This document shows positions 1-64,000 of a DNA stretch of 64,000 nucleotides, one piece after another. Made by a program: the position numbers and the translations under genes. Position 1 is the stretch's first letter. Every line of letters begins with the position of its first letter. The notes under the pieces were generated by a model, which worked only from the letters and a program-made list of their open reading frames with translations, made no database searches and had not been told where the DNA came from. Origin of the DNA: Myxococcota bacterium (lineage in GTDB: Bacteria; Myxococcota_A; UBA9042; PHBI01; JAWLBL01); assembly GCA_041687695.1 (NCBI GenBank), contig JAWLBL010000031.1, forward strand, positions 21,581 through 85,580, in the 5' to 3' direction.

Positions 1-92
1 CCCCAGCGCGGCGCAGCTTGCTGCGCCGGATGGGCGGCCAAGCCCCGGCGGCAAGCCGCCGGCCTTGGGGCTCCAGCAAGCTGGAGCACTCC
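1..92. repeat. REP/REPIN-like multi-hairpin element (cut by window edge)
   Basis: Three GC-AA/TT-GC hairpins (GGCGCAGC-TT-GCTGCGCC, CCGGCGGC-AA-GCCGCCGG, GCTCCAGC-AA-GCTGGAGC) ending in ACTCC; close to the reverse complement of 61693-61784. Confidence 0.8.
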
Positions 93-112
93 GGTCGAGT
101 TGCCGGGCTCGC

Positions 113-1402
113 TCACGCCATCGCCTCCAGCGCCTCGCGCGGCGCCCCGGCCGAGGGGGCGTCCTCGCCGGCCCCGACGCCCGTCTGCCCGGTCACCGCG
201 GCGGTGATGAGGGCCTGGCGGTACTCTTGGAGGCGGTCGAGCTGGGTTTGCACCGATTGGCTGACCCGGTCGGCCGCTGTCATCTGTGCGGCCACACGCG
301 AGACGATCCGCTCTTGGTCGACCACGCACGGCAGGGGGATGCGATAGGAGAGGATCTGGTCACCACTGATGTGGGGGACACTCACTCCGGTAGTGTCGGG
401 TTCGAGGTGGGCTTGGAAGCGCGCCCACTCGAGTGTGAGACGTAAGAACCCGGTCAGCAGACGATCGCCGGGTCGCAAGCGGGCCACCCGTTGAAGCAAC
501 AGGCTGGGACAGTCCTCCTGAGTTACCTCTGCAAGTCGAAGCCCCTCTTTGATCCAGGGACGGTCCATTCCGAGGACGAGATCACCCGGCTGCAGCCAGA
601 ACCGGTCCAGTCCGAGCGTACGACTCGCAGGCCAGTACACGGTCTCATTCCAGCGCAGACAGCCTGGCGCAACGTTGATCCCACGCACTAGCCGGATGTC
701 CGATTCGTCGTGCGAGAAGAGCTGACTGGAGAAGGCGTATCCAGGCAGTAGCTCCGCCACATAGGCAAGCTTCACACGCGGGGCGTCAAGCTTTTCGAGT
801 GCATCCGCGATGAGGGCGGAGCGCTTCTCGGCCAGCAGGTCCAGCAGCTTGCGCTTGTTGGCGATCAGGGCGTCGATGGCGGCGGTCTTGCGGTCGAGGT
901 AGTCGGCGATGGCGCGCTGCGTAGCGACGGGCGGGACCGGCAACAGGACTTCTTGAAGACGCGGAAATCTGAACCGCGGTGCACGTTCACGTACTGAAGG
1001 GCAAATGACATAGATGTAACCGCGGACGGCCATCTCTCGAAGGACGTGGGCGAAGTAGCGGTTCTCGTGCTCCTGACTCAGCGGGTTGCAGACTACATAC
1101 TCGCCAGTGCACTTGCCGTCGGAATCCGAAATCCCGATGGCTCCAGCGAATGCATCCATCCCATGGACGACCAAGTCGCCACGTCGGACGCCTTGGTAGC
1201 CTGTCTCCTTCTCAGCCATCATGAAGCCGTCGGTCCGTCGATTGTCTCTAAGCGTGACCTCGCCGTCACGAAATGCCGTGACTACGCCTTCATCACCTCG
1301 GGGCGGGCGCGCCTCTTGCCGAAAAATGAACCGACCTCGCTTGATGGACCAGTTGAGAGGGATGTGTCCCAACCAAGGTAGCGCATGTGAGGGGTTGCTC
1401 AC
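113..1402 (-). CDS. hsdS: Type I restriction-modification specificity subunit
   Basis: N-term PWLGHIPLNW; PVPPVATQRAIADYLDRKTAAIDALI central repeat; C-term LQEYRQALITAAVTGQ; GTGA overlap with hsdM stop. Confidence 0.93.
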   Translation of the reverse strand: MSNPSHALPWLGHIPLNWSIKRGRFIFRQEARPPRGDEGVVTAFRDGEVTLRDNRRTDGFMMAEKETGYQGVRRGDLVVHGMDAFAGAIGISDSDGKCTGEYVVCNPLSQEHENRYFAHVLREMAVRGYIYVICPSVRERAPRFRFPRLQEVLLPVPPVATQRAIADYLDRKTAAIDALIANKRKLLDLLAEKRSALIADALEKLDAPRVKLAYVAELLPGYAFSSQLFSHDESDIRLVRGINVAPGCLRWNETVYWPASRTLGLDRFWLQPGDLVLGMDRPWIKEGLRLAEVTQEDCPSLLLQRVARLRPGDRLLTGFLRLTLEWARFQAHLEPDTTGVSVPHISGDQILSYRIPLPCVVDQERIVSRVAAQMTAADRVSQSVQTQLDRLQEYRQALITAAVTGQTGVGAGEDAPSAGAPREALEAMA

Positions 1403-3420
1403 GCCAGCACCTCCTCGAGCATCCCTTGGATCTGGGACTCGAGGTCGCGGATCTCCTGCTCGATGACCTCCAGCGGGCGGGGGGGCTGGTAGACGTAGAA
1501 GTGGCGGGTGAAGGGGACTTCAAAGCCGACCTTGGTCTTGGACTCGTCGATCCAGGCGTCGGGGACGTGGGGCAGGACCTCGCGGGCCAGGTAGGCATGG
1601 ATGTCCTCTTTGAGGGGGACGTTCTCGTAGTCGCGCAGATCGGGGTCGGGCTCGGGGTGGCCGTTCTTGTCGCGGCAGACCTCGGCCGAGTCGTCGCGCT
1701 CGGACAGGGCGGTCAGGATCGCCTTGTGGAGGGGGGCGGCGAGCTTGAGGCCCGCGGCCTTGGCGGCGGCCTTGAGCGCCTTTTCGAAGGCGGGGCGGGA
1801 GGAGTAGAGCTTGGAGCCGTCGATGCGCTGCAGCATGGCCAGCAGGTCGGCCTGCAGTTGCTGGCCGGCGGCGATCTCGGCTTGGGCGGCCTCGCCCTTC
1901 TTGCGGCTGGAGGCCAGGTTCTGGAAGGCGCTCTGCTCATGCAGGCGGGCGATACGGTCCGGGCTGGCCTGGAAGTTGAGCTTCAGCGGGCGCTCGACCG
2001 TGACGCGGTGAAAGCCGAAGTCGGCGTTGTCGAAGATTTTGACGATGGGACCGGGCTCGAAGCTGGCGTACTGGCACGTCAGCTCTCGGATGTCGCGGTC
2101 GGCCAGCTCCTTGCGTTTGTCGCCCAAGGACTTGCGCATCTTCTTATAGTACTCGACGCCGTTGATCAGCTGGACCTTGCCCTTGCGGTGCGGCGCCTTG
2201 CGGTTGGTCACCAGCCAGACGTAGGTCGAGATGCCGGTGTTGTAGAAGAGCTGGTCCGGCAGGGCGACGATGGCCTCGAGCAGATCGTTCTCCAGCAAGT
2301 AGCGGCGGATCTCGCTCTCGCCCGACCCGGCGGCGCCGGTGAACAGCGGCGAGCCGTTGAAGACGATGGCCAGGCGGCTGCCGCCCTCGCCGGTTGGGCT
2401 GACGGGCTTCATCTTGCTGAGCATGTGCAAGAGGAACAGCAGCGAGCCGTCGTTCTTGCGCGGCAGCCCCGGGCCGAAGCGGCCGCCGTGGCCGCGCTGG
2501 GTGTGCTCGTCGCGGATCTTCTTCTCGGCCTTGGACCAGTCGACGCCGAAGGGCGGGTTCGAGATGAGGTAGTCGGCCGACAGCTCGGGCAGGCCGTCCT
2601 CGGTGAAGGAGTTGCCGTACTTGATGTTGTCGGCCTCCTGGCCCTTGATGAGCATGTCCGCCTTGCAGATGGCGTAGCTCTCGGCGTTCAGCTCCTGCCC
2701 GAAGACCTTCAGGCGCGCCGCCGGGTTCAGGTTGGCCAGGTGCTCCTCGGCGACCGACAGCATGCCGCCCGTGCCGCAGGCCGGGTCGTACATGGTGCGG
2801 ACCACGCCCGGGCGGGTCAGGCCGGCGTCGTCCTCGGCGAACAGCAGGTTCACCATCAGCCGGATGACCTCGCGCGGGGTGAAGTGCTCACCGGCCGTCT
2901 CGTTGGACTGCTCGGAGAACTTGCGAATCAGCTCCTCGAAGACGTAGCCCATCTCGTGGTTGGCCACGCGGTCGGGATGCAGGTCCACCTCGACGAACTT
3001 GCGGGCCACCAGGAAGAGCAGGTTCGCGGCGTCCAGGCGCGCCACCTGCTCGTCGAAGCGGAACTTGTCCATGATGTCGCGCACGTTGGGCGAAAAGCCG
3101 TGCACGAAGGCGCTGAGGTTCGCCGCGATGTGGGCCGGGTCGTCGCCGAGCCTTTCGAAGTCCAGCCGACTGACGTTGTAGAAGGTCTGGCCGGCCGCAT
3201 CCCGCAGCATCTTCTCGCGCAGGGCGGCGGGGGTCTTGTCGGCGGGGAACTTGGCGTCCGCGGTCAGCACGGCGGCCCGGGTCGGCGCCAGCACCTGGTC
3301 CAGGCGCCGCAGGACCAGGAACGGCAGGATGACCCGGCCGTACTCGCTCTGCTTGTAGTCGCCGCGCAAAAGATCCGCGACCGACCAGATGAAGCTGACC
3401 TTTTCCGAGAAGTTCTGCAT
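1399..3420 (-). CDS. hsdM: Type I restriction-modification N6-adenine methyltransferase subunit
   Basis: FIWSVADLLRGDYK N-term, GEHFTPREVI, YDPACGTGGML (motif I), NPPF (motif IV); start reset to ATG at 3420. Confidence 0.96.
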   Translation of the reverse strand: MQNFSEKVSFIWSVADLLRGDYKQSEYGRVILPFLVLRRLDQVLAPTRAAVLTADAKFPADKTPAALREKMLRDAAGQTFYNVSRLDFERLGDDPAHIAANLSAFVHGFSPNVRDIMDKFRFDEQVARLDAANLLFLVARKFVEVDLHPDRVANHEMGYVFEELIRKFSEQSNETAGEHFTPREVIRLMVNLLFAEDDAGLTRPGVVRTMYDPACGTGGMLSVAEEHLANLNPAARLKVFGQELNAESYAICKADMLIKGQEADNIKYGNSFTEDGLPELSADYLISNPPFGVDWSKAEKKIRDEHTQRGHGGRFGPGLPRKNDGSLLFLLHMLSKMKPVSPTGEGGSRLAIVFNGSPLFTGAAGSGESEIRRYLLENDLLEAIVALPDQLFYNTGISTYVWLVTNRKAPHRKGKVQLINGVEYYKKMRKSLGDKRKELADRDIRELTCQYASFEPGPIVKIFDNADFGFHRVTVERPLKLNFQASPDRIARLHEQSAFQNLASSRKKGEAAQAEIAAGQQLQADLLAMLQRIDGSKLYSSRPAFEKALKAAAKAAGLKLAAPLHKAILTALSERDDSAEVCRDKNGHPEPDPDLRDYENVPLKEDIHAYLAREVLPHVPDAWIDESKTKVGFEVPFTRHFYVYQPPRPLEVIEQEIRDLESQIQGMLEEVLA

Positions 3421-3598
3421 GCTTTCCCGTCTCTCCCCGTCGTCTTCGCCCGCCCACCGGCCGGCCTCGTCGCGGCCGCAGCCTAATCGCCCAGGCCGAT
3501 GTTGGGCAACGGGCCATGGCCAGGGCGCCCGCCTTCCGACATGCGCGGCCGGTGCCGAGGGTTGAAGGGACGGCAGGAATCCGTCTATGGCTTGGAGC

Positions 3599-4480
3599 AT
3601 GAAAGCGACGCTGACCCAGAGGATGGAAGTGGGCCTGGAGCTCGACCTCGGCCTCGGACGCCTGTTCGAGGTGGTGGCGAGGTTCGTCCGCGGCCAGACG
3701 CTGACGGGCGCCGAGCGCAAGCTGGTCTCGGTCTTCGAGCAGGACGGGGCGGCGCTCGGGGCCCGGCTGCTCGAGAGCGAGGACCAGGCGGACCTGTCGA
3801 AGCGCATCGACTCGGCCGTCCGGTGTCCCGAAGTGCACGGGACCGTGCAACAGCTTCTGAGTGCGTTCATAGCGGCCGTGCCCGGCGACGGCCTGCGGCG
3901 TACCATGACGGCCGCGTACAGCCCGGACTTCGTTGGCGGCCTACAGGCGATCGTCGGCGAGCGTTTCCACCGCGAGGCGGACGAGATCGCGCGCCTCATG
4001 GCGGTCTACCTGCGACTCGCCGCCCCGGCGCTCGCGCAGAGCGCACCACAGCCCGAGACCCTCGAATCCGAGTTGCGGCAGCTCGCCGAGCAACTCGACG
4101 ACCCCGACCTGCCGAAGCCATTGAAGGATGCGGGGACTGCACATCTCCGGGTGCTGCTCGTGCAGTTCGCCTTGATCCAGCGAGCGCTCGGACAGCACGT
4201 CGACCCGTGGCTCACGCGGGCGCTGGTCTGCGAGCTGCGCGATGCGGTGAGGACCTCTCTGGCCCTGCTGGTTGCGACCACCGGCGGCGAGGTGTCCGAG
4301 GACCTGCTCGCGCCGTCCCAGCGTCTGGACCTGGAGGCCCTCGAGTTGGAGTACCGGCGCAACCGCACGCAACGTGCGCTCCGGCTCGTCCAGCAGTGGC
4401 AGCACGAGGCGGACGAAGAGGACGAGTGGGTCCGGGATCAGCTCGAGGCCGACGCCGCCGACCTGCCGATGCGCCTTTAG
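3599..4480 (+). CDS. Hypothetical helical protein; C-terminus resembles small antitoxins that precede PIN toxins
   Basis: 293-aa ORF with GGAG before ATG 3599; ends RNRTQRALRLVQQWQHEADEEDEWVRDQLEADAADLPMRL. Confidence 0.65.
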   Translation: MKATLTQRMEVGLELDLGLGRLFEVVARFVRGQTLTGAERKLVSVFEQDGAALGARLLESEDQADLSKRIDSAVRCPEVHGTVQQLLSAFIAAVPGDGLRRTMTAAYSPDFVGGLQAIVGERFHREADEIARLMAVYLRLAAPALAQSAPQPETLESELRQLAEQLDDPDLPKPLKDAGTAHLRVLLVQFALIQRALGQHVDPWLTRALVCELRDAVRTSLALLVATTGGEVSEDLLAPSQRLDLEALELEYRRNRTQRALRLVQQWQHEADEEDEWVRDQLEADAADLPMRL

Positions 4481-4483
4481 CGA

Positions 4484-4513
4484 ATGAAGCCCGTCCCGGT
4501 ACTGCTCGACACG
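4484..4513 (+). pseudogene. Possible truncated PIN-toxin 5' remnant
   Basis: ATG 3 nt after upstream stop encodes MKPVPVLLDT (PIN beta1-D-T motif), then similarity is lost. Confidence 0.35.
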
Positions 4514-4647
4514 AGGGGACGGAGCCGTAGCGCACGTCGAGCCCGCCGACCTCGGTCGCCCGGACCCGACCTACCGCCGGCCGACACCGAGCGGGACCGT
4601 AGTCGCCGCGGCGAGGGGCGTCAGTCGTGGCGGACGGTCGAGAGCGC

Positions 4648-5565
4648 TCATTTTCCGCTTCGGCTCTTGAGGTCGTTGGCCTGGAGGCGGGCAAGGACGT
4701 GATGGCGGGCGGCGTCGAGGACGGCGCGCTCGGCGTCGGCGTAGGTGGCCTCGGCGGGAAGGCCGTCGAGGATGGGCTCGATGGAGCCGGGCAGGTCGAG
4801 GCGCTTGGCGCGCTTGAGGAGGAAGGAGCGGAGCCGGGCGCGCTCGGGCCGGGGGAAGGCGAGCGTGAGGTCGAAGCGGCGCGCGAGCGCGGGGTCGACC
4901 GCGTCGGGGAAGTTGGTCGTGCCGACGACCAGGCCGGGGATACGCGAGTAGTCCAGCTCTTGCATGAGACCGACGACGACGCGGTCGAGCTCGGCGACGT
5001 CCATGCGGTCGCCGCGCTGGCGGCCGAGGGCGTCGAGCTCGTCGAGGAGGAGCACGCAGGGGGTGCGCTCGGCGAAGCGGAACACCTCATGCAAGCGCGA
5101 CGAGGTCTGGCCCAGCAAGGCCCCGAGAATGCCATCGATTCTGACGACGTAGACCGGCAGACCGAGGGTCGCGCCGAGCGCGCGGGCGGTGAGGCTCTTT
5201 CCGCAGCCGGGCGGGCCGGCGAGCAGGAGTCGTGTCCGTCGGGCGATGTCCAGCTCGGCGAGCTCGTCGGCGTAGCGATACTCGGTGACCACGCCGTCCA
5301 ACGCGGCGCGGAGCTCCGCCGTCAGCTCGACCTCGGCGAGCGTGGTGTCGAGCGTCACCGGGGCCAGCGTCTCGGGTACGGCGGCCATGGGCGTGACCAG
5401 CGTGTGGCCCTGGGCTCGAAGCGCGGTCCGAAGCTGGCGCGCCGCGCTCGCGTGACCGCGTCCCTCGGCCTCCTGGGCGATCTCTTCGGCGACGCGCCTC
5501 GCGCGGTCCACGTCGTTGGACCGTAGGGCGCTGAACAGCCGGCTGAGTTGTCGGGTCGAGGCCAT
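4648..5565 (-). CDS. AAA+ ATPase, IetA-like
   Basis: Walker A GPPGCGKS, Walker B LLLDELDA, TTN...DPALARRFD; short helical N-domain like AAA partners of S8 proteases. Confidence 0.88.
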   Translation of the reverse strand: MASTRQLSRLFSALRSNDVDRARRVAEEIAQEAEGRGHASAARQLRTALRAQGHTLVTPMAAVPETLAPVTLDTTLAEVELTAELRAALDGVVTEYRYADELAELDIARRTRLLLAGPPGCGKSLTARALGATLGLPVYVVRIDGILGALLGQTSSRLHEVFRFAERTPCVLLLDELDALGRQRGDRMDVAELDRVVVGLMQELDYSRIPGLVVGTTNFPDAVDPALARRFDLTLAFPRPERARLRSFLLKRAKRLDLPGSIEPILDGLPAEATYADAERAVLDAARHHVLARLQANDLKSRSGK

Positions 5566-5645
5566 GGTCGCCGTCCCTCCCGGACGCGAGGCGGTTTATA
5601 CGCCAACGCCCCGATCGCGTGAAGGGGCCGCAGTGGCGACCGCTT

Positions 5646-5721
5646 GGAGGGCAAGAGCTGGCACGGTTCCCGGCGCGGCAAGCCGCGCCGCCATGGGGGC
5701 GCGAGCAAGCTCTCGCACTCC
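5646..5721. repeat. Degenerate REP-like element
   Basis: GGAGGGC...CGGCGCGGC-AA-GCCGCGCCG...GCGCGAGC-AA-GCTCTCGC-ACTCC; same pattern as 1-92 and 61693-61806. Confidence 0.7.
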
Positions 5722-5738
5722 TCGGCTCGCGAGTCCGA

Positions 5739-6054
5739 GACCCCTGCCGAGGGGTCTGGGAAGTTCCCGGCGACCTCTCCTGACCCCTGCCGGGGGGTCG
5801 AAGGAGCTCCCGGGATGGTTTCTGACCCCTCCCGAGGGGTCGAAGAAGCTCGCGGCGAGCTCTCCGGACCCCTCTGGTGGGGTCGAAAGAGCTCCCGGGA
5901 TGGTTTCTGACCCCTCCCGAGGGGTCGAAGAAGCTCGCGGCGAGCCCTTCTGACCCCTCGTGGGGGATCGAGAGAGCTCCCGGGATGGTCTCTGACCCCT
6001 CACGAGGGGTCGGGGGGAGCTCCGGGGAGCTTCCTGAACCCCGGCGCGGGGGTC
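5739..6054. repeat. Tandem array of 8 palindromes (GACCCCT-N4-AGGGGTC consensus), alternating 43/42-bp period
   Basis: Units start at 5739, 5782, 5824, 5867, 5909, 5952, 5994, 6037; two alternating linker types. Confidence 0.95.
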
Positions 6055-6214
6055 TCGCGTTGCAACGAGCCGCACGGAGCCGGGTCGGGTGGCCTTGTGC
6101 GAAGCAGGAAGCCTGTGGCAGGCTCGCCAGACCGGTCCAACCCATCGGGCGAACGCGGGCGATGCTTCGGGTGAGGCGTCGTCTGCGGCGCCGTCACTCG
6201 TGAAGGAGAGCGCC

Positions 6215-7078
6215 GTGCCAACGGAGCCTTTGGAGGAAGATGTGGAGATCGTGGGGGAGGACGGGGCCGTCGCGCCTCCGTTCGATCCGGCGAAGGGCAA
6301 ACAGTCGTTCGGGATCGTCGCCCCCCGGGTCGAGGCGGTCGCGCCCGGCGACGTCATCCCCATCACCGTGAACCTGCAGGACGCGGCGCACCGGGGGGTG
6401 TTCCTGGGACGTTGGGTGAACGAGCCTTCGCGTCGCGCCCGGTTCGACAAGCTGCACGCCGATCTCTTCGACCCGGCGGCGCTCGACGGGCTCGAAGACC
6501 TGGGCTGGGCCACCTACTACGCGCAGGTCGAGAGCGCCAAGGCGGCGGCTACGGCCGACACGCGACAGATCCCGGCCGAGCTGGCGTCGGCGGGCTATGC
6601 CCAGGCCCGGCGCATGGGTCGCGCGGCCGACTACTGGCTGAGCGACGAGCCCACGGTCGCGCTCGAGTTGGCGTCGATCCGGCAGGGCCGAGGCCACAAC
6701 GACCTGGCCAGCGATCTGCTGCGCTATGCCGACCTGTTCGAGGACCACGCGGCGCTGCTGTCGGTCGACACCAAGAACGTGCGGCCCGACGACCCGAAGA
6801 CGGCGCGCGAGCTGGCCGACCGCATCCTCGAGGCCATCTCGGACAGCCAACAGCCGACGCAGCGCCAGTGGCGCGAGCGCTCGGCGCGGCTGTGGACGCT
6901 GCTCAAGCGCGACTACGACGAGGTGCTGAAGACGGCCCAGTGGCTGTGGCGCAGCGAGCCGCACGTCACGGCGACGCTGCAGAGCATCCATGTGCCGCTG
7001 CGCCGCCGGGCCAAGGCCAAGGCGACGGCTTCGGCGCCCGAGGTCCAGCCCGCGCCGGCCGAGCCGCAGCCGGTCTGA
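6215..7078 (+). CDS. Hypothetical all-helical protein
   Basis: Host-like codon use; AAGGAG then GTG at 6215; GRGHNDLASDLLRYADLF segment; Ala/Pro tail. Confidence 0.75.
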   Translation: MPTEPLEEDVEIVGEDGAVAPPFDPAKGKQSFGIVAPRVEAVAPGDVIPITVNLQDAAHRGVFLGRWVNEPSRRARFDKLHADLFDPAALDGLEDLGWATYYAQVESAKAAATADTRQIPAELASAGYAQARRMGRAADYWLSDEPTVALELASIRQGRGHNDLASDLLRYADLFEDHAALLSVDTKNVRPDDPKTARELADRILEAISDSQQPTQRQWRERSARLWTLLKRDYDEVLKTAQWLWRSEPHVTATLQSIHVPLRRRAKAKATASAPEVQPAPAEPQPV

Positions 7079-7146
7079 GCCTGTCAGGGACTCGTCCCGC
7101 GCGCCCGTCCTCGGACCGGCGGCCGGCGCGCGGGGGGGCCTCAGCC

Positions 7147-7551
7147 TCAGGACGGCGCTGTCAGCGCGGGCTGGAGGTCGGTCTGCGAGAAGTCGTCGCC
7201 CTTGAAGAGCAAAGGCAGGCCGGTGGCTTTGGCCAGGGCGTATGAGAAGCAGTCGCCGAAGTTCAGGCGTGCGGGGTGACGGCCGCGGCCATAGCGCAGG
7301 AACGCTTCGCGGGCGAGCTGGGCGTGTGCGACCGTCACCGGGACCGTCTCGACCTCGGCGCCGCGCAGCAGCTCGTCGAGCTCGACGCCGCCAGGCTCGC
7401 CGTAGCGGACGGTGACGACGAGGCCGGGTTCGACGACGGTCGCGGCCGAGATGAGGCAGCCGCTGGCGCGTTCGATGGCGAGCGCGAAGGAGCCAGCCTC
7501 GGGCTCTTGCGCCAGGATGGCGATGACAGCCGAGGTGTCGAGGACGATCAC
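7147..7551 (-). CDS. vapC: VapC PIN-domain toxin
   Basis: [12 protein letters not shown]...[13 protein letters not shown]...LLFKGDDF. Confidence 0.95.
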
Positions 7552-7802
7552 GAAGGCAGACCGTGCTCGTCGTAGCCGAGGACCTCGTCGGGTGAGCGGT
7601 CGTCGAGGACGGGCAGCGCTGCGCAGCGCCGGCCGATCTCCATCAGCCGTTCGGACAGGGGACGCGCGTCTCGCTGGGCGCGCTTGCGCTCCAGCCGCTC
7701 ACGGAGCGAGGAGACGACCGCCTCGGTCAGGGTCTCACCCGTCAACTCGGCCAGCTCCCGCGCCAGCCGGTCGGCCTCGTCGTTCTTGATGCTCAGCGCC
7801 AT
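7548..7802 (-). CDS. vapB: VapB antitoxin (Rv0623-like)
   Basis: [29 protein letters not shown]...LGYDEHGLP; 4-nt overlap with vapC. Confidence 0.93.
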
Positions 7803-7810
7803 CGAAGGCC

Positions 7811-7846
7811 CCCGGTCTAGAACTCGCATTGGAGTCTAGACACCGG
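7811..7846. promoter_or_regulatory. Putative vapBC operator (imperfect inverted repeat, two TCTAGA)
   Basis: CCCGGTCTAGAACTC-gcattg-GAGTCTAGACACCGGG directly upstream of vapB. Confidence 0.6.
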
Positions 7847-7902
7847 GCGCGTCGAGGTCCAGGCGTGGGCGATCGGCCGGCGCGCGGGGGCGAGCGGGAC
7901 GG

Positions 7903-8766
7903 CTATTCGAGGCAGCGGGCCTCGGAGACGTGCAGGGACCAGCCGCGGTACATGGCCGGGCCGCGGGGGGCCTCGACGGAGCCGAGGGTGCCGGTCAGGG
8001 TCATGGGGCCGGCGCAGTTCAGGAGGGTGGGGGTCAGGACGATGAGCTGCACCGTGCCCACGTCGGCGTACATCTGGTGCATGGTCGGGACCGGGGCGCT
8101 GGGGGGCGGGACCATGAGCGGGTGGTTGGTGACGCGCTCGGGCGGGGTGAGGCGGGCCTGGACGGTGACGGAGCGGCCGTCGCAGGCGGCCCAGGTGCTG
8201 GGGTCGTCGGCATCGAAGGCGCAGGGGGCGGGGAAGCAGGGCTGCCACTTTCGAGCCTGTTGGGCGGCCTCGGTGACCCAGGCGGGCGGCAAGGCAGCGA
8301 AGGGGCCGGCGGCGGGATCGGCGTCGGGCTGCCAGGGGACCTGCGGGTCGAGCAGGCTGGCGGTCAGCGCCTCGGGGAAGAAGGCCTTGGCGGCGGGGTC
8401 ACCGCGGTGGGCGGCGACGGCGAGCCAGGTCAGGGCCTCGACGTAGCGGGCGCGGTCCCTGGGGGTGGGCGCCGCGCCCTGGAAGGCCAGCGAGAAGGAC
8501 AGCTTGCCCAGCTCGGCCTGCGCCTCGAGCGAGCCGGCGGCGGCGGCCTTGCGGAGGGCGGCGAGGGCCTTCTTCATGGGTGCGGCGCGGTAGTGCTCGC
8601 CGTCGCGGGCTGCGTCGACCAGGCGCCTGGCCTCGGCGTGGGCGGCGGCGGCGTCCTTGGCCTTGGGCTCGGGGCAGCGCAGGGGCTGCCGGGCCTGGGC
8701 GGCGCCCGTCAGGAGCGTCGTGGACAGGACGCCGGCGAGCAGCAGGTGGGACAGGAGCCGCTTCAT
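7903..8766 (-). CDS. Secreted protein with Sel1-like repeat segment
   Basis: Signal peptide MKRLLSHLLLAGVL..AQA; ALAALRKAAAAGSLEAQAELG / ALTWLAVAAHRGDPAA. Confidence 0.7.
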   Translation of the reverse strand: MKRLLSHLLLAGVLSTTLLTGAAQARQPLRCPEPKAKDAAAAHAEARRLVDAARDGEHYRAAPMKKALAALRKAAAAGSLEAQAELGKLSFSLAFQGAAPTPRDRARYVEALTWLAVAAHRGDPAAKAFFPEALTASLLDPQVPWQPDADPAAGPFAALPPAWVTEAAQQARKWQPCFPAPCAFDADDPSTWAACDGRSVTVQARLTPPERVTNHPLMVPPPSAPVPTMHQMYADVGTVQLIVLTPTLLNCAGPMTLTGTLGSVEAPRGPAMYRGWSLHVSEARCLE

Positions 8767-9067
8767 GGAGACCTCTGGGGGGATAGGCGACAGCTTTGCT
8801 CTCGGGAGACGGCCGCAACGTAGCAAGGAACGCGGGCGGTCGTCACTCGGCGCCGCTGAACCCAAGGCCTGCTAGACCTCGCAGGAAAAGCGAGGCGCGC
8901 TACGGCGTGAGGCCTGGCCCCCGCGGCGGTTGACGGTCGTCGACGGACCCTGCAAGCTGACGATCTCGATTCGTGAACGAGGCCTTGCGATGGGGCGAGG
9001 CTCCCAGCAGCCCTCACTGCAGCGCACCAACCAGGCGGGGCGCCGGCGGGGTCTGGCGAGGTGCATC

Positions 9068-11737
9068 ATGCAGGATCGTGAGCGGGACGCGGCGGAGACC
9101 ACGGAGGCGGCGGCGAGCGGGCGAGGCGCCGCCGAAGCGGGGGGCCCGTCGAAGCGGGAGCGGCTGGGCCTCGGGACGCAGCTCCGGGGCATGACCTACG
9201 CCGAAGGGGCAGCGCTGTTGCGGCCGGGCGGGGGCGGCGTCGTGCAGGCCAAGGCGGGCGGGCCACCCACGGGAGGCGCGGGAGGCGCGGGAGGCGGCGG
9301 GGCGCCGCTCCCCGAGGACGTGCGGGGCGGCATGGAGCAGGCCTTCGGGGCGGACTTCCGCGACGTGCGTGTCCACCAGGGGCCCGAGGCGGCGGCCATG
9401 GGGGCGGTGGCGTTCGCGCAGGGCAACGATCTGCACTTCCAGCCGGGCGCGTACGAGCCACGGGGCGCGGCGGGACGCGAGCTGCTCGGGCACGAGCTGA
9501 CGCACGTGCTGCAGCAGCGAGCCGGGCGCGTGGGCGGGGCGCAGGGCAAGGACGGGCTGATCGAGGCCGACCCGGCGCTCGAGGGTGAGGCGGACCGGCT
9601 GGGCGCTGCGGCGGCGCGCGGTGAGCAGGTGTCGGTGCCGGGGGCACAGGGCGCGGCTCCTCGCGGGGGGCCGATCCAGCGGATGAAGATCACGGGGACC
9701 AAGAAGGACTCCACGATCTTGAGCTTTCAGGAGATTGGGCAGCTGGACTTGGCCAAGTTGTCGAACGAGGAGCGCGGGGCCCTGGTGGAGCGCTTGCAGG
9801 AGCTCCTCACGATGGCGACCGAGGGCACGAAATACGAAGCAGCGATCAGGAACAAGCTGGACGAACTCGAGAACTGGGACGACAGCGAGTCGGAGGAGGA
9901 GGAGAAGGTCGACGAAGAGGTCGAGGTGGTCGAGATGGTCGACGAGGTCTTGGACAAGAAGGTGGAGCGCCGCAAGCGCAAGCCGGCTCCCAAGCGCAAG
10001 GTCGAGGAGGTCGTCGAAGACGAGTCGGAGGAGTCGTCCTCGAAGTCGACCTTGCGGTCGGTCGCCTTCTCTCCCATCGCGGACAAGGCCGACAGCAAGT
10101 ACGAGGACGTCGACAGCAAGATCGGCGGCAAGGCTGACGCGAAGCCGTCGAAGGGCTACCCGACCGCCTACATCGCCCAGGTGCCGACGCATCTCGGAGG
10201 GCAGGATCCCAGCGCGATCGCCGGCAACTACGAGCAGGGCGCCTTCGACGATCCCAACGCGGCGGCCGACCGACTGCGCGTGGCGGTGGGCGTCAACGCC
10301 TACCGGGACGTGGCCGATAACAACCGCGGCGAAGTCAAGGCGAAGGTGAAAAAGTCCGACTCGAAGGTGCGGATGGGGGCGTTCGGGTTCCTCTGGGAGC
10401 CCATGTGGGAGAAGACGGTCACCGAGGGCCAGAAGTCGGGCGACGACGAGCAGAGCAAGAACAAGAACAAGAACAAGAACAAGAACAAGAACAAGAAGAA
10501 GAAGGTCGAGACCAAGAGCAAGACGAAGATGAAGGCGAGCGAGGTCGCCGGGGACAAGGACGCCAAGGAGCTGGGGAGCGAGTACTTCACCAAGAAGGAG
10601 ACCCACGGAACGTCGGGGGTCACCCGGCAGGCCAAGATCCCCTATGGCAAGATCCGCGACCACATCAAGAACCACGACGTCACGGCCCAGCTGACCCAGG
10701 AGCTGACCACGGCGCACCAGCGGGTCTTCGTGCACGTCGGCGACGACGACGCCCAGCAGATGAAGGAGAAGCCCGGCAAGGGCATCCCGCTGGGGGAGGA
10801 CCAGGAGGCGTTGGGCCTATTGTCACGCTACGACGCCATCGTGCAGGACGATGAGGCGGCGCTGCTCGTCAGCGGCGGCTACGAGTTCCGACGCAAGAAG
10901 GACGGCGGAGACCTCGACGACAAGTCCGAGAAGGCCGAGATCACGCTCATCGCCCACCAGCTCGATCGAAAGATCCGCCAAGTGCTGGCGGACAAGCTAG
11001 GCCCGCTGGCGGTGTACTTCCCCGAGCCGAACACCATCTATCGGGTGACCAAGGAGAACTCGCGCATCGGAGAGGACGACGATCGCGACATCCCCATCTT
11101 CCACGACCCGAACGACACCAAGGGCGGCGGGTCCGCCGAGTCGCAGCAGATGGTGGCCAACCTGATGAAGCTGAATGGAGGCGGCAAGGCCATCTACGAT
11201 CCGAGGGCGTCGCTGGTCACCCAGACCAGCGGGCGGTTCGCCGAAGGCGAGAACGCGTTCGGCAAGCACCTCGAGAACGGGACGGTCGACCCCATCCTGG
11301 TCAAGCACATCGTCGGCCAGAACCAGTCGCACGCCAGCGAGCACGTGTGGCTGGACTCGGTCGGACAGCACAACAAGCTGGACGTGCAAGCCAAGAAGGA
11401 CAAACTCCCGCCCGCCTTCATCAAGGAGGTGTTCGAGGCCTTCGTCTGCACCAAGGGGGACTTCGGGCGAAAGTCGCGCACCAAGTGGAGCGCCGAGGAG
11501 TTTGCGAAGTTCCTCTCGACGACCATCGACTCGGTCCCCGGTGTCGAGGGAGTCAGCAAGAAGCACAGCAAGTATCTAGAAACGACGACCGGCAAGGCCG
11601 TGGTCGAGGCGGCCAAGGGCACCAACCTGCTCATCGTGGCGGCGATCAAGGATACGATAGAGAGGATTAAGAAGGACAATGGAAACAAGGATGTGAAGGT
11701 CTTGGGCCACGACGAGAAGAAGGAGAAGAAGAAGTAG
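9068..11737 (+). CDS. DUF4157 (eCIS core domain) protein with large unassigned C-terminal region; candidate polymorphic effector
   Basis: PLPEDVRGGMEQAFGADFRDVRVH...ELLGHELTHVLQQ...LEGEADRLG; PIQR boundary then K/E/D-rich, lower-GC region; start uncertain. Confidence 0.85.
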   Translation: MQDRERDAAETTEAAASGRGAAEAGGPSKRERLGLGTQLRGMTYAEGAALLRPGGGGVVQAKAGGPPTGGAGGAGGGGAPLPEDVRGGMEQAFGADFRDVRVHQGPEAAAMGAVAFAQGNDLHFQPGAYEPRGAAGRELLGHELTHVLQQRAGRVGGAQGKDGLIEADPALEGEADRLGAAAARGEQVSVPGAQGAAPRGGPIQRMKITGTKKDSTILSFQEIGQLDLAKLSNEERGALVERLQELLTMATEGTKYEAAIRNKLDELENWDDSESEEEEKVDEEVEVVEMVDEVLDKKVERRKRKPAPKRKVEEVVEDESEESSSKSTLRSVAFSPIADKADSKYEDVDSKIGGKADAKPSKGYPTAYIAQVPTHLGGQDPSAIAGNYEQGAFDDPNAAADRLRVAVGVNAYRDVADNNRGEVKAKVKKSDSKVRMGAFGFLWEPMWEKTVTEGQKSGDDEQSKNKNKNKNKNKNKKKKVETKSKTKMKASEVAGDKDAKELGSEYFTKKETHGTSGVTRQAKIPYGKIRDHIKNHDVTAQLTQELTTAHQRVFVHVGDDDAQQMKEKPGKGIPLGEDQEALGLLSRYDAIVQDDEAALLVSGGYEFRRKKDGGDLDDKSEKAEITLIAHQLDRKIRQVLADKLGPLAVYFPEPNTIYRVTKENSRIGEDDDRDIPIFHDPNDTKGGGSAESQQMVANLMKLNGGGKAIYDPRASLVTQTSGRFAEGENAFGKHLENGTVDPILVKHIVGQNQSHASEHVWLDSVGQHNKLDVQAKKDKLPPAFIKEVFEAFVCTKGDFGRKSRTKWSAEEFAKFLSTTIDSVPGVEGVSKKHSKYLETTTGKAVVEAAKGTNLLIVAAIKDTIERIKKDNGNKDVKVLGHDEKKEKKK
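10456..10497 (+). repeat. (CAAGAA)7 in-frame microsatellite encoding a KN repeat
   Basis: Seven exact hexamers; protein SKNKNKNKNKNKNKKKK. Confidence 0.95.
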
Positions 11738-11739
11738 CC

Positions 11740-13116
11740 ATGGGTAGGTACGAGGCCATAGACGACATCCTCGACGAGGACCCGTCCGAGGAGGGGTGGG
11801 CCGAGCTGAGGGAGGTGCTCGAGGCGTGGACGCCGGCCTCGGTCGACCAGGCCGTGGCGCACGCCGAGGCGCGGCTGGAGGGATGGCCCTGGGCGCTGCG
11901 GGCCGCCGGGCCCGAGGACTGGGAGCCGATCGAAGCGGGCGAGGGGCTGCCCGTGTGGTGGCCGCTGGTGCGTCACCTCACGCTGGGACGCCATCAATAC
12001 GTCGACGATCCCGAGGTCCTCGCGGGGCTCTGGTCGTTGGAGGCCAGCGCGACCGAGCTCGAGCCGGACCTCGTGGGTGAGCTGACCGGGCTGCGCGCGT
12101 TGAGCATCGCGCACCTGGGCGCGGAGCTCGAGGATCTCGAGGCGCTCCGCCGGCTGGTGCACCTCGAGCGGCTCGAGGTGGTCGCCTGCAAGGAGCTGCA
12201 GGACATCGGCGCGCTGGCGGCGTTGAAGGCGCTTCGGGACCTGAGCCTGGCCGCGTGTGACGCGGTGCGCTCGGTCGCGCCCCTGTCCGGGCTGCGGTTG
12301 CGCACGCTCGATCTGAGGGGCACGCGGCAGATCGAGGCGCTGGCACCGGTTGGAGAGCTGCTGTCACTCGAGGCGCTGGTGCTGAGGGACTGCCCGTGGG
12401 TCGAGGATCTGGGCCCGCTTGGCGGGCTGCACAGCCTGCGCTCGCTCGACCTCGATCGGTGCTCCGCCGTCCGCGACCTGACGCCCGTCGGCCGACTGCG
12501 AGCGCTGGAGGTCTTGACGGTGGGCCGCGCCCGCGTCGAGGATCTCTCGCCGCTGGCCGCGCTGCCCCGTTTGCGCGAGCTGCGGTTGCGTGACCTGCCC
12601 GCCGTCACGAGCGTTCCAGAGCTGACGGTCGCCGACGTGCTCGAGATCGAGGGGCTGCCCCAGCTGACCTCGCTCAGCTTCCCCAAAGGCGAGCTGGAGC
12701 GCGCGCGCGTCGTCGCGTGTCCGAGGCTGCGAGCGGTGGGAAGGCTCGACCGGGCGCACGACGTGCAGAGCCTCGAGCTGCGCCGCGTCGGGCTGTCGGA
12801 CTTGCGGTCGCTGAGCGCCGCCCCGGGGCTCGTCGTGCTGACGGTCAGCGAGGCCGCTGACCTGGTGACGCTGGAAGGGCTCGGGTCCGCGCCGACCATC
12901 GAGCACCTCGTCGTGACGTACTGTCCGCGCCTGTCCGACATCTCGGCGGTCCGGAGCCTGCCGGACGTCCGCACCATGGATCTCAAGGGCTGCACGGGCT
13001 TGCACGATGCGAGCCCGCTGCTCGAGCTGATCTCGCTGGAGTCGGCGGATCTGTCGGGGTGCGACGCGCTGGACTGGCGGCCGCTCGACGAGGCCATGTT
13101 CGCGGTCTCGCGCTGA
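11740..13116 (+). CDS. Leucine-rich repeat protein (candidate immunity partner)
   Basis: Many LxxLxxLxxLxL units; no signal peptide; starts 2 nt after the DUF4157 gene. Confidence 0.88.
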   Translation: MGRYEAIDDILDEDPSEEGWAELREVLEAWTPASVDQAVAHAEARLEGWPWALRAAGPEDWEPIEAGEGLPVWWPLVRHLTLGRHQYVDDPEVLAGLWSLEASATELEPDLVGELTGLRALSIAHLGAELEDLEALRRLVHLERLEVVACKELQDIGALAALKALRDLSLAACDAVRSVAPLSGLRLRTLDLRGTRQIEALAPVGELLSLEALVLRDCPWVEDLGPLGGLHSLRSLDLDRCSAVRDLTPVGRLRALEVLTVGRARVEDLSPLAALPRLRELRLRDLPAVTSVPELTVADVLEIEGLPQLTSLSFPKGELERARVVACPRLRAVGRLDRAHDVQSLELRRVGLSDLRSLSAAPGLVVLTVSEAADLVTLEGLGSAPTIEHLVVTYCPRLSDISAVRSLPDVRTMDLKGCTGLHDASPLLELISLESADLSGCDALDWRPLDEAMFAVSR

Positions 13117-13274
13117 GCGGCTGACGGACGCTGGGGCCGCCAGGGCGGCGGCCTCGCGGGCCGAGGTTGCGACGACTCGACGCGGCGGCCCTCGGTGGCA
13201 TGCGAGCGAGGGCCGCCGCGCAGCCCAGGCTCGGCTTGGACGGCGGACGACGAGGTCGGGTCCCGCGCGCGGGG

Positions 13275-14066
13275 TCAGAAGAAGAAGCGATACCCCAGGG
13301 CCAGGTTGAGGGCGCCGGTGTTGGTGTCGCGCATGATGAAGCCGTCGAGCGGCGAGTAGCCGAGCTGGAGCTCGAGCAGGAGGGCGCCGGGGCCGACGAA
13401 GAGGTCGCCGCCGAGGGCCGCGTAGAAGCCGGGCTCGGTGGCCGTCTCGTCGTTTTGGCCGAAGGGCTCGCCGCCGCCGGTGCCGGTCACCTCCGTCTCC
13501 ATCAGGTACAGGCGGCCGCCGAGAGCCGCGTAGGGGCGGAAGAGGTTGGTGGCCAGCGGGAGGCGGTAGAGCAGGCCGGCGGTGACGATGGCCTGGCGCT
13601 GGGTGACGTCGTAGGTCATGACGCCGTCGCCCGGCAGGCGCGGGTCGGGCTCGGTGGTGCGGCCCTCGGTCTCGGGGGCGCTGTACTGGCCCGAGACGAA
13701 GACCTGCAGCGCGCGGTCCAGGACCGGCAGGACGTAGCCGAGTTCGAGCTCGCCCACGAACGAGGAGCCCAGGTCGCCGAAGGGCTGGCTGAAGCCGCCG
13801 CCGACCTTGAGGCCGACCACCAGGCCGGAGGTGTCCGGGCGCTGGTAGACGGGGAGCTCGGTCTCGACCGGCTCGGCCGGCGCGACCACCTCGCCAGACG
13901 GGCTGGGGGCGGGCGCCTCGGTGTCCGGCGCCGGCGTGGGCGCCTGGGCCTCGGGGGCCGGGGTGGGATCGACCGGCTCGGTGGGTGCGGGCTGGGCCGC
14001 CGCGGAGCCGGCGAGGCCGGCCCACACGAGGGTCGAAGCGAACACGATGTTGCTGCGCAGGATCAT
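13275..14066 (-). CDS. Outer-membrane beta-barrel protein with Pro-rich N-terminal linker
   Basis: Signal peptide, amphipathic strands, C-term LALGYRFFF. Confidence 0.8.
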   Translation of the reverse strand: MILRSNIVFASTLVWAGLAGSAAAQPAPTEPVDPTPAPEAQAPTPAPDTEAPAPSPSGEVVAPAEPVETELPVYQRPDTSGLVVGLKVGGGFSQPFGDLGSSFVGELELGYVLPVLDRALQVFVSGQYSAPETEGRTTEPDPRLPGDGVMTYDVTQRQAIVTAGLLYRLPLATNLFRPYAALGGRLYLMETEVTGTGGGEPFGQNDETATEPGFYAALGGDLFVGPGALLLELQLGYSPLDGFIMRDTNTGALNLALGYRFFF

Positions 14067-14080
14067 CGCTGCCTCTCCTA

Positions 14081-17000
14081 CTATTGGACCGTCTGCTCGA
14101 CGGTGGCCCTCGGCGCCGTGCCGCTCCAACCACCGATGACGAAGAAGAACGCGCTCTCCTGGGCCGACCCGGCGTAGATGGTCGGCAGCAGGATGGTGCC
14201 GCCGCCCAGCGCGTTCCAGCCGACCAGGTTCGGCGGGCCGCCTTCGCACTGGCCGCCGCCGGCCGAGCAGACCTGCGCCGAGATGCCGTTGGCCTGCGCG
14301 TTGCCGTTCTGCCCGCCGTGCAGGTAGACGAAGCCGCCGCCGTCGCCGTAGGCGTACCCGGCCGCGGCGTTCTGGGTGTTGTCGACCGACATCCAGCTGG
14401 TCAGCTGGCCGCCAGGACCGACCAGGCCCGCCTGCACGGCGTTGTTGGCGCTGCCACCGCTGGTGCGGCCGGGGCCGACCAGGATCCAGATGTTGCCGGC
14501 GCCGATGGCCGACACGTCGGTCTCGGTGAGCACCCAGTGGCCCAGCTCCGCGCGCGCCGGGCTGAGGATGTCCTCGACCTCGGTGAAGGGCGACACGGCC
14601 TGCAGCTCGCGCTCGAGCCCCGCGACCGAGCTGGGCGTGACGGTGACGGTGGCGAACTCGTAGCTGGCGAGGGTGGTGCCGGCCTCGTCGCGGCCGCCGA
14701 AGGCGTAGAGGTAGAAGGTGTCCGGGGCGTCGGGCGCGGGCACGGCGGTGACCGTCAGCGCCTCGCGCGCGGTGTTCAGCGTCGCGACCGGGTGCCAGAC
14801 CCCGAGGGAGCCGGCCGGCAGCGGCACGACGGACGGATCGGTGTCCTGGCCGGCGTCGGTGAAGGCGGTGGTGTCGCCGCCCGCGACCTCGGCCAGCAGC
14901 TCCACCTGGTCAGGGCTCGCGTCGGGGCCCGGCGTGCGGTAGACGCGGTAGCCCGAGGCGCCGGCCACCTCCTCCCACCGCAGCGTCAGCTCGAGCCCGG
15001 GGATGTCGGGCAGCTGGACCACCAGCACCTCGCCGGGCAGGCCCTCGCCGCCCGGGTTGGCGGGGTCGTCCTCGGGGAAGACCGCCGCGACCCGGTAGGT
15101 CCACAGGCCGGCGCCGGCGCCCGCGCCGGATTCCTCGTCCAGGCTGATGCCGATGTCGAAGATGGTCGGCGCGATGAGCGGGTTGAGCACCTGCGCGCGC
15201 AGCACCGTCGACACGGCGCCGTCGCCGTCGTGGCCGCCGACCAGGTAGACGTACTGACCGATGGTCGTGGCGCCTGCGAAGGTGCGCGGCGCCGGCAGCT
15301 CGCTGACCTGCAGGCTCCAGGCGCCCAGGTTGCCGAAGATGTCGAGGCTGGCCGACTCGACGGTGGCCTTGGCGGTGTCCAGCGTCCCGGCGTCGCCGCC
15401 GATGGCGTACAGGAAGCGGCTGGTGACCGTGGGGCGGCCGGGCGTCGTGGCGACCGCGCGGCGCGGCTCGACCAGCTCGGAGGTGAGCGACCAGGGGAAG
15501 AGGTTCTGGGCGGGCTCCTTGACGGAGACCGCCGAGAAGCGGAAGCGGGTGCCGTCCTCGTTGGTGACCACCACGATGCAGACGTTGCCGGCCGCGACGC
15601 TGCCGAGGTTGGCCGAGCCGGTGATGACGGTGCCCTCGGCGTTCACGGTAACGCCGGTGACCGGGGCCACGACCTCGGCGGAGCCGCCGAAGGGCCGGCA
15701 GACCAGCTCGACCGTGGCGTTGGCCGAGAAGTCCTCGCCGGTGATGGCGATGGGGGTCACCGAGTTGGCGTCGAGCGTCGATGGGGCGACGGCCAGGACG
15801 AGCGGCGGCGGGTCGGCGGTGATGGTGATGGCGTCCTCGAGCACGCCGACCGAGGCGTCGGGGTTGACGACGATGAGGTCGTACTGGCCCGGGTCCATGC
15901 CCTCGGGGATCACGGCGGTCAGCGTCGTGCTGTTGACGAAGAGGACCGCGCGCAGGTTGGTGGCGACGGCCGCGGTCGAGTCGGCGGGGTTGAGGTAGGC
16001 GCGCGGCGTGGACTGGAAGTCGACCTCGCCCTCGGCCGGGGCGGCGGCCTGCAGGGTGACGGCGGTGTCGCGGCCGGTCCAGGCGAACTCGGGGTCGATG
16101 TCGACCAGGGCCAGGACCAGGTCGTCGGTGACGGTGAGGCCGCCGTCGAGGACGCCGACGCAGCCGGTCTGGCTGGTCACGCGGACGCTCCAGGCGCCGG
16201 CGGCCAGGCCCGCCGGGACGTCGACCCGGATGCGGTTGGGCTCGCCGGGGGGCGACTCGCCGGCCAGCTCGACCACCTCGTCGTTCGGGCCGAGCAGCTC
16301 GACCGTCTGGGCGACGTCGGGCAGGCCGGCGGTGTAGATGGTGGCCTGGATCTGGATGCCGCTGTAGAGCACCGGCGGGTCGACGAAGAAGACCAGCGGG
16401 GTCGGCTGCACGTCGACCGCCAGGGCCAGGGTGTCGGCGCAGCCCTCGGCGTTGGAGACGGTCAGGTCGTAGGTCCCGGGCGGGACGGTCTCGCCGAAGC
16501 TCGCCTCGAGAGTGTTGGCGTCGACGAAGGCGACCGAGAGGGCGGGGAAGCTCTGGCCGTCGGCCTCGAGCAGGACGCTGGCGGCCGGGCTGAAGTTGGC
16601 GCCGCTCAAGGTCAGGGTGCCGCCGACCGCCGAGCAGAACTCGGTGGGGGCGACGGCGGTGACGCTGGGGACCGGGGTGACGAAGAAGACGTCGGTGGCG
16701 GTGACGCCGCAGCCGGAGGGGGCGGGGTTGGTGACCGAGACGGTGACCGGGCCGTCGGAGAGCTGGGAGGGGTCGATGGTGGCGGTGAACTCGGTGCAGC
16801 TCTCGACCGCGAGGCCGGGGACGCCGAGGTCGGTGCAGCCGTCGACGGCGGTGACCGCGCCGGCGTTGCCGTCGACCTCGATGAGGGGGTCGACGCCGGC
16901 CACGCGGAGGAAGCCGGTGCCGGTGAAGGTCACCGCCTGGGCGGCGGCGGCGTTGCAGACGCTGGCCGGGCTGGCGCCGAGGACCTGGACCGGCGGCGGG

Positions 17001-18847
17001 ACGGCCAGCGCGCCCTCGGAGACGCTGGCGCACGAGGCCGGATAGGGGTTGGTGACGGTGATGGGCGGGGTGCCCTCGGTCAGGGCGCCCTGGGCGACGG
17101 TGACGGTGAGGGAGGTGCACTCCTCGACGGCGAAGGGGCCGAGCTGCTTGGCGGTGCAGCCGTCGGCGGCGTCGGTGGCGACCGCGGTGTCGCCGATGAC
17201 GACCGCGGGCAGCTCGGTGCCGTCGACGCGGAGGAAGCCCGTGCCGGTCAGGACCAGGGTGCGTGAGCCCTCGTCGGTGCAGACCAGGGCAGGGTCGGCG
17301 GCGTCGACCACCGGCGGGGCGACGACGGGGATCTCGTCGGCGAAGGTGTCGGAGCAGCCGGCGGGCGAGGGGTTGGTGACGGCGACGGTGGCGGCGCCGT
17401 CGGTGACGCTGGCGGGGTTGATGGTGACGTCGAGGGTGGTGCAGGCCTGCACCGCGTGGCCGGGGACGGTCACGTCGGCGCAGCCGCCGGGGGCGACGGC
17501 GTCGGCGGAGAGCGCGGCCCCGTCGACGGTCACCTCGGGTTTGACCGCGTCGACCACGAAGAAGTAGGTCCCGGTCAGCTGCAGGACCTGGTCGCTGCCG
17601 TCGTCGCAGAGGCTGGGCGGCTCGATGTCGGCGATGGTGGGCGGCGGGACCAGGACCAGGGCGGTCGAGGTGGAGCCGGAGCAGCCGGCGGGCGGCGGGT
17701 TGGTGACCACCAGGGTGGGGGTCTCGGGCGCCGCGACGGTGGCCTGGGGGACGACGATGTTCAGGCGGGTGCAGGTGCGGACCGTGTGGCCCTGGGTCTC
17801 GAGATCGGCGCAGCCTTCGACGCCGGTGACGGTGATGTCGGCGCCGTCGAGGGTCACCGCCGGCAGCTGGCCGTCGACCTCGAGGTAGCCCGTGCCCTCG
17901 AGCTGCACGTCGCGGGTGCCCTCGGCGTGGCAGGCCATCGAGGGCACGGCGGCGTCGATGGTGGGCGGCGGGACGACGCGCAGGTTGACCGCCTCTTCGC
18001 TGGTGCAGGCGGCGGTCTCGGGGTTGCCCACGGTCACGCCGGGGAAGCCGACCGGGACGGAGTCCTGGGCGAAGGTGACCGTGGCGGTGCGGCACAGCTG
18101 GGCGTCGACGCCTTTGTGGGCGACGGGCGTGCAGTCGGTGAAGGCGTCGGCGGCGAACGCGGTCTGGACGCCGTCGATGGCGAAGCGGGCCTCGGCGCCG
18201 TTCAAGGTCAGGAAGGACTGGCCGCTGAAGGTGACGGTGCGGGGTCCCTCGGCGAGGCAGACGAGGCCGGGCGCGGGGGGCGTGTCGAGGGTGGGCTTGT
18301 CGACGACGGCCAGGGCGCCGACCGAGGTGGCGTGGTTGGTGTTGGGGTTGGTGACGCGCACGTCGTAGACGCCGGCGGGCAGCGGGCCTTCGGTGGCGTC
18401 GGGCAGGGTGACGGCCTGGTCGACGGTCAGGGTCATCTGCGTCTGGCTCTGCCAGGACAGCAGGGCGGCGTTGGTCGCGTCGGGCAGGCCGCTGTAGACG
18501 ACCTCGGCCGCGTCGCCGGGGGCGCCGTCGAGGGTGAGGCCGCGGACCAGGGTGACCGTGGGCAGGGCGGCGCGGGGGTCGTCCGGGATGTCGATGGGCA
18601 CCGGCGAGAAGTCGGTGCCGGTGATGACCACGTCGGTGGTGAGCTGGTGGCGGCAGATGAGGCCGGGGTCGATCGGCAGCGCGGTCCCGGCCGGGGGGAT
18701 GGCCTCGGGGGTCTCGACCGCCGGGGTGGGCCCGGTGACCTCGTCGCTGCAGCCCAGCGGGCCGGCGGCCAGCAGCGCCGCGCTCGCCATCGTCCGCGCC
18801 AGCCGCCACGCCGGCCGGCGCACTCCGTCGTTCACACGCTTGCCCAT
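14081..18847 (-). CDS. Large lipoprotein with IPT/TIG-like repeats and C-terminal Kelch repeats
   Basis: Lipobox PLGC; repeated P..C..LTGTGF..VTNP.P..C units; Kelch LYAIGG, VYLVGGHDG, LYAFGG, FFVIGG. Confidence 0.85.
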   Translation of the reverse strand: MGKRVNDGVRRPAWRLARTMASAALLAAGPLGCSDEVTGPTPAVETPEAIPPAGTALPIDPGLICRHQLTTDVVITGTDFSPVPIDIPDDPRAALPTVTLVRGLTLDGAPGDAAEVVYSGLPDATNAALLSWQSQTQMTLTVDQAVTLPDATEGPLPAGVYDVRVTNPNTNHATSVGALAVVDKPTLDTPPAPGLVCLAEGPRTVTFSGQSFLTLNGAEARFAIDGVQTAFAADAFTDCTPVAHKGVDAQLCRTATVTFAQDSVPVGFPGVTVGNPETAACTSEEAVNLRVVPPPTIDAAVPSMACHAEGTRDVQLEGTGYLEVDGQLPAVTLDGADITVTGVEGCADLETQGHTVRTCTRLNIVVPQATVAAPETPTLVVTNPPPAGCSGSTSTALVLVPPPTIADIEPPSLCDDGSDQVLQLTGTYFFVVDAVKPEVTVDGAALSADAVAPGGCADVTVPGHAVQACTTLDVTINPASVTDGAATVAVTNPSPAGCSDTFADEIPVVAPPVVDAADPALVCTDEGSRTLVLTGTGFLRVDGTELPAVVIGDTAVATDAADGCTAKQLGPFAVEECTSLTVTVAQGALTEGTPPITVTNPYPASCASVSEGALAVPPPVQVLGASPASVCNAAAAQAVTFTGTGFLRVAGVDPLIEVDGNAGAVTAVDGCTDLGVPGLAVESCTEFTATIDPSQLSDGPVTVSVTNPAPSGCGVTATDVFFVTPVPSVTAVAPTEFCSAVGGTLTLSGANFSPAASVLLEADGQSFPALSVAFVDANTLEASFGETVPPGTYDLTVSNAEGCADTLALAVDVQPTPLVFFVDPPVLYSGIQIQATIYTAGLPDVAQTVELLGPNDEVVELAGESPPGEPNRIRVDVPAGLAAGAWSVRVTSQTGCVGVLDGGLTVTDDLVLALVDIDPEFAWTGRDTAVTLQAAAPAEGEVDFQSTPRAYLNPADSTAAVATNLRAVLFVNSTTLTAVIPEGMDPGQYDLIVVNPDASVGVLEDAITITADPPPLVLAVAPSTLDANSVTPIAITGEDFSANATVELVCRPFGGSAEVVAPVTGVTVNAEGTVITGSANLGSVAAGNVCIVVVTNEDGTRFRFSAVSVKEPAQNLFPWSLTSELVEPRRAVATTPGRPTVTSRFLYAIGGDAGTLDTAKATVESASLDIFGNLGAWSLQVSELPAPRTFAGATTIGQYVYLVGGHDGDGAVSTVLRAQVLNPLIAPTIFDIGISLDEESGAGAGAGLWTYRVAAVFPEDDPANPGGEGLPGEVLVVQLPDIPGLELTLRWEEVAGASGYRVYRTPGPDASPDQVELLAEVAGGDTTAFTDAGQDTDPSVVPLPAGSLGVWHPVATLNTAREALTVTAVPAPDAPDTFYLYAFGGRDEAGTTLASYEFATVTVTPSSVAGLERELQAVSPFTEVEDILSPARAELGHWVLTETDVSAIGAGNIWILVGPGRTSGGSANNAVQAGLVGPGGQLTSWMSVDNTQNAAAGYAYGDGGGFVYLHGGQNGNAQANGISAQVCSAGGGQCEGGPPNLVGWNALGGGTILLPTIYAGSAQESAFFFVIGGWSGTAPRATVEQTVQ

Positions 18848-18913
18848 GGAATCGCCCTCGGCGCGTCGGAGAACTGAGACCGGCCTGGTTCGGGGTTGCC
18901 TCGGGCCGGCAAG

Positions 18914-18929
18914 GGCAAGCTATCGGCCG
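18914..18929 (-). promoter_or_regulatory. Weak sigma54-type promoter candidate
   Basis: Minus strand CGGCCGATAGCTTGCC (GG-N10-GC, TTGC) about 70 nt upstream of ATG 18847. Confidence 0.35.
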
Positions 18930-19157
18930 GCGGCGGGGCGGGGCAATGGCCGCCGAGCACAATGCGTTGACCTCTGGAATACACCGGAGGTCCGGAGTAG
19001 CGCGAATCGACTGACCTGGCGGGCACGGCGGCGGCACCGCAACGCAACCGTCGAATACGGCCGGCGCCGCGGAGCGACTCGGGGCGGGAGCGGTCCGTCG
19101 CCGCGGCGTCGGGCGCGAGGAGCGCGGCCGAGCGGCGACGACGGGCCGGGTGGAGCG

Positions 19158-19976
19158 TCAGCCGAGGAGCTTCTGGGCGGCCTGCTCGAGGTTGCTGGTG
19201 GGGTAGAGGAGGTCGACGCCGCAGGGGAGGTCGGCGAGGCGGTCGAGGGCGGCCGTGACGAAGGGGCCGGGGATGATGGAGCCGTGCTGGGGGACCAGGG
19301 CGGTGATGGGGAAGGGGCGGACCTTGTCGATGAAGCCGCGCAGGGCCCGGTTGGAGGCCATGTAGAAGACGTGGAAGGGCACCATGGCCTTCCAGTGGGC
19401 CTCGAAGTCGTCGATGACCAGGCGCCAGTCCTTCTCGATGGCGGCGCAGACGTCGCCGGTGAGGAGGAAGCCCGAGCGGCTGTCGAAGGTGACCATCGCC
19501 TCGGGGAAGTGCAGGAAGGGCGCGGTGAGGAAGCCGATGGAGCCGCCGGCGACGTCGAGGTAGCTGGTGTCGTTGGGCGAGACGTCGAGCCAGCTCACGT
19601 CGGGCGAGAAGCCGTAGTAGGGCAGCAGGACGCGGGCGCGCGGGGTGGTGACCAGGGTCACGTCCGGGTTGATGGCGATCCAGTCGGGCAGCGAGTCGCA
19701 GAGGTCGGGGTCCTGGTGGTGCAGGACGATGTGGGTCACCGACTCGGGCGGGATGATGGCGGCGACGCGCTCGCGGACCTGGGCGAAGTGGTGAAAGGAC
19801 GAGCCCGGGTCGAAGAGCAGGCGGAGGTCGCCGTTGACGATGAGGTAGGCGTTGCAGCGAAAGGGGCTGTCCTCCTGGCTGCCGACCCAGTACACGGCGT
19901 GCTCGCCGTCGTCGTACAGGGTCACCGGCCGGGTGAAGTCGACCTCGCCGCCCATCAGCGCGGGGATGCGGTTCAT
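19158..19976 (-). CDS. ODP-type (oxygen-binding di-iron) MBL-fold protein
   Basis: CNAYLI, FDPG, HHQDPDLC, PFLHFP, TGDV, FHVFYM, PQHG; no flavodoxin domain. Confidence 0.85.
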   Translation of the reverse strand: MNRIPALMGGEVDFTRPVTLYDDGEHAVYWVGSQEDSPFRCNAYLIVNGDLRLLFDPGSSFHHFAQVRERVAAIIPPESVTHIVLHHQDPDLCDSLPDWIAINPDVTLVTTPRARVLLPYYGFSPDVSWLDVSPNDTSYLDVAGGSIGFLTAPFLHFPEAMVTFDSRSGFLLTGDVCAAIEKDWRLVIDDFEAHWKAMVPFHVFYMASNRALRGFIDKVRPFPITALVPQHGSIIPGPFVTAALDRLADLPCGVDLLYPTSNLEQAAQKLLG

Positions 19977-19990
19977 GGTCGCCCTCCCCC

Positions 19991-20350
19991 TCAGGCCCGG
20001 CCGAGGCCGCGCAGGTAGTCGCGCATGCGGAAGCGCAGGTAGCCGATGTTGCCGCTCGAGCCCAGCAGGACCGCCACGAAGCGCTGGGCGCCGTGGTCGA
20101 CCTTGATGAGCAGGTACACGCGGCTGGCCGTGATGAGCACCTCGTCGTTGGAGCCCAGATCGATGGCGCCGCCCATCGCGCGGTACAGGGCGTCGTAGCT
20201 GCGGATCACCTGCAGGAAGGGCTCGCGGCCCTCGGCCAGATCCAGGTCGCCCGCCGAGTGGGTCGAAAACCCCGCGCCGTCCAGGCTCCCCGCCGCCGCG
20301 GCCAGATAGCCGGGGATCTCTTCCTCGATGGTACGAAAGAGCTGTTCCAT
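19991..20350 (-). CDS. Roadblock/LC7-like small protein
   Basis: 119 aa, EEEIPGYLAAAAGSLDG...DEVLITASRVYLLIK...GNIGYLR. Confidence 0.7.
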   Translation of the reverse strand: MEQLFRTIEEEIPGYLAAAAGSLDGAGFSTHSAGDLDLAEGREPFLQVIRSYDALYRAMGGAIDLGSNDEVLITASRVYLLIKVDHGAQRFVAVLLGSSGNIGYLRFRMRDYLRGLGRA

Positions 20351-20406
20351 GTGACTCCGTGTCCTCCTCGGGGGCGCCACCGCGGCGCCCATCGCCCCAG
20401 GGGCTC

Positions 20407-20422
20407 TGCAATGGACATGCCG
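20407..20422 (-). promoter_or_regulatory. Sigma54-type promoter candidate for roadblock-ODP operon
   Basis: Minus strand CGGCATGTCCATTGCA (GG-N10-GC) about 57 nt upstream of ATG 20350. Confidence 0.55.
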
Positions 20423-20525
20423 TACCGCCGGCGGCCGCGCAGCGGGGGGGTCGGCCAGCAGCCCCGCCGCGCGCTCGGGCTCCTCGTGCGTCACGGCGGG
20501 CGGGTCGGGTGTGGGACATGGCACT

Positions 20526-20541
20526 CGTGACTTGTGTCACA
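20526..20541. promoter_or_regulatory. CRP/FNR-like palindromic site
   Basis: CGTGA-CTTGTG-TCACA, 9/10 match to TGTGA-N6-TCACA, in a divergent intergenic region. Confidence 0.5.
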
Positions 20542-20665
20542 CTCCACTATCCCGCGCGCGGCGATGGCCCCGAGGGGCGGCCGGAGCGCGCGGTGGCGCG
20601 GGCGAGGCGCTTGGCCCGCTTGTTGCTTCGTGCCCCTGCCGAGAGGCCACCGACGGGGGGTGACG

Positions 20666-22345
20666 GTGCTGGATTGGCTGTTTCGAAGCGCGAGTGACCG
20701 GACGGAGTCGGCGGCCGCCAGTGTGGACGAGGCGCCGGCGGCGGCCGTCCCCGCGGGCTCGAGCGTCGCGGCGCCGGACGTGGGGGCCGTGCTGTCGGAG
20801 CGCTATCGCCTGGACGGGCTGCTGGGGCGCGGCGGCGCGGCCTCGGTGTACCGGGGCTGGGATCTGCTGCTGGAGCAGGCGGTGGCGGTCAAGGTCCTGC
20901 GGCCCGACGCCGCCAGCCTCTCGACCAGCGGGTTCAACGATCTGCGGCGCGAGGCGGTGGCCGCGATGCAGCTCAGCCACCCGCTCATCGCGCGCGTGTT
21001 CAACTACGAGCGCCATGACGGCCTCGAGTTCCTGGTGATGGAGCTGGTGCCGGGCAAGAACCTGCACGACCTGCGCCGCGAGCGCGCCGAGCGCCGCCTG
21101 TCGGTCGACGAGACGGTGCGCATCGCGCGCGACATGCTCGAGGCGCTGGCCTACGCGCACGACGCCGGGGTGGTCCACAACGACATCAAGCCGCGCAACG
21201 TGCTGATGGACCCGCGCGGGGCCCTCAAGGTCTGCGACTTCGGGCTGGCCGAGCTGGTGTCGCGCAAGGACCGGCCGAGCGACCGCATCACCGGCACGCC
21301 CGGTTACCTGAGCCCCGAGCGCATCCTGACCAAGCCCTCGGACGGGCGCAGCGACCTGTACTCGCTGGGGGCGACCCTGTACGAGCTGGCGGCCGGGCGG
21401 CCGCCCTTCGGCAAGGCGCCCGACGAGGCGCTGCGGGGCCACCTGCTGGAGCCGGTGCCGGCCAGCCCGCACCTGCCGCTGGCGCTCGACCGGGTGCTGC
21501 GGCGGGCCATGGCCAAGAACCCCGACGAGCGCTTCCAGAGCGCGCGGCAGATGGCCGAGGCGCTGGACGCGCTGGACCGGGGGCGGGCGCTGGCGCGGGC
21601 CGCGGGCCCTGCGTCACCGTCGCGGGTGGAGGCCGAGCCGGTCGCGCAGTCGGAGGAGAGGCCCGAGGTGACGGCCGCGGAGCCCGAGCGGGCGCAGGCC
21701 CCCGAGGCGCAGGCCCCCGAGGCGCCGCCCGGCATGGCCGAGGTCGACGTCGGCAAGGTGCGCTTCGACGAGCGCGAGTACGAGGTGGCGCCGTTCCACC
21801 TGGACCGCCTGCCGGTCACCAACGACGACTACGCCGCCTATGTGAAGGCGACCGGCGCCATGGCGCCCGCCTGGTGGCCCGGCAGCCGCCCGCCCAAGGA
21901 CAAGGGCCGCCATCCGGTGGTGGGGGTCACCCTCGAGGACGCCGAGCGCTACGCGGCCTGGCGCGGCAAGCGGCTGCCGACGACGCTCGAGTGGGCGGCG
22001 GCGGCGCGCGGGGCCGAGGGGCGGCGCTATCCGTGGGGCGAGACCTGCGACCAGAGCGCGTGCAACTGCCCGCTGAAGGCGAACGACACGGCGCCGGTCG
22101 ACGCGCACCCCGGCAGCGGGACGCCCGAAGGGGTGCTCGATCTGTTCGGCAACGTCTGGGAGTGGACCGACGTGGACGAGCGGGTCGCGCCGGCCGAGGA
22201 GGGCTACCGCTACGTGCTGGGGGCCTCGTACCAGCACCGGTGCAGCGCCCCGAACGGCGCCCTGCCCCGCACCCTGGTCAGCCGCCACGGCGAGTACCGC
22301 TACCTGGGCTTTCGCTGCGCCTGGGACCGGAGGATGGGACGATGA
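20666..22345 (+). CDS. Ser/Thr protein kinase fused to FGE-sulfatase (SUMF1-like) domain
   Basis: LGRGGAASVY, VAVK, HNDIKPRN, DFG, GTPGYLSPE; then PVTN..HPVVGV..RLPT..EW..GNVWEW..LGFRC; start uncertain. Confidence 0.92.
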   Translation: MLDWLFRSASDRTESAAASVDEAPAAAVPAGSSVAAPDVGAVLSERYRLDGLLGRGGAASVYRGWDLLLEQAVAVKVLRPDAASLSTSGFNDLRREAVAAMQLSHPLIARVFNYERHDGLEFLVMELVPGKNLHDLRRERAERRLSVDETVRIARDMLEALAYAHDAGVVHNDIKPRNVLMDPRGALKVCDFGLAELVSRKDRPSDRITGTPGYLSPERILTKPSDGRSDLYSLGATLYELAAGRPPFGKAPDEALRGHLLEPVPASPHLPLALDRVLRRAMAKNPDERFQSARQMAEALDALDRGRALARAAGPASPSRVEAEPVAQSEERPEVTAAEPERAQAPEAQAPEAPPGMAEVDVGKVRFDEREYEVAPFHLDRLPVTNDDYAAYVKATGAMAPAWWPGSRPPKDKGRHPVVGVTLEDAERYAAWRGKRLPTTLEWAAAARGAEGRRYPWGETCDQSACNCPLKANDTAPVDAHPGSGTPEGVLDLFGNVWEWTDVDERVAPAEEGYRYVLGASYQHRCSAPNGALPRTLVSRHGEYRYLGFRCAWDRRMGR

Positions 22346-23190
22346 GGTTGGACCTCGACGGGTTGGATGGGGTGTTCCGGGCGCCGAGCGCCGGGGCGGC
22401 CCGGGAGCGGGCGCCGGAGATCGCCGCGGCGGCGGAGCCGGCGGTGGTCGGGGCGGTGGTGTCCAGGCTGCCGCGGGCGGACCTGGGGTCGGAGCCGATG
22501 CTGCGGAGCGTCGCGGCGCCGGCGCGGGCGAGGCGCGGCCGGGCGCCGGCCTGGGCGGCGGCGGCGCTGGCGCTGGCCGTGGGGGCGGGCGCGCTGTGGT
22601 GGGCGCGGGGCGCGGCCGAGGTCGACAGGCCGGCGCAGCAGGCGGAGGTCACGGCGGCGGCGCCGGCCCAGCCTGCGACCGGCGAGGTGCGGACCGCGGA
22701 GCCGGCCGTCGTTCCGGCCAACGACGAGCCACGGGCTGGGTCGGGTGACTCGCCGGCCATGGCGACGCGGGTCGAGGCGCCGGCGCCGGCGCCGGCGGTC
22801 GCGGTCGCGCCGGAGGAGGCGGTGCAGGTCCCCGAGGAGCGCGAGCCGGCGGCGCCGCCCGCTCCGAGGCGAGCGATCGTGGCGTTCGCCTTCGAGGGGG
22901 CGGAGGCCGCGGCGGACGACATCGCGCGGGCGCTGGCCGTGGCCGCCGGCTGCGACGGGGTGACCGAGGTCCGGGGCCACACCTGCGCCATCGGCGCCGA
23001 GGAGGCCAACCGGCACCTCGGGCTGCTGCGCGCGCGGGCGGTGCGCGACCAGCTGGTGGCGCGCGGGGTGGCGCCGGAGCGGCTGCGGGTGCGGTCGGCG
23101 GGCGCGAGCGCCCCGGTCGCCTCGAACGCCACCGAAGCGGGCCGGCAGCGAAACCGCCGGGCCGAGGTGCGGTGCCTGCAAGGGCCGTGA
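22342..23190 (+). CDS. Membrane-anchored OmpA/MotB C-terminal domain protein
   Basis: TM segment, Pro/Ala linker, GHTC..G.EEANRHLG..RARAV...GRQRNRRAEV; ATGA overlap with kinase. Confidence 0.88.
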   Translation: MRLDLDGLDGVFRAPSAGAARERAPEIAAAAEPAVVGAVVSRLPRADLGSEPMLRSVAAPARARRGRAPAWAAAALALAVGAGALWWARGAAEVDRPAQQAEVTAAAPAQPATGEVRTAEPAVVPANDEPRAGSGDSPAMATRVEAPAPAPAVAVAPEEAVQVPEEREPAAPPAPRRAIVAFAFEGAEAAADDIARALAVAAGCDGVTEVRGHTCAIGAEEANRHLGLLRARAVRDQLVARGVAPERLRVRSAGASAPVASNATEAGRQRNRRAEVRCLQGP

Positions 23191-23227
23191 GTGAGTGAGT
23201 CGAGTGAGTGAGTGAGTGAGTGAGTGA
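23187..23227 (+). repeat. (GTGA)n microsatellite, 3+6 copies with one interruption
   Basis: GTGAGTGAGTGA-GTCGA-(GTGA)6 beginning at the OmpA stop codon. Confidence 0.9.
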
Positions 23228-23262
23228 CGGGCGCGAGCCCAACCATCGCAGGAGAGTGAGAC

Positions 23263-23646
23263 GTGGCACTTCCGAGAGCCGAGAGAAACCAGCGCATCGA
23301 GCGAAACCTGGCCGACCTGACCGCGCTGCGCGGCGTGACCACCGCGGCCATCGTGGACGGCGACGGGTTCGTGACGCACATCCGGCGCGACTTCGAGGTG
23401 GACACCGACGCCCTGGGCGCGGCGGTGCAGATCATGTTCAGCTCGGCGCAGCGGGCGGCCGAGCAGGTGGGCCAGGAGTCGTCGCGCCTGGTCGTGTCCG
23501 AGAACAAGGACGGGCTCATCCTGCTGGCGCCGCTGACCCGCGGGTTCGTGCTGGTGCTGGTCGCCGACGCCTCGGCCATGCTGGGGACGGTGCGGTTCGA
23601 GATGAAGGAGACCGTGCCCGAGCTCAACGAGCTGTTCGGAGGTTGA
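23263..23646 (+). CDS. Roadblock/LC7 (MglB-like) protein
   Basis: LADLTALRGVTTAAIVDGDGF...LVLVADASAMLGTVRFEM; AGGAG RBS. Confidence 0.88.
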   Translation: MALPRAERNQRIERNLADLTALRGVTTAAIVDGDGFVTHIRRDFEVDTDALGAAVQIMFSSAQRAAEQVGQESSRLVVSENKDGLILLAPLTRGFVLVLVADASAMLGTVRFEMKETVPELNELFGG

Positions 23647-23647
23647 C

Positions 23648-24082
23648 GTGCACTGGCTGGCCGGAGAGTTCGAGGCGGTGGCCGCGCGGGCCGAGGCGCT
23701 CGCCGCGCTGCGGCGGCGGCGGGCGGCGGGCGAGGACGTGCCGCGGCGCGAGGAGGCGAGGGCGCGGGCCGCCTTCCGCGACCGCCTGGGCGAGCTGGTC
23801 GAGGCGGTGAGCCGGCGGCCCGGCGTGCTGGGCTGCGTGGCCGCGCACGAGGGGCTGCTGGTCGCCGCCGCGGGCGACGCGCCGGACTTCGAGGCGGTCG
23901 CCGCCGTGGCCCAGTCGGCGGTGCTGTCGGGGCACGACGCGGCGGACAAGCTGCGGCTGGGCGACCTGCGGCAGGTCCTGGTGGTGGGCGAGCGCGGCAA
24001 GCTGGCCGTGCTGCGCGTCGGCGACATGACCGTGGGTGTGCTGGCCCCCGAGGAGGTGAGCCTGGCGGCGGCGCTGGGCTGA
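23648..24082 (+). CDS. Roadblock/LC7 protein with helical N-terminal extension
   Basis: PGVLGCVAAHEGLLVA...LGDLRQVLVVGERGKLAV. Confidence 0.8.
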   Translation: MHWLAGEFEAVAARAEALAALRRRRAAGEDVPRREEARARAAFRDRLGELVEAVSRRPGVLGCVAAHEGLLVAAAGDAPDFEAVAAVAQSAVLSGHDAADKLRLGDLRQVLVVGERGKLAVLRVGDMTVGVLAPEEVSLAAALG

Positions 24083-24114
24083 GCGGCGGGCGGCCCTGGC
24101 GCGCTGGCCGTGGC

Positions 24115-24708
24115 TCAGGGGGCGGAGCGCGCGGGGGCGGGGGACGTGCGGGGGGACCGCGTCTCGTAGTCGGCGACGAAGGCGGGCGCGGCGCCGGGGT
24201 CGGCGAAGGCGGCGGCGAGCCAGGCGACCTTTTCGAGGTCGCGCTCGCGCAGGGCGACGCGGTCCACCGGGTCGTGGGTGCGGAAGACGTGGTCCCACAG
24301 GGGCGTGGTGACGCCGTGGTTGCGGTTGGGGCGCACGAAGTGGTGATACAGGTGGTTGCGGGCCGCCCAGCGGCCGTAGCGGGTGCGGGGGCCGCGGACG
24401 TGGATCGCCTGGTGCAGCAGCTCGTAGGTCGTCCAGCCGGCGGCGACGGCGAGGGTGAAGCCGACGGCGAAGGGCGCGCCGACGAGCCAGCCGGTGATCG
24501 CGCCGAGGACCCCGAGGACGGGCACGGCGCCGAGGAGCTTGAGCGGCAGCGGCGAGAAGTACAGCACGTCCTTGTGGTGGGCGAGGTGCTCGCGGGAGAC
24601 GCGCGACTTGCCCTTGGGGAGGTGCCCGAGCGGATAGTGGATGACGTACTCGAGGAGCGTCCAGCCGACCACCCCGCTCGCGAGCCCTATGAGCGCCTGC
24701 TGCCACAT
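24115..24708 (-). CDS. Fatty acid hydroxylase/sterol desaturase family protein
   Basis: His boxes EYVIHYPLGH, HLAHH, YELLHQAIH, HLYHH, NHGVT..WD. Confidence 0.88.
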   Translation of the reverse strand: MWQQALIGLASGVVGWTLLEYVIHYPLGHLPKGKSRVSREHLAHHKDVLYFSPLPLKLLGAVPVLGVLGAITGWLVGAPFAVGFTLAVAAGWTTYELLHQAIHVRGPRTRYGRWAARNHLYHHFVRPNRNHGVTTPLWDHVFRTHDPVDRVALRERDLEKVAWLAAAFADPGAAPAFVADYETRSPRTSPAPARSAP

Positions 24709-24847
24709 GGTGTTCCCCCGTCCCTGTGTCCCGAGGGGCAGGTTAGCAGATGGCGCGGCGAGGTACAGGGGCGCCGGAGCGATGTACGTGGCGGGCGCGC
24801 GGCGCGGCGCGGCCCTGCCCGGAGCGGAGGCCGCGGCGTCGGGTCGG

Positions 24848-25342
24848 TCAGAAGCGGTACAAGACGTCCAAGGCGCCCTCGATGGCCGTGGAGTCGTGGT
24901 CTCCCAGGAGCCGGATGTAGTCGACCTCGAGGCCGAGGCCCCAGTGGTCGCTCGCCCACACGCGGCTGCCGAGGTCGGCGAGGACGCCCAGCGAGGTGTG
25001 CTCGGACACGGAGACCACACCGCCGGCGCCGACGAAGAGGTCGACCGGGCCCCAGCGCGCCAGGGGGAGCTTGAGGACGAGCTCGCCGTTGCCGGCGTCG
25101 TGACCACCGTGGCGCACCCACGCGCCGACGAGCTCCAGCTCGAGGTGGTGGTCGAGGAACGCGCGCTCGGCGGTCAGCCCGAGCCCCATCACGCCGTCGG
25201 CGTGGTGGTCCTCGAAGGCGGTGCCCCCGAGAACGCGCAGGCCTAGCGTGTTCCTGGGAGAGTGCTCCTCGGCGAGCGCGGGCGGGGCGGAGACGGCGAG
25301 GAGCGCGAGGATCGGGAGGGAGAGGCGGAGATGGCGGCGCAT
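24848..25342 (-). CDS. Small outer-membrane beta-barrel-like protein
   Basis: Signal peptide MRRHLRLSLPILALLAVSAPPALA; C-term LDVLYRF. Confidence 0.65.
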   Translation of the reverse strand: MRRHLRLSLPILALLAVSAPPALAEEHSPRNTLGLRVLGGTAFEDHHADGVMGLGLTAERAFLDHHLELELVGAWVRHGGHDAGNGELVLKLPLARWGPVDLFVGAGGVVSVSEHTSLGVLADLGSRVWASDHWGLGLEVDYIRLLGDHDSTAIEGALDVLYRF

Positions 25343-25412
25343 GGTCGGACCTCGGCGGCAACATCCGAAGGGGGCGTCGACGGCCTGGGCGGCGTCGACC
25401 GCGTCTCGGAGA

Positions 25413-25429
25413 TGCATTCGTCGTGCCAG
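25413..25429 (-). promoter_or_regulatory. Sigma54-type promoter
   Basis: Minus strand CTGGCACGACGAATGCA matches TGGCACG-N4-(T/A)TGC, about 70 nt upstream of ATG 25342. Confidence 0.65.
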
Positions 25430-25770
25430 ATCCGGGACCCGCGCCGGTGGGGCTCGGACGCGGCTCGTCCGGCGCCGGCCGGGCGATGGCGTCGCGCGAA
25501 CGTCGCGACATCGAGACGTGACTCGGGTCACTGCGCGAACCCATTGGCCCCATCGCCTGAGTGATCGGGCCGCGCGCCGGGTTGGATGTCGACCCGCGCG
25601 GCCGTTCGAGGGCGCAATCGTCCGGCCCAGGTTCAGCCGGACGCTTCACCTGGGCCGCTCGTGCGCGCTACACTCGGGCTGCACGTGTGGATGCCCCCTC
25701 TCCCGAGCCCGCAGCGCGCCCGCTCCCCCGGCCGGCCGCGACCCTGGCTCTCTCGCCGTCCGGACGCCGC

Positions 25771-28700
25771 ATGTTCGCCGATCGCCTTCGTCTCTGCCCC
25801 CGCCCGGTGGCCTTCGGGCTCGCCGCCTCGCTGCTGTTCGCCACGGTCGGCTGCGGCGGCGACCTCGTCTTCGGCTCGGAGAGCCCCCCGCCCAGCGCGG
25901 CCGTCGACGCCTCGCCGGGCGACGACACGATCCCGGTCGTCGGCACGCCGGTCCTGATCGTGGCTCCCGAAGGCGACGATCCGGCGCTCGAGCGGGTGGT
26001 CGCGACGGCGACGACCTACCTGCACCAGCTGACGGCCACCGCCCCGGCGGTCGCGCGCATGTCCGACGCGGACCTGGTCGCGCTGGCCGAGCGGGCGCTG
26101 ACCGTCAAGGCCGGGCTGGTCCTGGTCGTCGACGCGCACCGGGTGGTGCCCGATCACGTGGCCGAGGCGTCGCTCGCGTCGCTGGGCCCCGATGGGTTCC
26201 GCCTGCTGGCCGAGGACCGCGGCACCTGGGTCAACGCGCTGGACCAGACCACCGGCGCCACCTTCCTGATGGTCGCAGGTGACGGCCTGCTGCCGCGGCA
26301 GTTCGGGGTCTACGAGGCCCTGCGGCGCCTGGGCGCGCGCTTTTATCACCCCGAGCAGGAGTTCGTCCCGCGCGTGCCCGCCACCTCGGTCCGCGACCGC
26401 GCCCGCACGCCGACCGCTCTGGCCCGCCGCACCGCCGACGGCACCGCCAGCCCCGACTACGTCCCCGACTTCCGAACGCGCGGCTACAGCTTCCACGGCT
26501 CACACCCGCTCGAGCACCTCGAGGCCTTCAGCGACTCGAACCACCCCATCGACGAGGCGGTGGCGGTCAACGACTGGCAAATCAAAAACCGCGCCAACCA
26601 GATGCGCGGCGCCGGCCGCGGCGTCGCCCCGCCCGCGCGGCGCGCGTTGCGCGTGCAGCAGCTCGAGGACTATCGCCAGCGGGTCGGCCTGCGCCGCTCC
26701 ACCGGCATCACGCTGCACAACGAGCAGCAGGGCGCCAACGCCGCCATCGATCCCAGCCTGCCGACGCCCATCGCGCAGCAGATCGACGCCTTCGTCGCCG
26801 ATCGCCTCGAGGCCGTCCCCGACGCGACGCACTTCGGCGTGCACTTCGGGCCGACCGAGTTCACGGTCACCCCCGACGTCGAGACCGTGCAATGGATCGA
26901 CTGGGTCGGGCAGGCGGTGAGCAAGCGCCGCCCGGACGTGCCCCTGCTCATCAACAACCACACGACGGGCTCGCAGCCCTCGCCCAATTATGGCGACCTG
27001 GGCTGCCCGCCGGGCACCAACGACCAGGGGCTCATCGACTACTACGACCTGGCCTTCCACACCGCGCCGGAAAACGGCGTCAGCGTCCACACGGTCATGT
27101 TCTACCCGCTCGAGGGACCGGCGCGCGTCTACAACCAGCGGACTTTCGCCCACAAGCTGTGCCTGATGGAGCAGGCCTCGGCCGCGGGGCGCCCGCTGAC
27201 CTACTTCCCCGAGGGGTCGTGGTGGCTCAGCTTCGACAACCCGGTGCCGGTCTACCTGCCGCTGTACATCTGGACCCGCGGGCGCGACATCGAGCTGCTG
27301 CGTCCGCTGCTGGCGGCGCGCGGCGGGGGCACGGTCGACGGGCACCGGATGTTCAACAGCGGCCACGAGTGGGGCTACTGGCAGCAGGACTACGCGGTCG
27401 GGCTGTGGCACTGGAACGCCGACGTCACGATGGACGAGGTGCTGGCGGAGCTGACGGACCCTCTGTGCGAGACCGAGGTGTGGCCCGAGCGGTGCGAGGC
27501 CGCGCTCGAGACCCACGAGGTGCTGCTCGAGGCGATGGCCCAGCAGGCCGAGGCCTTCCTCGAGGCCGAGGACTTCATGGGCCGACCGGGCGGGCTGTAC
27601 GCCTACTTCGCGGGCGAGGACCCGGCCGACGTGCTCGGCGCGCAGACCGGGCTCGAGTTCCGGCCGGTGCGGGTCAGCTTCGCCGACGTGCTGGCCTTCG
27701 ACGAGGTGACCGCGCAGGGCTTCCGGGCGACGGACGTGCAGCGCCTCAAGGAGATGGACGAGGCCTACGCCAGCTGGGTGGCGCGGCTGCGGGCCGTGGC
27801 GCCGGAGGTGCCCGAGGCGGGGCGTCCGTGGCTGGACGAGGTGGTCGACGGGCTGGAGATCAACGGGCTGCGCGCCCGCCAGGCGTGGCAGCTGTACGAG
27901 GTGGTGCTGGGCTATCGCGACGCCGTCGCGGCGCGCGAGGCCGACCGGACGGCGCCGCCCCCGGCCGAGGCGGTCAGGACCGCGTTCGACCAGGCGATCG
28001 TGACGCTGTCGGACGCCGAGCAGGTCGTGCGGCGGCGCGAGGCGCGTTATCGCTATCCGCACACGCAGATGAACGGCGGCGGCGTCACGCCGGACACCGG
28101 GGTGGCCAACGGGACGACCTATCCCTATCGGGTGCACACCAAGACGCACCTGATGACCTACTGGATGAACCGCCACGACGAGGTCGGGCGGCTGCTGAAC
28201 GAGGGCCACGAGCAGCTGGCGCAGCTGCGGCTGGCGCCGGTGTTCGCGCTTCCGGGGCAGGCGCTGGAGATCCTGTGGCCGGCGCTGGCGGGGCTGACCG
28301 GGCAGCTGACGATGGGCGACGGCCTGACCGCGGGGCCGCTGACCAGCTCGCACGAGTACGCGGGCGAGGGCGTGTTCTCGGTCGAGGGCAGCTACTCGGC
28401 CGAGGACCTGGACACGCCGGTGCAGGGACACGTGGTGCGGGCGGCGGTGCTGGCGAGCTCGCCCGCGGGCAGCTTCACGCTGAAGTCGCCCGACACGCTG
28501 CTGGGGCAGGCCGTGCTGGCCAGCATCGCGCCGGCCTTCCGCTGGGGGCTGGTGATGTCGGGCCAGGCGGTGCTGGCCTTCGCGCCGGACTTCAGCGGGG
28601 TGGGCAAGGTCGACTTCCGCGACGTCATCGTCACGCAGCTGGCGGCGGCCATCGGGGCCGACGGGACCTTCGAGACCAAGCCGGTGGACTTCGAGCTGCC

Positions 28701-28971
28701 GGTGCCCGACCCGGCGACGGGCGGGATCGTGGCGTCGGTGGGCATCGCCAAGGCGGTCTGGAGCGGGACCGTGATCGGCGGGGCGCTGGCGACGCCGCTC
28801 GAGCTCAACGGCGAGCTGGTCCTCGAGGACGTGGTGAACGCGCTCATCGAGATGGCGGGCTACGACGAGAAGGGCGCGTACCAGACCCTGTCGGGGATCT
28901 TCGCGTTCGACCCGGCGGCGCCGCCCGAGACCATCCCCATCGTCGCCGAGATGCCGGCCGGGCCGCTGTGA
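25771..28971 (+). CDS. Large lipoprotein, glycoside-hydrolase-like N-terminus (GH20/GH115-type)
   Basis: Lipobox TVGC; LGPDGFRL..MVAGDG..FGVYEALRRLGARFYHP..PDFRTRG pattern. Confidence 0.6.
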   Translation: MFADRLRLCPRPVAFGLAASLLFATVGCGGDLVFGSESPPPSAAVDASPGDDTIPVVGTPVLIVAPEGDDPALERVVATATTYLHQLTATAPAVARMSDADLVALAERALTVKAGLVLVVDAHRVVPDHVAEASLASLGPDGFRLLAEDRGTWVNALDQTTGATFLMVAGDGLLPRQFGVYEALRRLGARFYHPEQEFVPRVPATSVRDRARTPTALARRTADGTASPDYVPDFRTRGYSFHGSHPLEHLEAFSDSNHPIDEAVAVNDWQIKNRANQMRGAGRGVAPPARRALRVQQLEDYRQRVGLRRSTGITLHNEQQGANAAIDPSLPTPIAQQIDAFVADRLEAVPDATHFGVHFGPTEFTVTPDVETVQWIDWVGQAVSKRRPDVPLLINNHTTGSQPSPNYGDLGCPPGTNDQGLIDYYDLAFHTAPENGVSVHTVMFYPLEGPARVYNQRTFAHKLCLMEQASAAGRPLTYFPEGSWWLSFDNPVPVYLPLYIWTRGRDIELLRPLLAARGGGTVDGHRMFNSGHEWGYWQQDYAVGLWHWNADVTMDEVLAELTDPLCETEVWPERCEAALETHEVLLEAMAQQAEAFLEAEDFMGRPGGLYAYFAGEDPADVLGAQTGLEFRPVRVSFADVLAFDEVTAQGFRATDVQRLKEMDEAYASWVARLRAVAPEVPEAGRPWLDEVVDGLEINGLRARQAWQLYEVVLGYRDAVAAREADRTAPPPAEAVRTAFDQAIVTLSDAEQVVRRREARYRYPHTQMNGGGVTPDTGVANGTTYPYRVHTKTHLMTYWMNRHDEVGRLLNEGHEQLAQLRLAPVFALPGQALEILWPALAGLTGQLTMGDGLTAGPLTSSHEYAGEGVFSVEGSYSAEDLDTPVQGHVVRAAVLASSPAGSFTLKSPDTLLGQAVLASIAPAFRWGLVMSGQAVLAFAPDFSGVGKVDFRDVIVTQLAAAIGADGTFETKPVDFELPVPDPATGGIVASVGIAKAVWSGTVIGGALATPLELNGELVLEDVVNALIEMAGYDEKGAYQTLSGIFAFDPAAPPETIPIVAEMPAGPL

Positions 28972-29005
28972 GGCGTGGGCGCCGCGAGCGGCGCCGATCC
29001 GGCGA

Positions 29006-29023
29006 GCCCTCGCGAGCGAGGGC
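29006..29023. terminator. Hairpin between convergent genes
   Basis: GCCCTCGC-GA-GCGAGGGC; no U-tract. Confidence 0.35.
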
Positions 29024-29050
29024 GCTGCAGCGAGGAGCGTCGACCGGAGG

Positions 29051-30838
29051 TCAGTCGGCGCCGGGGGCGCCGGCGAGGAGCCAGCGGGTCATGAGGCTCA
29101 GCTCGTCGTCGGTCAGGTCGGGGAAGGGGGGCATCGAGCGCTCGACCTGGTCGGCCTCGAGCGCGCCGCCGTAGTAGCGGTGCTGGGTGGCGTCGCGGAT
29201 GAGGCCGCGGGTCCACTCGAAGCCCATGTAGCCGTCCAGATCGGGGCCGATGGCGGTCGGGTCGTAGGCCTTGGCCAAGTGCGACACGCCCGGGGTGTTG
29301 TGGCAATCGGTGCAGCCGTCGTCCCACAGGGCGCGGGCCGCCTCGGTGACCTCGGGGGGCACCGCGTGGTCGGGGTCGCCCGACAGGCTGGTCAGCCAGC
29401 GGGCCAGGGTGGCGCGGTCCTCGGCGCTGCCGCCCCAGGCCTCCATGCCGCCCTTGAGCACGGTCTTGCCGAAGAAGCGGTCGTGGTCGGGGTTGGCCAG
29501 GAAGGCGTCGACCCGAAGGGCGGTGCCCCAGCCGCCGAGCAGCGGGCCGGCGCCGTCCTCGGCGGTGGCGTCCTGGGCGTGGCACGAGGCGCAGCCCTTG
29601 TCGGCGAAGAGCTGGGCGCCCTGGGCGAGCACGACCCGGCCTTGAGCGTCGATGCCGCCCAGCTGCGCCAGGCGGGCGGTCTGCTCGGCCTCGGCGTCGG
29701 CCTGGGCGCGGGCCTCGAGGAAGGCCGGATCGGTCGCGTCCGAGCGCATCGCCACCAGGGTCAGCGCCCCGGCGCCGCCGAACAGCAGCAGGAAGGGGAC
29801 CAGCACCTTGGCGGGCGGGCGGGTCCAGCGCTCGCCGTCGCGCTTGCGGTCGATGAAGGGGATGGCCAGCAGGAAGGCGACCGCCAGGCCGGGGATGACC
29901 ACGGTGCCGACGAGGGTCATCGGCCCCTCGAAGTACTTGAGCAGCTGGAACAGGAACAGGAAGTACCACTCGGGGCGCGCCTCGTAGCCGCTGGCGGGGT
30001 CGGCCGGGGCCTCGAGGCTGACGCCGACCAGCACGGCCATGGCGACCAGGATGGCCAGCACGACGCCCGCGAAGAGCGTGTCGTACAGCATCTGGTAGGG
30101 CCAGAAGGGCTGGGTCTTGCGGGCCAGCTCGGCGGGGGCGCGCTTGGGGTGCGGGGTGACGCCGTGGCGGCGGAACAGGCCCACGTGGCCGACGATGAAC
30201 AGGGTGAGGGTGATGGGCAGGATGAAGACGTGGATGGCGTAAAAGCGCGTCAGCGTCTGGTTGCCGTACTCGGGGCCGCCCTGCAGCACGGTCTGGATGA
30301 ACTCGCCGCCCGGGGTGCCGCCCATGATGCTGGTCGCGACCTGGGTGGCCCAGTAGCCCTTCTGATCCCACGGCAGCAGGTAGCCGGTCAGGCCGAAGCC
30401 CAGCACCAGGAGCAGCATGACGCAGCCCATCAGCCAGTTGGCCTCGCGGGGCTTGCGGTAGGCGCCGTAGAGCAGGACCTGCGTCATGTGCATCAGGCAC
30501 AGGACGATCATGGCCGACGAGCCCCAGTGGTGCAGGCCGCGGACCAGCCAGCCCAGCGTCATCTGGTTCTGGATGTAGTAGACGCTGCCCCAGGCGTCGG
30601 TGGTCGTCGGGGCGTAGGCGCTGGCCAGGGTGATGCCCGTGACGGCCTGCAGGACGAAGGTGAAGAGCAGGGCGCTGCCGAAGACGTAGGCGAAGCGAGC
30701 GCCGCCGGGGACCGGCTCGTTGCCGGCGGCGGCGAGCAGGGCGCGGTAGCCGGTGCGCTGGTCGAGAGCGTCGGCGAAGCGCTGCAGGCGCCCGGGGGCG
30801 GGCTCCGAGGGCTCGGGGAGCGGCTTGGCGGGTTCCAT
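29051..30838 (-). CDS. Cytochrome b fused to dihaem cytochrome c
   Basis: GWLVRGLHHWGSS, TGYLLPWDQKGYWA, TLTRFYAIH, PEWY; C-term CASCH and CTDCH. Confidence 0.93.
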   Translation of the reverse strand: MEPAKPLPEPSEPAPGRLQRFADALDQRTGYRALLAAAGNEPVPGGARFAYVFGSALLFTFVLQAVTGITLASAYAPTTTDAWGSVYYIQNQMTLGWLVRGLHHWGSSAMIVLCLMHMTQVLLYGAYRKPREANWLMGCVMLLLVLGFGLTGYLLPWDQKGYWATQVATSIMGGTPGGEFIQTVLQGGPEYGNQTLTRFYAIHVFILPITLTLFIVGHVGLFRRHGVTPHPKRAPAELARKTQPFWPYQMLYDTLFAGVVLAILVAMAVLVGVSLEAPADPASGYEARPEWYFLFLFQLLKYFEGPMTLVGTVVIPGLAVAFLLAIPFIDRKRDGERWTRPPAKVLVPFLLLFGGAGALTLVAMRSDATDPAFLEARAQADAEAEQTARLAQLGGIDAQGRVVLAQGAQLFADKGCASCHAQDATAEDGAGPLLGGWGTALRVDAFLANPDHDRFFGKTVLKGGMEAWGGSAEDRATLARWLTSLSGDPDHAVPPEVTEAARALWDDGCTDCHNTPGVSHLAKAYDPTAIGPDLDGYMGFEWTRGLIRDATQHRYYGGALEADQVERSMPPFPDLTDDELSLMTRWLLAGAPGAD

Positions 30839-30849
30839 CGGGGGCGACC

Positions 30850-31434
30850 TCAGGCGACGGGGACGCGGTCGGCGGTGCCGGTGCGGTAACGGACCCAGCG
30901 CACCTCGAGGGTGCCGGCGCGGACGCGCCACTCGAGCGGGTCGAGGCCGCGCGGGGCGGGGTTGGGGGTGCCGTCGGCGTGGGGGAGCAGGCCGCCCTCG
31001 ACGGTGAACGAGCTGCGGTGGCACGGGCACAGGTAGCCGCCGCCCGAGGGGCGGACCGAGCAGCCCAGGTGCGGGCAGGTCGCCGACAGGACGCGGAAGT
31101 CGGCCTCGCCGAGGCGCTGCACGAGCACGCTGCCGACGGGGACGCCCGGCTGGTGGAGCCACGCGTCCTGGCGGTCCTCCTTGAGGACCACGCGCTCGGG
31201 GGCGGCGCCCACCGCGAAGCGAGCCACCGCGCCGGCCGGGGACCAGACGCCGCCGTCGTCGATCGGGGGACCGGCGTCTGGCTTCTTGCGCAGCGGGGTG
31301 AGCAGCATGGCGACCGGGCCGGCGGCGATGGCGGCGCCGATCAGGGCGCCGAAGCCGGCCGTGAGGCGGCCGAGGAAGCGGCGGCGGCCCAGCTCGGCCG
31401 CGTCGGGCGCGGGCGTGTTCGTGTCGTGGCTCAT
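30850..31434 (-). CDS. Rieske 2Fe-2S protein of bc-type complex
   Basis: Tat motif GRRRFL, TM helix, CPHLGC and CPCH. Confidence 0.93.
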   Translation of the reverse strand: MSHDTNTPAPDAAELGRRRFLGRLTAGFGALIGAAIAAGPVAMLLTPLRKKPDAGPPIDDGGVWSPAGAVARFAVGAAPERVVLKEDRQDAWLHQPGVPVGSVLVQRLGEADFRVLSATCPHLGCSVRPSGGGYLCPCHRSSFTVEGGLLPHADGTPNPAPRGLDPLEWRVRAGTLEVRWVRYRTGTADRVPVA

Positions 31435-31553
31435 GGGCCCTCCTGGCGCGGTCGCGTGGCGTGGTCGCCGCCCCGGCGGCGCCGGCACACTGTACGACAA
31501 ATCACGCGAGGATGCGCCATGGCCCCTGTCGCGAGGCCGCCGCGTCGAGCGGG

Positions 31554-33758
<2,205 letters not shown>

Positions 33759-33883
33759 GGGGGGACTCTCCTCGCGCGCCGGTGCCGGCCCCGCGGCCCT
33801 GCGCGCGCCGTTGGCGAACCACTCGCGGATCGCGAGCGTAGTCGGGCGCGACGGGGCCGGCCATCGTTTCACCGGCGAGAGGT

Positions 33884-33901
33884 TGTAACCGCCTGGTTAC
33901 A
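33884..33901. promoter_or_regulatory. Perfect palindrome in divergent intergenic region
   Basis: TGTAACC-GCCT-GGTTACA. Confidence 0.5.
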
Positions 33902-34007
33902 GTGCGGCGCCGGGATGCAACCCGCCGGGGGATCGGCGCTGGTCAGGCGCGATCGGCTCGGCTAGCATCTCCAGCGGGTCGGTTCCGGGACAAGCTGGAC
34001 GGTGAGC

Positions 34008-35564
34008 ATGAGCTACGAGCTGCTCGACAAGCGGGCCGGCGCACGCCCGCGTATGGACGCCCTGGACGCCGCGGCCGCCCCCAAGGGCGCCGGGACCGAC
34101 GCGAAGACGGCCCAGCTCAAGCAGGTCGACTACGCGACCGGCAGCGCGATGTTGAGCCCCAACGGGTCGAAGGGTGGAGCGGCGGGTGGGCCGGTGACCT
34201 ATCGGGTCAAGCCGGGCGATACGCTGAGCGGGATCGCGGCGCGCGTGCTGGGTGAGGCGGACCGATGGCGCGAGCTGGCGACGCTGAACGGGATCGCGAA
34301 CCCGCGGGCGCTGCAGGTCGGGCAGACGCTGAAGCTCCCCGCCGACTGCTCGTGTCCGGCGCCGACGGGCCCCACCAACCGCCCGGTCGAGCTGCCCGAG
34401 GCGCCCCGGCCGGCCGCCGCGTTGACCCACACGGTCCGGGCGGGCGAGACGCTGTCGAGGATCGCCGAGATCCACCTGGGTGACGCCGACCGCTGGCGCG
34501 AGATCGCCGACGCCAACGGCATCGCCGACCCGCGCGCGCTGCAGGCCGGCCAGACGCTGAAGGTGCCCGGGGCCGTCGCGTCGCCCAAGCCGGAGGCGCC
34601 CGCGCCGACGCCGAAGCCACCGCAGACCTCGACCGTCAGGTACACGGTGCGCTCGCGCGACACGCTCAGCGCCATCGCGCAGGTCTTCTACGGGGACCAC
34701 ACGCGGTGGCGCGAGATCGCCAAGGCCAACGGCCTGTCGAACCCAGGCGCGCTGCGGGTCGGGCAGGTGCTGACGATCCCCAACGCCTCCGGGCCGGTCC
34801 AGGCGCCGACCAACCCGACGCCCCGTCCGACGCCGTCGCGCCCCACCCCCGGGGACGACACCGAGCTCGCCGCCGGCGACACCATCGCGCTCGAGGGGCT
34901 GGGCAGCCTCGACCGCGCCATGGCCGAGATCTACAACACCAAGGGCCAGTACCTGAAGCAGGCCGCGTCGATGCTGGGCATCGACACGGCGTCGGCGGCG
35001 GCCGTGCTGAAGGTCGAGTCGGCGGGCGCCGGCTTCGGAAGCGACGGACGGCTGAAGATCCGGTTCGAGAACCACATCTTCTACGACGGCTGGGGCAAGT
35101 CGAACCCGGCGACCTTCAACGCGCACTTCAAGTACAACCCGGACAAGCGCTGGACGGGGCACAAGTTCCGGGCCGACGCGAACGGCGCGTGGCGCACCAT
35201 GCACACGAGCCAGGACATGGAGCACGAGGTCCTCGAGTTCGCGCGCGGGCTGCACGACGAGAAGGCCCTGCAGGCGATCTCGATGGGCATCGCGCAGGTG
35301 ATGGGCTTCAACCACCACATGCTGGGCTACGAGTCGGCGCGCGAGATGTACGACATCTTCTCGGGCGCGCTGCGGCCGCAGCTCGACGGGATGTTCGAGT
35401 TCATCAAGCAGCATCCGGGGTGCATGAACGGCCTGCAGTCCAAGAACTACGTGCAGTTCGCGGCCTGCTACAACGGCAGCGGGCAGGCCGCCACGTACGG
35501 CGAGTGGATCCGCCAGGCCGCGGCGTCGTACGCCCGGGTGACGCGGGGCCGCCAGTTCGCCTGA
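34008..35564 (+). CDS. 3x LysM + N-acetylmuramidase (DUF3380-type)
   Basis: Three V..GDTL..IA..W..IA..N repeats; VESAG.GF..KIRFENHIF, SMGIAQVMGFNH, FAACYNG. Confidence 0.92.
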   Translation: MSYELLDKRAGARPRMDALDAAAAPKGAGTDAKTAQLKQVDYATGSAMLSPNGSKGGAAGGPVTYRVKPGDTLSGIAARVLGEADRWRELATLNGIANPRALQVGQTLKLPADCSCPAPTGPTNRPVELPEAPRPAAALTHTVRAGETLSRIAEIHLGDADRWREIADANGIADPRALQAGQTLKVPGAVASPKPEAPAPTPKPPQTSTVRYTVRSRDTLSAIAQVFYGDHTRWREIAKANGLSNPGALRVGQVLTIPNASGPVQAPTNPTPRPTPSRPTPGDDTELAAGDTIALEGLGSLDRAMAEIYNTKGQYLKQAASMLGIDTASAAAVLKVESAGAGFGSDGRLKIRFENHIFYDGWGKSNPATFNAHFKYNPDKRWTGHKFRADANGAWRTMHTSQDMEHEVLEFARGLHDEKALQAISMGIAQVMGFNHHMLGYESAREMYDIFSGALRPQLDGMFEFIKQHPGCMNGLQSKNYVQFAACYNGSGQAATYGEWIRQAAASYARVTRGRQFA

Positions 35565-35685
35565 GGACGGCGAGGGTGCCGGGCGCGCGGGGTGAAAGGC
35601 GCTGTCGTCGGCATGAACGTTGCCGACGACGGCGACAAAGCGCTATGAGTCGGGCTCCCCGAGAGCTGCCCGGACGAGGATCCCG

Positions 35686-38331
35686 ATGCCTTCCGCCCGT
35701 CACCACCGCGCCTGCGCCTGCGCGCGCGGCCACCTGGCCGCCGCCACGCCCCCCGAGGGGTTCACGCTGCCCGGCGCCGAGAAGCACTACCCGCCCGACC
35801 TCGGGCTCGAGCCGGTGCACCTGGACATCGCGCTGACGCTGAACCTCGAGGCGCGCCGCGCCGACGGGGTGGTGACGACGACGGTGGTGGCGCGCCGCGA
35901 CGGGCCGCGCGAGCTGAAGCTGGACGCCGTGGGCTTCGAGGACGTCGCGGTGGACGACGCCGACGGCCGCGGGCTGAGCTGGCGTTACGACGGCGAGGCG
36001 CTGCGCCTGACCTGGGACGAGGCGGCGCGGCGCGGCGAGGAGCGCCGGGTGACGGTGCGCTACCGCGTGCGCGAGCCGGTGACGGGGCTGATGTTCTCGG
36101 GGCCGACGCCCGAGGCGCCCGACGCGCCGCTGTTCGCGGCCACCGACAACGAGACCGAGCGGGCGCGCCACTGGCTGCCGTGCGTGGATCTGCCCAGCGT
36201 GCGGCCGACGCTGGAGTTCCGGCTGCGGGCGCGGGCCGAGCTGACCGCGCTGGCGAACGGGGCGTTGCTGGGCGAAGAGACCCACGACGACGGGACGCGC
36301 ACGACGCGCTGGCGGCTGGACCACCGCTGCCCCAGCTACATCACCTGCGTCGCGGTCGGCGACTTCGTGCGCCGCGAGGGCGGCCAGTCGCGCACGCTGC
36401 CGGAGCTGCCCATCGCCTACTTCGCGACGCGCGCGCACACCGAGGAGCACCTCGAGCGCACCTTCGGGCGCACGCCCGAGATGCTGGACTGGCTGAACGA
36501 GAAGCTGGGGACGCCCTACCCGTTCCCGAAGTACTTCCAGTTCGCCGTGCCGGGCATCGGCGGCGCGATGGAGAACATCTCGCTGGTCAGCTGGGACGAC
36601 CAGTTCCTGCTGGACGAGGCGCTGGCCGGCGAGTGGACGCGGCTGCTCGAGGCGATCAACGTCCACGAGATGGCGCACAGCTGGTTCGGCGATCTGCTGG
36701 TCGTGCGCGACTTCGCCCACGCGTGGCTCAAGGAGTCGTGGGCGACCTACATGGAGCAGTGCTGGTTCGAGGACCACTACGGCGAGGACGAGAAGCTCTA
36801 CGAGCTGTTCCAGAACGCGCACCAGTACTTCGAGGAGGCCGACGGCAGCTACCAGCGGCCCATCGTGACGCGCGAGTTCACGTCGTCGTGGGAGATGTAC
36901 GACCGGCACCTGTACCCGGGCGGGGCGTGCCGGCTGCACATGTTGCGCTGCGAGATGGGCGACGACGTGTTCTGGACGTCGGTGCGGGACTACATCGCGC
37001 GGTTCTCGGGCGAGGTGGTCGAGACCGACGACTTCCGGCGGGTGCTCGAGCGGCACTCCGGGCGGTCGCTGGGCAAGTGGTTCGACCAGTGGATCCACGG
37101 GCGCGGCTACCCGCACCTCGAGGTGTCGTTCAGCTGGGAGGCCGAGCGCGGGGAGGGGGTGTTCGACATCCGCCAGGCGCAGTGCAAGGGCGACGGGGAC
37201 GGCGGCGGCGAGGGCGCGCCGCAGGTGTTCGAGGTGCCGCTGGAGCTGGGCTGGGTGGTGGCCGGGACGCTGCGGACGACGACGGTGACGCTGAAGCAGG
37301 CGCACCAGATCGTGCACGTGGCGATGCCCGGCGAGCCGTCGCAGGTGCGGGTCGACCCGAACGGGCGGCTGCTGCACAAGCTGGACTTCAACCCCGGCGA
37401 CGACAAGCTGACGGCGCAGCTGACGGGCGCGGGCGACGTCATCGGGCGCATCCTGGCGGGGCGCGAGCTGGCGAAGACCGGCAAGCGCAAGAACGTGCTG
37501 GCCATCGGGCGGGCGTGGGCGGCCGAGCCGTTCTACGGGGTGCGCGCGCAGTGGGCCGAGGCGCTGGGCGAGGCGCAGGCCGAGGCGGCCATCGAGGTGC
37601 TGGTCGGGGCCATCGGGTCCGAGCGGCACGCGATGGTGCTCGAGCCGCTGATGCGCGCGGCGGGGCGCTACCGCGACGCGCGGGTGCGCGAGGCGGTGCT
37701 GACGCGGCTGGAGGAGGACGAGGGGCTGCCGCCGCGGGCGGCGATGGCGGCCTGGGAGGCGCTGGGGGCGCAGCGCGAGCAGGCGCCGCTCGAGCGGCTG
37801 GCCGAGGCGGCGCGGGCCCCCAGCTACAACGGGATCGCGCAGGGCGGAGCGCTGCGCGCGCTGGGAGAGTCGCGGCAGGACCGGGCGGTCGGGCTCCTCG
37901 GCGAGCTGCTGGCGCCGGGAGCGCTGGGGCCGCGGGTGCGGGCGGCGGCGGTGGACGGGCTGGCGCGGGTCGGGCGGGTCAAGCTGCGCGAGGCGCGCGA
38001 GCGGGTCGGCGAGCAGCTGGTGGACCTGCTCCGCGACGCGGACCCGCGGGTGCAGCGGGCGGCGGTCATCGGGCTCGAGCAGCTGGGGGACCGGCGCGCG
38101 ATCGAGCCGCTGGAGGCGCACGCGGCGCGGGTGTCGGCGCAGGACCGGGTGCGCGTGCGGCGGGCCGTCCAGCGGCTGCACGAGCGGGGTGACAAGCGCC
38201 CCGGCGGTCGCGACGAGGCCCTGGACGGGCTGCGCGACAAGCTGCGCAAGCTGCAGGACCGCGTCGACAGCCTCGAGGCGCGCCTCGAGGCGCAACCCAA
38301 GCCGGCCGGGACCTCGGAGGAGATCGAATGA
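35686..38331 (+). CDS. M1 family aminopeptidase with HEAT repeats and coiled-coil tail
   Basis: GAMEN, HEMAH..WLKE, YPGG. Confidence 0.93.
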   Translation: MPSARHHRACACARGHLAAATPPEGFTLPGAEKHYPPDLGLEPVHLDIALTLNLEARRADGVVTTTVVARRDGPRELKLDAVGFEDVAVDDADGRGLSWRYDGEALRLTWDEAARRGEERRVTVRYRVREPVTGLMFSGPTPEAPDAPLFAATDNETERARHWLPCVDLPSVRPTLEFRLRARAELTALANGALLGEETHDDGTRTTRWRLDHRCPSYITCVAVGDFVRREGGQSRTLPELPIAYFATRAHTEEHLERTFGRTPEMLDWLNEKLGTPYPFPKYFQFAVPGIGGAMENISLVSWDDQFLLDEALAGEWTRLLEAINVHEMAHSWFGDLLVVRDFAHAWLKESWATYMEQCWFEDHYGEDEKLYELFQNAHQYFEEADGSYQRPIVTREFTSSWEMYDRHLYPGGACRLHMLRCEMGDDVFWTSVRDYIARFSGEVVETDDFRRVLERHSGRSLGKWFDQWIHGRGYPHLEVSFSWEAERGEGVFDIRQAQCKGDGDGGGEGAPQVFEVPLELGWVVAGTLRTTTVTLKQAHQIVHVAMPGEPSQVRVDPNGRLLHKLDFNPGDDKLTAQLTGAGDVIGRILAGRELAKTGKRKNVLAIGRAWAAEPFYGVRAQWAEALGEAQAEAAIEVLVGAIGSERHAMVLEPLMRAAGRYRDARVREAVLTRLEEDEGLPPRAAMAAWEALGAQREQAPLERLAEAARAPSYNGIAQGGALRALGESRQDRAVGLLGELLAPGALGPRVRAAAVDGLARVGRVKLREARERVGEQLVDLLRDADPRVQRAAVIGLEQLGDRRAIEPLEAHAARVSAQDRVRVRRAVQRLHERGDKRPGGRDEALDGLRDKLRKLQDRVDSLEARLEAQPKPAGTSEEIE

Positions 38332-39539
38332 CCCGCGTCCTCATCGCCGACAAGCTCTCGCCGCGCGCCGCCGAGCGCCTGACCGCCGCCGGGCTCGAGG
38401 TGGCGACGCGCCCCGGCGTGTCGGGTGACGCGCTGACCGCGGCGTTGCGCGAGCTGGACCCCGACGTGCTGGTGGTCCGGTCGACCAAGGTGCAGGCCGA
38501 GCACCTCGAGGCGGGGCGCGCGCTGGCGCTGGTCATCCGCGCCGGGGCCGGGGTGAACACGATCGATCTCGCGACCGCCTCGCGGCGCGGCGTGCACGTC
38601 GCCAACTGCCCCGGCAAGAACGCGATCGCCGTGGCCGAGCTGGCGATGCTGCACCTGCTCAATTGCGACCGGCGGCTGGCCGACGCGACGGCGGATCTCA
38701 GGGCGGGGCGCTGGGACAAGAAGACGTACGGCAAGGGGCAGGGGCTGCACGGGCGGACGCTGGCGGTGCTGGGGACCGGCCCCATCGGGCGAGAGGTCGT
38801 GCGGCGGGCGCTGGCGTTCGGGATGCGGGTCGTGGCGTGGAGCCGGTCGCTGACCGACGAGGACGCGGCCGCGCTGGGCGTGCGGCGGGCCGACAGCCCG
38901 CTCGAGGCGTGCCGCGGGGCGGACGCGCTGTCGATTCACCTGGCGCTGGCGCCCCAGACGCGCGGGCTGGTCGGGCGCGAGGTGCTGGCTGCGCTGAAGC
39001 CGGGGGCGGCGGTCGTCAACACGTCGCGGGCCGAGGTGGTCGACGAGGCGGCGCTGGCCGAGGCGGTGCGCGAGCGCGGGCTGCGGGCCGGGTTGGACGT
39101 GTTCGCGGGCGAGCCGGCGACCGGCGAGGCCGAGTTCCGGACGCCGCTGGCCGAGCTGCCCGGGGTGTACGGGACGCACCACATCGGGGCCAGCACCGCG
39201 CAGGCCGAGGACGCGGTGGGCGACGAGGTCGTGCGCATCGTGCAGTCCTTCGTGCGCACCGGGCGGGTGCCCAACTGCGTGAACCTCGAGGAGCGCTCGC
39301 CGGCCACGCACGCGCTGGTCGTCCGCCACGAGGACCGGGTGGGCGTGCTGGCCAGCGTGCTCGAGCTGCTGCGCGAGGACGGCATCAACGTGCAGGAGAT
39401 GGAGAACGTCATCTTCCAGGGGGCCGCCGCGGCCTCGGCGCGCATCCAGATCGACCGCGCGCCCTCGGACGGCGTCCTGGCGTGCCTCGACGCCGCCCCG
39501 CACGTGCTGGCGGTATCACTGGTGGCGCTGTCGCGATGA
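38328..39539 (+). CDS. serA: D-3-phosphoglycerate dehydrogenase-like protein with ACT domain
   Basis: RAGAGVNTID, GTGPIG, NTSR, HIGASTAQA, ACT HEDRVGVLA. Confidence 0.85.
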   Translation: MTRVLIADKLSPRAAERLTAAGLEVATRPGVSGDALTAALRELDPDVLVVRSTKVQAEHLEAGRALALVIRAGAGVNTIDLATASRRGVHVANCPGKNAIAVAELAMLHLLNCDRRLADATADLRAGRWDKKTYGKGQGLHGRTLAVLGTGPIGREVVRRALAFGMRVVAWSRSLTDEDAAALGVRRADSPLEACRGADALSIHLALAPQTRGLVGREVLAALKPGAAVVNTSRAEVVDEAALAEAVRERGLRAGLDVFAGEPATGEAEFRTPLAELPGVYGTHHIGASTAQAEDAVGDEVVRIVQSFVRTGRVPNCVNLEERSPATHALVVRHEDRVGVLASVLELLREDGINVQEMENVIFQGAAAASARIQIDRAPSDGVLACLDAAPHVLAVSLVALSR

Positions 39540-39558
39540 CGCCGCGGCAACTCGGACC

Positions 39559-39583
39559 GGCGGAATCCGGTTTGGATTCCGCC
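39559..39583. terminator. 10-bp stem hairpin after serA
   Basis: GGCGGAATCC-GGTTT-GGATTCCGCC. Confidence 0.5.
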
Positions 39584-39631
39584 TCGCGGCGCGCGGTGCT
39601 ATAGGGACCGCCCACCCCGAGCGGAGGTCCC

Positions 39632-40003
39632 ATGTCCTACCAGGTCTACAAGGTCGTCCACCTCATCGGCGCCTTCGCGCTGTTCCTGGCCATCGGCGGG
39701 CTCTTCCTGCACGCCATCAACGGCGGCACCCGCGACTCCAACGCCTCGCGCAAGCTGGTCGCCATCAGCCACGGCGTCGCCTTGTTCATCGTCCTGCTCG
39801 GCGGCTTCGGCATGCTGGCCCGCCTCGGGATCACCGGCGCCTTCCCCGGCTACATCTGGTTCAAGCTGGTCATCTGGCTGGTGATGGGCGCGATCATCGC
39901 CATCCCCTACCGCGTGCCCAGCCTGGCCCGCCCGCTGTGGCTGTTGCTGCCCTTCATCGGCGGCCTCGCGGCCTGGGCGGCCATCTACAAGCCCTTCACC
40001 TGA
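39632..40003 (+). CDS. Small four-helix membrane protein
   Basis: GGAGG RBS; four hydrophobic segments with YKVVHL and HG motifs. Confidence 0.8.
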   Translation: MSYQVYKVVHLIGAFALFLAIGGLFLHAINGGTRDSNASRKLVAISHGVALFIVLLGGFGMLARLGITGAFPGYIWFKLVIWLVMGAIIAIPYRVPSLARPLWLLLPFIGGLAAWAAIYKPFT

Positions 40004-40010
40004 TCCCTGC

Positions 40011-45275
<5,265 letters not shown>

Positions 45276-45324
45276 CCTCGCCTCCAGCGGCCGAGGATAC
45301 CGAAACGGAGCGTCCCGGGAACCC

Positions 45325-46389
45325 CTACCTCCGGCGCCTCCACCAGCCGCCCAGCAGCAGCGCCGCCAGGCCGCTCGCCAGCCCGGTCAGGCCGCCCGCC
45401 GCGCCGCCCGCGCACCCACCGGGGGCGCCCTCGGCGTAGTCCAGGTTCGGCGGCGCCTCGGCCAGCTGGCAGGCCGTGTCGCCCTCGCATTTGCGCCGCT
45501 CGAGGTGCTGCGCGATCGCGTGCTGGCACACCGAGCAGAACTCGTCGCCGTAGCTCTGCATCTTGCAGCGGCCGGTCGGGTGGTAGATGCACTCGCTGAA
45601 GCCGCGCCCTCCCTCGTGCGCCCCGTCGTGGATGTGGGCCCACTTGGCGCCCGACGGGTTCGTCGACAGGTTCGGGTAGGTGGCCAGGTGGTGCTCCGTC
45701 ACGCCGGCCTCGGTCGCGCAGCCGCCGAAGCCGCCGTACTCGTCGCCCAGGCCGAAGATCGCGTGGCCCAGCTCGTGGACGAAGACGCCGTTGTGCGGGT
45801 CGACGTCGTTGGTCGAGATGCGCACGCGGCCCCAAGAACGCGGCGCCGCGGGCCGGTCGGCGTTGGCGCGCCCGTCCGAGCCGCGGATGACGGCCACCAC
45901 GACGTCGAGGTCCGGCGCCTTCTTGCCGGCGGCGTCCAGCGTGGCCGCGTCCATGGTGATGCGGCGGCGGCCCAGGGCGCCCTCGGGCGGGCCCAGGCTG
46001 GCGCCCAGCGGCGTGTCGGTCACGACGTCGTCGTTGACGCTGCCGCCGGTGGTCGGCACCTCGACCAGGTGGATGTTGAACAGGGTCGGCTCGCGCGCGG
46101 TGAGAAAGCGCGTGGTCAGGGCCAGCGAGTCGACCAGATCGTACGCGTGGTCACGGAACTCGCCCATCTGATCGGCCCGGTAGCCTTCGCTGACGAAGAC
46201 CAGATCGATGGCGCGGTCGAGGTTCGGCTCGAGGATGTCGCTGGTCACCTTGGCGTTGCACAGGGGCTGCCCGGACGGGCAGTCCCCACCGGCCGAGGCC
46301 GGCATGGATCCGGTGAGCATCAGGGCGGCGGCCACGACGACCGGGGTCGCGGCTATCTGAAGGGTTCGGATCGCCTCCGCTTTTCGCAT
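45325..46389 (-). CDS. M64 (IgA peptidase-like) metallopeptidase with MYXO-CTERM-like anchor
   Basis: DLVFVSEGY, HELGHAIFGLGDEY, CKM..FCSVC; tail GGC..hydrophobic..RRRR. Confidence 0.85.
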   Translation of the reverse strand: MRKAEAIRTLQIAATPVVVAAALMLTGSMPASAGGDCPSGQPLCNAKVTSDILEPNLDRAIDLVFVSEGYRADQMGEFRDHAYDLVDSLALTTRFLTAREPTLFNIHLVEVPTTGGSVNDDVVTDTPLGASLGPPEGALGRRRITMDAATLDAAGKKAPDLDVVVAVIRGSDGRANADRPAAPRSWGRVRISTNDVDPHNGVFVHELGHAIFGLGDEYGGFGGCATEAGVTEHHLATYPNLSTNPSGAKWAHIHDGAHEGGRGFSECIYHPTGRCKMQSYGDEFCSVCQHAIAQHLERRKCEGDTACQLAEAPPNLDYAEGAPGGCAGGAAGGLTGLASGLAALLLGGWWRRRR

Positions 46390-46573
46390 GTCACTCCCGA
46401 AGGGCGCGTCGCCGCGGGCGCGGTCGGCGCGTCCAGGGGGAAACCAGGGTCTCCCGCTGTGGCGGCGCGGCCCCCGATCCCCGAACCGGGCGCCCTCACC
46501 GCGTTGGCTCGAGGGAGCCTAACCGGCCGGATTGCATAGCGAAAGCAGAATCGGTTACAAAACCGCCCAGGGG

Positions 46574-48019
46574 TTACAGGCCCAGCCGCAGCGCGGGCTC
46601 GTGGGGGTTCGCGTCCAGCTCCAGGCGGTCGAGCAGCGCGTTGTAGGCGACCGGCCGGCCGACCACGCTGACCAGCTCGCCCGGCCGCATCGCGTCCAGC
46701 TCGTCGTTGCGGGGGGCCGGGAAGCGGACGCCGACCCGGGCCTCACCGTCACCGAGGCGCGCGACCAGGGTCCGGCCCCCGCGGGCCAGCGGGTCGGGGT
46801 CGAGGCCGCAGGTCCACTCGATCGCCTCGACCCGCAGGCGCAGCTGGACCGGGTCGGCGGACGCCCGCGCCAGCGCCGCCGCACGCGCCGCCTCGTCGTG
46901 CGCGACCGCCTTGAGCCGCTCGGCCAGCGCCAGCAGCTCGGCCGACTCGCCGGCCTGCCGTGACGGGGCCTCGGCTTCGGCCGCGGCGATGGCCGGCAGC
47001 GCCGGGAGCCGCACCGTCAGCGGCGCGGTGGCCACCCAGTCCGGCCAGGCCGGGATCTCGATCTGCAGCGCCAGCCGCCAGGTCCGGCGGGCGTCCGGCA
47101 ACGTCACCGTCGTCGGCGCGTCCGCCGGCAGCGCGATCGCGTCCTCGACCTCGACCGCCTCGCCGCGCGCCACCTGCCGGTTGGCCAGCAGCACCTGCTC
47201 GTGCAGCAGCACCTCCTCGGCCATGGCCGCCCGGCCCACGCTCAGGTGCTCGGTCGCCTCGAGCCGCGCGACGATCCGGCTCACGGTCACCTCGCGCTGC
47301 GCCGAAAAGCCCATCTTGATCGCGATCTTGCCGCCCGGAGTCGCGTCCTGCGGCGAGACCTCGGCCCGCACCTCGCCCAGCCGATGCTGCGCGAAGTTGT
47401 TGCGCCCGAAGAGCCAGGCCAGCCCAAGCCCCAGCGCCAACACCGCCAGCCCGAACAGGACATGGAGGCGCCCGGCGCCCGAGGCCAGGCCGCCATGCAC
47501 GACGAACGCCGCCACCAACAGCGCCAGCCCCGGCGCAGCGCCGACCAGCAGCGTGGCCCCGGCCCCGGCGCCGCCGGACTGCGGCCGCTGCAGCCCCGCC
47601 GCGGCGACCGGCACGGCCTCCGACCCGGCCGCCGGCCGCAGCGCGATCTTGGCCGCCCCCACCAGATCCGGCCGCGGCGCCGCCCGGTCCACCCGCGCCT
47701 CGACCCACCAGTCCACGTCGAACAGCCGCCCCCGGCTCGACGGCACCCCGTCCGGCGCCTCGATCGCGAACGGCACCTCGACGGCCCCGTCGGGCCACGG
47801 CCCCTCTCGCACCACCTCGCTCGCCGTCACCGTCCGCGACTCGCCGTGGCGCCCGCGGACCACGCGCACCACCTCGACCCGCAGCGGCGCCTCGCCCCAC
47901 GCCGCCTCGGCCCTGATCGCCACGCGCCCGGTCACCCGCTCGCCGGACATGACCGCCCCCCGCGGCCGCCCCGCGCCCGCGGGCCCCTCGATCACCACCC
48001 GAATCGGCGAAGCAGGCAT
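46574..48019 (-). CDS. Membrane protein with two arrestin/SpoOM-like beta domains
   Basis: Two similar segments (SGERVTG..PFAIEAP..VDW; PGGKI..IALPADAP..TW) flanking two TM helices. Confidence 0.6.
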   Translation of the reverse strand: MPASPIRVVIEGPAGAGRPRGAVMSGERVTGRVAIRAEAAWGEAPLRVEVVRVVRGRHGESRTVTASEVVREGPWPDGAVEVPFAIEAPDGVPSSRGRLFDVDWWVEARVDRAAPRPDLVGAAKIALRPAAGSEAVPVAAAGLQRPQSGGAGAGATLLVGAAPGLALLVAAFVVHGGLASGAGRLHVLFGLAVLALGLGLAWLFGRNNFAQHRLGEVRAEVSPQDATPGGKIAIKMGFSAQREVTVSRIVARLEATEHLSVGRAAMAEEVLLHEQVLLANRQVARGEAVEVEDAIALPADAPTTVTLPDARRTWRLALQIEIPAWPDWVATAPLTVRLPALPAIAAAEAEAPSRQAGESAELLALAERLKAVAHDEAARAAALARASADPVQLRLRVEAIEWTCGLDPDPLARGGRTLVARLGDGEARVGVRFPAPRNDELDAMRPGELVSVVGRPVAYNALLDRLELDANPHEPALRLGL

Positions 48020-48175
48020 CGCACCCTCCCCAGCCCATCTCGAAGTCTCTCACCCGCCGCCGAGCTTACCGCCCCGCCCCCACGGCGCAACCCGCCCCCG
48101 GCCGGCGTCCACCCGGGGCTACCCACGCCCGCCCCGCCGTGGCACGGTCCGCCCCCGACAAGGAGCCGCCGCCCG

Positions 48176-48889
48176 ATGCGCGTCGTCGAGGACACCCCCC
48201 GCCGCCTGGTCGTGCGCGACAGCCCGCGCGTCGCCCAGGCCCTGTTCATCCTGGCCCTGCTGGCCACCGCGGCCGGCGTCCTGTTCGAGATCGTGCGCCC
48301 CGTCTCGCTGCGTTGCCCCACCGGCGGCATGTGCGCGCTGCGCGAGTGGCGCGTCACGGGCGCCACCGAGCGCCGCTTCCCGATCTTCGCCGTCACCGGC
48401 GCCGGCGTCGAGCGCGACGGCGACCGCTGCCGGGTCGTCCTGGACGTCGGCGACCAGCGCGTCCCGATGAGCTCGCGCCTGTGGGACGACGAGGACGCCT
48501 GCGACGACGTGTCCCTGCTGCTCGACCGCGCCGCCCGCGAGCGTGCCCTGGGCGGCCTGCGCGTCGACGCCCCCGACCTGACCGTCGCCTACGTGACCCT
48601 GGTCCTGCTGGGCCTCGGCGTCCTGCTGGTCGTCCTGCTCTTCCCCACCCACGAGGCCGTCTTCGACGCCGAGGCCGGCCGCGTCACCATCACCCGCCGC
48701 GCGCCGCTGGTCCGCCAGACCGACCGCCTGCCCCTGGCCGAGATCGTCGCCGTCCGCCGCCACCGCGGCCTGACCGCCCGCGCCGTCTTCCTCGAGCGCG
48801 CCGGCGGGGGCCGCGCCGCCATCAGCGTCGGCCTCGGCCGCGAAGCCGCCGCCATGCAGCGCGTCCAGGCCTTCCTCGACCGCCGCTGA
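48176..48889 (+). CDS. Hypothetical membrane protein
   Basis: MRVVEDTPRRLVVRDSP, two TM helices, high GC3. Confidence 0.7.
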   Translation: MRVVEDTPRRLVVRDSPRVAQALFILALLATAAGVLFEIVRPVSLRCPTGGMCALREWRVTGATERRFPIFAVTGAGVERDGDRCRVVLDVGDQRVPMSSRLWDDEDACDDVSLLLDRAARERALGGLRVDAPDLTVAYVTLVLLGLGVLLVVLLFPTHEAVFDAEAGRVTITRRAPLVRQTDRLPLAEIVAVRRHRGLTARAVFLERAGGGRAAISVGLGREAAAMQRVQAFLDRR

Positions 48890-48904
48890 CCCCTCCCGGC
48901 CGCC

Positions 48905-51484
48905 TCAGCCCTCGATCCGCAGCACCCGCACCAGCGGCCCCTCGGGCGCCTGGTCCTCGCGCAAGTCCACCACCGCCTCGACGGCCCACCCGGTCTCGCC
49001 CTCGCGGTCGCTCAGCAGCTGCGTCACCGTCCACCGCAGCCGCCCGTCCGGCGTGATGCGCGTCTTGTCCGCGTGCCGCGCCCGATGGTCGAACGCCACC
49101 GCCCCGTACTCCTCGACGAACGGCTCCAGCGCCTCGCGGAACCGCGCCGCGTCCCACCCCTCGCCCTCTTCGGCCTCGGGGTCCTGCGCCACCGTCGCCG
49201 CCGCCTCCTCCCAGTCCTGCTCGCTCAGCGCCTTCATCAGCGCGTGCAGCTCGGCCCGGATGCGCGCGTAGAAGGTCCGCTTGTCCCGGCTGATGTCCAG
49301 CGGCGGCGGCGCCTGACCCGGCCCCGCCTCCGCGGCCTCGCCGACCACCATCCGCTCCCACTCCTGCACCAGGCTCGAGTCCACGCGCCCCAGCGTCGTC
49401 CGGAAGTAGGCGACGACGTCGATCACCTCGTCGGTCTTGGCCTCGTCCGGCACCGTCTGCACCAGCACCTTGAACCCCTGCGACAGGTACCGCAGCAGCA
49501 CCCCCTCCATCCGCTCGAGCCCCAGCTCCTTGACGTACTCGTTGAAGCTCATCCACCGCTCGACCATGTCGCGCATGATGGATTTCGGCCGCACGTTCTC
49601 GCCCTGCAGCCACGGGTGCCGCTCGACGAACGCGTCCAGCAGCGCGTACAGCAGCTCGGCGTGCGGCTTGGGGTAGCTGATCTTCTCCAGCGCCGCGATG
49701 CGCTCCTCGTACTCGACCCCCTCGGCCTTCATCCGCGCCATGGCCTCGGTCTTCAGCTTGTCCTCCTGCCGCGCCAGGATCGCCCGCGGGTGCTCCAGGA
49801 TCGCCTCGACCAGCGTCACCACGTCCAGCGCGTAGTCCGGCCGCTCGGGCGGGAACGCCGCCAGCGCCTCGACCACGAACAGCGACAGCGTCTGCGTCAG
49901 CGAGAACTCGCGCTGCAGCGCCTCCTTCACGACCAGCGACTGCCCCCGCCCGAACGACGCCGGCACCGCCTCGACCACCCCCGACCGCATCAGCGACTTC
50001 ACCAGCTGCCGCGCGTCCTTGCGCAGCCGCGACTTCGCCCCCGCCGCCTCGTGGCAGCGCCCGATCAGCGCGATCAGCCGCCGGTAGCCGCCCCCCGGCA
50101 CATACGCGTTGTCCTCGCGCTGCAGCAGGTCGACGATCATCCCGTGCGTCACCCGAAACCGCGACTCCAGCGTCTCGGGCGGGCTGTCGATCAGCTGCTG
50201 GAACGTCTCCTCGTTCCACGCCACGTAGCCCTTCTTGGGCGGCTGCTTCTTCACGAACTTCTTGCGCCCGGTGTCGGCCGCCTTCTTCTCGAGCCGCTTG
50301 TTCTCGATGACGTGCTCGGGCGCCTGCGCCACCACGTACCCGTGGTCGTCGAAGCCCTTGCGCCCGGCGCGCCCTGCGATCTGCTTGAACTCGCGCACCC
50401 CCAGCACGCCCACCTTGTCCCCCGAGAACTTGCACAGCTGGGTGAACATCACCGTGCGGATCGGCACGTTGACGCCCACCCCCAGCGTGTCGGTCCCGCA
50501 GATGACGCTCAGCAGCCCCATCCGCGACAGCCGCTCGACCATCAGCCGGTACTTGGGCAGAAGGCCCCCGTGGTGCAGCCCCAGCCCGTGCCGCACGAAC
50601 CGCTCCATGTCCTTGCCGTAGGGCGTGTCGAACCGGAACCCCTTCAGCTCGCGCGCGATGGCCTCCTTGGTCGCGCGCGTGGCGAAGTCCACGCTCATCA
50701 GGCCCTGCACCTGCTCGGCCGCCTCGCGCTGCGTGAAGTGCACCAGGTAGATCGGCTGCCGGTTGCGGCTGACCAGCGCGTGCAGGGTCTCGAGCAGCGG
50801 CTCCTCGCTGTACGAGAACTCCAGCGGCACCGGCCGCTTGCCCGAGCGCACCTTGACGATCTCGCGCTCGGTGAACGCGGCCACGCTCTCTTCGATCTTC
50901 GTCGTGTCGCCCAGCGTCGCCGACATCAGCAGGAAGGTCGCGTGCGGCAGCCCGATGAGCGGCAGCTGCCAGGCCCAGCCGCGGTCGCGGTCGCCGTAGT
51001 AGTGGAACTCGTCCATCACCACGAAGTCCGCCGCCGCCTGCTCGCCGGCGCGCAGCGTCATGTTGGCCAGGATCTCGGCGGTGCAGCAGATGACCGGCGC
51101 GTCGCGGTTGACGGTGGCGTCGCCGGTCATCAGCCCGACCTTGTCGGCGCCGAAGGCCGCGCACAGGTCGAAGAACTTCTCGCTGACCAGCGCCTTGATG
51201 GGCGACGTGTAGAAGCTGCGCGCGCCCTTGGCGAGCCCGATGAGGTGCAGCGCCAGCGCGACGAGCGACTTGCCCGAGCCGGTCGGCGTCTCGAGGATGA
51301 CGTGCCGGTCGCTCAGCAGCTCGAGGATGGCCTCCTCCTGGGCCGGATACAGCGCGATGCCGCGCTCGGCGACCCACTCGACGAAGACGTCGAACACGTC
51401 GTCGCCGCTGGGGCTCGGGCCGCACGCGGCCAGGCGCTGGACCAGGTTGGGGGCGCTGTCGGGGGAGGCGGAGGGCTCGGTCAT
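48905..51484 (-). CDS. Ski2/HelY-like DEAD/DEAH helicase (DUF3516-type C-terminus)
   Basis: PTGSGKS, PIKAL, DEFH, SAT, QIAGRAGRKG. Confidence 0.93.
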   Translation of the reverse strand: MTEPSASPDSAPNLVQRLAACGPSPSGDDVFDVFVEWVAERGIALYPAQEEAILELLSDRHVILETPTGSGKSLVALALHLIGLAKGARSFYTSPIKALVSEKFFDLCAAFGADKVGLMTGDATVNRDAPVICCTAEILANMTLRAGEQAAADFVVMDEFHYYGDRDRGWAWQLPLIGLPHATFLLMSATLGDTTKIEESVAAFTEREIVKVRSGKRPVPLEFSYSEEPLLETLHALVSRNRQPIYLVHFTQREAAEQVQGLMSVDFATRATKEAIARELKGFRFDTPYGKDMERFVRHGLGLHHGGLLPKYRLMVERLSRMGLLSVICGTDTLGVGVNVPIRTVMFTQLCKFSGDKVGVLGVREFKQIAGRAGRKGFDDHGYVVAQAPEHVIENKRLEKKAADTGRKKFVKKQPPKKGYVAWNEETFQQLIDSPPETLESRFRVTHGMIVDLLQREDNAYVPGGGYRRLIALIGRCHEAAGAKSRLRKDARQLVKSLMRSGVVEAVPASFGRGQSLVVKEALQREFSLTQTLSLFVVEALAAFPPERPDYALDVVTLVEAILEHPRAILARQEDKLKTEAMARMKAEGVEYEERIAALEKISYPKPHAELLYALLDAFVERHPWLQGENVRPKSIMRDMVERWMSFNEYVKELGLERMEGVLLRYLSQGFKVLVQTVPDEAKTDEVIDVVAYFRTTLGRVDSSLVQEWERMVVGEAAEAGPGQAPPPLDISRDKRTFYARIRAELHALMKALSEQDWEEAAATVAQDPEAEEGEGWDAARFREALEPFVEEYGAVAFDHRARHADKTRITPDGRLRWTVTQLLSDREGETGWAVEAVVDLREDQAPEGPLVRVLRIEG

Positions 51485-51605
51485 GGGCCAGCCTTACACC
51501 TTCGGCGGCCCGGCGGACACCCCCAATCGTGTCCGGCGCCGCCCGCGACACCGCGGCGACGCGCCTCCCCCGCCGCGTGCGGGCGAGGGAGGCGGTCGTC
51601 GGTCG

Positions 51606-52316
51606 TCACATGCCCGGGCTGGACGGCTTGTCCGGCGAGGGCTCGAGGCCTGGCGACGGCTCGAGGCCCGGCGACGGAGCCGGCATCGGCTCGTCGGCGC
51701 CCGGCTGGCCCTCGTCGGGCAGCGGCGTCGACGGCACCGGGACGATGATGGTCGGCGGCTCCTCGCCCATGGGCTCGCTCGGCGCCGGCGTCGGCTCGGC
51801 GGCCGGCGGGATGGGCTCCACGGTCGGCGGCACCGGCTCCTGGCCGGTCGGCGGCGTCGGCTGCGCGGGCGGCGTCGGCTCGGTCGGCTGCGCGGGCGGC
51901 GTCGGCTCGGCCGGCTGCGCGGGCGTGCAGGCGCCGGAGCTCAACAGCTCGAGCTTGCCCTCGAGCGCGCCGATGTCGCGCTGCAGGGTCATCAGCGCCT
52001 GCGCGTCGATCTCGCCCCCTTGCGCGGCGCGCAGCTCGGACAGCTGCTGCTCGGCCGAGAGCTTGTCCTGCCGCAGCTGGCGGATCTGGCTGTCCAGCAT
52101 CGGCTGGTTCTGCACCTGCTGCGAGACCTCGTTCAACTTCTGTTCGATCTCGATGAGCTTGCTGCGCGTCTGCTCCATCAGCGCCTGCAGCTCCTGATCG
52201 GCCTGCTGCTGGGACTCGATGGGCGCCGGCTCTCCCTGCGGCTCGCGCCGTTCGGTGCAGCCGACCACGGGCAAGCTCAACGACAGCGCGCCGAGCGCCA
52301 GGACGATGCGTCGCAT
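51606..52316 (-). CDS. Coiled-coil, Pro-rich lipoprotein
   Basis: Lipobox VVGC; Q/E coiled coil; PAQPTEPT and PSPGLE repeats. Confidence 0.75.
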   Translation of the reverse strand: MRRIVLALGALSLSLPVVGCTERREPQGEPAPIESQQQADQELQALMEQTRSKLIEIEQKLNEVSQQVQNQPMLDSQIRQLRQDKLSAEQQLSELRAAQGGEIDAQALMTLQRDIGALEGKLELLSSGACTPAQPAEPTPPAQPTEPTPPAQPTPPTGQEPVPPTVEPIPPAAEPTPAPSEPMGEEPPTIIVPVPSTPLPDEGQPGADEPMPAPSPGLEPSPGLEPSPDKPSSPGM

Positions 52317-52415
52317 GGGTTCCTCCTCCGATGCGGGTTGCTGCCAACGAAAGCAGGGGCACCGACCTCGGCGGGTTCAAGCCTGTGAGACGCCTGGACT
52401 TTTCGCTCTCCCGCG

Positions 52416-53372
52416 CTACCGCTGGCCCAGCCACGGGATCCGGCCGCGCGACAGGCGGTCCAGCATCGCCTGCATGCGCTCCTCGACCTCGGCGTAGCAG
52501 CGCTGCACGACCGCCGGATCGTCGGCGTCCTGGGGGCGCAGGTCCGGCCAGGCGATGGGCTCGCCGAAGGCCAGCGTCGTCTGCGCGGGCAGCGGCAGAT
52601 AGAAGAAGAAGGCCGGGAACAGGCCCCAGGGCAGCCCCAGCGCGATGGGGAAGACCTTCGCGCGCGCCCACACGTCCAGGCGCAGGGCGCGGGCCAGCCG
52701 CTCGCCGCGGCTCAGGATGATCAGCTGCTCGTGCGTGCCGGCGCTGACGACCGGCACGATGGGGACGCCCGCGGTCAGGGCCAGCCGCACGAAGCCGGTG
52801 CGCCCGCCCAGCACCACCCGGTCGCGCTCGCGGAAGGGCCGCATCGTGTCGAGATCCGACCCGGGATAGACCAGCGCCAGGTCGCCGCGCCGGAACACCG
52901 CGTGCGCGCTCGAGTGCCCCGCCCGCACGAGGCCCAGCTTGATGGCCGCCCGGTGCGCCGCCCGGTCGTAGAACACCAGGTCGTGCGCCAACGGCCGCAC
53001 CACCCGCTCGACCCCCAGCCGGTCTTCGATGGCCGCCATCGTCAGTAGCGTGTCGATGGGCATCAGCCCGCCGTTGTGGTTGCCGACCAGCAGCGCCGCG
53101 CCCTCGGCCGGCACGTGCTCCACCCCCTCGACCCGCCAGCGAAACCACGACCGCGCCACCGCCCGCGTCGTCTCCATCGCCCAGCGCACGAACGCGGGAT
53201 CTCGCCCGTCCAGGTCGTCCTCGAGCCGCCGCCGCTTCAGCCCCAGCCCGTACCCCAGCACCGTCACCACCGGCGCCGCCGGCGACGTCAGGTGCACGAA
53301 GTCGCGCCAGCGAAAGTGCTCGGGGATCTGCCGAAGGTACTGCCACGCGCCCACGCCCGCCTCCTCGTCCAT
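52416..53372 (-). CDS. Lysophospholipid acyltransferase (PlsC-like)
   Basis: LLVGNHNGG..D, LVYPG, GFVRLAL..VPIVPV. Confidence 0.88.
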   Translation of the reverse strand: MDEEAGVGAWQYLRQIPEHFRWRDFVHLTSPAAPVVTVLGYGLGLKRRRLEDDLDGRDPAFVRWAMETTRAVARSWFRWRVEGVEHVPAEGAALLVGNHNGGLMPIDTLLTMAAIEDRLGVERVVRPLAHDLVFYDRAAHRAAIKLGLVRAGHSSAHAVFRRGDLALVYPGSDLDTMRPFRERDRVVLGGRTGFVRLALTAGVPIVPVVSAGTHEQLIILSRGERLARALRLDVWARAKVFPIALGLPWGLFPAFFFYLPLPAQTTLAFGEPIAWPDLRPQDADDPAVVQRCYAEVEERMQAMLDRLSRGRIPWLGQR

Positions 53373-53407
53373 GTCAGGACATCTTCGGCACGGCCGCGCC
53401 GTCGTCT

Positions 53408-53989
53408 TCACCCTGCCGTGGCGGCAGCGTCCTCGGCGACACGACCAGCCGCGCGCGCCGCCTCCACACGCGCGACCACCTCGTCCACGGACCACTGGTC
53501 GTACGCGTGGCGGCCATACTGCGCGTCCACCACCACCCCGTCCGGCCCGACGAGCAGGTCCGCCGGCAGCCCCAGGTGCCCGCCCTCGCCGCGCGTCAGG
53601 CTCCACCGGTGCCGCCCGAACATGCCGCGCACCGCCGCCGGCCACCCCCGCGGGTCCAGCATCGCCCGCCACCCCGCCTCGACCCCGAACCGACGATACA
53701 GCGCCTTGTCCGGGTCGGCCACCACGGCGAACGGCAGGTCCCCCTGGTACGGCCGCATCGTCTCGGCCTCCGAGTGGAACAGCGCCACCTCGCGCACCCC
53801 CGCCGCCTCCAGCTCGCCCACCCGCCCCGCGAAGCTCCGCAGGTGCAGGTTGCAGATGGGACACCCGGCGAACCGCCGAAACTGCAGATGCACGAACCGC
53901 CCCTCGCCGTCCGGCACCCTCACCTCGCCATGCGCCAGCGACTCCAGCGTGAACGGCTCCAGGCGATCTCCCTTGGCGACGCGAGGCAT
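53408..53989 (-). CDS. Peroxiredoxin-like (AhpC/TSA) protein
   Basis: FRRFAGCPICNLH, ADPDKALY, LPADLL. Confidence 0.85.
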   Translation of the reverse strand: MPRVAKGDRLEPFTLESLAHGEVRVPDGEGRFVHLQFRRFAGCPICNLHLRSFAGRVGELEAAGVREVALFHSEAETMRPYQGDLPFAVVADPDKALYRRFGVEAGWRAMLDPRGWPAAVRGMFGRHRWSLTRGEGGHLGLPADLLVGPDGVVVDAQYGRHAYDQWSVDEVVARVEAARAAGRVAEDAAATAG

Positions 53990-54076
53990 GCGACCGTCCT
54001 TCCTTCATCGAGGTCAGGCGGACCATGCCAGCGCGTCTCGTGGTGCGCAACGGCGTAGCTGCCGCGCGCGCGTCGA

Positions 54077-54508
54077 TCACCCGACCGGCGGCGCCAGCTG
54101 GTGCTGCAGCATCCAGTGGACGCCAAAGCGGTCGGTCAGCGTGCCGAAGCGCGCGCCCCAGAAGGTGTCGTGCAGGGCGTGCTTCACCTGCCCGCCCTCG
54201 CTCAGGGCCGCGAACTGCTGCTCCAGCTCGGCCAGGCTGCCGCACTCGACCGACACGAACACGTTGTTGCCCGCCTGGGTCGGCCCGTCCGGCCGGTCCG
54301 ACAGCATCAGGACGAAGCCGCCACGGCTCAGGCAGGCGTGTGCGACCTGCTCGCGCTCGGCCACCGGGCAGGCGTCGCCCTTCATGTCGCCATAGGTCAT
54401 CAGCTCCAGCTTGCCGCCGAACACGTCGTGATACGCGCTCGCGGCCTCGCGGCCGTTGCCGCCGAAGAACAGGTACGGGGTCACTCGGGTCGAAGTCGTC
54501 TCAGCCAC
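54077..54508 (-). CDS. VOC/PhnB family protein
   Basis: TPYLFFGGN.REA, FWGARFG.LTDRFGVHW; AAGGAGG RBS before GTG. Confidence 0.9.
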   Translation of the reverse strand: MAETTSTRVTPYLFFGGNGREAASAYHDVFGGKLELMTYGDMKGDACPVAEREQVAHACLSRGGFVLMLSDRPDGPTQAGNNVFVSVECGSLAELEQQFAALSEGGQVKHALHDTFWGARFGTLTDRFGVHWMLQHQLAPPVG

Positions 54509-54686
54509 GCGGTCCTCCTTGGTGTGGCGTTCATGTCCCTTCGACTCCCCGCCGCCGCCGATCTCATCGGCGCCGCCCTCATTTTCTCTTCGCGCCGGCC
54601 CCGGTCGGGGTTGGCCCCGCGCGCGCGTGATTACGGTGCCCTTACCCGCCTGCTCGCCGCCCCGCCCAAGCCCACCGGAGTCCATC

Positions 54687-55550
<864 letters not shown>

Positions 55551-56471
55551 CCACCCCCGCCGGCGGCGGCACCCGCTGCAGGTACCAGCCCAGATGCGAG
55601 AACGGATGCAGCAGCGCCTGCGCCATCAGCCGCCGCTGCAGCCCCTCGTCCAGCGCCGCCTCCGCGTAGCCATAGGCCAGCAGCAGCCGCCGCAACAGCC
55701 CCGCCTCGGCGCAGGTCACGAACAGCCCCACCGAGGCGAACTCCGCCTCGGCCGCGCCCTGCAGCGCCGACTCGAAGTCGATGAGCCCCGTCAGCCGCCA
55801 CCCGCCCGCCCCGTCCGGCGCCGCCAGCAGGTGCTCCCTCATCAGCTCCGTGTGCAGCAGCACCGTCGGCGCCGCCGCCTCCAGCCCCGCCCGCTCCAGA
55901 AAGCCCGCGATCTGCGCGACCCACGCCTCGTCCAGCCCCCGCTTGCGCTGCGCCTCCTCGGCGCCCGCCCGCTGCGCCGCAACGAACGCCGGCCAGTCCC
56001 GCCGCGGCACCGCCGACCGGCTGGCGTCCACCGCATGCAGCGCCGCTACCCCCGCCCCGATGGCCTCGGCCAACCGCTCGCGCTCGCGCCGCGGCACCTG
56101 CCCCCACACCTCGGCCAGCGGCCGCCCCCGCAGCCGCTCCATCAGCACGTAACGCCACCCGTCCAGCTCGCCCGTCGCCCGCAGCCGCGGCGTCGGGATC
56201 GGCAGCCGCCCCTGCAGCAGCTCCAGCGCGCTGGACTCGATGTCGAATTCCGCCCCATGGCACGGCGGATACAGCTTCAGGACGTGCCCTTCCCCCACCG
56301 CATAGACCGGCAGCGACCCCGCCTCGAACCGCGCGACCTCCTCCCCACCCAGCCCATGCCGCCGCGCGATCTCCACCGCCCCCGGCCTCAGCCGCGCCTC
56401 GTCCCGGCGCACGGCCTGAAACTCGGCGACCGCCTCGGCCCGCGGCAGCAGCGTCCGCCCCAGCGTGTCAC

Positions 56472-57557
56472 TCACTTCCCAAACCCCTCGCCGGCCCCGA
56501 AGACGCACTGGCCGCTCTCGGCGTCACATCCGGGCTCTGGTGGCGGCGCGCAGGGCGGCATCACGCAGTCGTTGCCCTCGGGCCACACCTGGCCGTTGCA
56601 GAACTGCTGATGGGCCTCCGCGTTGGCGCTGCACTCCCAGACCGTCATCGTGTGGTTGGGGCACATCGGGCAATAGCACCCATCGGTGCTCTCCGGCGCC
56701 GTCGGATACAGGCAGTTGGCACAATCGGCGTCCGACGCGCAGGTGTCTTTCGGCGGGCACGTCGGGCAGCAGGCCCCGGGCGTCACAATCCGCTCCTCGG
56801 GCGGGCACTCCGGCTCGGCGCAGTCGACCAGCGCGCACAGGTCGTACACACACAGCCCCGCCTCGCCGCACATCGCGACGTCGCTCGGAGGCGCCTCGCA
56901 GGCCACGTCCGGACACTCGTCGGCCCCCGCCCACGCCCCGGGCCCGCAGTAGTGCGCCCAGCCCACCTCGCGCAAGGCGCACTCGGCCGCGGTCGTCGGC
57001 TCGGCGTAGCAGGTCTGGCAGCTGCACTGCGCCGTCGAGGTCACCACCGGCGGCACATGGCACACCACGCACTCGGCCCCGTCGACGCACGTCTCGTCTA
57101 CCTGAGGCGCCTTGCAGAACCATGCCGTGCAATACTCGATGGGGTCGCCCGGCCAATACGGCCCCCAGCCCTCGGGGCAGGCCTCCGGCCCCGGCGGGTC
57201 GCAGTGCAGCTCGACGCACTCGCAGCAGCCGCCCCCGATGGGGCTGCCCTCGTGTCCGGCCGGGCACGCCGCGTCGTGGCAGAAGCCGCTGGGCCCGACC
57301 GGAACCGCCCAATCCGGACATCCCTGAGCGGTCTCGCCGCCGTCCGCGTCCTTCGCGTCGACATCCTCGGCGACGTCCGCGTCCGACTCGGCCCCGTCGG
57401 GCGCCACGTCCAGCCCCGACGCGTCGTCCTCCTTCACCTCGGCGTCCGCGTCGCCCCCGATCACGGCGTCCACGACCTCGCCCGACGTCGCGCCCCCGCA
57501 CGCCGCCAGCGCCACCGCTGCCGCCACCGTCCACAGCCGCCCCGTCACCCGCCGCAT
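56472..57557 (-). CDS. Cys-rich lipoprotein
   Basis: Lipobox LAAC, Asp/Ala linker, dense Cys modules. Confidence 0.8.
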   Translation of the reverse strand: MRRVTGRLWTVAAAVALAACGGATSGEVVDAVIGGDADAEVKEDDASGLDVAPDGAESDADVAEDVDAKDADGGETAQGCPDWAVPVGPSGFCHDAACPAGHEGSPIGGGCCECVELHCDPPGPEACPEGWGPYWPGDPIEYCTAWFCKAPQVDETCVDGAECVVCHVPPVVTSTAQCSCQTCYAEPTTAAECALREVGWAHYCGPGAWAGADECPDVACEAPPSDVAMCGEAGLCVYDLCALVDCAEPECPPEERIVTPGACCPTCPPKDTCASDADCANCLYPTAPESTDGCYCPMCPNHTMTVWECSANAEAHQQFCNGQVWPEGNDCVMPPCAPPPEPGCDAESGQCVFGAGEGFGK

Positions 57558-57765
57558 GCCGCGCTCCAGTCCCATTCGTCCAGCGCCGGCATGCTCCGTG
57601 GCTGCCGCCCCTCGCGTCAACCCCGCCGCCGCCCGAACCACGCCAGCAGCGCCAGCAGCCAGCCCCCCGCGAGCCCCGCCCCGCCACCCGCGCCGCACCC
57701 GGCAGGCTGTCGAGCCTCTGTCGAACCGTTGCGCTCGCCGTCCTGAGCGTGTCTCATTCGCCACC

Positions 57766-58695
57766 ATGTCGACCCCGCGCCCTCGCCCCATCGCCCTCCT
57801 CCTCACCCTGTCGCTCCTGGCGGCCTGCACTCGCGCCGCCCCGGACGACGCTCCGGCCGCGCCGGACCTGGCGCGCGTCTCCGGCGACGCGCCGCCCCCT
57901 CGTGACGGCCTGCGCATCCTGGTGACCCCCGAGGTCATCGAGCTCGACACCCGACCGCTCGGCGCGCCCTCGGGGGACGACGGCCGACCGCTGTACTCGG
58001 GCCCCGTGGTCGCCCTGGACCAGGGCAGGGTCCCCGCAGGCGAGACGCGCCCCAGCCAGCCCATGCTCATCCCCAAGCTGACCGCCGCGCTGCAGCGGGC
58101 CCAGCAGCTCGAGCGGGTAGCGCTGAGGCCGGGCGCCGACACCCGCGGCCGCTGGCGCCTTGAGCTGGCCCACGACGTCCCGGTCGACCTCGTGACCCGC
58201 GTCGTCGCCACCGTCGGCCTGTTCGATCTAGAGCGCCTGGCCTTCGTCGTCCGCGGCGAGATGGGCCTGGGCACGCTTCCGCTGGGGGGCGTCCCGGTCT
58301 GCAGCGGCTACGCCGACGCCCCGCCGGTCCCCTGCACCCACGACGCCATCGAGGTCACCCCCGACGCCGTCCACCTGGCGCGCACCCGCGAGTACACCCG
58401 GGCCGGCCGGCCGACGCCCTGTCTGATGGCCTGGAAGCTCGGCGCAGCCCCCGAGCCCCTGTCGCGCGAGGCCCTGCCGCTGTCCCCGCAGGGCGCTGTC
58501 GACCCCGCGCACCTGTCGCAGCGACTCGACCAGCCCGCCGACCCCGCCAGCTGCGGCGTCGTGCGCCTCTCGGCCGCCCCCGACCTGCCCTGGCAGCGCC
58601 TGGCCAGCCTGACCGCCGCGGTGCACGCCGCCGCCCCCGACCGCATCACCTACCTGGGCGTCCTCGAGTCCACCGACGCGCCGGCCGCGCCGTGA
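57766..58695 (+). CDS. Lipoprotein with two ExbD/TolR-like periplasmic segments
   Basis: Lipobox LAAC; LELAHDVPVDLVTRVV..LAFVV and VRLSAAPDLPWQRL. Confidence 0.6.
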   Translation: MSTPRPRPIALLLTLSLLAACTRAAPDDAPAAPDLARVSGDAPPPRDGLRILVTPEVIELDTRPLGAPSGDDGRPLYSGPVVALDQGRVPAGETRPSQPMLIPKLTAALQRAQQLERVALRPGADTRGRWRLELAHDVPVDLVTRVVATVGLFDLERLAFVVRGEMGLGTLPLGGVPVCSGYADAPPVPCTHDAIEVTPDAVHLARTREYTRAGRPTPCLMAWKLGAAPEPLSREALPLSPQGAVDPAHLSQRLDQPADPASCGVVRLSAAPDLPWQRLASLTAAVHAAAPDRITYLGVLESTDAPAAP

Positions 58696-58774
58696 CGCTT
58701 GCAGCGGCCCGCGGGCCTCGCCACACTCCGCGCCCGCGGCCACCCCTAGCCAACCCGGCCGCGCGGAGGCAGCG

Positions 58775-59752
58775 ATGGTCGTTCGGGACGTGAAGCTCGG
58801 TTGGGTGGGGCTGCTGGCCTTGTCCCTGGTGGCCTGCGGCGACTCCGAGGCCTCGCGCGACACCTCGGGCGACGACACGCCTGATGTTTCCGGCGAGACC
58901 CAGGACACCCCCGACGCCGAAGCCGACGGCGACCCGGCCGACGCTCCGGACATGGGCGACGTGCCCGACGACGCCGGCCCCGACGCGAGCCCCGACAGCG
59001 GCGACGACACCACCGCCGACGCCGAAGACGTCGCCCCCGACAGCACGGAAGACGCGCTCGAGGACGCGGCCGACGACACCACCGACGACACCACCGACGT
59101 CGCGGGCGACGACGCGACCGCCGACGTCGCCGAGGACGTCGCCCCCGACACCACCGAGCCGACCACCTGCGCCCAGCTCGGCGCGTCGACCTGCCTGGTC
59201 AACTCCAACTGCGCGGTCGGCGAGACCTGCCAGCCGCCCGAGCCTGGCTCCGGCGTCGGCTGCTGCCTGCCCGGCGCCCCGGGCGAGGGCCAGGTCGGCG
59301 TCCCCTGCGCCCAGGACGCCGACTGCGCCTTCGGCAAGTGCCTGTCCCGCGACGACGGCGCGAAGTTCTGCTCGGGCGACTGCGGGAGCGACCTCGACTG
59401 CCCCGGCTTCATGCTGTGCAGCGATCTCTTCGGCTGGTGCTACCCCAAGGACTCCGACTGGCAGCCCTCGACCTGCGCCGAGGCCAGCCTCGACCAGTGC
59501 TTCTACAACGACAACTGCGACGACGCCGACCGCTGCGAGGACATCGGCGCGGCCCCGACCGAGCTCCTCTGCTGCACCCCCGGCCCCCGCGGCACCGCCC
59601 CCACCGGCGCCCCCTGCGCGGCCCACACCGACTGCGCCTTCGGCCGCTGCCTGGGCGGCCAGTGCAGCGACCTCTGCGCGCCCGGCGCCGACCCCTGCCC
59701 CGCCGCCGGCATGGCCTGCAACGACCTAAAGGGCCTCTGCGAGCCGCTCTGA
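58775..59752 (+). CDS. Cys-rich lipoprotein with duplicated module
   Basis: Lipobox LVAC; D/T linker; two copies of C..NC..C..CC.PG..G.PC...DCAFG.CL. Confidence 0.82.
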   Translation: MVVRDVKLGWVGLLALSLVACGDSEASRDTSGDDTPDVSGETQDTPDAEADGDPADAPDMGDVPDDAGPDASPDSGDDTTADAEDVAPDSTEDALEDAADDTTDDTTDVAGDDATADVAEDVAPDTTEPTTCAQLGASTCLVNSNCAVGETCQPPEPGSGVGCCLPGAPGEGQVGVPCAQDADCAFGKCLSRDDGAKFCSGDCGSDLDCPGFMLCSDLFGWCYPKDSDWQPSTCAEASLDQCFYNDNCDDADRCEDIGAAPTELLCCTPGPRGTAPTGAPCAAHTDCAFGRCLGGQCSDLCAPGADPCPAAGMACNDLKGLCEPL

Positions 59753-59768
59753 TCGGCCCGCCCGAGCT

Positions 59769-59805
59769 GCGAGCCCCACGCACCGTGCGGTGACGCGGGG
59801 CTCGC
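59769..59805. terminator. Long hairpin between convergent genes
   Basis: GCGAGCCCC..CACCG-TG-CGGTG..GGGGCTCGC. Confidence 0.5.
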
Positions 59806-59827
59806 GCTTCGAAGACTGGCTCCGGCC

Positions 59828-61369
59828 TCAGTTCAGCGGCCCCCCGCCATCCGGCGGCGTCGGCCGCACCGCGCCGTCCAGCACGATGAGCGTCGGGTTG
59901 ACCACCTGCAGCGGGTCCGGCCCGCGGGCGGTGCCCGGGACCACGTAGTTGCGCTGGATGATCTTGATGGCCTCGCCGGCCGGGACCAGGTCCTCGCCGA
60001 TCTCGAAGCAGTGGGCCAGCGCGCCGCAGTCACGCGCGAAGTACTGCAGATACAGCTGCCCGGCGCCGGCCACGTCGTCGGCGAAGCCCCCCGCGGAGCC
60101 CTGCAGCTCGTCGTGGTCGACGTTGGCCACGCCCATCAGGACCTCGATGCGGTTGATCGACAGGCTGACGTAGGTCGCGTTGCCGGTCGCCGTGCCCAGC
60201 GTCCCCACTACAGCCAGCACCTCGCCGTCGTCCAGGGTCACGGTCGGGCTGATCTGGTAGTCGGCGTCGCCGGTGTCGCCCAGGCAGTTCATCGGGCGCT
60301 CCAGGCAGTCGCGTCCGACCAGGTCGACCGAGAGCAGCAGGCTCTCGAACTCGGTCGCGGGCGCCGCGGCCTGCCCCCAGATCTGGCGGACGCCGCCGAC
60401 CAGTTGGGCGACGTCGTCGGCCAGCCCGGCCTCCGAGATCGCCGTCCGCGCATCGAGCACCGGCGTCGGATAGGGCTCGGTGGCCCGGGTCGCGTCGGGG
60501 TCGCGCACGCGCAGCACGGCCATCGGCAGCCGCTGCCGCCACCGCTCGCCGGCGTCCGGGTCGGCGGGCAGCGCGTAGCGCATCAGGGTCATGAAGTCGT
60601 CCGCCCCGGCGCCCAGCCCCAGCCGCGCCTGCTCGGCCGAGATGGGCTCGGTCAGGATGTGGTCCGGGTCGGGCACGCCGGCGCGCAGCAAGGACTCGGT
60701 GACCGCGCGCTCCATCACCTGGTCGGGGGTGATGACGAAGAAGCGCTGCTGGTCGAAGGCGGCGCCCGAGGCCTGCTGCACGACCACGTGGTTGTTGCTG
60801 TTGCCCAGGCTGGCGAAGACCAGCACCCGCGCCGGGTCGGGCGCGGTCGCGAACAGCACGCTGCGCATGATGGGGTCGGTCAGCCCCAGGAAGACGGGGT
60901 CGTTGGGGTTCAGCTCGTCCTCGCGCGAGAACACGTAGGTCTGCAACCCGTAGTACGCCCCCTGGGGCGGCGTCAGCGCCAGCACCACCAGCGCCTCGCG
61001 CTCGTCCAGCCGGTGGGTCACCCAGGTGTCGCCGGGCATCGGCCCCAGGACCTCGCGCAGGGTCTCGTCGACGTGCTCGTCGGGCCACAGCGGCACCGAG
61101 GGGATGGCGTAGGGCGCCGCCGGGTTGTTGCCCAGGCACTGCCCCAGCGTCGCGATGGGGAACTGGCAGTCGTCGATGGTGAACAGGCTCCAGTCGCCGC
61201 GCAGGACCTCGAAGCCCTGCGCCTCGAGGTCCGCCTCGAGCGCCTCGACCTTCTGCTGCAGCGAGGCCGGCAGCCGGTCCTCGCCGATGATCCGTGAGTC
61301 CTCGCCGCACGCCGCGGCCGCGAGCAAGAAGCCCGCCGCGACGAGCGGCCAAACCTTGTGGGAGCGCAT
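59828..61369 (-). CDS. Hypothetical lipoprotein
   Basis: GGAGG RBS, lipobox AAAC, 513 aa globular with Cys pairs (CLGNNP, NCLGD). Confidence 0.8.
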   Translation of the reverse strand: MRSHKVWPLVAAGFLLAAAACGEDSRIIGEDRLPASLQQKVEALEADLEAQGFEVLRGDWSLFTIDDCQFPIATLGQCLGNNPAAPYAIPSVPLWPDEHVDETLREVLGPMPGDTWVTHRLDEREALVVLALTPPQGAYYGLQTYVFSREDELNPNDPVFLGLTDPIMRSVLFATAPDPARVLVFASLGNSNNHVVVQQASGAAFDQQRFFVITPDQVMERAVTESLLRAGVPDPDHILTEPISAEQARLGLGAGADDFMTLMRYALPADPDAGERWRQRLPMAVLRVRDPDATRATEPYPTPVLDARTAISEAGLADDVAQLVGGVRQIWGQAAAPATEFESLLLSVDLVGRDCLERPMNCLGDTGDADYQISPTVTLDDGEVLAVVGTLGTATGNATYVSLSINRIEVLMGVANVDHDELQGSAGGFADDVAGAGQLYLQYFARDCGALAHCFEIGEDLVPAGEAIKIIQRNYVVPGTARGPDPLQVVNPTLIVLDGAVRPTPPDGGGPLN

Positions 61370-61692
61370 GCGTCCTCCAGACCGGTCGGGTCACCGACCG
61401 GCGCGAAAGAGAAGGGGAAAAGGCGGTGCGCGACGACCGAGACGGGTTCGTCGGCGGCCCGAGCCGCCGGCCAGGTCGCGTGGCCTGCGCTCGCCGGACT
61501 CGGCGCCGCCTGAATCGAGTGAGGCGGCACCCTCCGGAGCAGGGCTGGAGGTGAGCGGAAGGGTCGCGAAGCCCGACCCGCGTGGGCCCGGGTTCGCGAA
61601 AGGCAGGAAGATCAACTACCTGCGAACCGTGCGTTCCGCCCTGCCGATGTCAAGCCAGCGCGGACCGCCCCGCCGCTTCGAGCCGCCCAACC

Positions 61693-61806
61693 GGAGTGCT
61701 CGAGCTTGCTCGAGCCCCAACGCCGGCGGCTTGCCGCCGGGGCTTTGCCTCCGTCCCGGCGCAGCAAGCTGCGCCGAATCGGGGCTCCGGCAAGCCGGAG
61801 CACTCC
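61693..61806. repeat. Complete REPIN-like element with four hairpins
   Basis: GGAGTGC...GCACTCC termini; hairpins GCTCGAGC-TT, CCGGCGGC-TT, CGGCGCAGC-AA, GCTCCGGC-AA. Confidence 0.85.
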
Positions 61807-61962
61807 AGGGCCGCCTTCGCCGGCCTCGACGCGACACGCTCGCCACGCCGGCGCTGTGGACCGCCGCTCCACCCTCGCGGTGGCCCTCGATTGCGCCCCC
61901 CGAGGCCCTGGCCTAACGTCGGGCCCTCAGCCGCCACGCGCCGCAGCCCCCGTGAGGTCCCC

Positions 61963-63864
61963 ATGCCCGCCCGCCCGCCGCTCGCCCGCCGCCTCGCCGC
62001 CGCCCTCCTCGCCTCGGCGATGGCCCTGGTCCTCGCGCCCTCCGCCGGCGCCCTCTCCGACGTCCCGGCCGCCCTCGACTACCCGACCCTGGGCCCGGCC
62101 GACGCCACGGTCGAGATCGTCGTCGTCTCGGACTTCCAGTGCCCCTTCTGCGCTCGCGTCCAGGCCACCCAGCGCCAGATCCTGTCGACCTGGCCGGCCG
62201 ACGTGCGCCTCGTGTTCGTCCACCAGCCGCTGCCCTTCCACAAGGAGGCCCGCGGCGCCGCCATCGCCACCATGGCCGCCCACCGCCAAGGCCTGTTCTG
62301 GCAGCTCCACGACCACCTCTTCTTGAACCAGCGCCAGCTGCAGCCCGACGACCTCGTCCAGCACGCCGCCGCCCTCGGCCTCGACCTCGACCGCTTCCGC
62401 AAGGACCTGGCCGACCCCCAGCTCGCCGCCTGGGTCGACCGCAACCAGCGCCTCGCCAACGCCGTCGGCGGCACCGGCACCCCGACCTTCTTCGTCAACG
62501 GCACCAAGGTCCGCGGCGCCCAGCCCTTCGTCCGCTTCCAAGAGGCCATCGACGCCGAGCTGACCGCCGCCCGCGCCGCCGGCCAGCGCGGCGCCGCCTT
62601 CGCCCGCGCCCGCACCCGCGCGGCCCACCTCAACCTGGCCGCCTACCTCCACGACGGCAAGGAGCCCCCGGCCGTCGCCCCCACCCCCGCCCCCACCCCC
62701 ACCCCCGCGGTCGCCAACGACACCGTCTTCAAGGTGACCTTCGACGCCGCCGACCCGGTGAAGGGCAACACCAAGGACCCGCTGGTCACCCTGGTGGTCT
62801 TCACCGACTTCCAGTGCCCCTACTGCGCCCGCCTCGCGCCCACCCTGGACCGCCTGGTCAAGCAGTACGGCCGCGACCTGCGCCTCATCGTCAAGCACAA
62901 CCCCCTGTCCTTCCACAAGCAGGCGGTCCCGGCGGCCGAGGCCTCCCTGTGCGCCCACGAGCAGCGCAAGTTCTGGCCCATGCACGACGCCCTCTTCGCC
63001 AACATGAAGGCCCTGTCCGACGACGACATCGAGCGCTACGCCGCCCGCGTCAAGGGCCTCAACCTCAAGCGCTTCAAGGCCTGCTTCCGCGACCGCAAGT
63101 ACGCCCAGCGGGTCCAGGACGACCGCCGCCTCGCCGCCGCCGTCAACGCCCGCGGGACCCCCAACTCCTTCATCAACGGCCGCCAGGTGACCGGCGCCCG
63201 CCCCTTCGAGACCTTCGTCGACGTCATCGACGCCGAGCTGGCCAAGGCCAAGGCCCTGGTCAAGGACGGCGTCCCCCGCCGCGAGGTCTACGACCACATC
63301 ATCGCCAAGGCCCCCCAAAAGCAGCACCTCGGCGACCAGGTCCACGCCTTCGACACCACCCAGGCCCCCTCCCTCGGCCCCGCCGACGCCCCGGTCCAGC
63401 TCACCTTCTTCGCCGACTTCCAGTGCCCCTTCAGCGCCCGCATGGCCCAGACCCTCGCCGAGCTGACCGACCACTACGGCGACCGCGTCGTCCTGCGCTT
63501 CAAGCACCTGCCCCTCGACCACCACGCCGAGGCCCGCCCGGCCGCCCGCGCCGCCCTGTGCGCCCACACCCAGGGCCACTTCTGGACCATGCACGACGTC
63601 CTCTTCGTCCGCTCCCAGCACCTCGACATCGCCGACTACACCCGCATCGCCCACCTCGCCGGCGTCCCCGACCTCGACGCCTTCGCCGCCTGCGCGGCCT
63701 CCACCGCCCACGACCCCCGCATCGACGCCGACCTCGCCGAAGCCCGCGCCGCCCAGCTCCGCGCCACCCCCGCCCTCTTCATCAACGGCCGCCTCCTCGA
63801 CCCCGCCGCCGGCCGCTCCTTCGACGACCTCCAGCGCGTCATCGACACCCAGCTCGCCCCCTGA
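61963..63864 (+). CDS. Triple DsbA/thioredoxin-domain protein
   Basis: Signal peptide; DFQCPFC, DFQCPYC, DFQCPFS, each followed by a TP..F.NG motif. Confidence 0.92.
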   Translation: MPARPPLARRLAAALLASAMALVLAPSAGALSDVPAALDYPTLGPADATVEIVVVSDFQCPFCARVQATQRQILSTWPADVRLVFVHQPLPFHKEARGAAIATMAAHRQGLFWQLHDHLFLNQRQLQPDDLVQHAAALGLDLDRFRKDLADPQLAAWVDRNQRLANAVGGTGTPTFFVNGTKVRGAQPFVRFQEAIDAELTAARAAGQRGAAFARARTRAAHLNLAAYLHDGKEPPAVAPTPAPTPTPAVANDTVFKVTFDAADPVKGNTKDPLVTLVVFTDFQCPYCARLAPTLDRLVKQYGRDLRLIVKHNPLSFHKQAVPAAEASLCAHEQRKFWPMHDALFANMKALSDDDIERYAARVKGLNLKRFKACFRDRKYAQRVQDDRRLAAAVNARGTPNSFINGRQVTGARPFETFVDVIDAELAKAKALVKDGVPRREVYDHIIAKAPQKQHLGDQVHAFDTTQAPSLGPADAPVQLTFFADFQCPFSARMAQTLAELTDHYGDRVVLRFKHLPLDHHAEARPAARAALCAHTQGHFWTMHDVLFVRSQHLDIADYTRIAHLAGVPDLDAFAACAASTAHDPRIDADLAEARAAQLRATPALFINGRLLDPAAGRSFDDLQRVIDTQLAP

Positions 63865-63881
63865 CCCGGTCCGGCCCCCGA

Positions 63882-64000
63882 ATGAACGCCTTCCCCATCC
63901 GCAACGACGCCGACCTCGAGCGCGCCAGCGTGCGCCGCGTCCGGTTCCGCAAGTCGCCGCGCGGGCAACTCGCCCGAGGTCCAGTGGCAGGAGAGAGGCG
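63882..64000 (+). pseudogene. Possible HigA-like antitoxin 5' remnant (runs off window)
   Basis: MNAFPIRNDADLERA resembles the HigA N-terminus PIRT.ADY..AL, then diverges. Confidence 0.3.

What the first reader, a model, noticed from the sequence alone, without database searches (positions are those of the whole stretch)
19158..24082. Candidate O2/redox signalling system: ODP di-iron protein + three roadblock proteins + Ser/Thr kinase-FGE + OmpA, no GTPase
Seen: two divergent, tightly packed units, roadblock-ODP (minus) and kinase-FGE/OmpA/roadblock/roadblock (plus, ATGA-coupled). Known: ODP (HQDPD) proteins are O2/iron sensors usually linked to chemoreceptors or signalling enzymes; roadblock/LC7 proteins usually partner MglA-type GTPases (MglAB, actinobacterial conservons). 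Neither a GTPase nor a chemoreceptor is in the cluster. Inference: a six-gene module relaying O2/iron status through roadblock heterodimers to a kinase and a peptidoglycan-anchored protein, possibly feeding the polarity/motility machinery in trans.
Basis: partly seen in the sequence, partly recalled or inferred. Interest (0 to 1): 0.8.

Follow-up and report, generated by a model that had tools for sequence, protein, structure and literature searches.

The report
GTPase-free roadblock oxygen-sensing cassette
Six neighbouring genes join a probable iron/oxygen-binding sensor to three small "roadblock" adaptor proteins, a membrane anchor and a protein kinase; the set recurs in several bacteria without the GTPase that roadblocks normally serve, and it appears to be switched on together with low-oxygen respiration genes.

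Summary
The six genes are real and form a conserved cassette. All six lie on one contig in 6 of 17 related loci, twice co-oriented as one run, with unrelated flanks. In 401 genomes of the phylum, the cassette-type ODP occurs in 5, all with the core roadblock. No MglA-type GTPase was found in 26 related loci or in this 99%-complete genome, so 'feeding the polarity machinery in trans' is unsupported here. New points: (1) back-to-back sigma54-type promoters share a TGTG-N8-CACA box that also precedes cbb3-oxidase operons here and in 3 of 3 other cassette genomes, which suggests a low-oxygen regulon; (2) the OmpA anchor carries a conserved cytoplasmic DxDGLDG motif, tripled in one genome; (3) ODP plus its roadblock is replaced by a V4R protein in two genomes; (4) the kinase is non-RD and sometimes dead or lost, while the FGE-like domain with a Cys/His set stays. 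Best reading: a membrane-tethered roadblock scaffold couples an interchangeable sensor to a kinase/FGE effector. Every physical contact is inferred; the output is unknown.

The parts
19158..19976 (-). ODP-family di-iron metallo-beta-lactamase-fold protein, 272 aa, stand-alone, no transmembrane helix (P0001)
   Evidence: PF19583 E 2.9e-53; PDB 6qrq E 6.7e-37 and 6qnm E 5.7e-31; H87 Q88 D89 D91 H156 D175 Q230 H231 invariant in 69 of 69 close homologues
19991..20350 (-). Divergent roadblock protein tied to ODP ('RB2', 119 aa, P0002)
   Evidence: No Pfam hit; AF2 pLDDT 95 and Foldseek matches to roadblock/MglB/LAMTOR; directly upstream of ODP in 17 of 17 loci; distant kin are C-terminal roadblocks of REC-DUF4388 proteins
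20407..20422 (-). sigma54-type (-24/-12) promoter-like site facing RB2-ODP
   Evidence: 2 mismatches to a recalled consensus; equivalent site in 8 of 11 spacers, 0.27 expected from shuffles
20510..20541 (.). Two abutting TGTG-N8-CACA-type palindromes (20510-20525 and 20526-20541); candidate enhancer shared by both promoters
   Evidence: Box with at most 1 mismatch in 9 of 11 spacers, 0.79 expected (pattern chosen after viewing the spacers); the first site lies 102-103 bases from both promoters and ranks 5-6 of 171 with a matrix trained on other genomes
20612..20626 (+). sigma54-type promoter-like site facing the kinase-OmpA-roadblock run
   Evidence: 1 mismatch; equivalent site in 7 of 11 spacers, 0.37 expected
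20666..22345 (+). Cytoplasmic non-RD Ser/Thr kinase fused to a C-terminal FGE-like (C-type-lectin-fold) domain; short amphipathic N-terminal segment (P0003; an alternative start lies at 20660)
   Evidence: Pkinase E 2.3e-45, FGE-sulfatase E 3.2e-33; K78, E98, H173-N174-D175, DFG present; C468, H526, C528 invariant in 12 of 12 and C470 in at least 90%; FGE fold TM about 0.8
22342..23190 (+). Membrane anchor: N-terminal DxDGLDG motif, Pro/Ala linker, one hydrophobic helix, periplasmic OmpA-like domain with GHTC (P0004)
   Evidence: PF00691 E 8e-14; motif in all 8 other full-length homologues examined, three copies in L059; helix hydropathy 1.58 here, 1.76-3.18 in 7 homologues
23187..23227 (+). 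(GAGT)n simple repeat in the OmpA-roadblock gap; not part of the conserved cassette as far as seen
   Evidence: The only run of 4 or more GAGT units in the genome
23263..23646 (+). Core roadblock ('RB5', 127 aa, P0005), the most conserved cassette gene
   Evidence: PF03259 E 9e-11; 211 homologous clusters, best 120 at 62-99% identity; kept in the V4R variants
23648..24082 (+). Roadblock with an N-terminal HWL helical extension and a short C-terminal helix ('RB6', 144 aa, P0006)
   Evidence: PF03259 E 7e-10; alignment of 11 copies; next to RB5 in every locus holding either gene at high identity

Best explanation
A low-oxygen-induced, GTPase-free signalling cassette built on a membrane-tethered roadblock scaffold. 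(1) Expression (sequence evidence; regulator inferred): a sigma54 activator of the host's low-oxygen regulon binds one box and switches on both halves. (2) Scaffold (inferred): RB5 and RB6 form a heterodimer that docks on the cytoplasmic DxDGLDG motif of the single-pass OmpA protein, which fixes the complex to the envelope. (3) Input (family knowledge plus inference): ODP binds Fe(II) and O2 at its di-iron site, and its state is passed through its dedicated roadblock RB2 to the scaffold; in two genomes a V4R ligand-binding protein takes this place. (4) Output (inferred, weakest step): the scaffold recruits the kinase-FGE protein, probably through the conserved FGE-like domain, and switches the non-RD kinase by binding rather than by activation-loop phosphorylation; where the kinase is dead or lost, recruitment is itself the output. 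Likely role: cells adapted to low oxygen detect O2 or Fe(II) changes, for example re-oxygenation.
For: Conserved six-gene unit with unrelated flanks, divergent or co-oriented; cassette-clade ODP in 5 of 401 genomes, all with RB5; cassette ODPs form one clade, 99/97; RB2 directly upstream of ODP in 17 of 17 loci, and 20 of 49 RB2 clusters share an exact longest-contig length with a cassette-clade ODP cluster against 0 with other ODPs (circumstantial). V4R replaces ODP+RB2 in G004 and G175 while OmpA motif, RB5 and RB6 stay. Motif tripled in G004. A distant ODP clade also sits with roadblocks, in 3 of 10 relative loci examined, 2 of them with a TM-OmpA gene. sigma54 pair plus box in the spacer; the same pair precedes hemN-ccoSNOQP, ccoG, ric/ytfE, Usp and a sigma54 response regulator here and ccoN in 3 of 3 other cassette genomes. 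That regulator's 67%-identical homologue is encoded beside the cassette in L021, and was not found in the two genomes whose spacers lack both sigma54 sites and were searched for it, G296 and G410. The gene content mirrors the M. xanthus NmpR low-oxygen regulon (PMC11841059).
Against: No contact between any two of the proteins is shown, and no target of the kinase is known. Genome-wide the box is not enriched at sigma54-like promoters (15 of 176, against 17 of 176 for a control palindrome); the control set was not annotated, and the box pattern was chosen after looking at the spacers. L018 lacks the sigma54 pair although its genome has the regulator; the co-oriented loci L020 and L029 and the V4R loci show no pair; the pair was found at only 1 of 4 other hemN loci. 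The box differs from the NmpR consensus GCGCA-N5-TGCGC. The kinase is dead in 2 and absent in 2 of 12 copies. G175 has cassette-type kinase-FGE genes elsewhere, so FGE rather than RB5/RB6 could be the motif's partner. O2 binding by this ODP clade is untested. The loci are related MAGs, not independent samples.
Confidence: 0.52

Rival explanations
1. Two separately acting units that are merely co-regulated: an ODP-RB2 sensor pair signalling to something else in the cell, and an anchor-RB5-RB6-kinase unit with its own input.
For: Usually two divergent transcription units; the anchor-RB5-RB6 unit exists without ODP in G004 and G175; RB2 is only remotely like RB5 (hhalign probability 10).
Against: Cassette-type ODP was never found without RB5 in 401 genomes (5 of 5); two loci put all six genes in one run; where ODP-RB2 is missing, another sensor (V4R) is inserted in the run.
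Confidence: 0.15
2. Redox chemistry rather than signalling: ODP stores or delivers O2, peroxide or iron (as the hemerythrin of the NmpR regulon may), perhaps to a metal site formed by C468/C470/H526/C528 in the FGE-like domain, with the roadblocks holding the pair at the membrane.
For: Low-oxygen co-regulation; the FGE domain, not the kinase, is the constant part, and its Cys/His set is invariant and absent from the 3 other FGE-like domains found by motif in this genome; best fold matches include Cu-FGE.
Against: The FGE Cu-binding Cys-x4-Cys pattern (recalled) is not kept: His-x-Cys follows the GGS motif instead. ODPs are described as sensors in signalling operons (PMC7319448, PMC6978683; passages). 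V4R can replace ODP.
Confidence: 0.13
3. An anti-phage or biological-conflict system in which the FGE (FGS) domain senses an invader and the kinase is the effector.
For: Patchy spread (7 of 401 genomes with RB5) and presence in a gammaproteobacterial MAG at host-like GC; FGS and TM-OmpA domains occur in conflict systems (PMC7159879, passages); kinase matches PD-T4-6/Mad6 models.
Against: The PADLOC hits are confined to the kinase domain plus a weak OmpA/ZorB match, with none for ODP or the roadblocks; the FGE domain is conserved, not hypervariable; no defence genes among the flank genes scanned; promoter shared with respiratory genes; that paper has 0 occurrences of 'roadblock'.
Confidence: 0.08
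4. One reading: the roadblocks are MglB/MglC-like regulators acting in trans on an MglA polarity GTPase.
For: RB5's nearest outside relatives (about 30%) sit in MglAB loci with V4R or protoglobin genes; some cassette genomes have MglA elsewhere (G401, G305, G175; weak hits in G296 and G411).
Against: No MglA found in this 99.27%-complete genome (motif scan 0, Roc family 0, MglA HMM best E 0.073, tblastn none at E 0.1), nor in G176, G410, G412 or G413. Two weak Arf-family hits in long frames were not identified.
Confidence: 0.07

Closest known systems
ODP (oxygen-binding di-iron protein) of Treponema denticola and Thermotoga maritima, PDB 6qnm/6r9n and 6qrq/6qwo; Pfam PF19583
   Same: Same family, stand-alone, HQDPD, H156, D175 and Q230-H231 kept. 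ODPs are known in operons with chemoreceptors or other signalling genes, or as fusions (PMC7319448 passage).
   Different: About 30-35% identity and a separate clade, sister to Thermovibrio/Desulfurobacterium ODPs. Its partner gene is a roadblock, not a chemoreceptor, cyclase or histidine kinase. The primary paper (PMC6660769) and its supplement could not be read, so a listed ODP-roadblock neighbourhood there cannot be excluded.
MglA/MglB/MglC polarity module of Myxococcus and Thermus; actinobacterial conservons (CvnABCD); Group 1-5 MglA systems (PMC4316618)
   Same: Roadblock fold in three proteins; several roadblocks in one locus.
   Different: No GTPase in 26 loci or in the genome, no histidine kinase, no CvnC. 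The roadblocks are 'orphans', which that 2014 paper calls experimentally uncharacterised.
Eukaryotic Ragulator (LAMTOR1 tether + LAMTOR2/3 and 4/5 roadblock heterodimers)
   Same: Works-like analogy only: an extended membrane-anchored protein proposed to hold roadblock dimers; truncated roadblocks leave a groove for a partner helix (PMC10933270 passages), and RB6 has a short C-terminal helix. LAMTOR2/3 (MP1-p14) scaffolding a kinase is recalled.
   Different: No homology between P0004 and LAMTOR1 was tested or is expected; no Rag GTPases; three roadblocks, not four; the tether ends in a periplasmic OmpA-like domain.
Group 1 Rup GTPase loci (PMC4316618, section 18)
   Same: A single-pass protein with a C-terminal OmpA domain inside a signalling gene cluster.
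   Different: Those loci centre on a GTPase and end in a c-di-GMP enzyme or histidine kinase; no ODP, roadblock or Ser/Thr kinase is described.
NmpRSTU low-oxygen regulon of Myxococcus xanthus (PMC11841059)
   Same: sigma54 activator, self-regulation, targets cbb3 oxidase, P-type ATPase, HemN, Usp, CBS protein, protoglobin kinase.
   Different: Different box (TGTG-N8-CACA against GCGCA-N5-TGCGC); orthology of the regulator was not tested; no such cassette is mentioned in the sections read.

Membership tests
ODP (PF19583) | Family profile above curated cut-off; stand-alone MBL fold without flavodoxin domain | tested here: met
   181 bits against cut-off 27.2; 272 aa; flavodiiron matches only partial and weak
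ODP (PF19583) | ODP-type metal site: HQDPD, later His and Asp, Gln-His at motif 5 | tested here: met
   H87 Q88 D89 D91 H156 D175 Q230 H231 align with 6qrq/6qnm and are invariant in 69 of 69; Gln at motif 5 per PMC7785958 passage
ODP (PF19583) | Binds Fe(II) and O2 as a di-iron-peroxo species | not testable with these tools
   Needs spectroscopy
ODP-chemoreceptor system | Coupled signalling-only chemoreceptor gene | tested here: not met
   None in the window cluster or among 56 scanned locus genes; the genome's 3 chemoreceptor loci are on other contigs
Roadblock/LC7 | Profile or fold | tested here: met
   RB5 and RB6 above Pfam cut-off; RB2 by predicted fold only
Roadblock/LC7 | Homo- or heterodimer | not tested
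   Pairing of RB5/RB6 and of RB2 is inferred from gene order
MglA/MglB system or conservon | Small GTPase within four genes | tested here: not met
   MglA HMM: 0 hits in 26 loci (316,127 bases, some duplicates); it recovered its 5 training genes
MglA/MglB system or conservon | MglA present in the genome | tested here: not met
   Not found in G000; not found in 4 of 9 other genomes, strong in 3, weak in 2
Hanks-type Ser/Thr kinase | VAxK lysine, helix-C Glu, catalytic-loop Asp and Asn, DFG | tested here: met
   K78, E98, D175, N180, D193-F-G in P0003; HND instead of HRD in 8 of 8 intact copies aligned; 4 of 52 kinases in the genome are non-RD by motif
Formylglycine-generating enzyme | FGE fold | tested here: met
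   Pfam; Foldseek TM about 0.8 to SUMF2, ToxD and FGE
Formylglycine-generating enzyme | Cu-binding Cys-x4-Cys after the GGS motif (pattern recalled) | tested here: not met
   His-x-Cys at that place in 12 of 12
OmpA-like peptidoglycan-binding domain | Profile, plus Asp and Arg that bind the stem peptide (residues recalled) | tested here: inconclusive
   Profile met; Arg kept, but the GHTD Asp is Cys or Ser in the copies examined
NmpR regulon | Two GCGCA-N5-TGCGC sites upstream of a sigma54 promoter | tested here: not met
   The spacer box read is TGTG-N8-CACA-type against the published consensus; compared by eye, no dedicated scan
Known anti-phage system (PADLOC) | System-specific matches for the gene set | tested here: not met
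   Only kinase-domain and weak OmpA/ZorB matches; 4 of 6 proteins without any

The most novel reading that the evidence does not exclude
A bacterial Ragulator-like device without any GTPase: an envelope-anchored, extended tether (DxDGLDG repeats) gathers roadblock dimers into a platform with a plug-in sensor slot (di-iron O2 sensor or V4R ligand sensor) that switches a non-RD Ser/Thr kinase through a Cys3His-bearing lectin-fold domain. It would be a first function for 'orphan' roadblocks and a direct route from O2 to Ser/Thr phosphorylation.
Probability: 0.27. Interest if true: 0.88.

Novelty: new variant of a known kind. Interest (0 to 1): 0.68.

Why it matters
A 2014 survey found 328 of 749 MglB-family roadblocks without a neighbouring GTPase and none of them characterised (PMC4316618). 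This cassette gives a compact, testable case: six small or medium proteins, a defined candidate docking peptide, a natural sensor swap (ODP+RB2 against V4R), natural kinase-dead and kinase-less variants, and a candidate inducing condition (low O2) with a mappable promoter box. If right, roadblocks act as GTPase-independent adaptors between gas or ligand sensors and Ser/Thr kinases, the scaffold logic otherwise known from eukaryotic Ragulator, and ODP gains an output outside chemotaxis, cyclases and histidine kinases. The promoter box also outlines a low-oxygen regulon in uncultured Myxococcota. Not found in print in 9 full-text searches, but the primary ODP paper was not readable.

Tried and rejected
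Complex prediction RB2 x2 + ODP with own alignments: no answer (median score 0.19, mark 0.32; runs 0.42, 0.19, 0.09; controls not folded); it counts neither way. Muok et al. 2019 (PMC6660769) not held, so its text and supplement are unseen; PMC10653840 had no ODP content. CRP and FNR readings of the spacer palindrome: FNR-type matches were poor (best 2-5 mismatches); a CRP-family factor is not excluded, but the promoters look sigma54-type. Genome-wide enrichment of the box: none. Conserved seventh gene or GTPase in the flanks: none. RB2 as a recent duplicate of RB5: rejected. Common recent origin of this cassette and the second ODP-roadblock-OmpA arrangement: their ODPs fall in distant clades, though long branches make the deep placement unsure. 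Gammaproteobacterial spread: only 1 of 3 genomes in G410's order has RB5. Hydrophobic-moment test of the kinase N-terminus had no background and picked other segments in 3 of 10 rows, so the membrane-targeting helix rests on the alignment. The script stopped before naming the two weak Arf-family hits. Earlier findings by sequence and by two word sets returned nothing. Atlas look-ups returned roadblock-like or unnamed clusters only.


Full report
OBSERVATION. Translation confirms six genes: ODP (P0001, 19158-19976, minus), a 119-aa protein (P0002, 'RB2', 19991-20350, minus), a kinase-FGE fusion (P0003, to 22345), an OmpA-domain protein (P0004, 22342-23190) and two roadblocks (P0005 'RB5', P0006 'RB6'). 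Pfam names five of the six. RB2 has no profile hit, but its model (pLDDT 95) matches roadblock, MglB, MglC and LAMTOR structures. The host genome G000 is 7.97 Mb and 99.27% complete; records titled Myxococcota fall in its phylum. The cassette's GC (0.746) is like the rest of the window (0.732). RB5 and RB6 are the only Robl_LC7 matches in the genome.

CONSERVATION. An RB2 alignment found 17 loci (10 in genomes, 7 in metagenomes; L030, L031 and L032 duplicate or nearly duplicate L021, L022 and L019). ODP follows RB2 in 17 of 17. All six genes lie on one contig in 6 of 17 (L016, L017, L020, L021, L024, L029), and in L020 and L029 they are co-oriented as kinase-OmpA-RB5-RB6-RB2-ODP. Two more genomes carry the two halves on separate contigs, at or near contig ends (G401: L025+L056; G305: L019+L058). 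The other loci end within about 2 kb upstream of RB2. Flanks differ between genomes and hold no conserved seventh gene (56 genes scanned). L016 is titled Gammaproteobacteria, at GC 0.52 against 0.50 in its flanks, and nests inside the cassette ODP clade, which fits transfer between phyla. In an even sample of 401 genomes of the phylum, RB5 at 57% identity or more occurs in 7 and cassette-type ODP (61% or more) in 5, all five with RB5 (counts include G000).

NO GTPASE. An HMM from five MglA genes taken from relatives' loci finds nothing in 26 cassette-related loci and nothing in G000 (best E 0.073; tblastn no hit at E 0.1); a motif scan and the Roc family also give none. Two weak Arf-family hits in long frames were left unidentified. 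Of 9 other cassette or variant genomes, MglA was not found in 4, was strong in 3 and weak in 2 (several are incomplete). The cassette thus does not need MglA, and the 'polarity in trans' idea is unsupported here.

ANATOMY. ODP keeps the full ODP residue set in 69 of 69 close homologues. The OmpA protein is low-complexity and varies from about 230 to 1000 aa, but all 8 other full-length copies examined keep an N-terminal DxDGLDG-type motif before a single hydrophobic helix, and G004 has three copies of it: the pattern of a docking motif. Its OmpA domain has GHTC where GHTD is usual, so wall binding is not assured (significance recalled). The kinase has no transmembrane helix, starts with a short [WF]LRxLxG-like segment in most copies, and has HND in place of HRD in 8 of 8 intact copies; it is a pseudokinase in L019 and L022 and absent in L025 and L059 (L059 has a zinc ribbon instead). 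The FGE-like domain is the constant part, with C468, H526 and C528 invariant in 12 of 12 and C470 nearly so; the other 3 FGE-like domains found by motif in G000 lack this set. It has the FGE fold but not FGE's recalled Cu-binding Cys spacing. RB6 has an HWL N-terminal extension and ends about ten residues after its last strand; truncated roadblocks leave a groove for a partner helix in Ragulator and dynein (PMC10933270, passages).

VARIANTS. The two RB5 genomes without cassette ODP have a V4R gene in the run: G004 has FGE, OmpA, V4R, RB5, RB6 and a kinase; G175 has OmpA, V4R, RB5, RB6, with two cassette-type kinase-FGE genes on another contig. So the core is anchor + RB5 + RB6 (+ FGE), and the sensor slot is exchangeable. 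Separately, a distant ODP clade in order-level relatives lies with a roadblock and a membrane-bound roadblock in 3 of 10 loci, 2 of them with a TM-OmpA gene and none with MglA. RB5's outside relatives (about 30%) sit beside V4R or protoglobin genes in MglAB loci, a plausible ancestral setting. RB2 is a small discrete family (6 representatives at E 1e-30 or better among 1.84 billion) whose distant kin cap REC-DUF4388 proteins.

REGULATION. The 300 bases upstream of RB2 hold a sigma54-type site facing RB2 in 8 of 11 loci and one facing the other way in 7 of 11 (0.27 and 0.37 expected from shuffles; consensus recalled), with a TGTG-N8-CACA box in 9 of 11 (0.79 expected; pattern chosen after viewing). 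Genome-wide the box is not enriched (15 of 176 promoters against 17 for a control), but 5 of the 13 non-cassette promoters lead hemN-ccoSNOQP, ccoG, ric/ytfE, Usp and a sigma54 response regulator. A matrix trained on 7 boxes from other genomes ranks, among 171 promoters of G000: a sigma70-family factor, hemN-cco, ccoG, the regulator, then the cassette's two promoters; Usp and the NO-reductase-like/CBS pair follow at 11-13. The promoter-box pair also precedes ccoN in 3 of 3 other cassette genomes tested, but only 1 of 4 other hemN loci. The regulator has 64-68% homologues in G176, G401 and G411 and beside the cassette in L021, and was not found in G296 or G410, whose spacers lack both sigma54 sites; L018 (G411) is an exception, and L020, L029 and the V4R loci show no pair. 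The target list mirrors the NmpR low-oxygen regulon of M. xanthus (PMC11841059: abstract, passages, sections 16 and 22), whose box is different. This is the only evidence for an oxygen link that does not rest on the ODP label.

MECHANISM. Shown by sequence: a conserved, GTPase-free six-gene unit; an intact ODP residue set; a repeated motif on the anchor; sensor exchange; a dispensable kinase domain; shared promoter architecture. Inferred: RB5/RB6 dimerise and dock on the anchor motif; ODP signals through RB2; the platform recruits and switches kinase-FGE. Unknown: the target. I put this model at 0.52. Rivals: two merely co-regulated units 0.15, redox chemistry at the FGE Cys/His set 0.13, defence 0.08, MglA regulation in trans 0.07.

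WHAT IS KNOWN. ODPs are described as O2/iron sensors in operons with chemoreceptors or other signalling genes, or as fusions (PMC7319448, PMC6978683, PMC7666581, PMC7785958; passages only); the primary paper and its supplement were not available and may bear on novelty. Roadblocks are known with MglA and in conservons, and orphans were uncharacterised in 2014 (PMC4316618, passages and section 18). Nine full-text searches found no description of this cassette; the search for roadblock, LC7, ODP and di-iron (3 of 4 terms) returned 0 papers. Earlier AI notes of this scan report ODP-roadblock pairs in several other settings, some with MglA; they are leads, not support, and they make the pairing a recurring theme rather than unique to this locus. 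It is an ODP and three roadblocks; it is not an MglAB system, conservon, ODP-chemoreceptor pair or FGE enzyme by the tests made. It may work like Ragulator, by analogy only.

VERDICT. Real, conserved, not found in print; a new variant of ODP-coupled signalling with a possibly new GTPase-free scaffold logic. Interest 0.68.

Noticed in passing
L039:6898-9331, L040:9062-11735, L036:9672-12873: Second ODP-roadblock arrangement in order-level relatives: membrane-bound roadblock, roadblock, TM-OmpA, ODP (G016, G011); G004 has two ODPs around a roadblock and a membrane-bound roadblock. No GTPase found.
   Followed up: partly
L059:5029-11581 and L060:7204-9826: V4R variants of the cassette; the G004 anchor has three docking-motif copies, and its FGE protein has a zinc ribbon instead of a kinase.
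   Followed up: partly
L085:401-11308 (G000 contig C35): Usp-Usp-REC-PAS kinase-sigma54 regulator run, next to two more kinases and a protoglobin-STAS/STAS/anti-sigma-kinase/SpoIIE (stressosome-like) operon; candidate master low-oxygen system of this genome.
   Followed up: partly
L075:3306-4205: A sigma70-family factor has the best-scoring box of all 171 promoters, suggesting a sigma cascade under the low-oxygen regulator.
   Followed up: no
L064:2641-8028: Ser/Thr kinase, protoglobin, RB5-like roadblock, DUF4388, MglA and MglB in one run: another gas sensor beside a roadblock, here with the GTPase.
   Followed up: no
L110:1480-2307: G296 has a second ODP-like gene (53%) with VEDPD in place of HQDPD and no roadblock seen within 1.5 kb; possibly metal-free.
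   Followed up: no
window:23187-23227: (GAGT)n run right after the OmpA stop, the only such run in the genome; could slip or be an assembly feature.
   Followed up: partly
window:29051-31434: Rieske protein plus cytochrome b fused to c-type haem domains, near a PAS hybrid kinase at 31554-33872.
   Followed up: no
window:9332-13116: eCIS-core-domain protein of 801 aa in a lower-GC stretch, followed by an LRR protein; looks like a toxin/immunity-type pair (pairing is my inference).
   Followed up: no
window:113-7802: Type I restriction-modification-like genes and a VapBC-like pair at the window start (labels recalled from the sequences, not scanned).
   Followed up: no
window:14081-18847: 1588-aa lipoprotein-like protein with IPT/TIG and Kelch matches beside an outer-membrane beta-barrel gene; left neighbour of the cassette, not conserved with it.
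   Followed up: no
L021, L025: Record titles say Alphaproteobacteria and Enterobacteriaceae, but GC is 0.70-0.74 and L025's genome falls in the window's phylum; the titles should not be used for range.
   Followed up: partly
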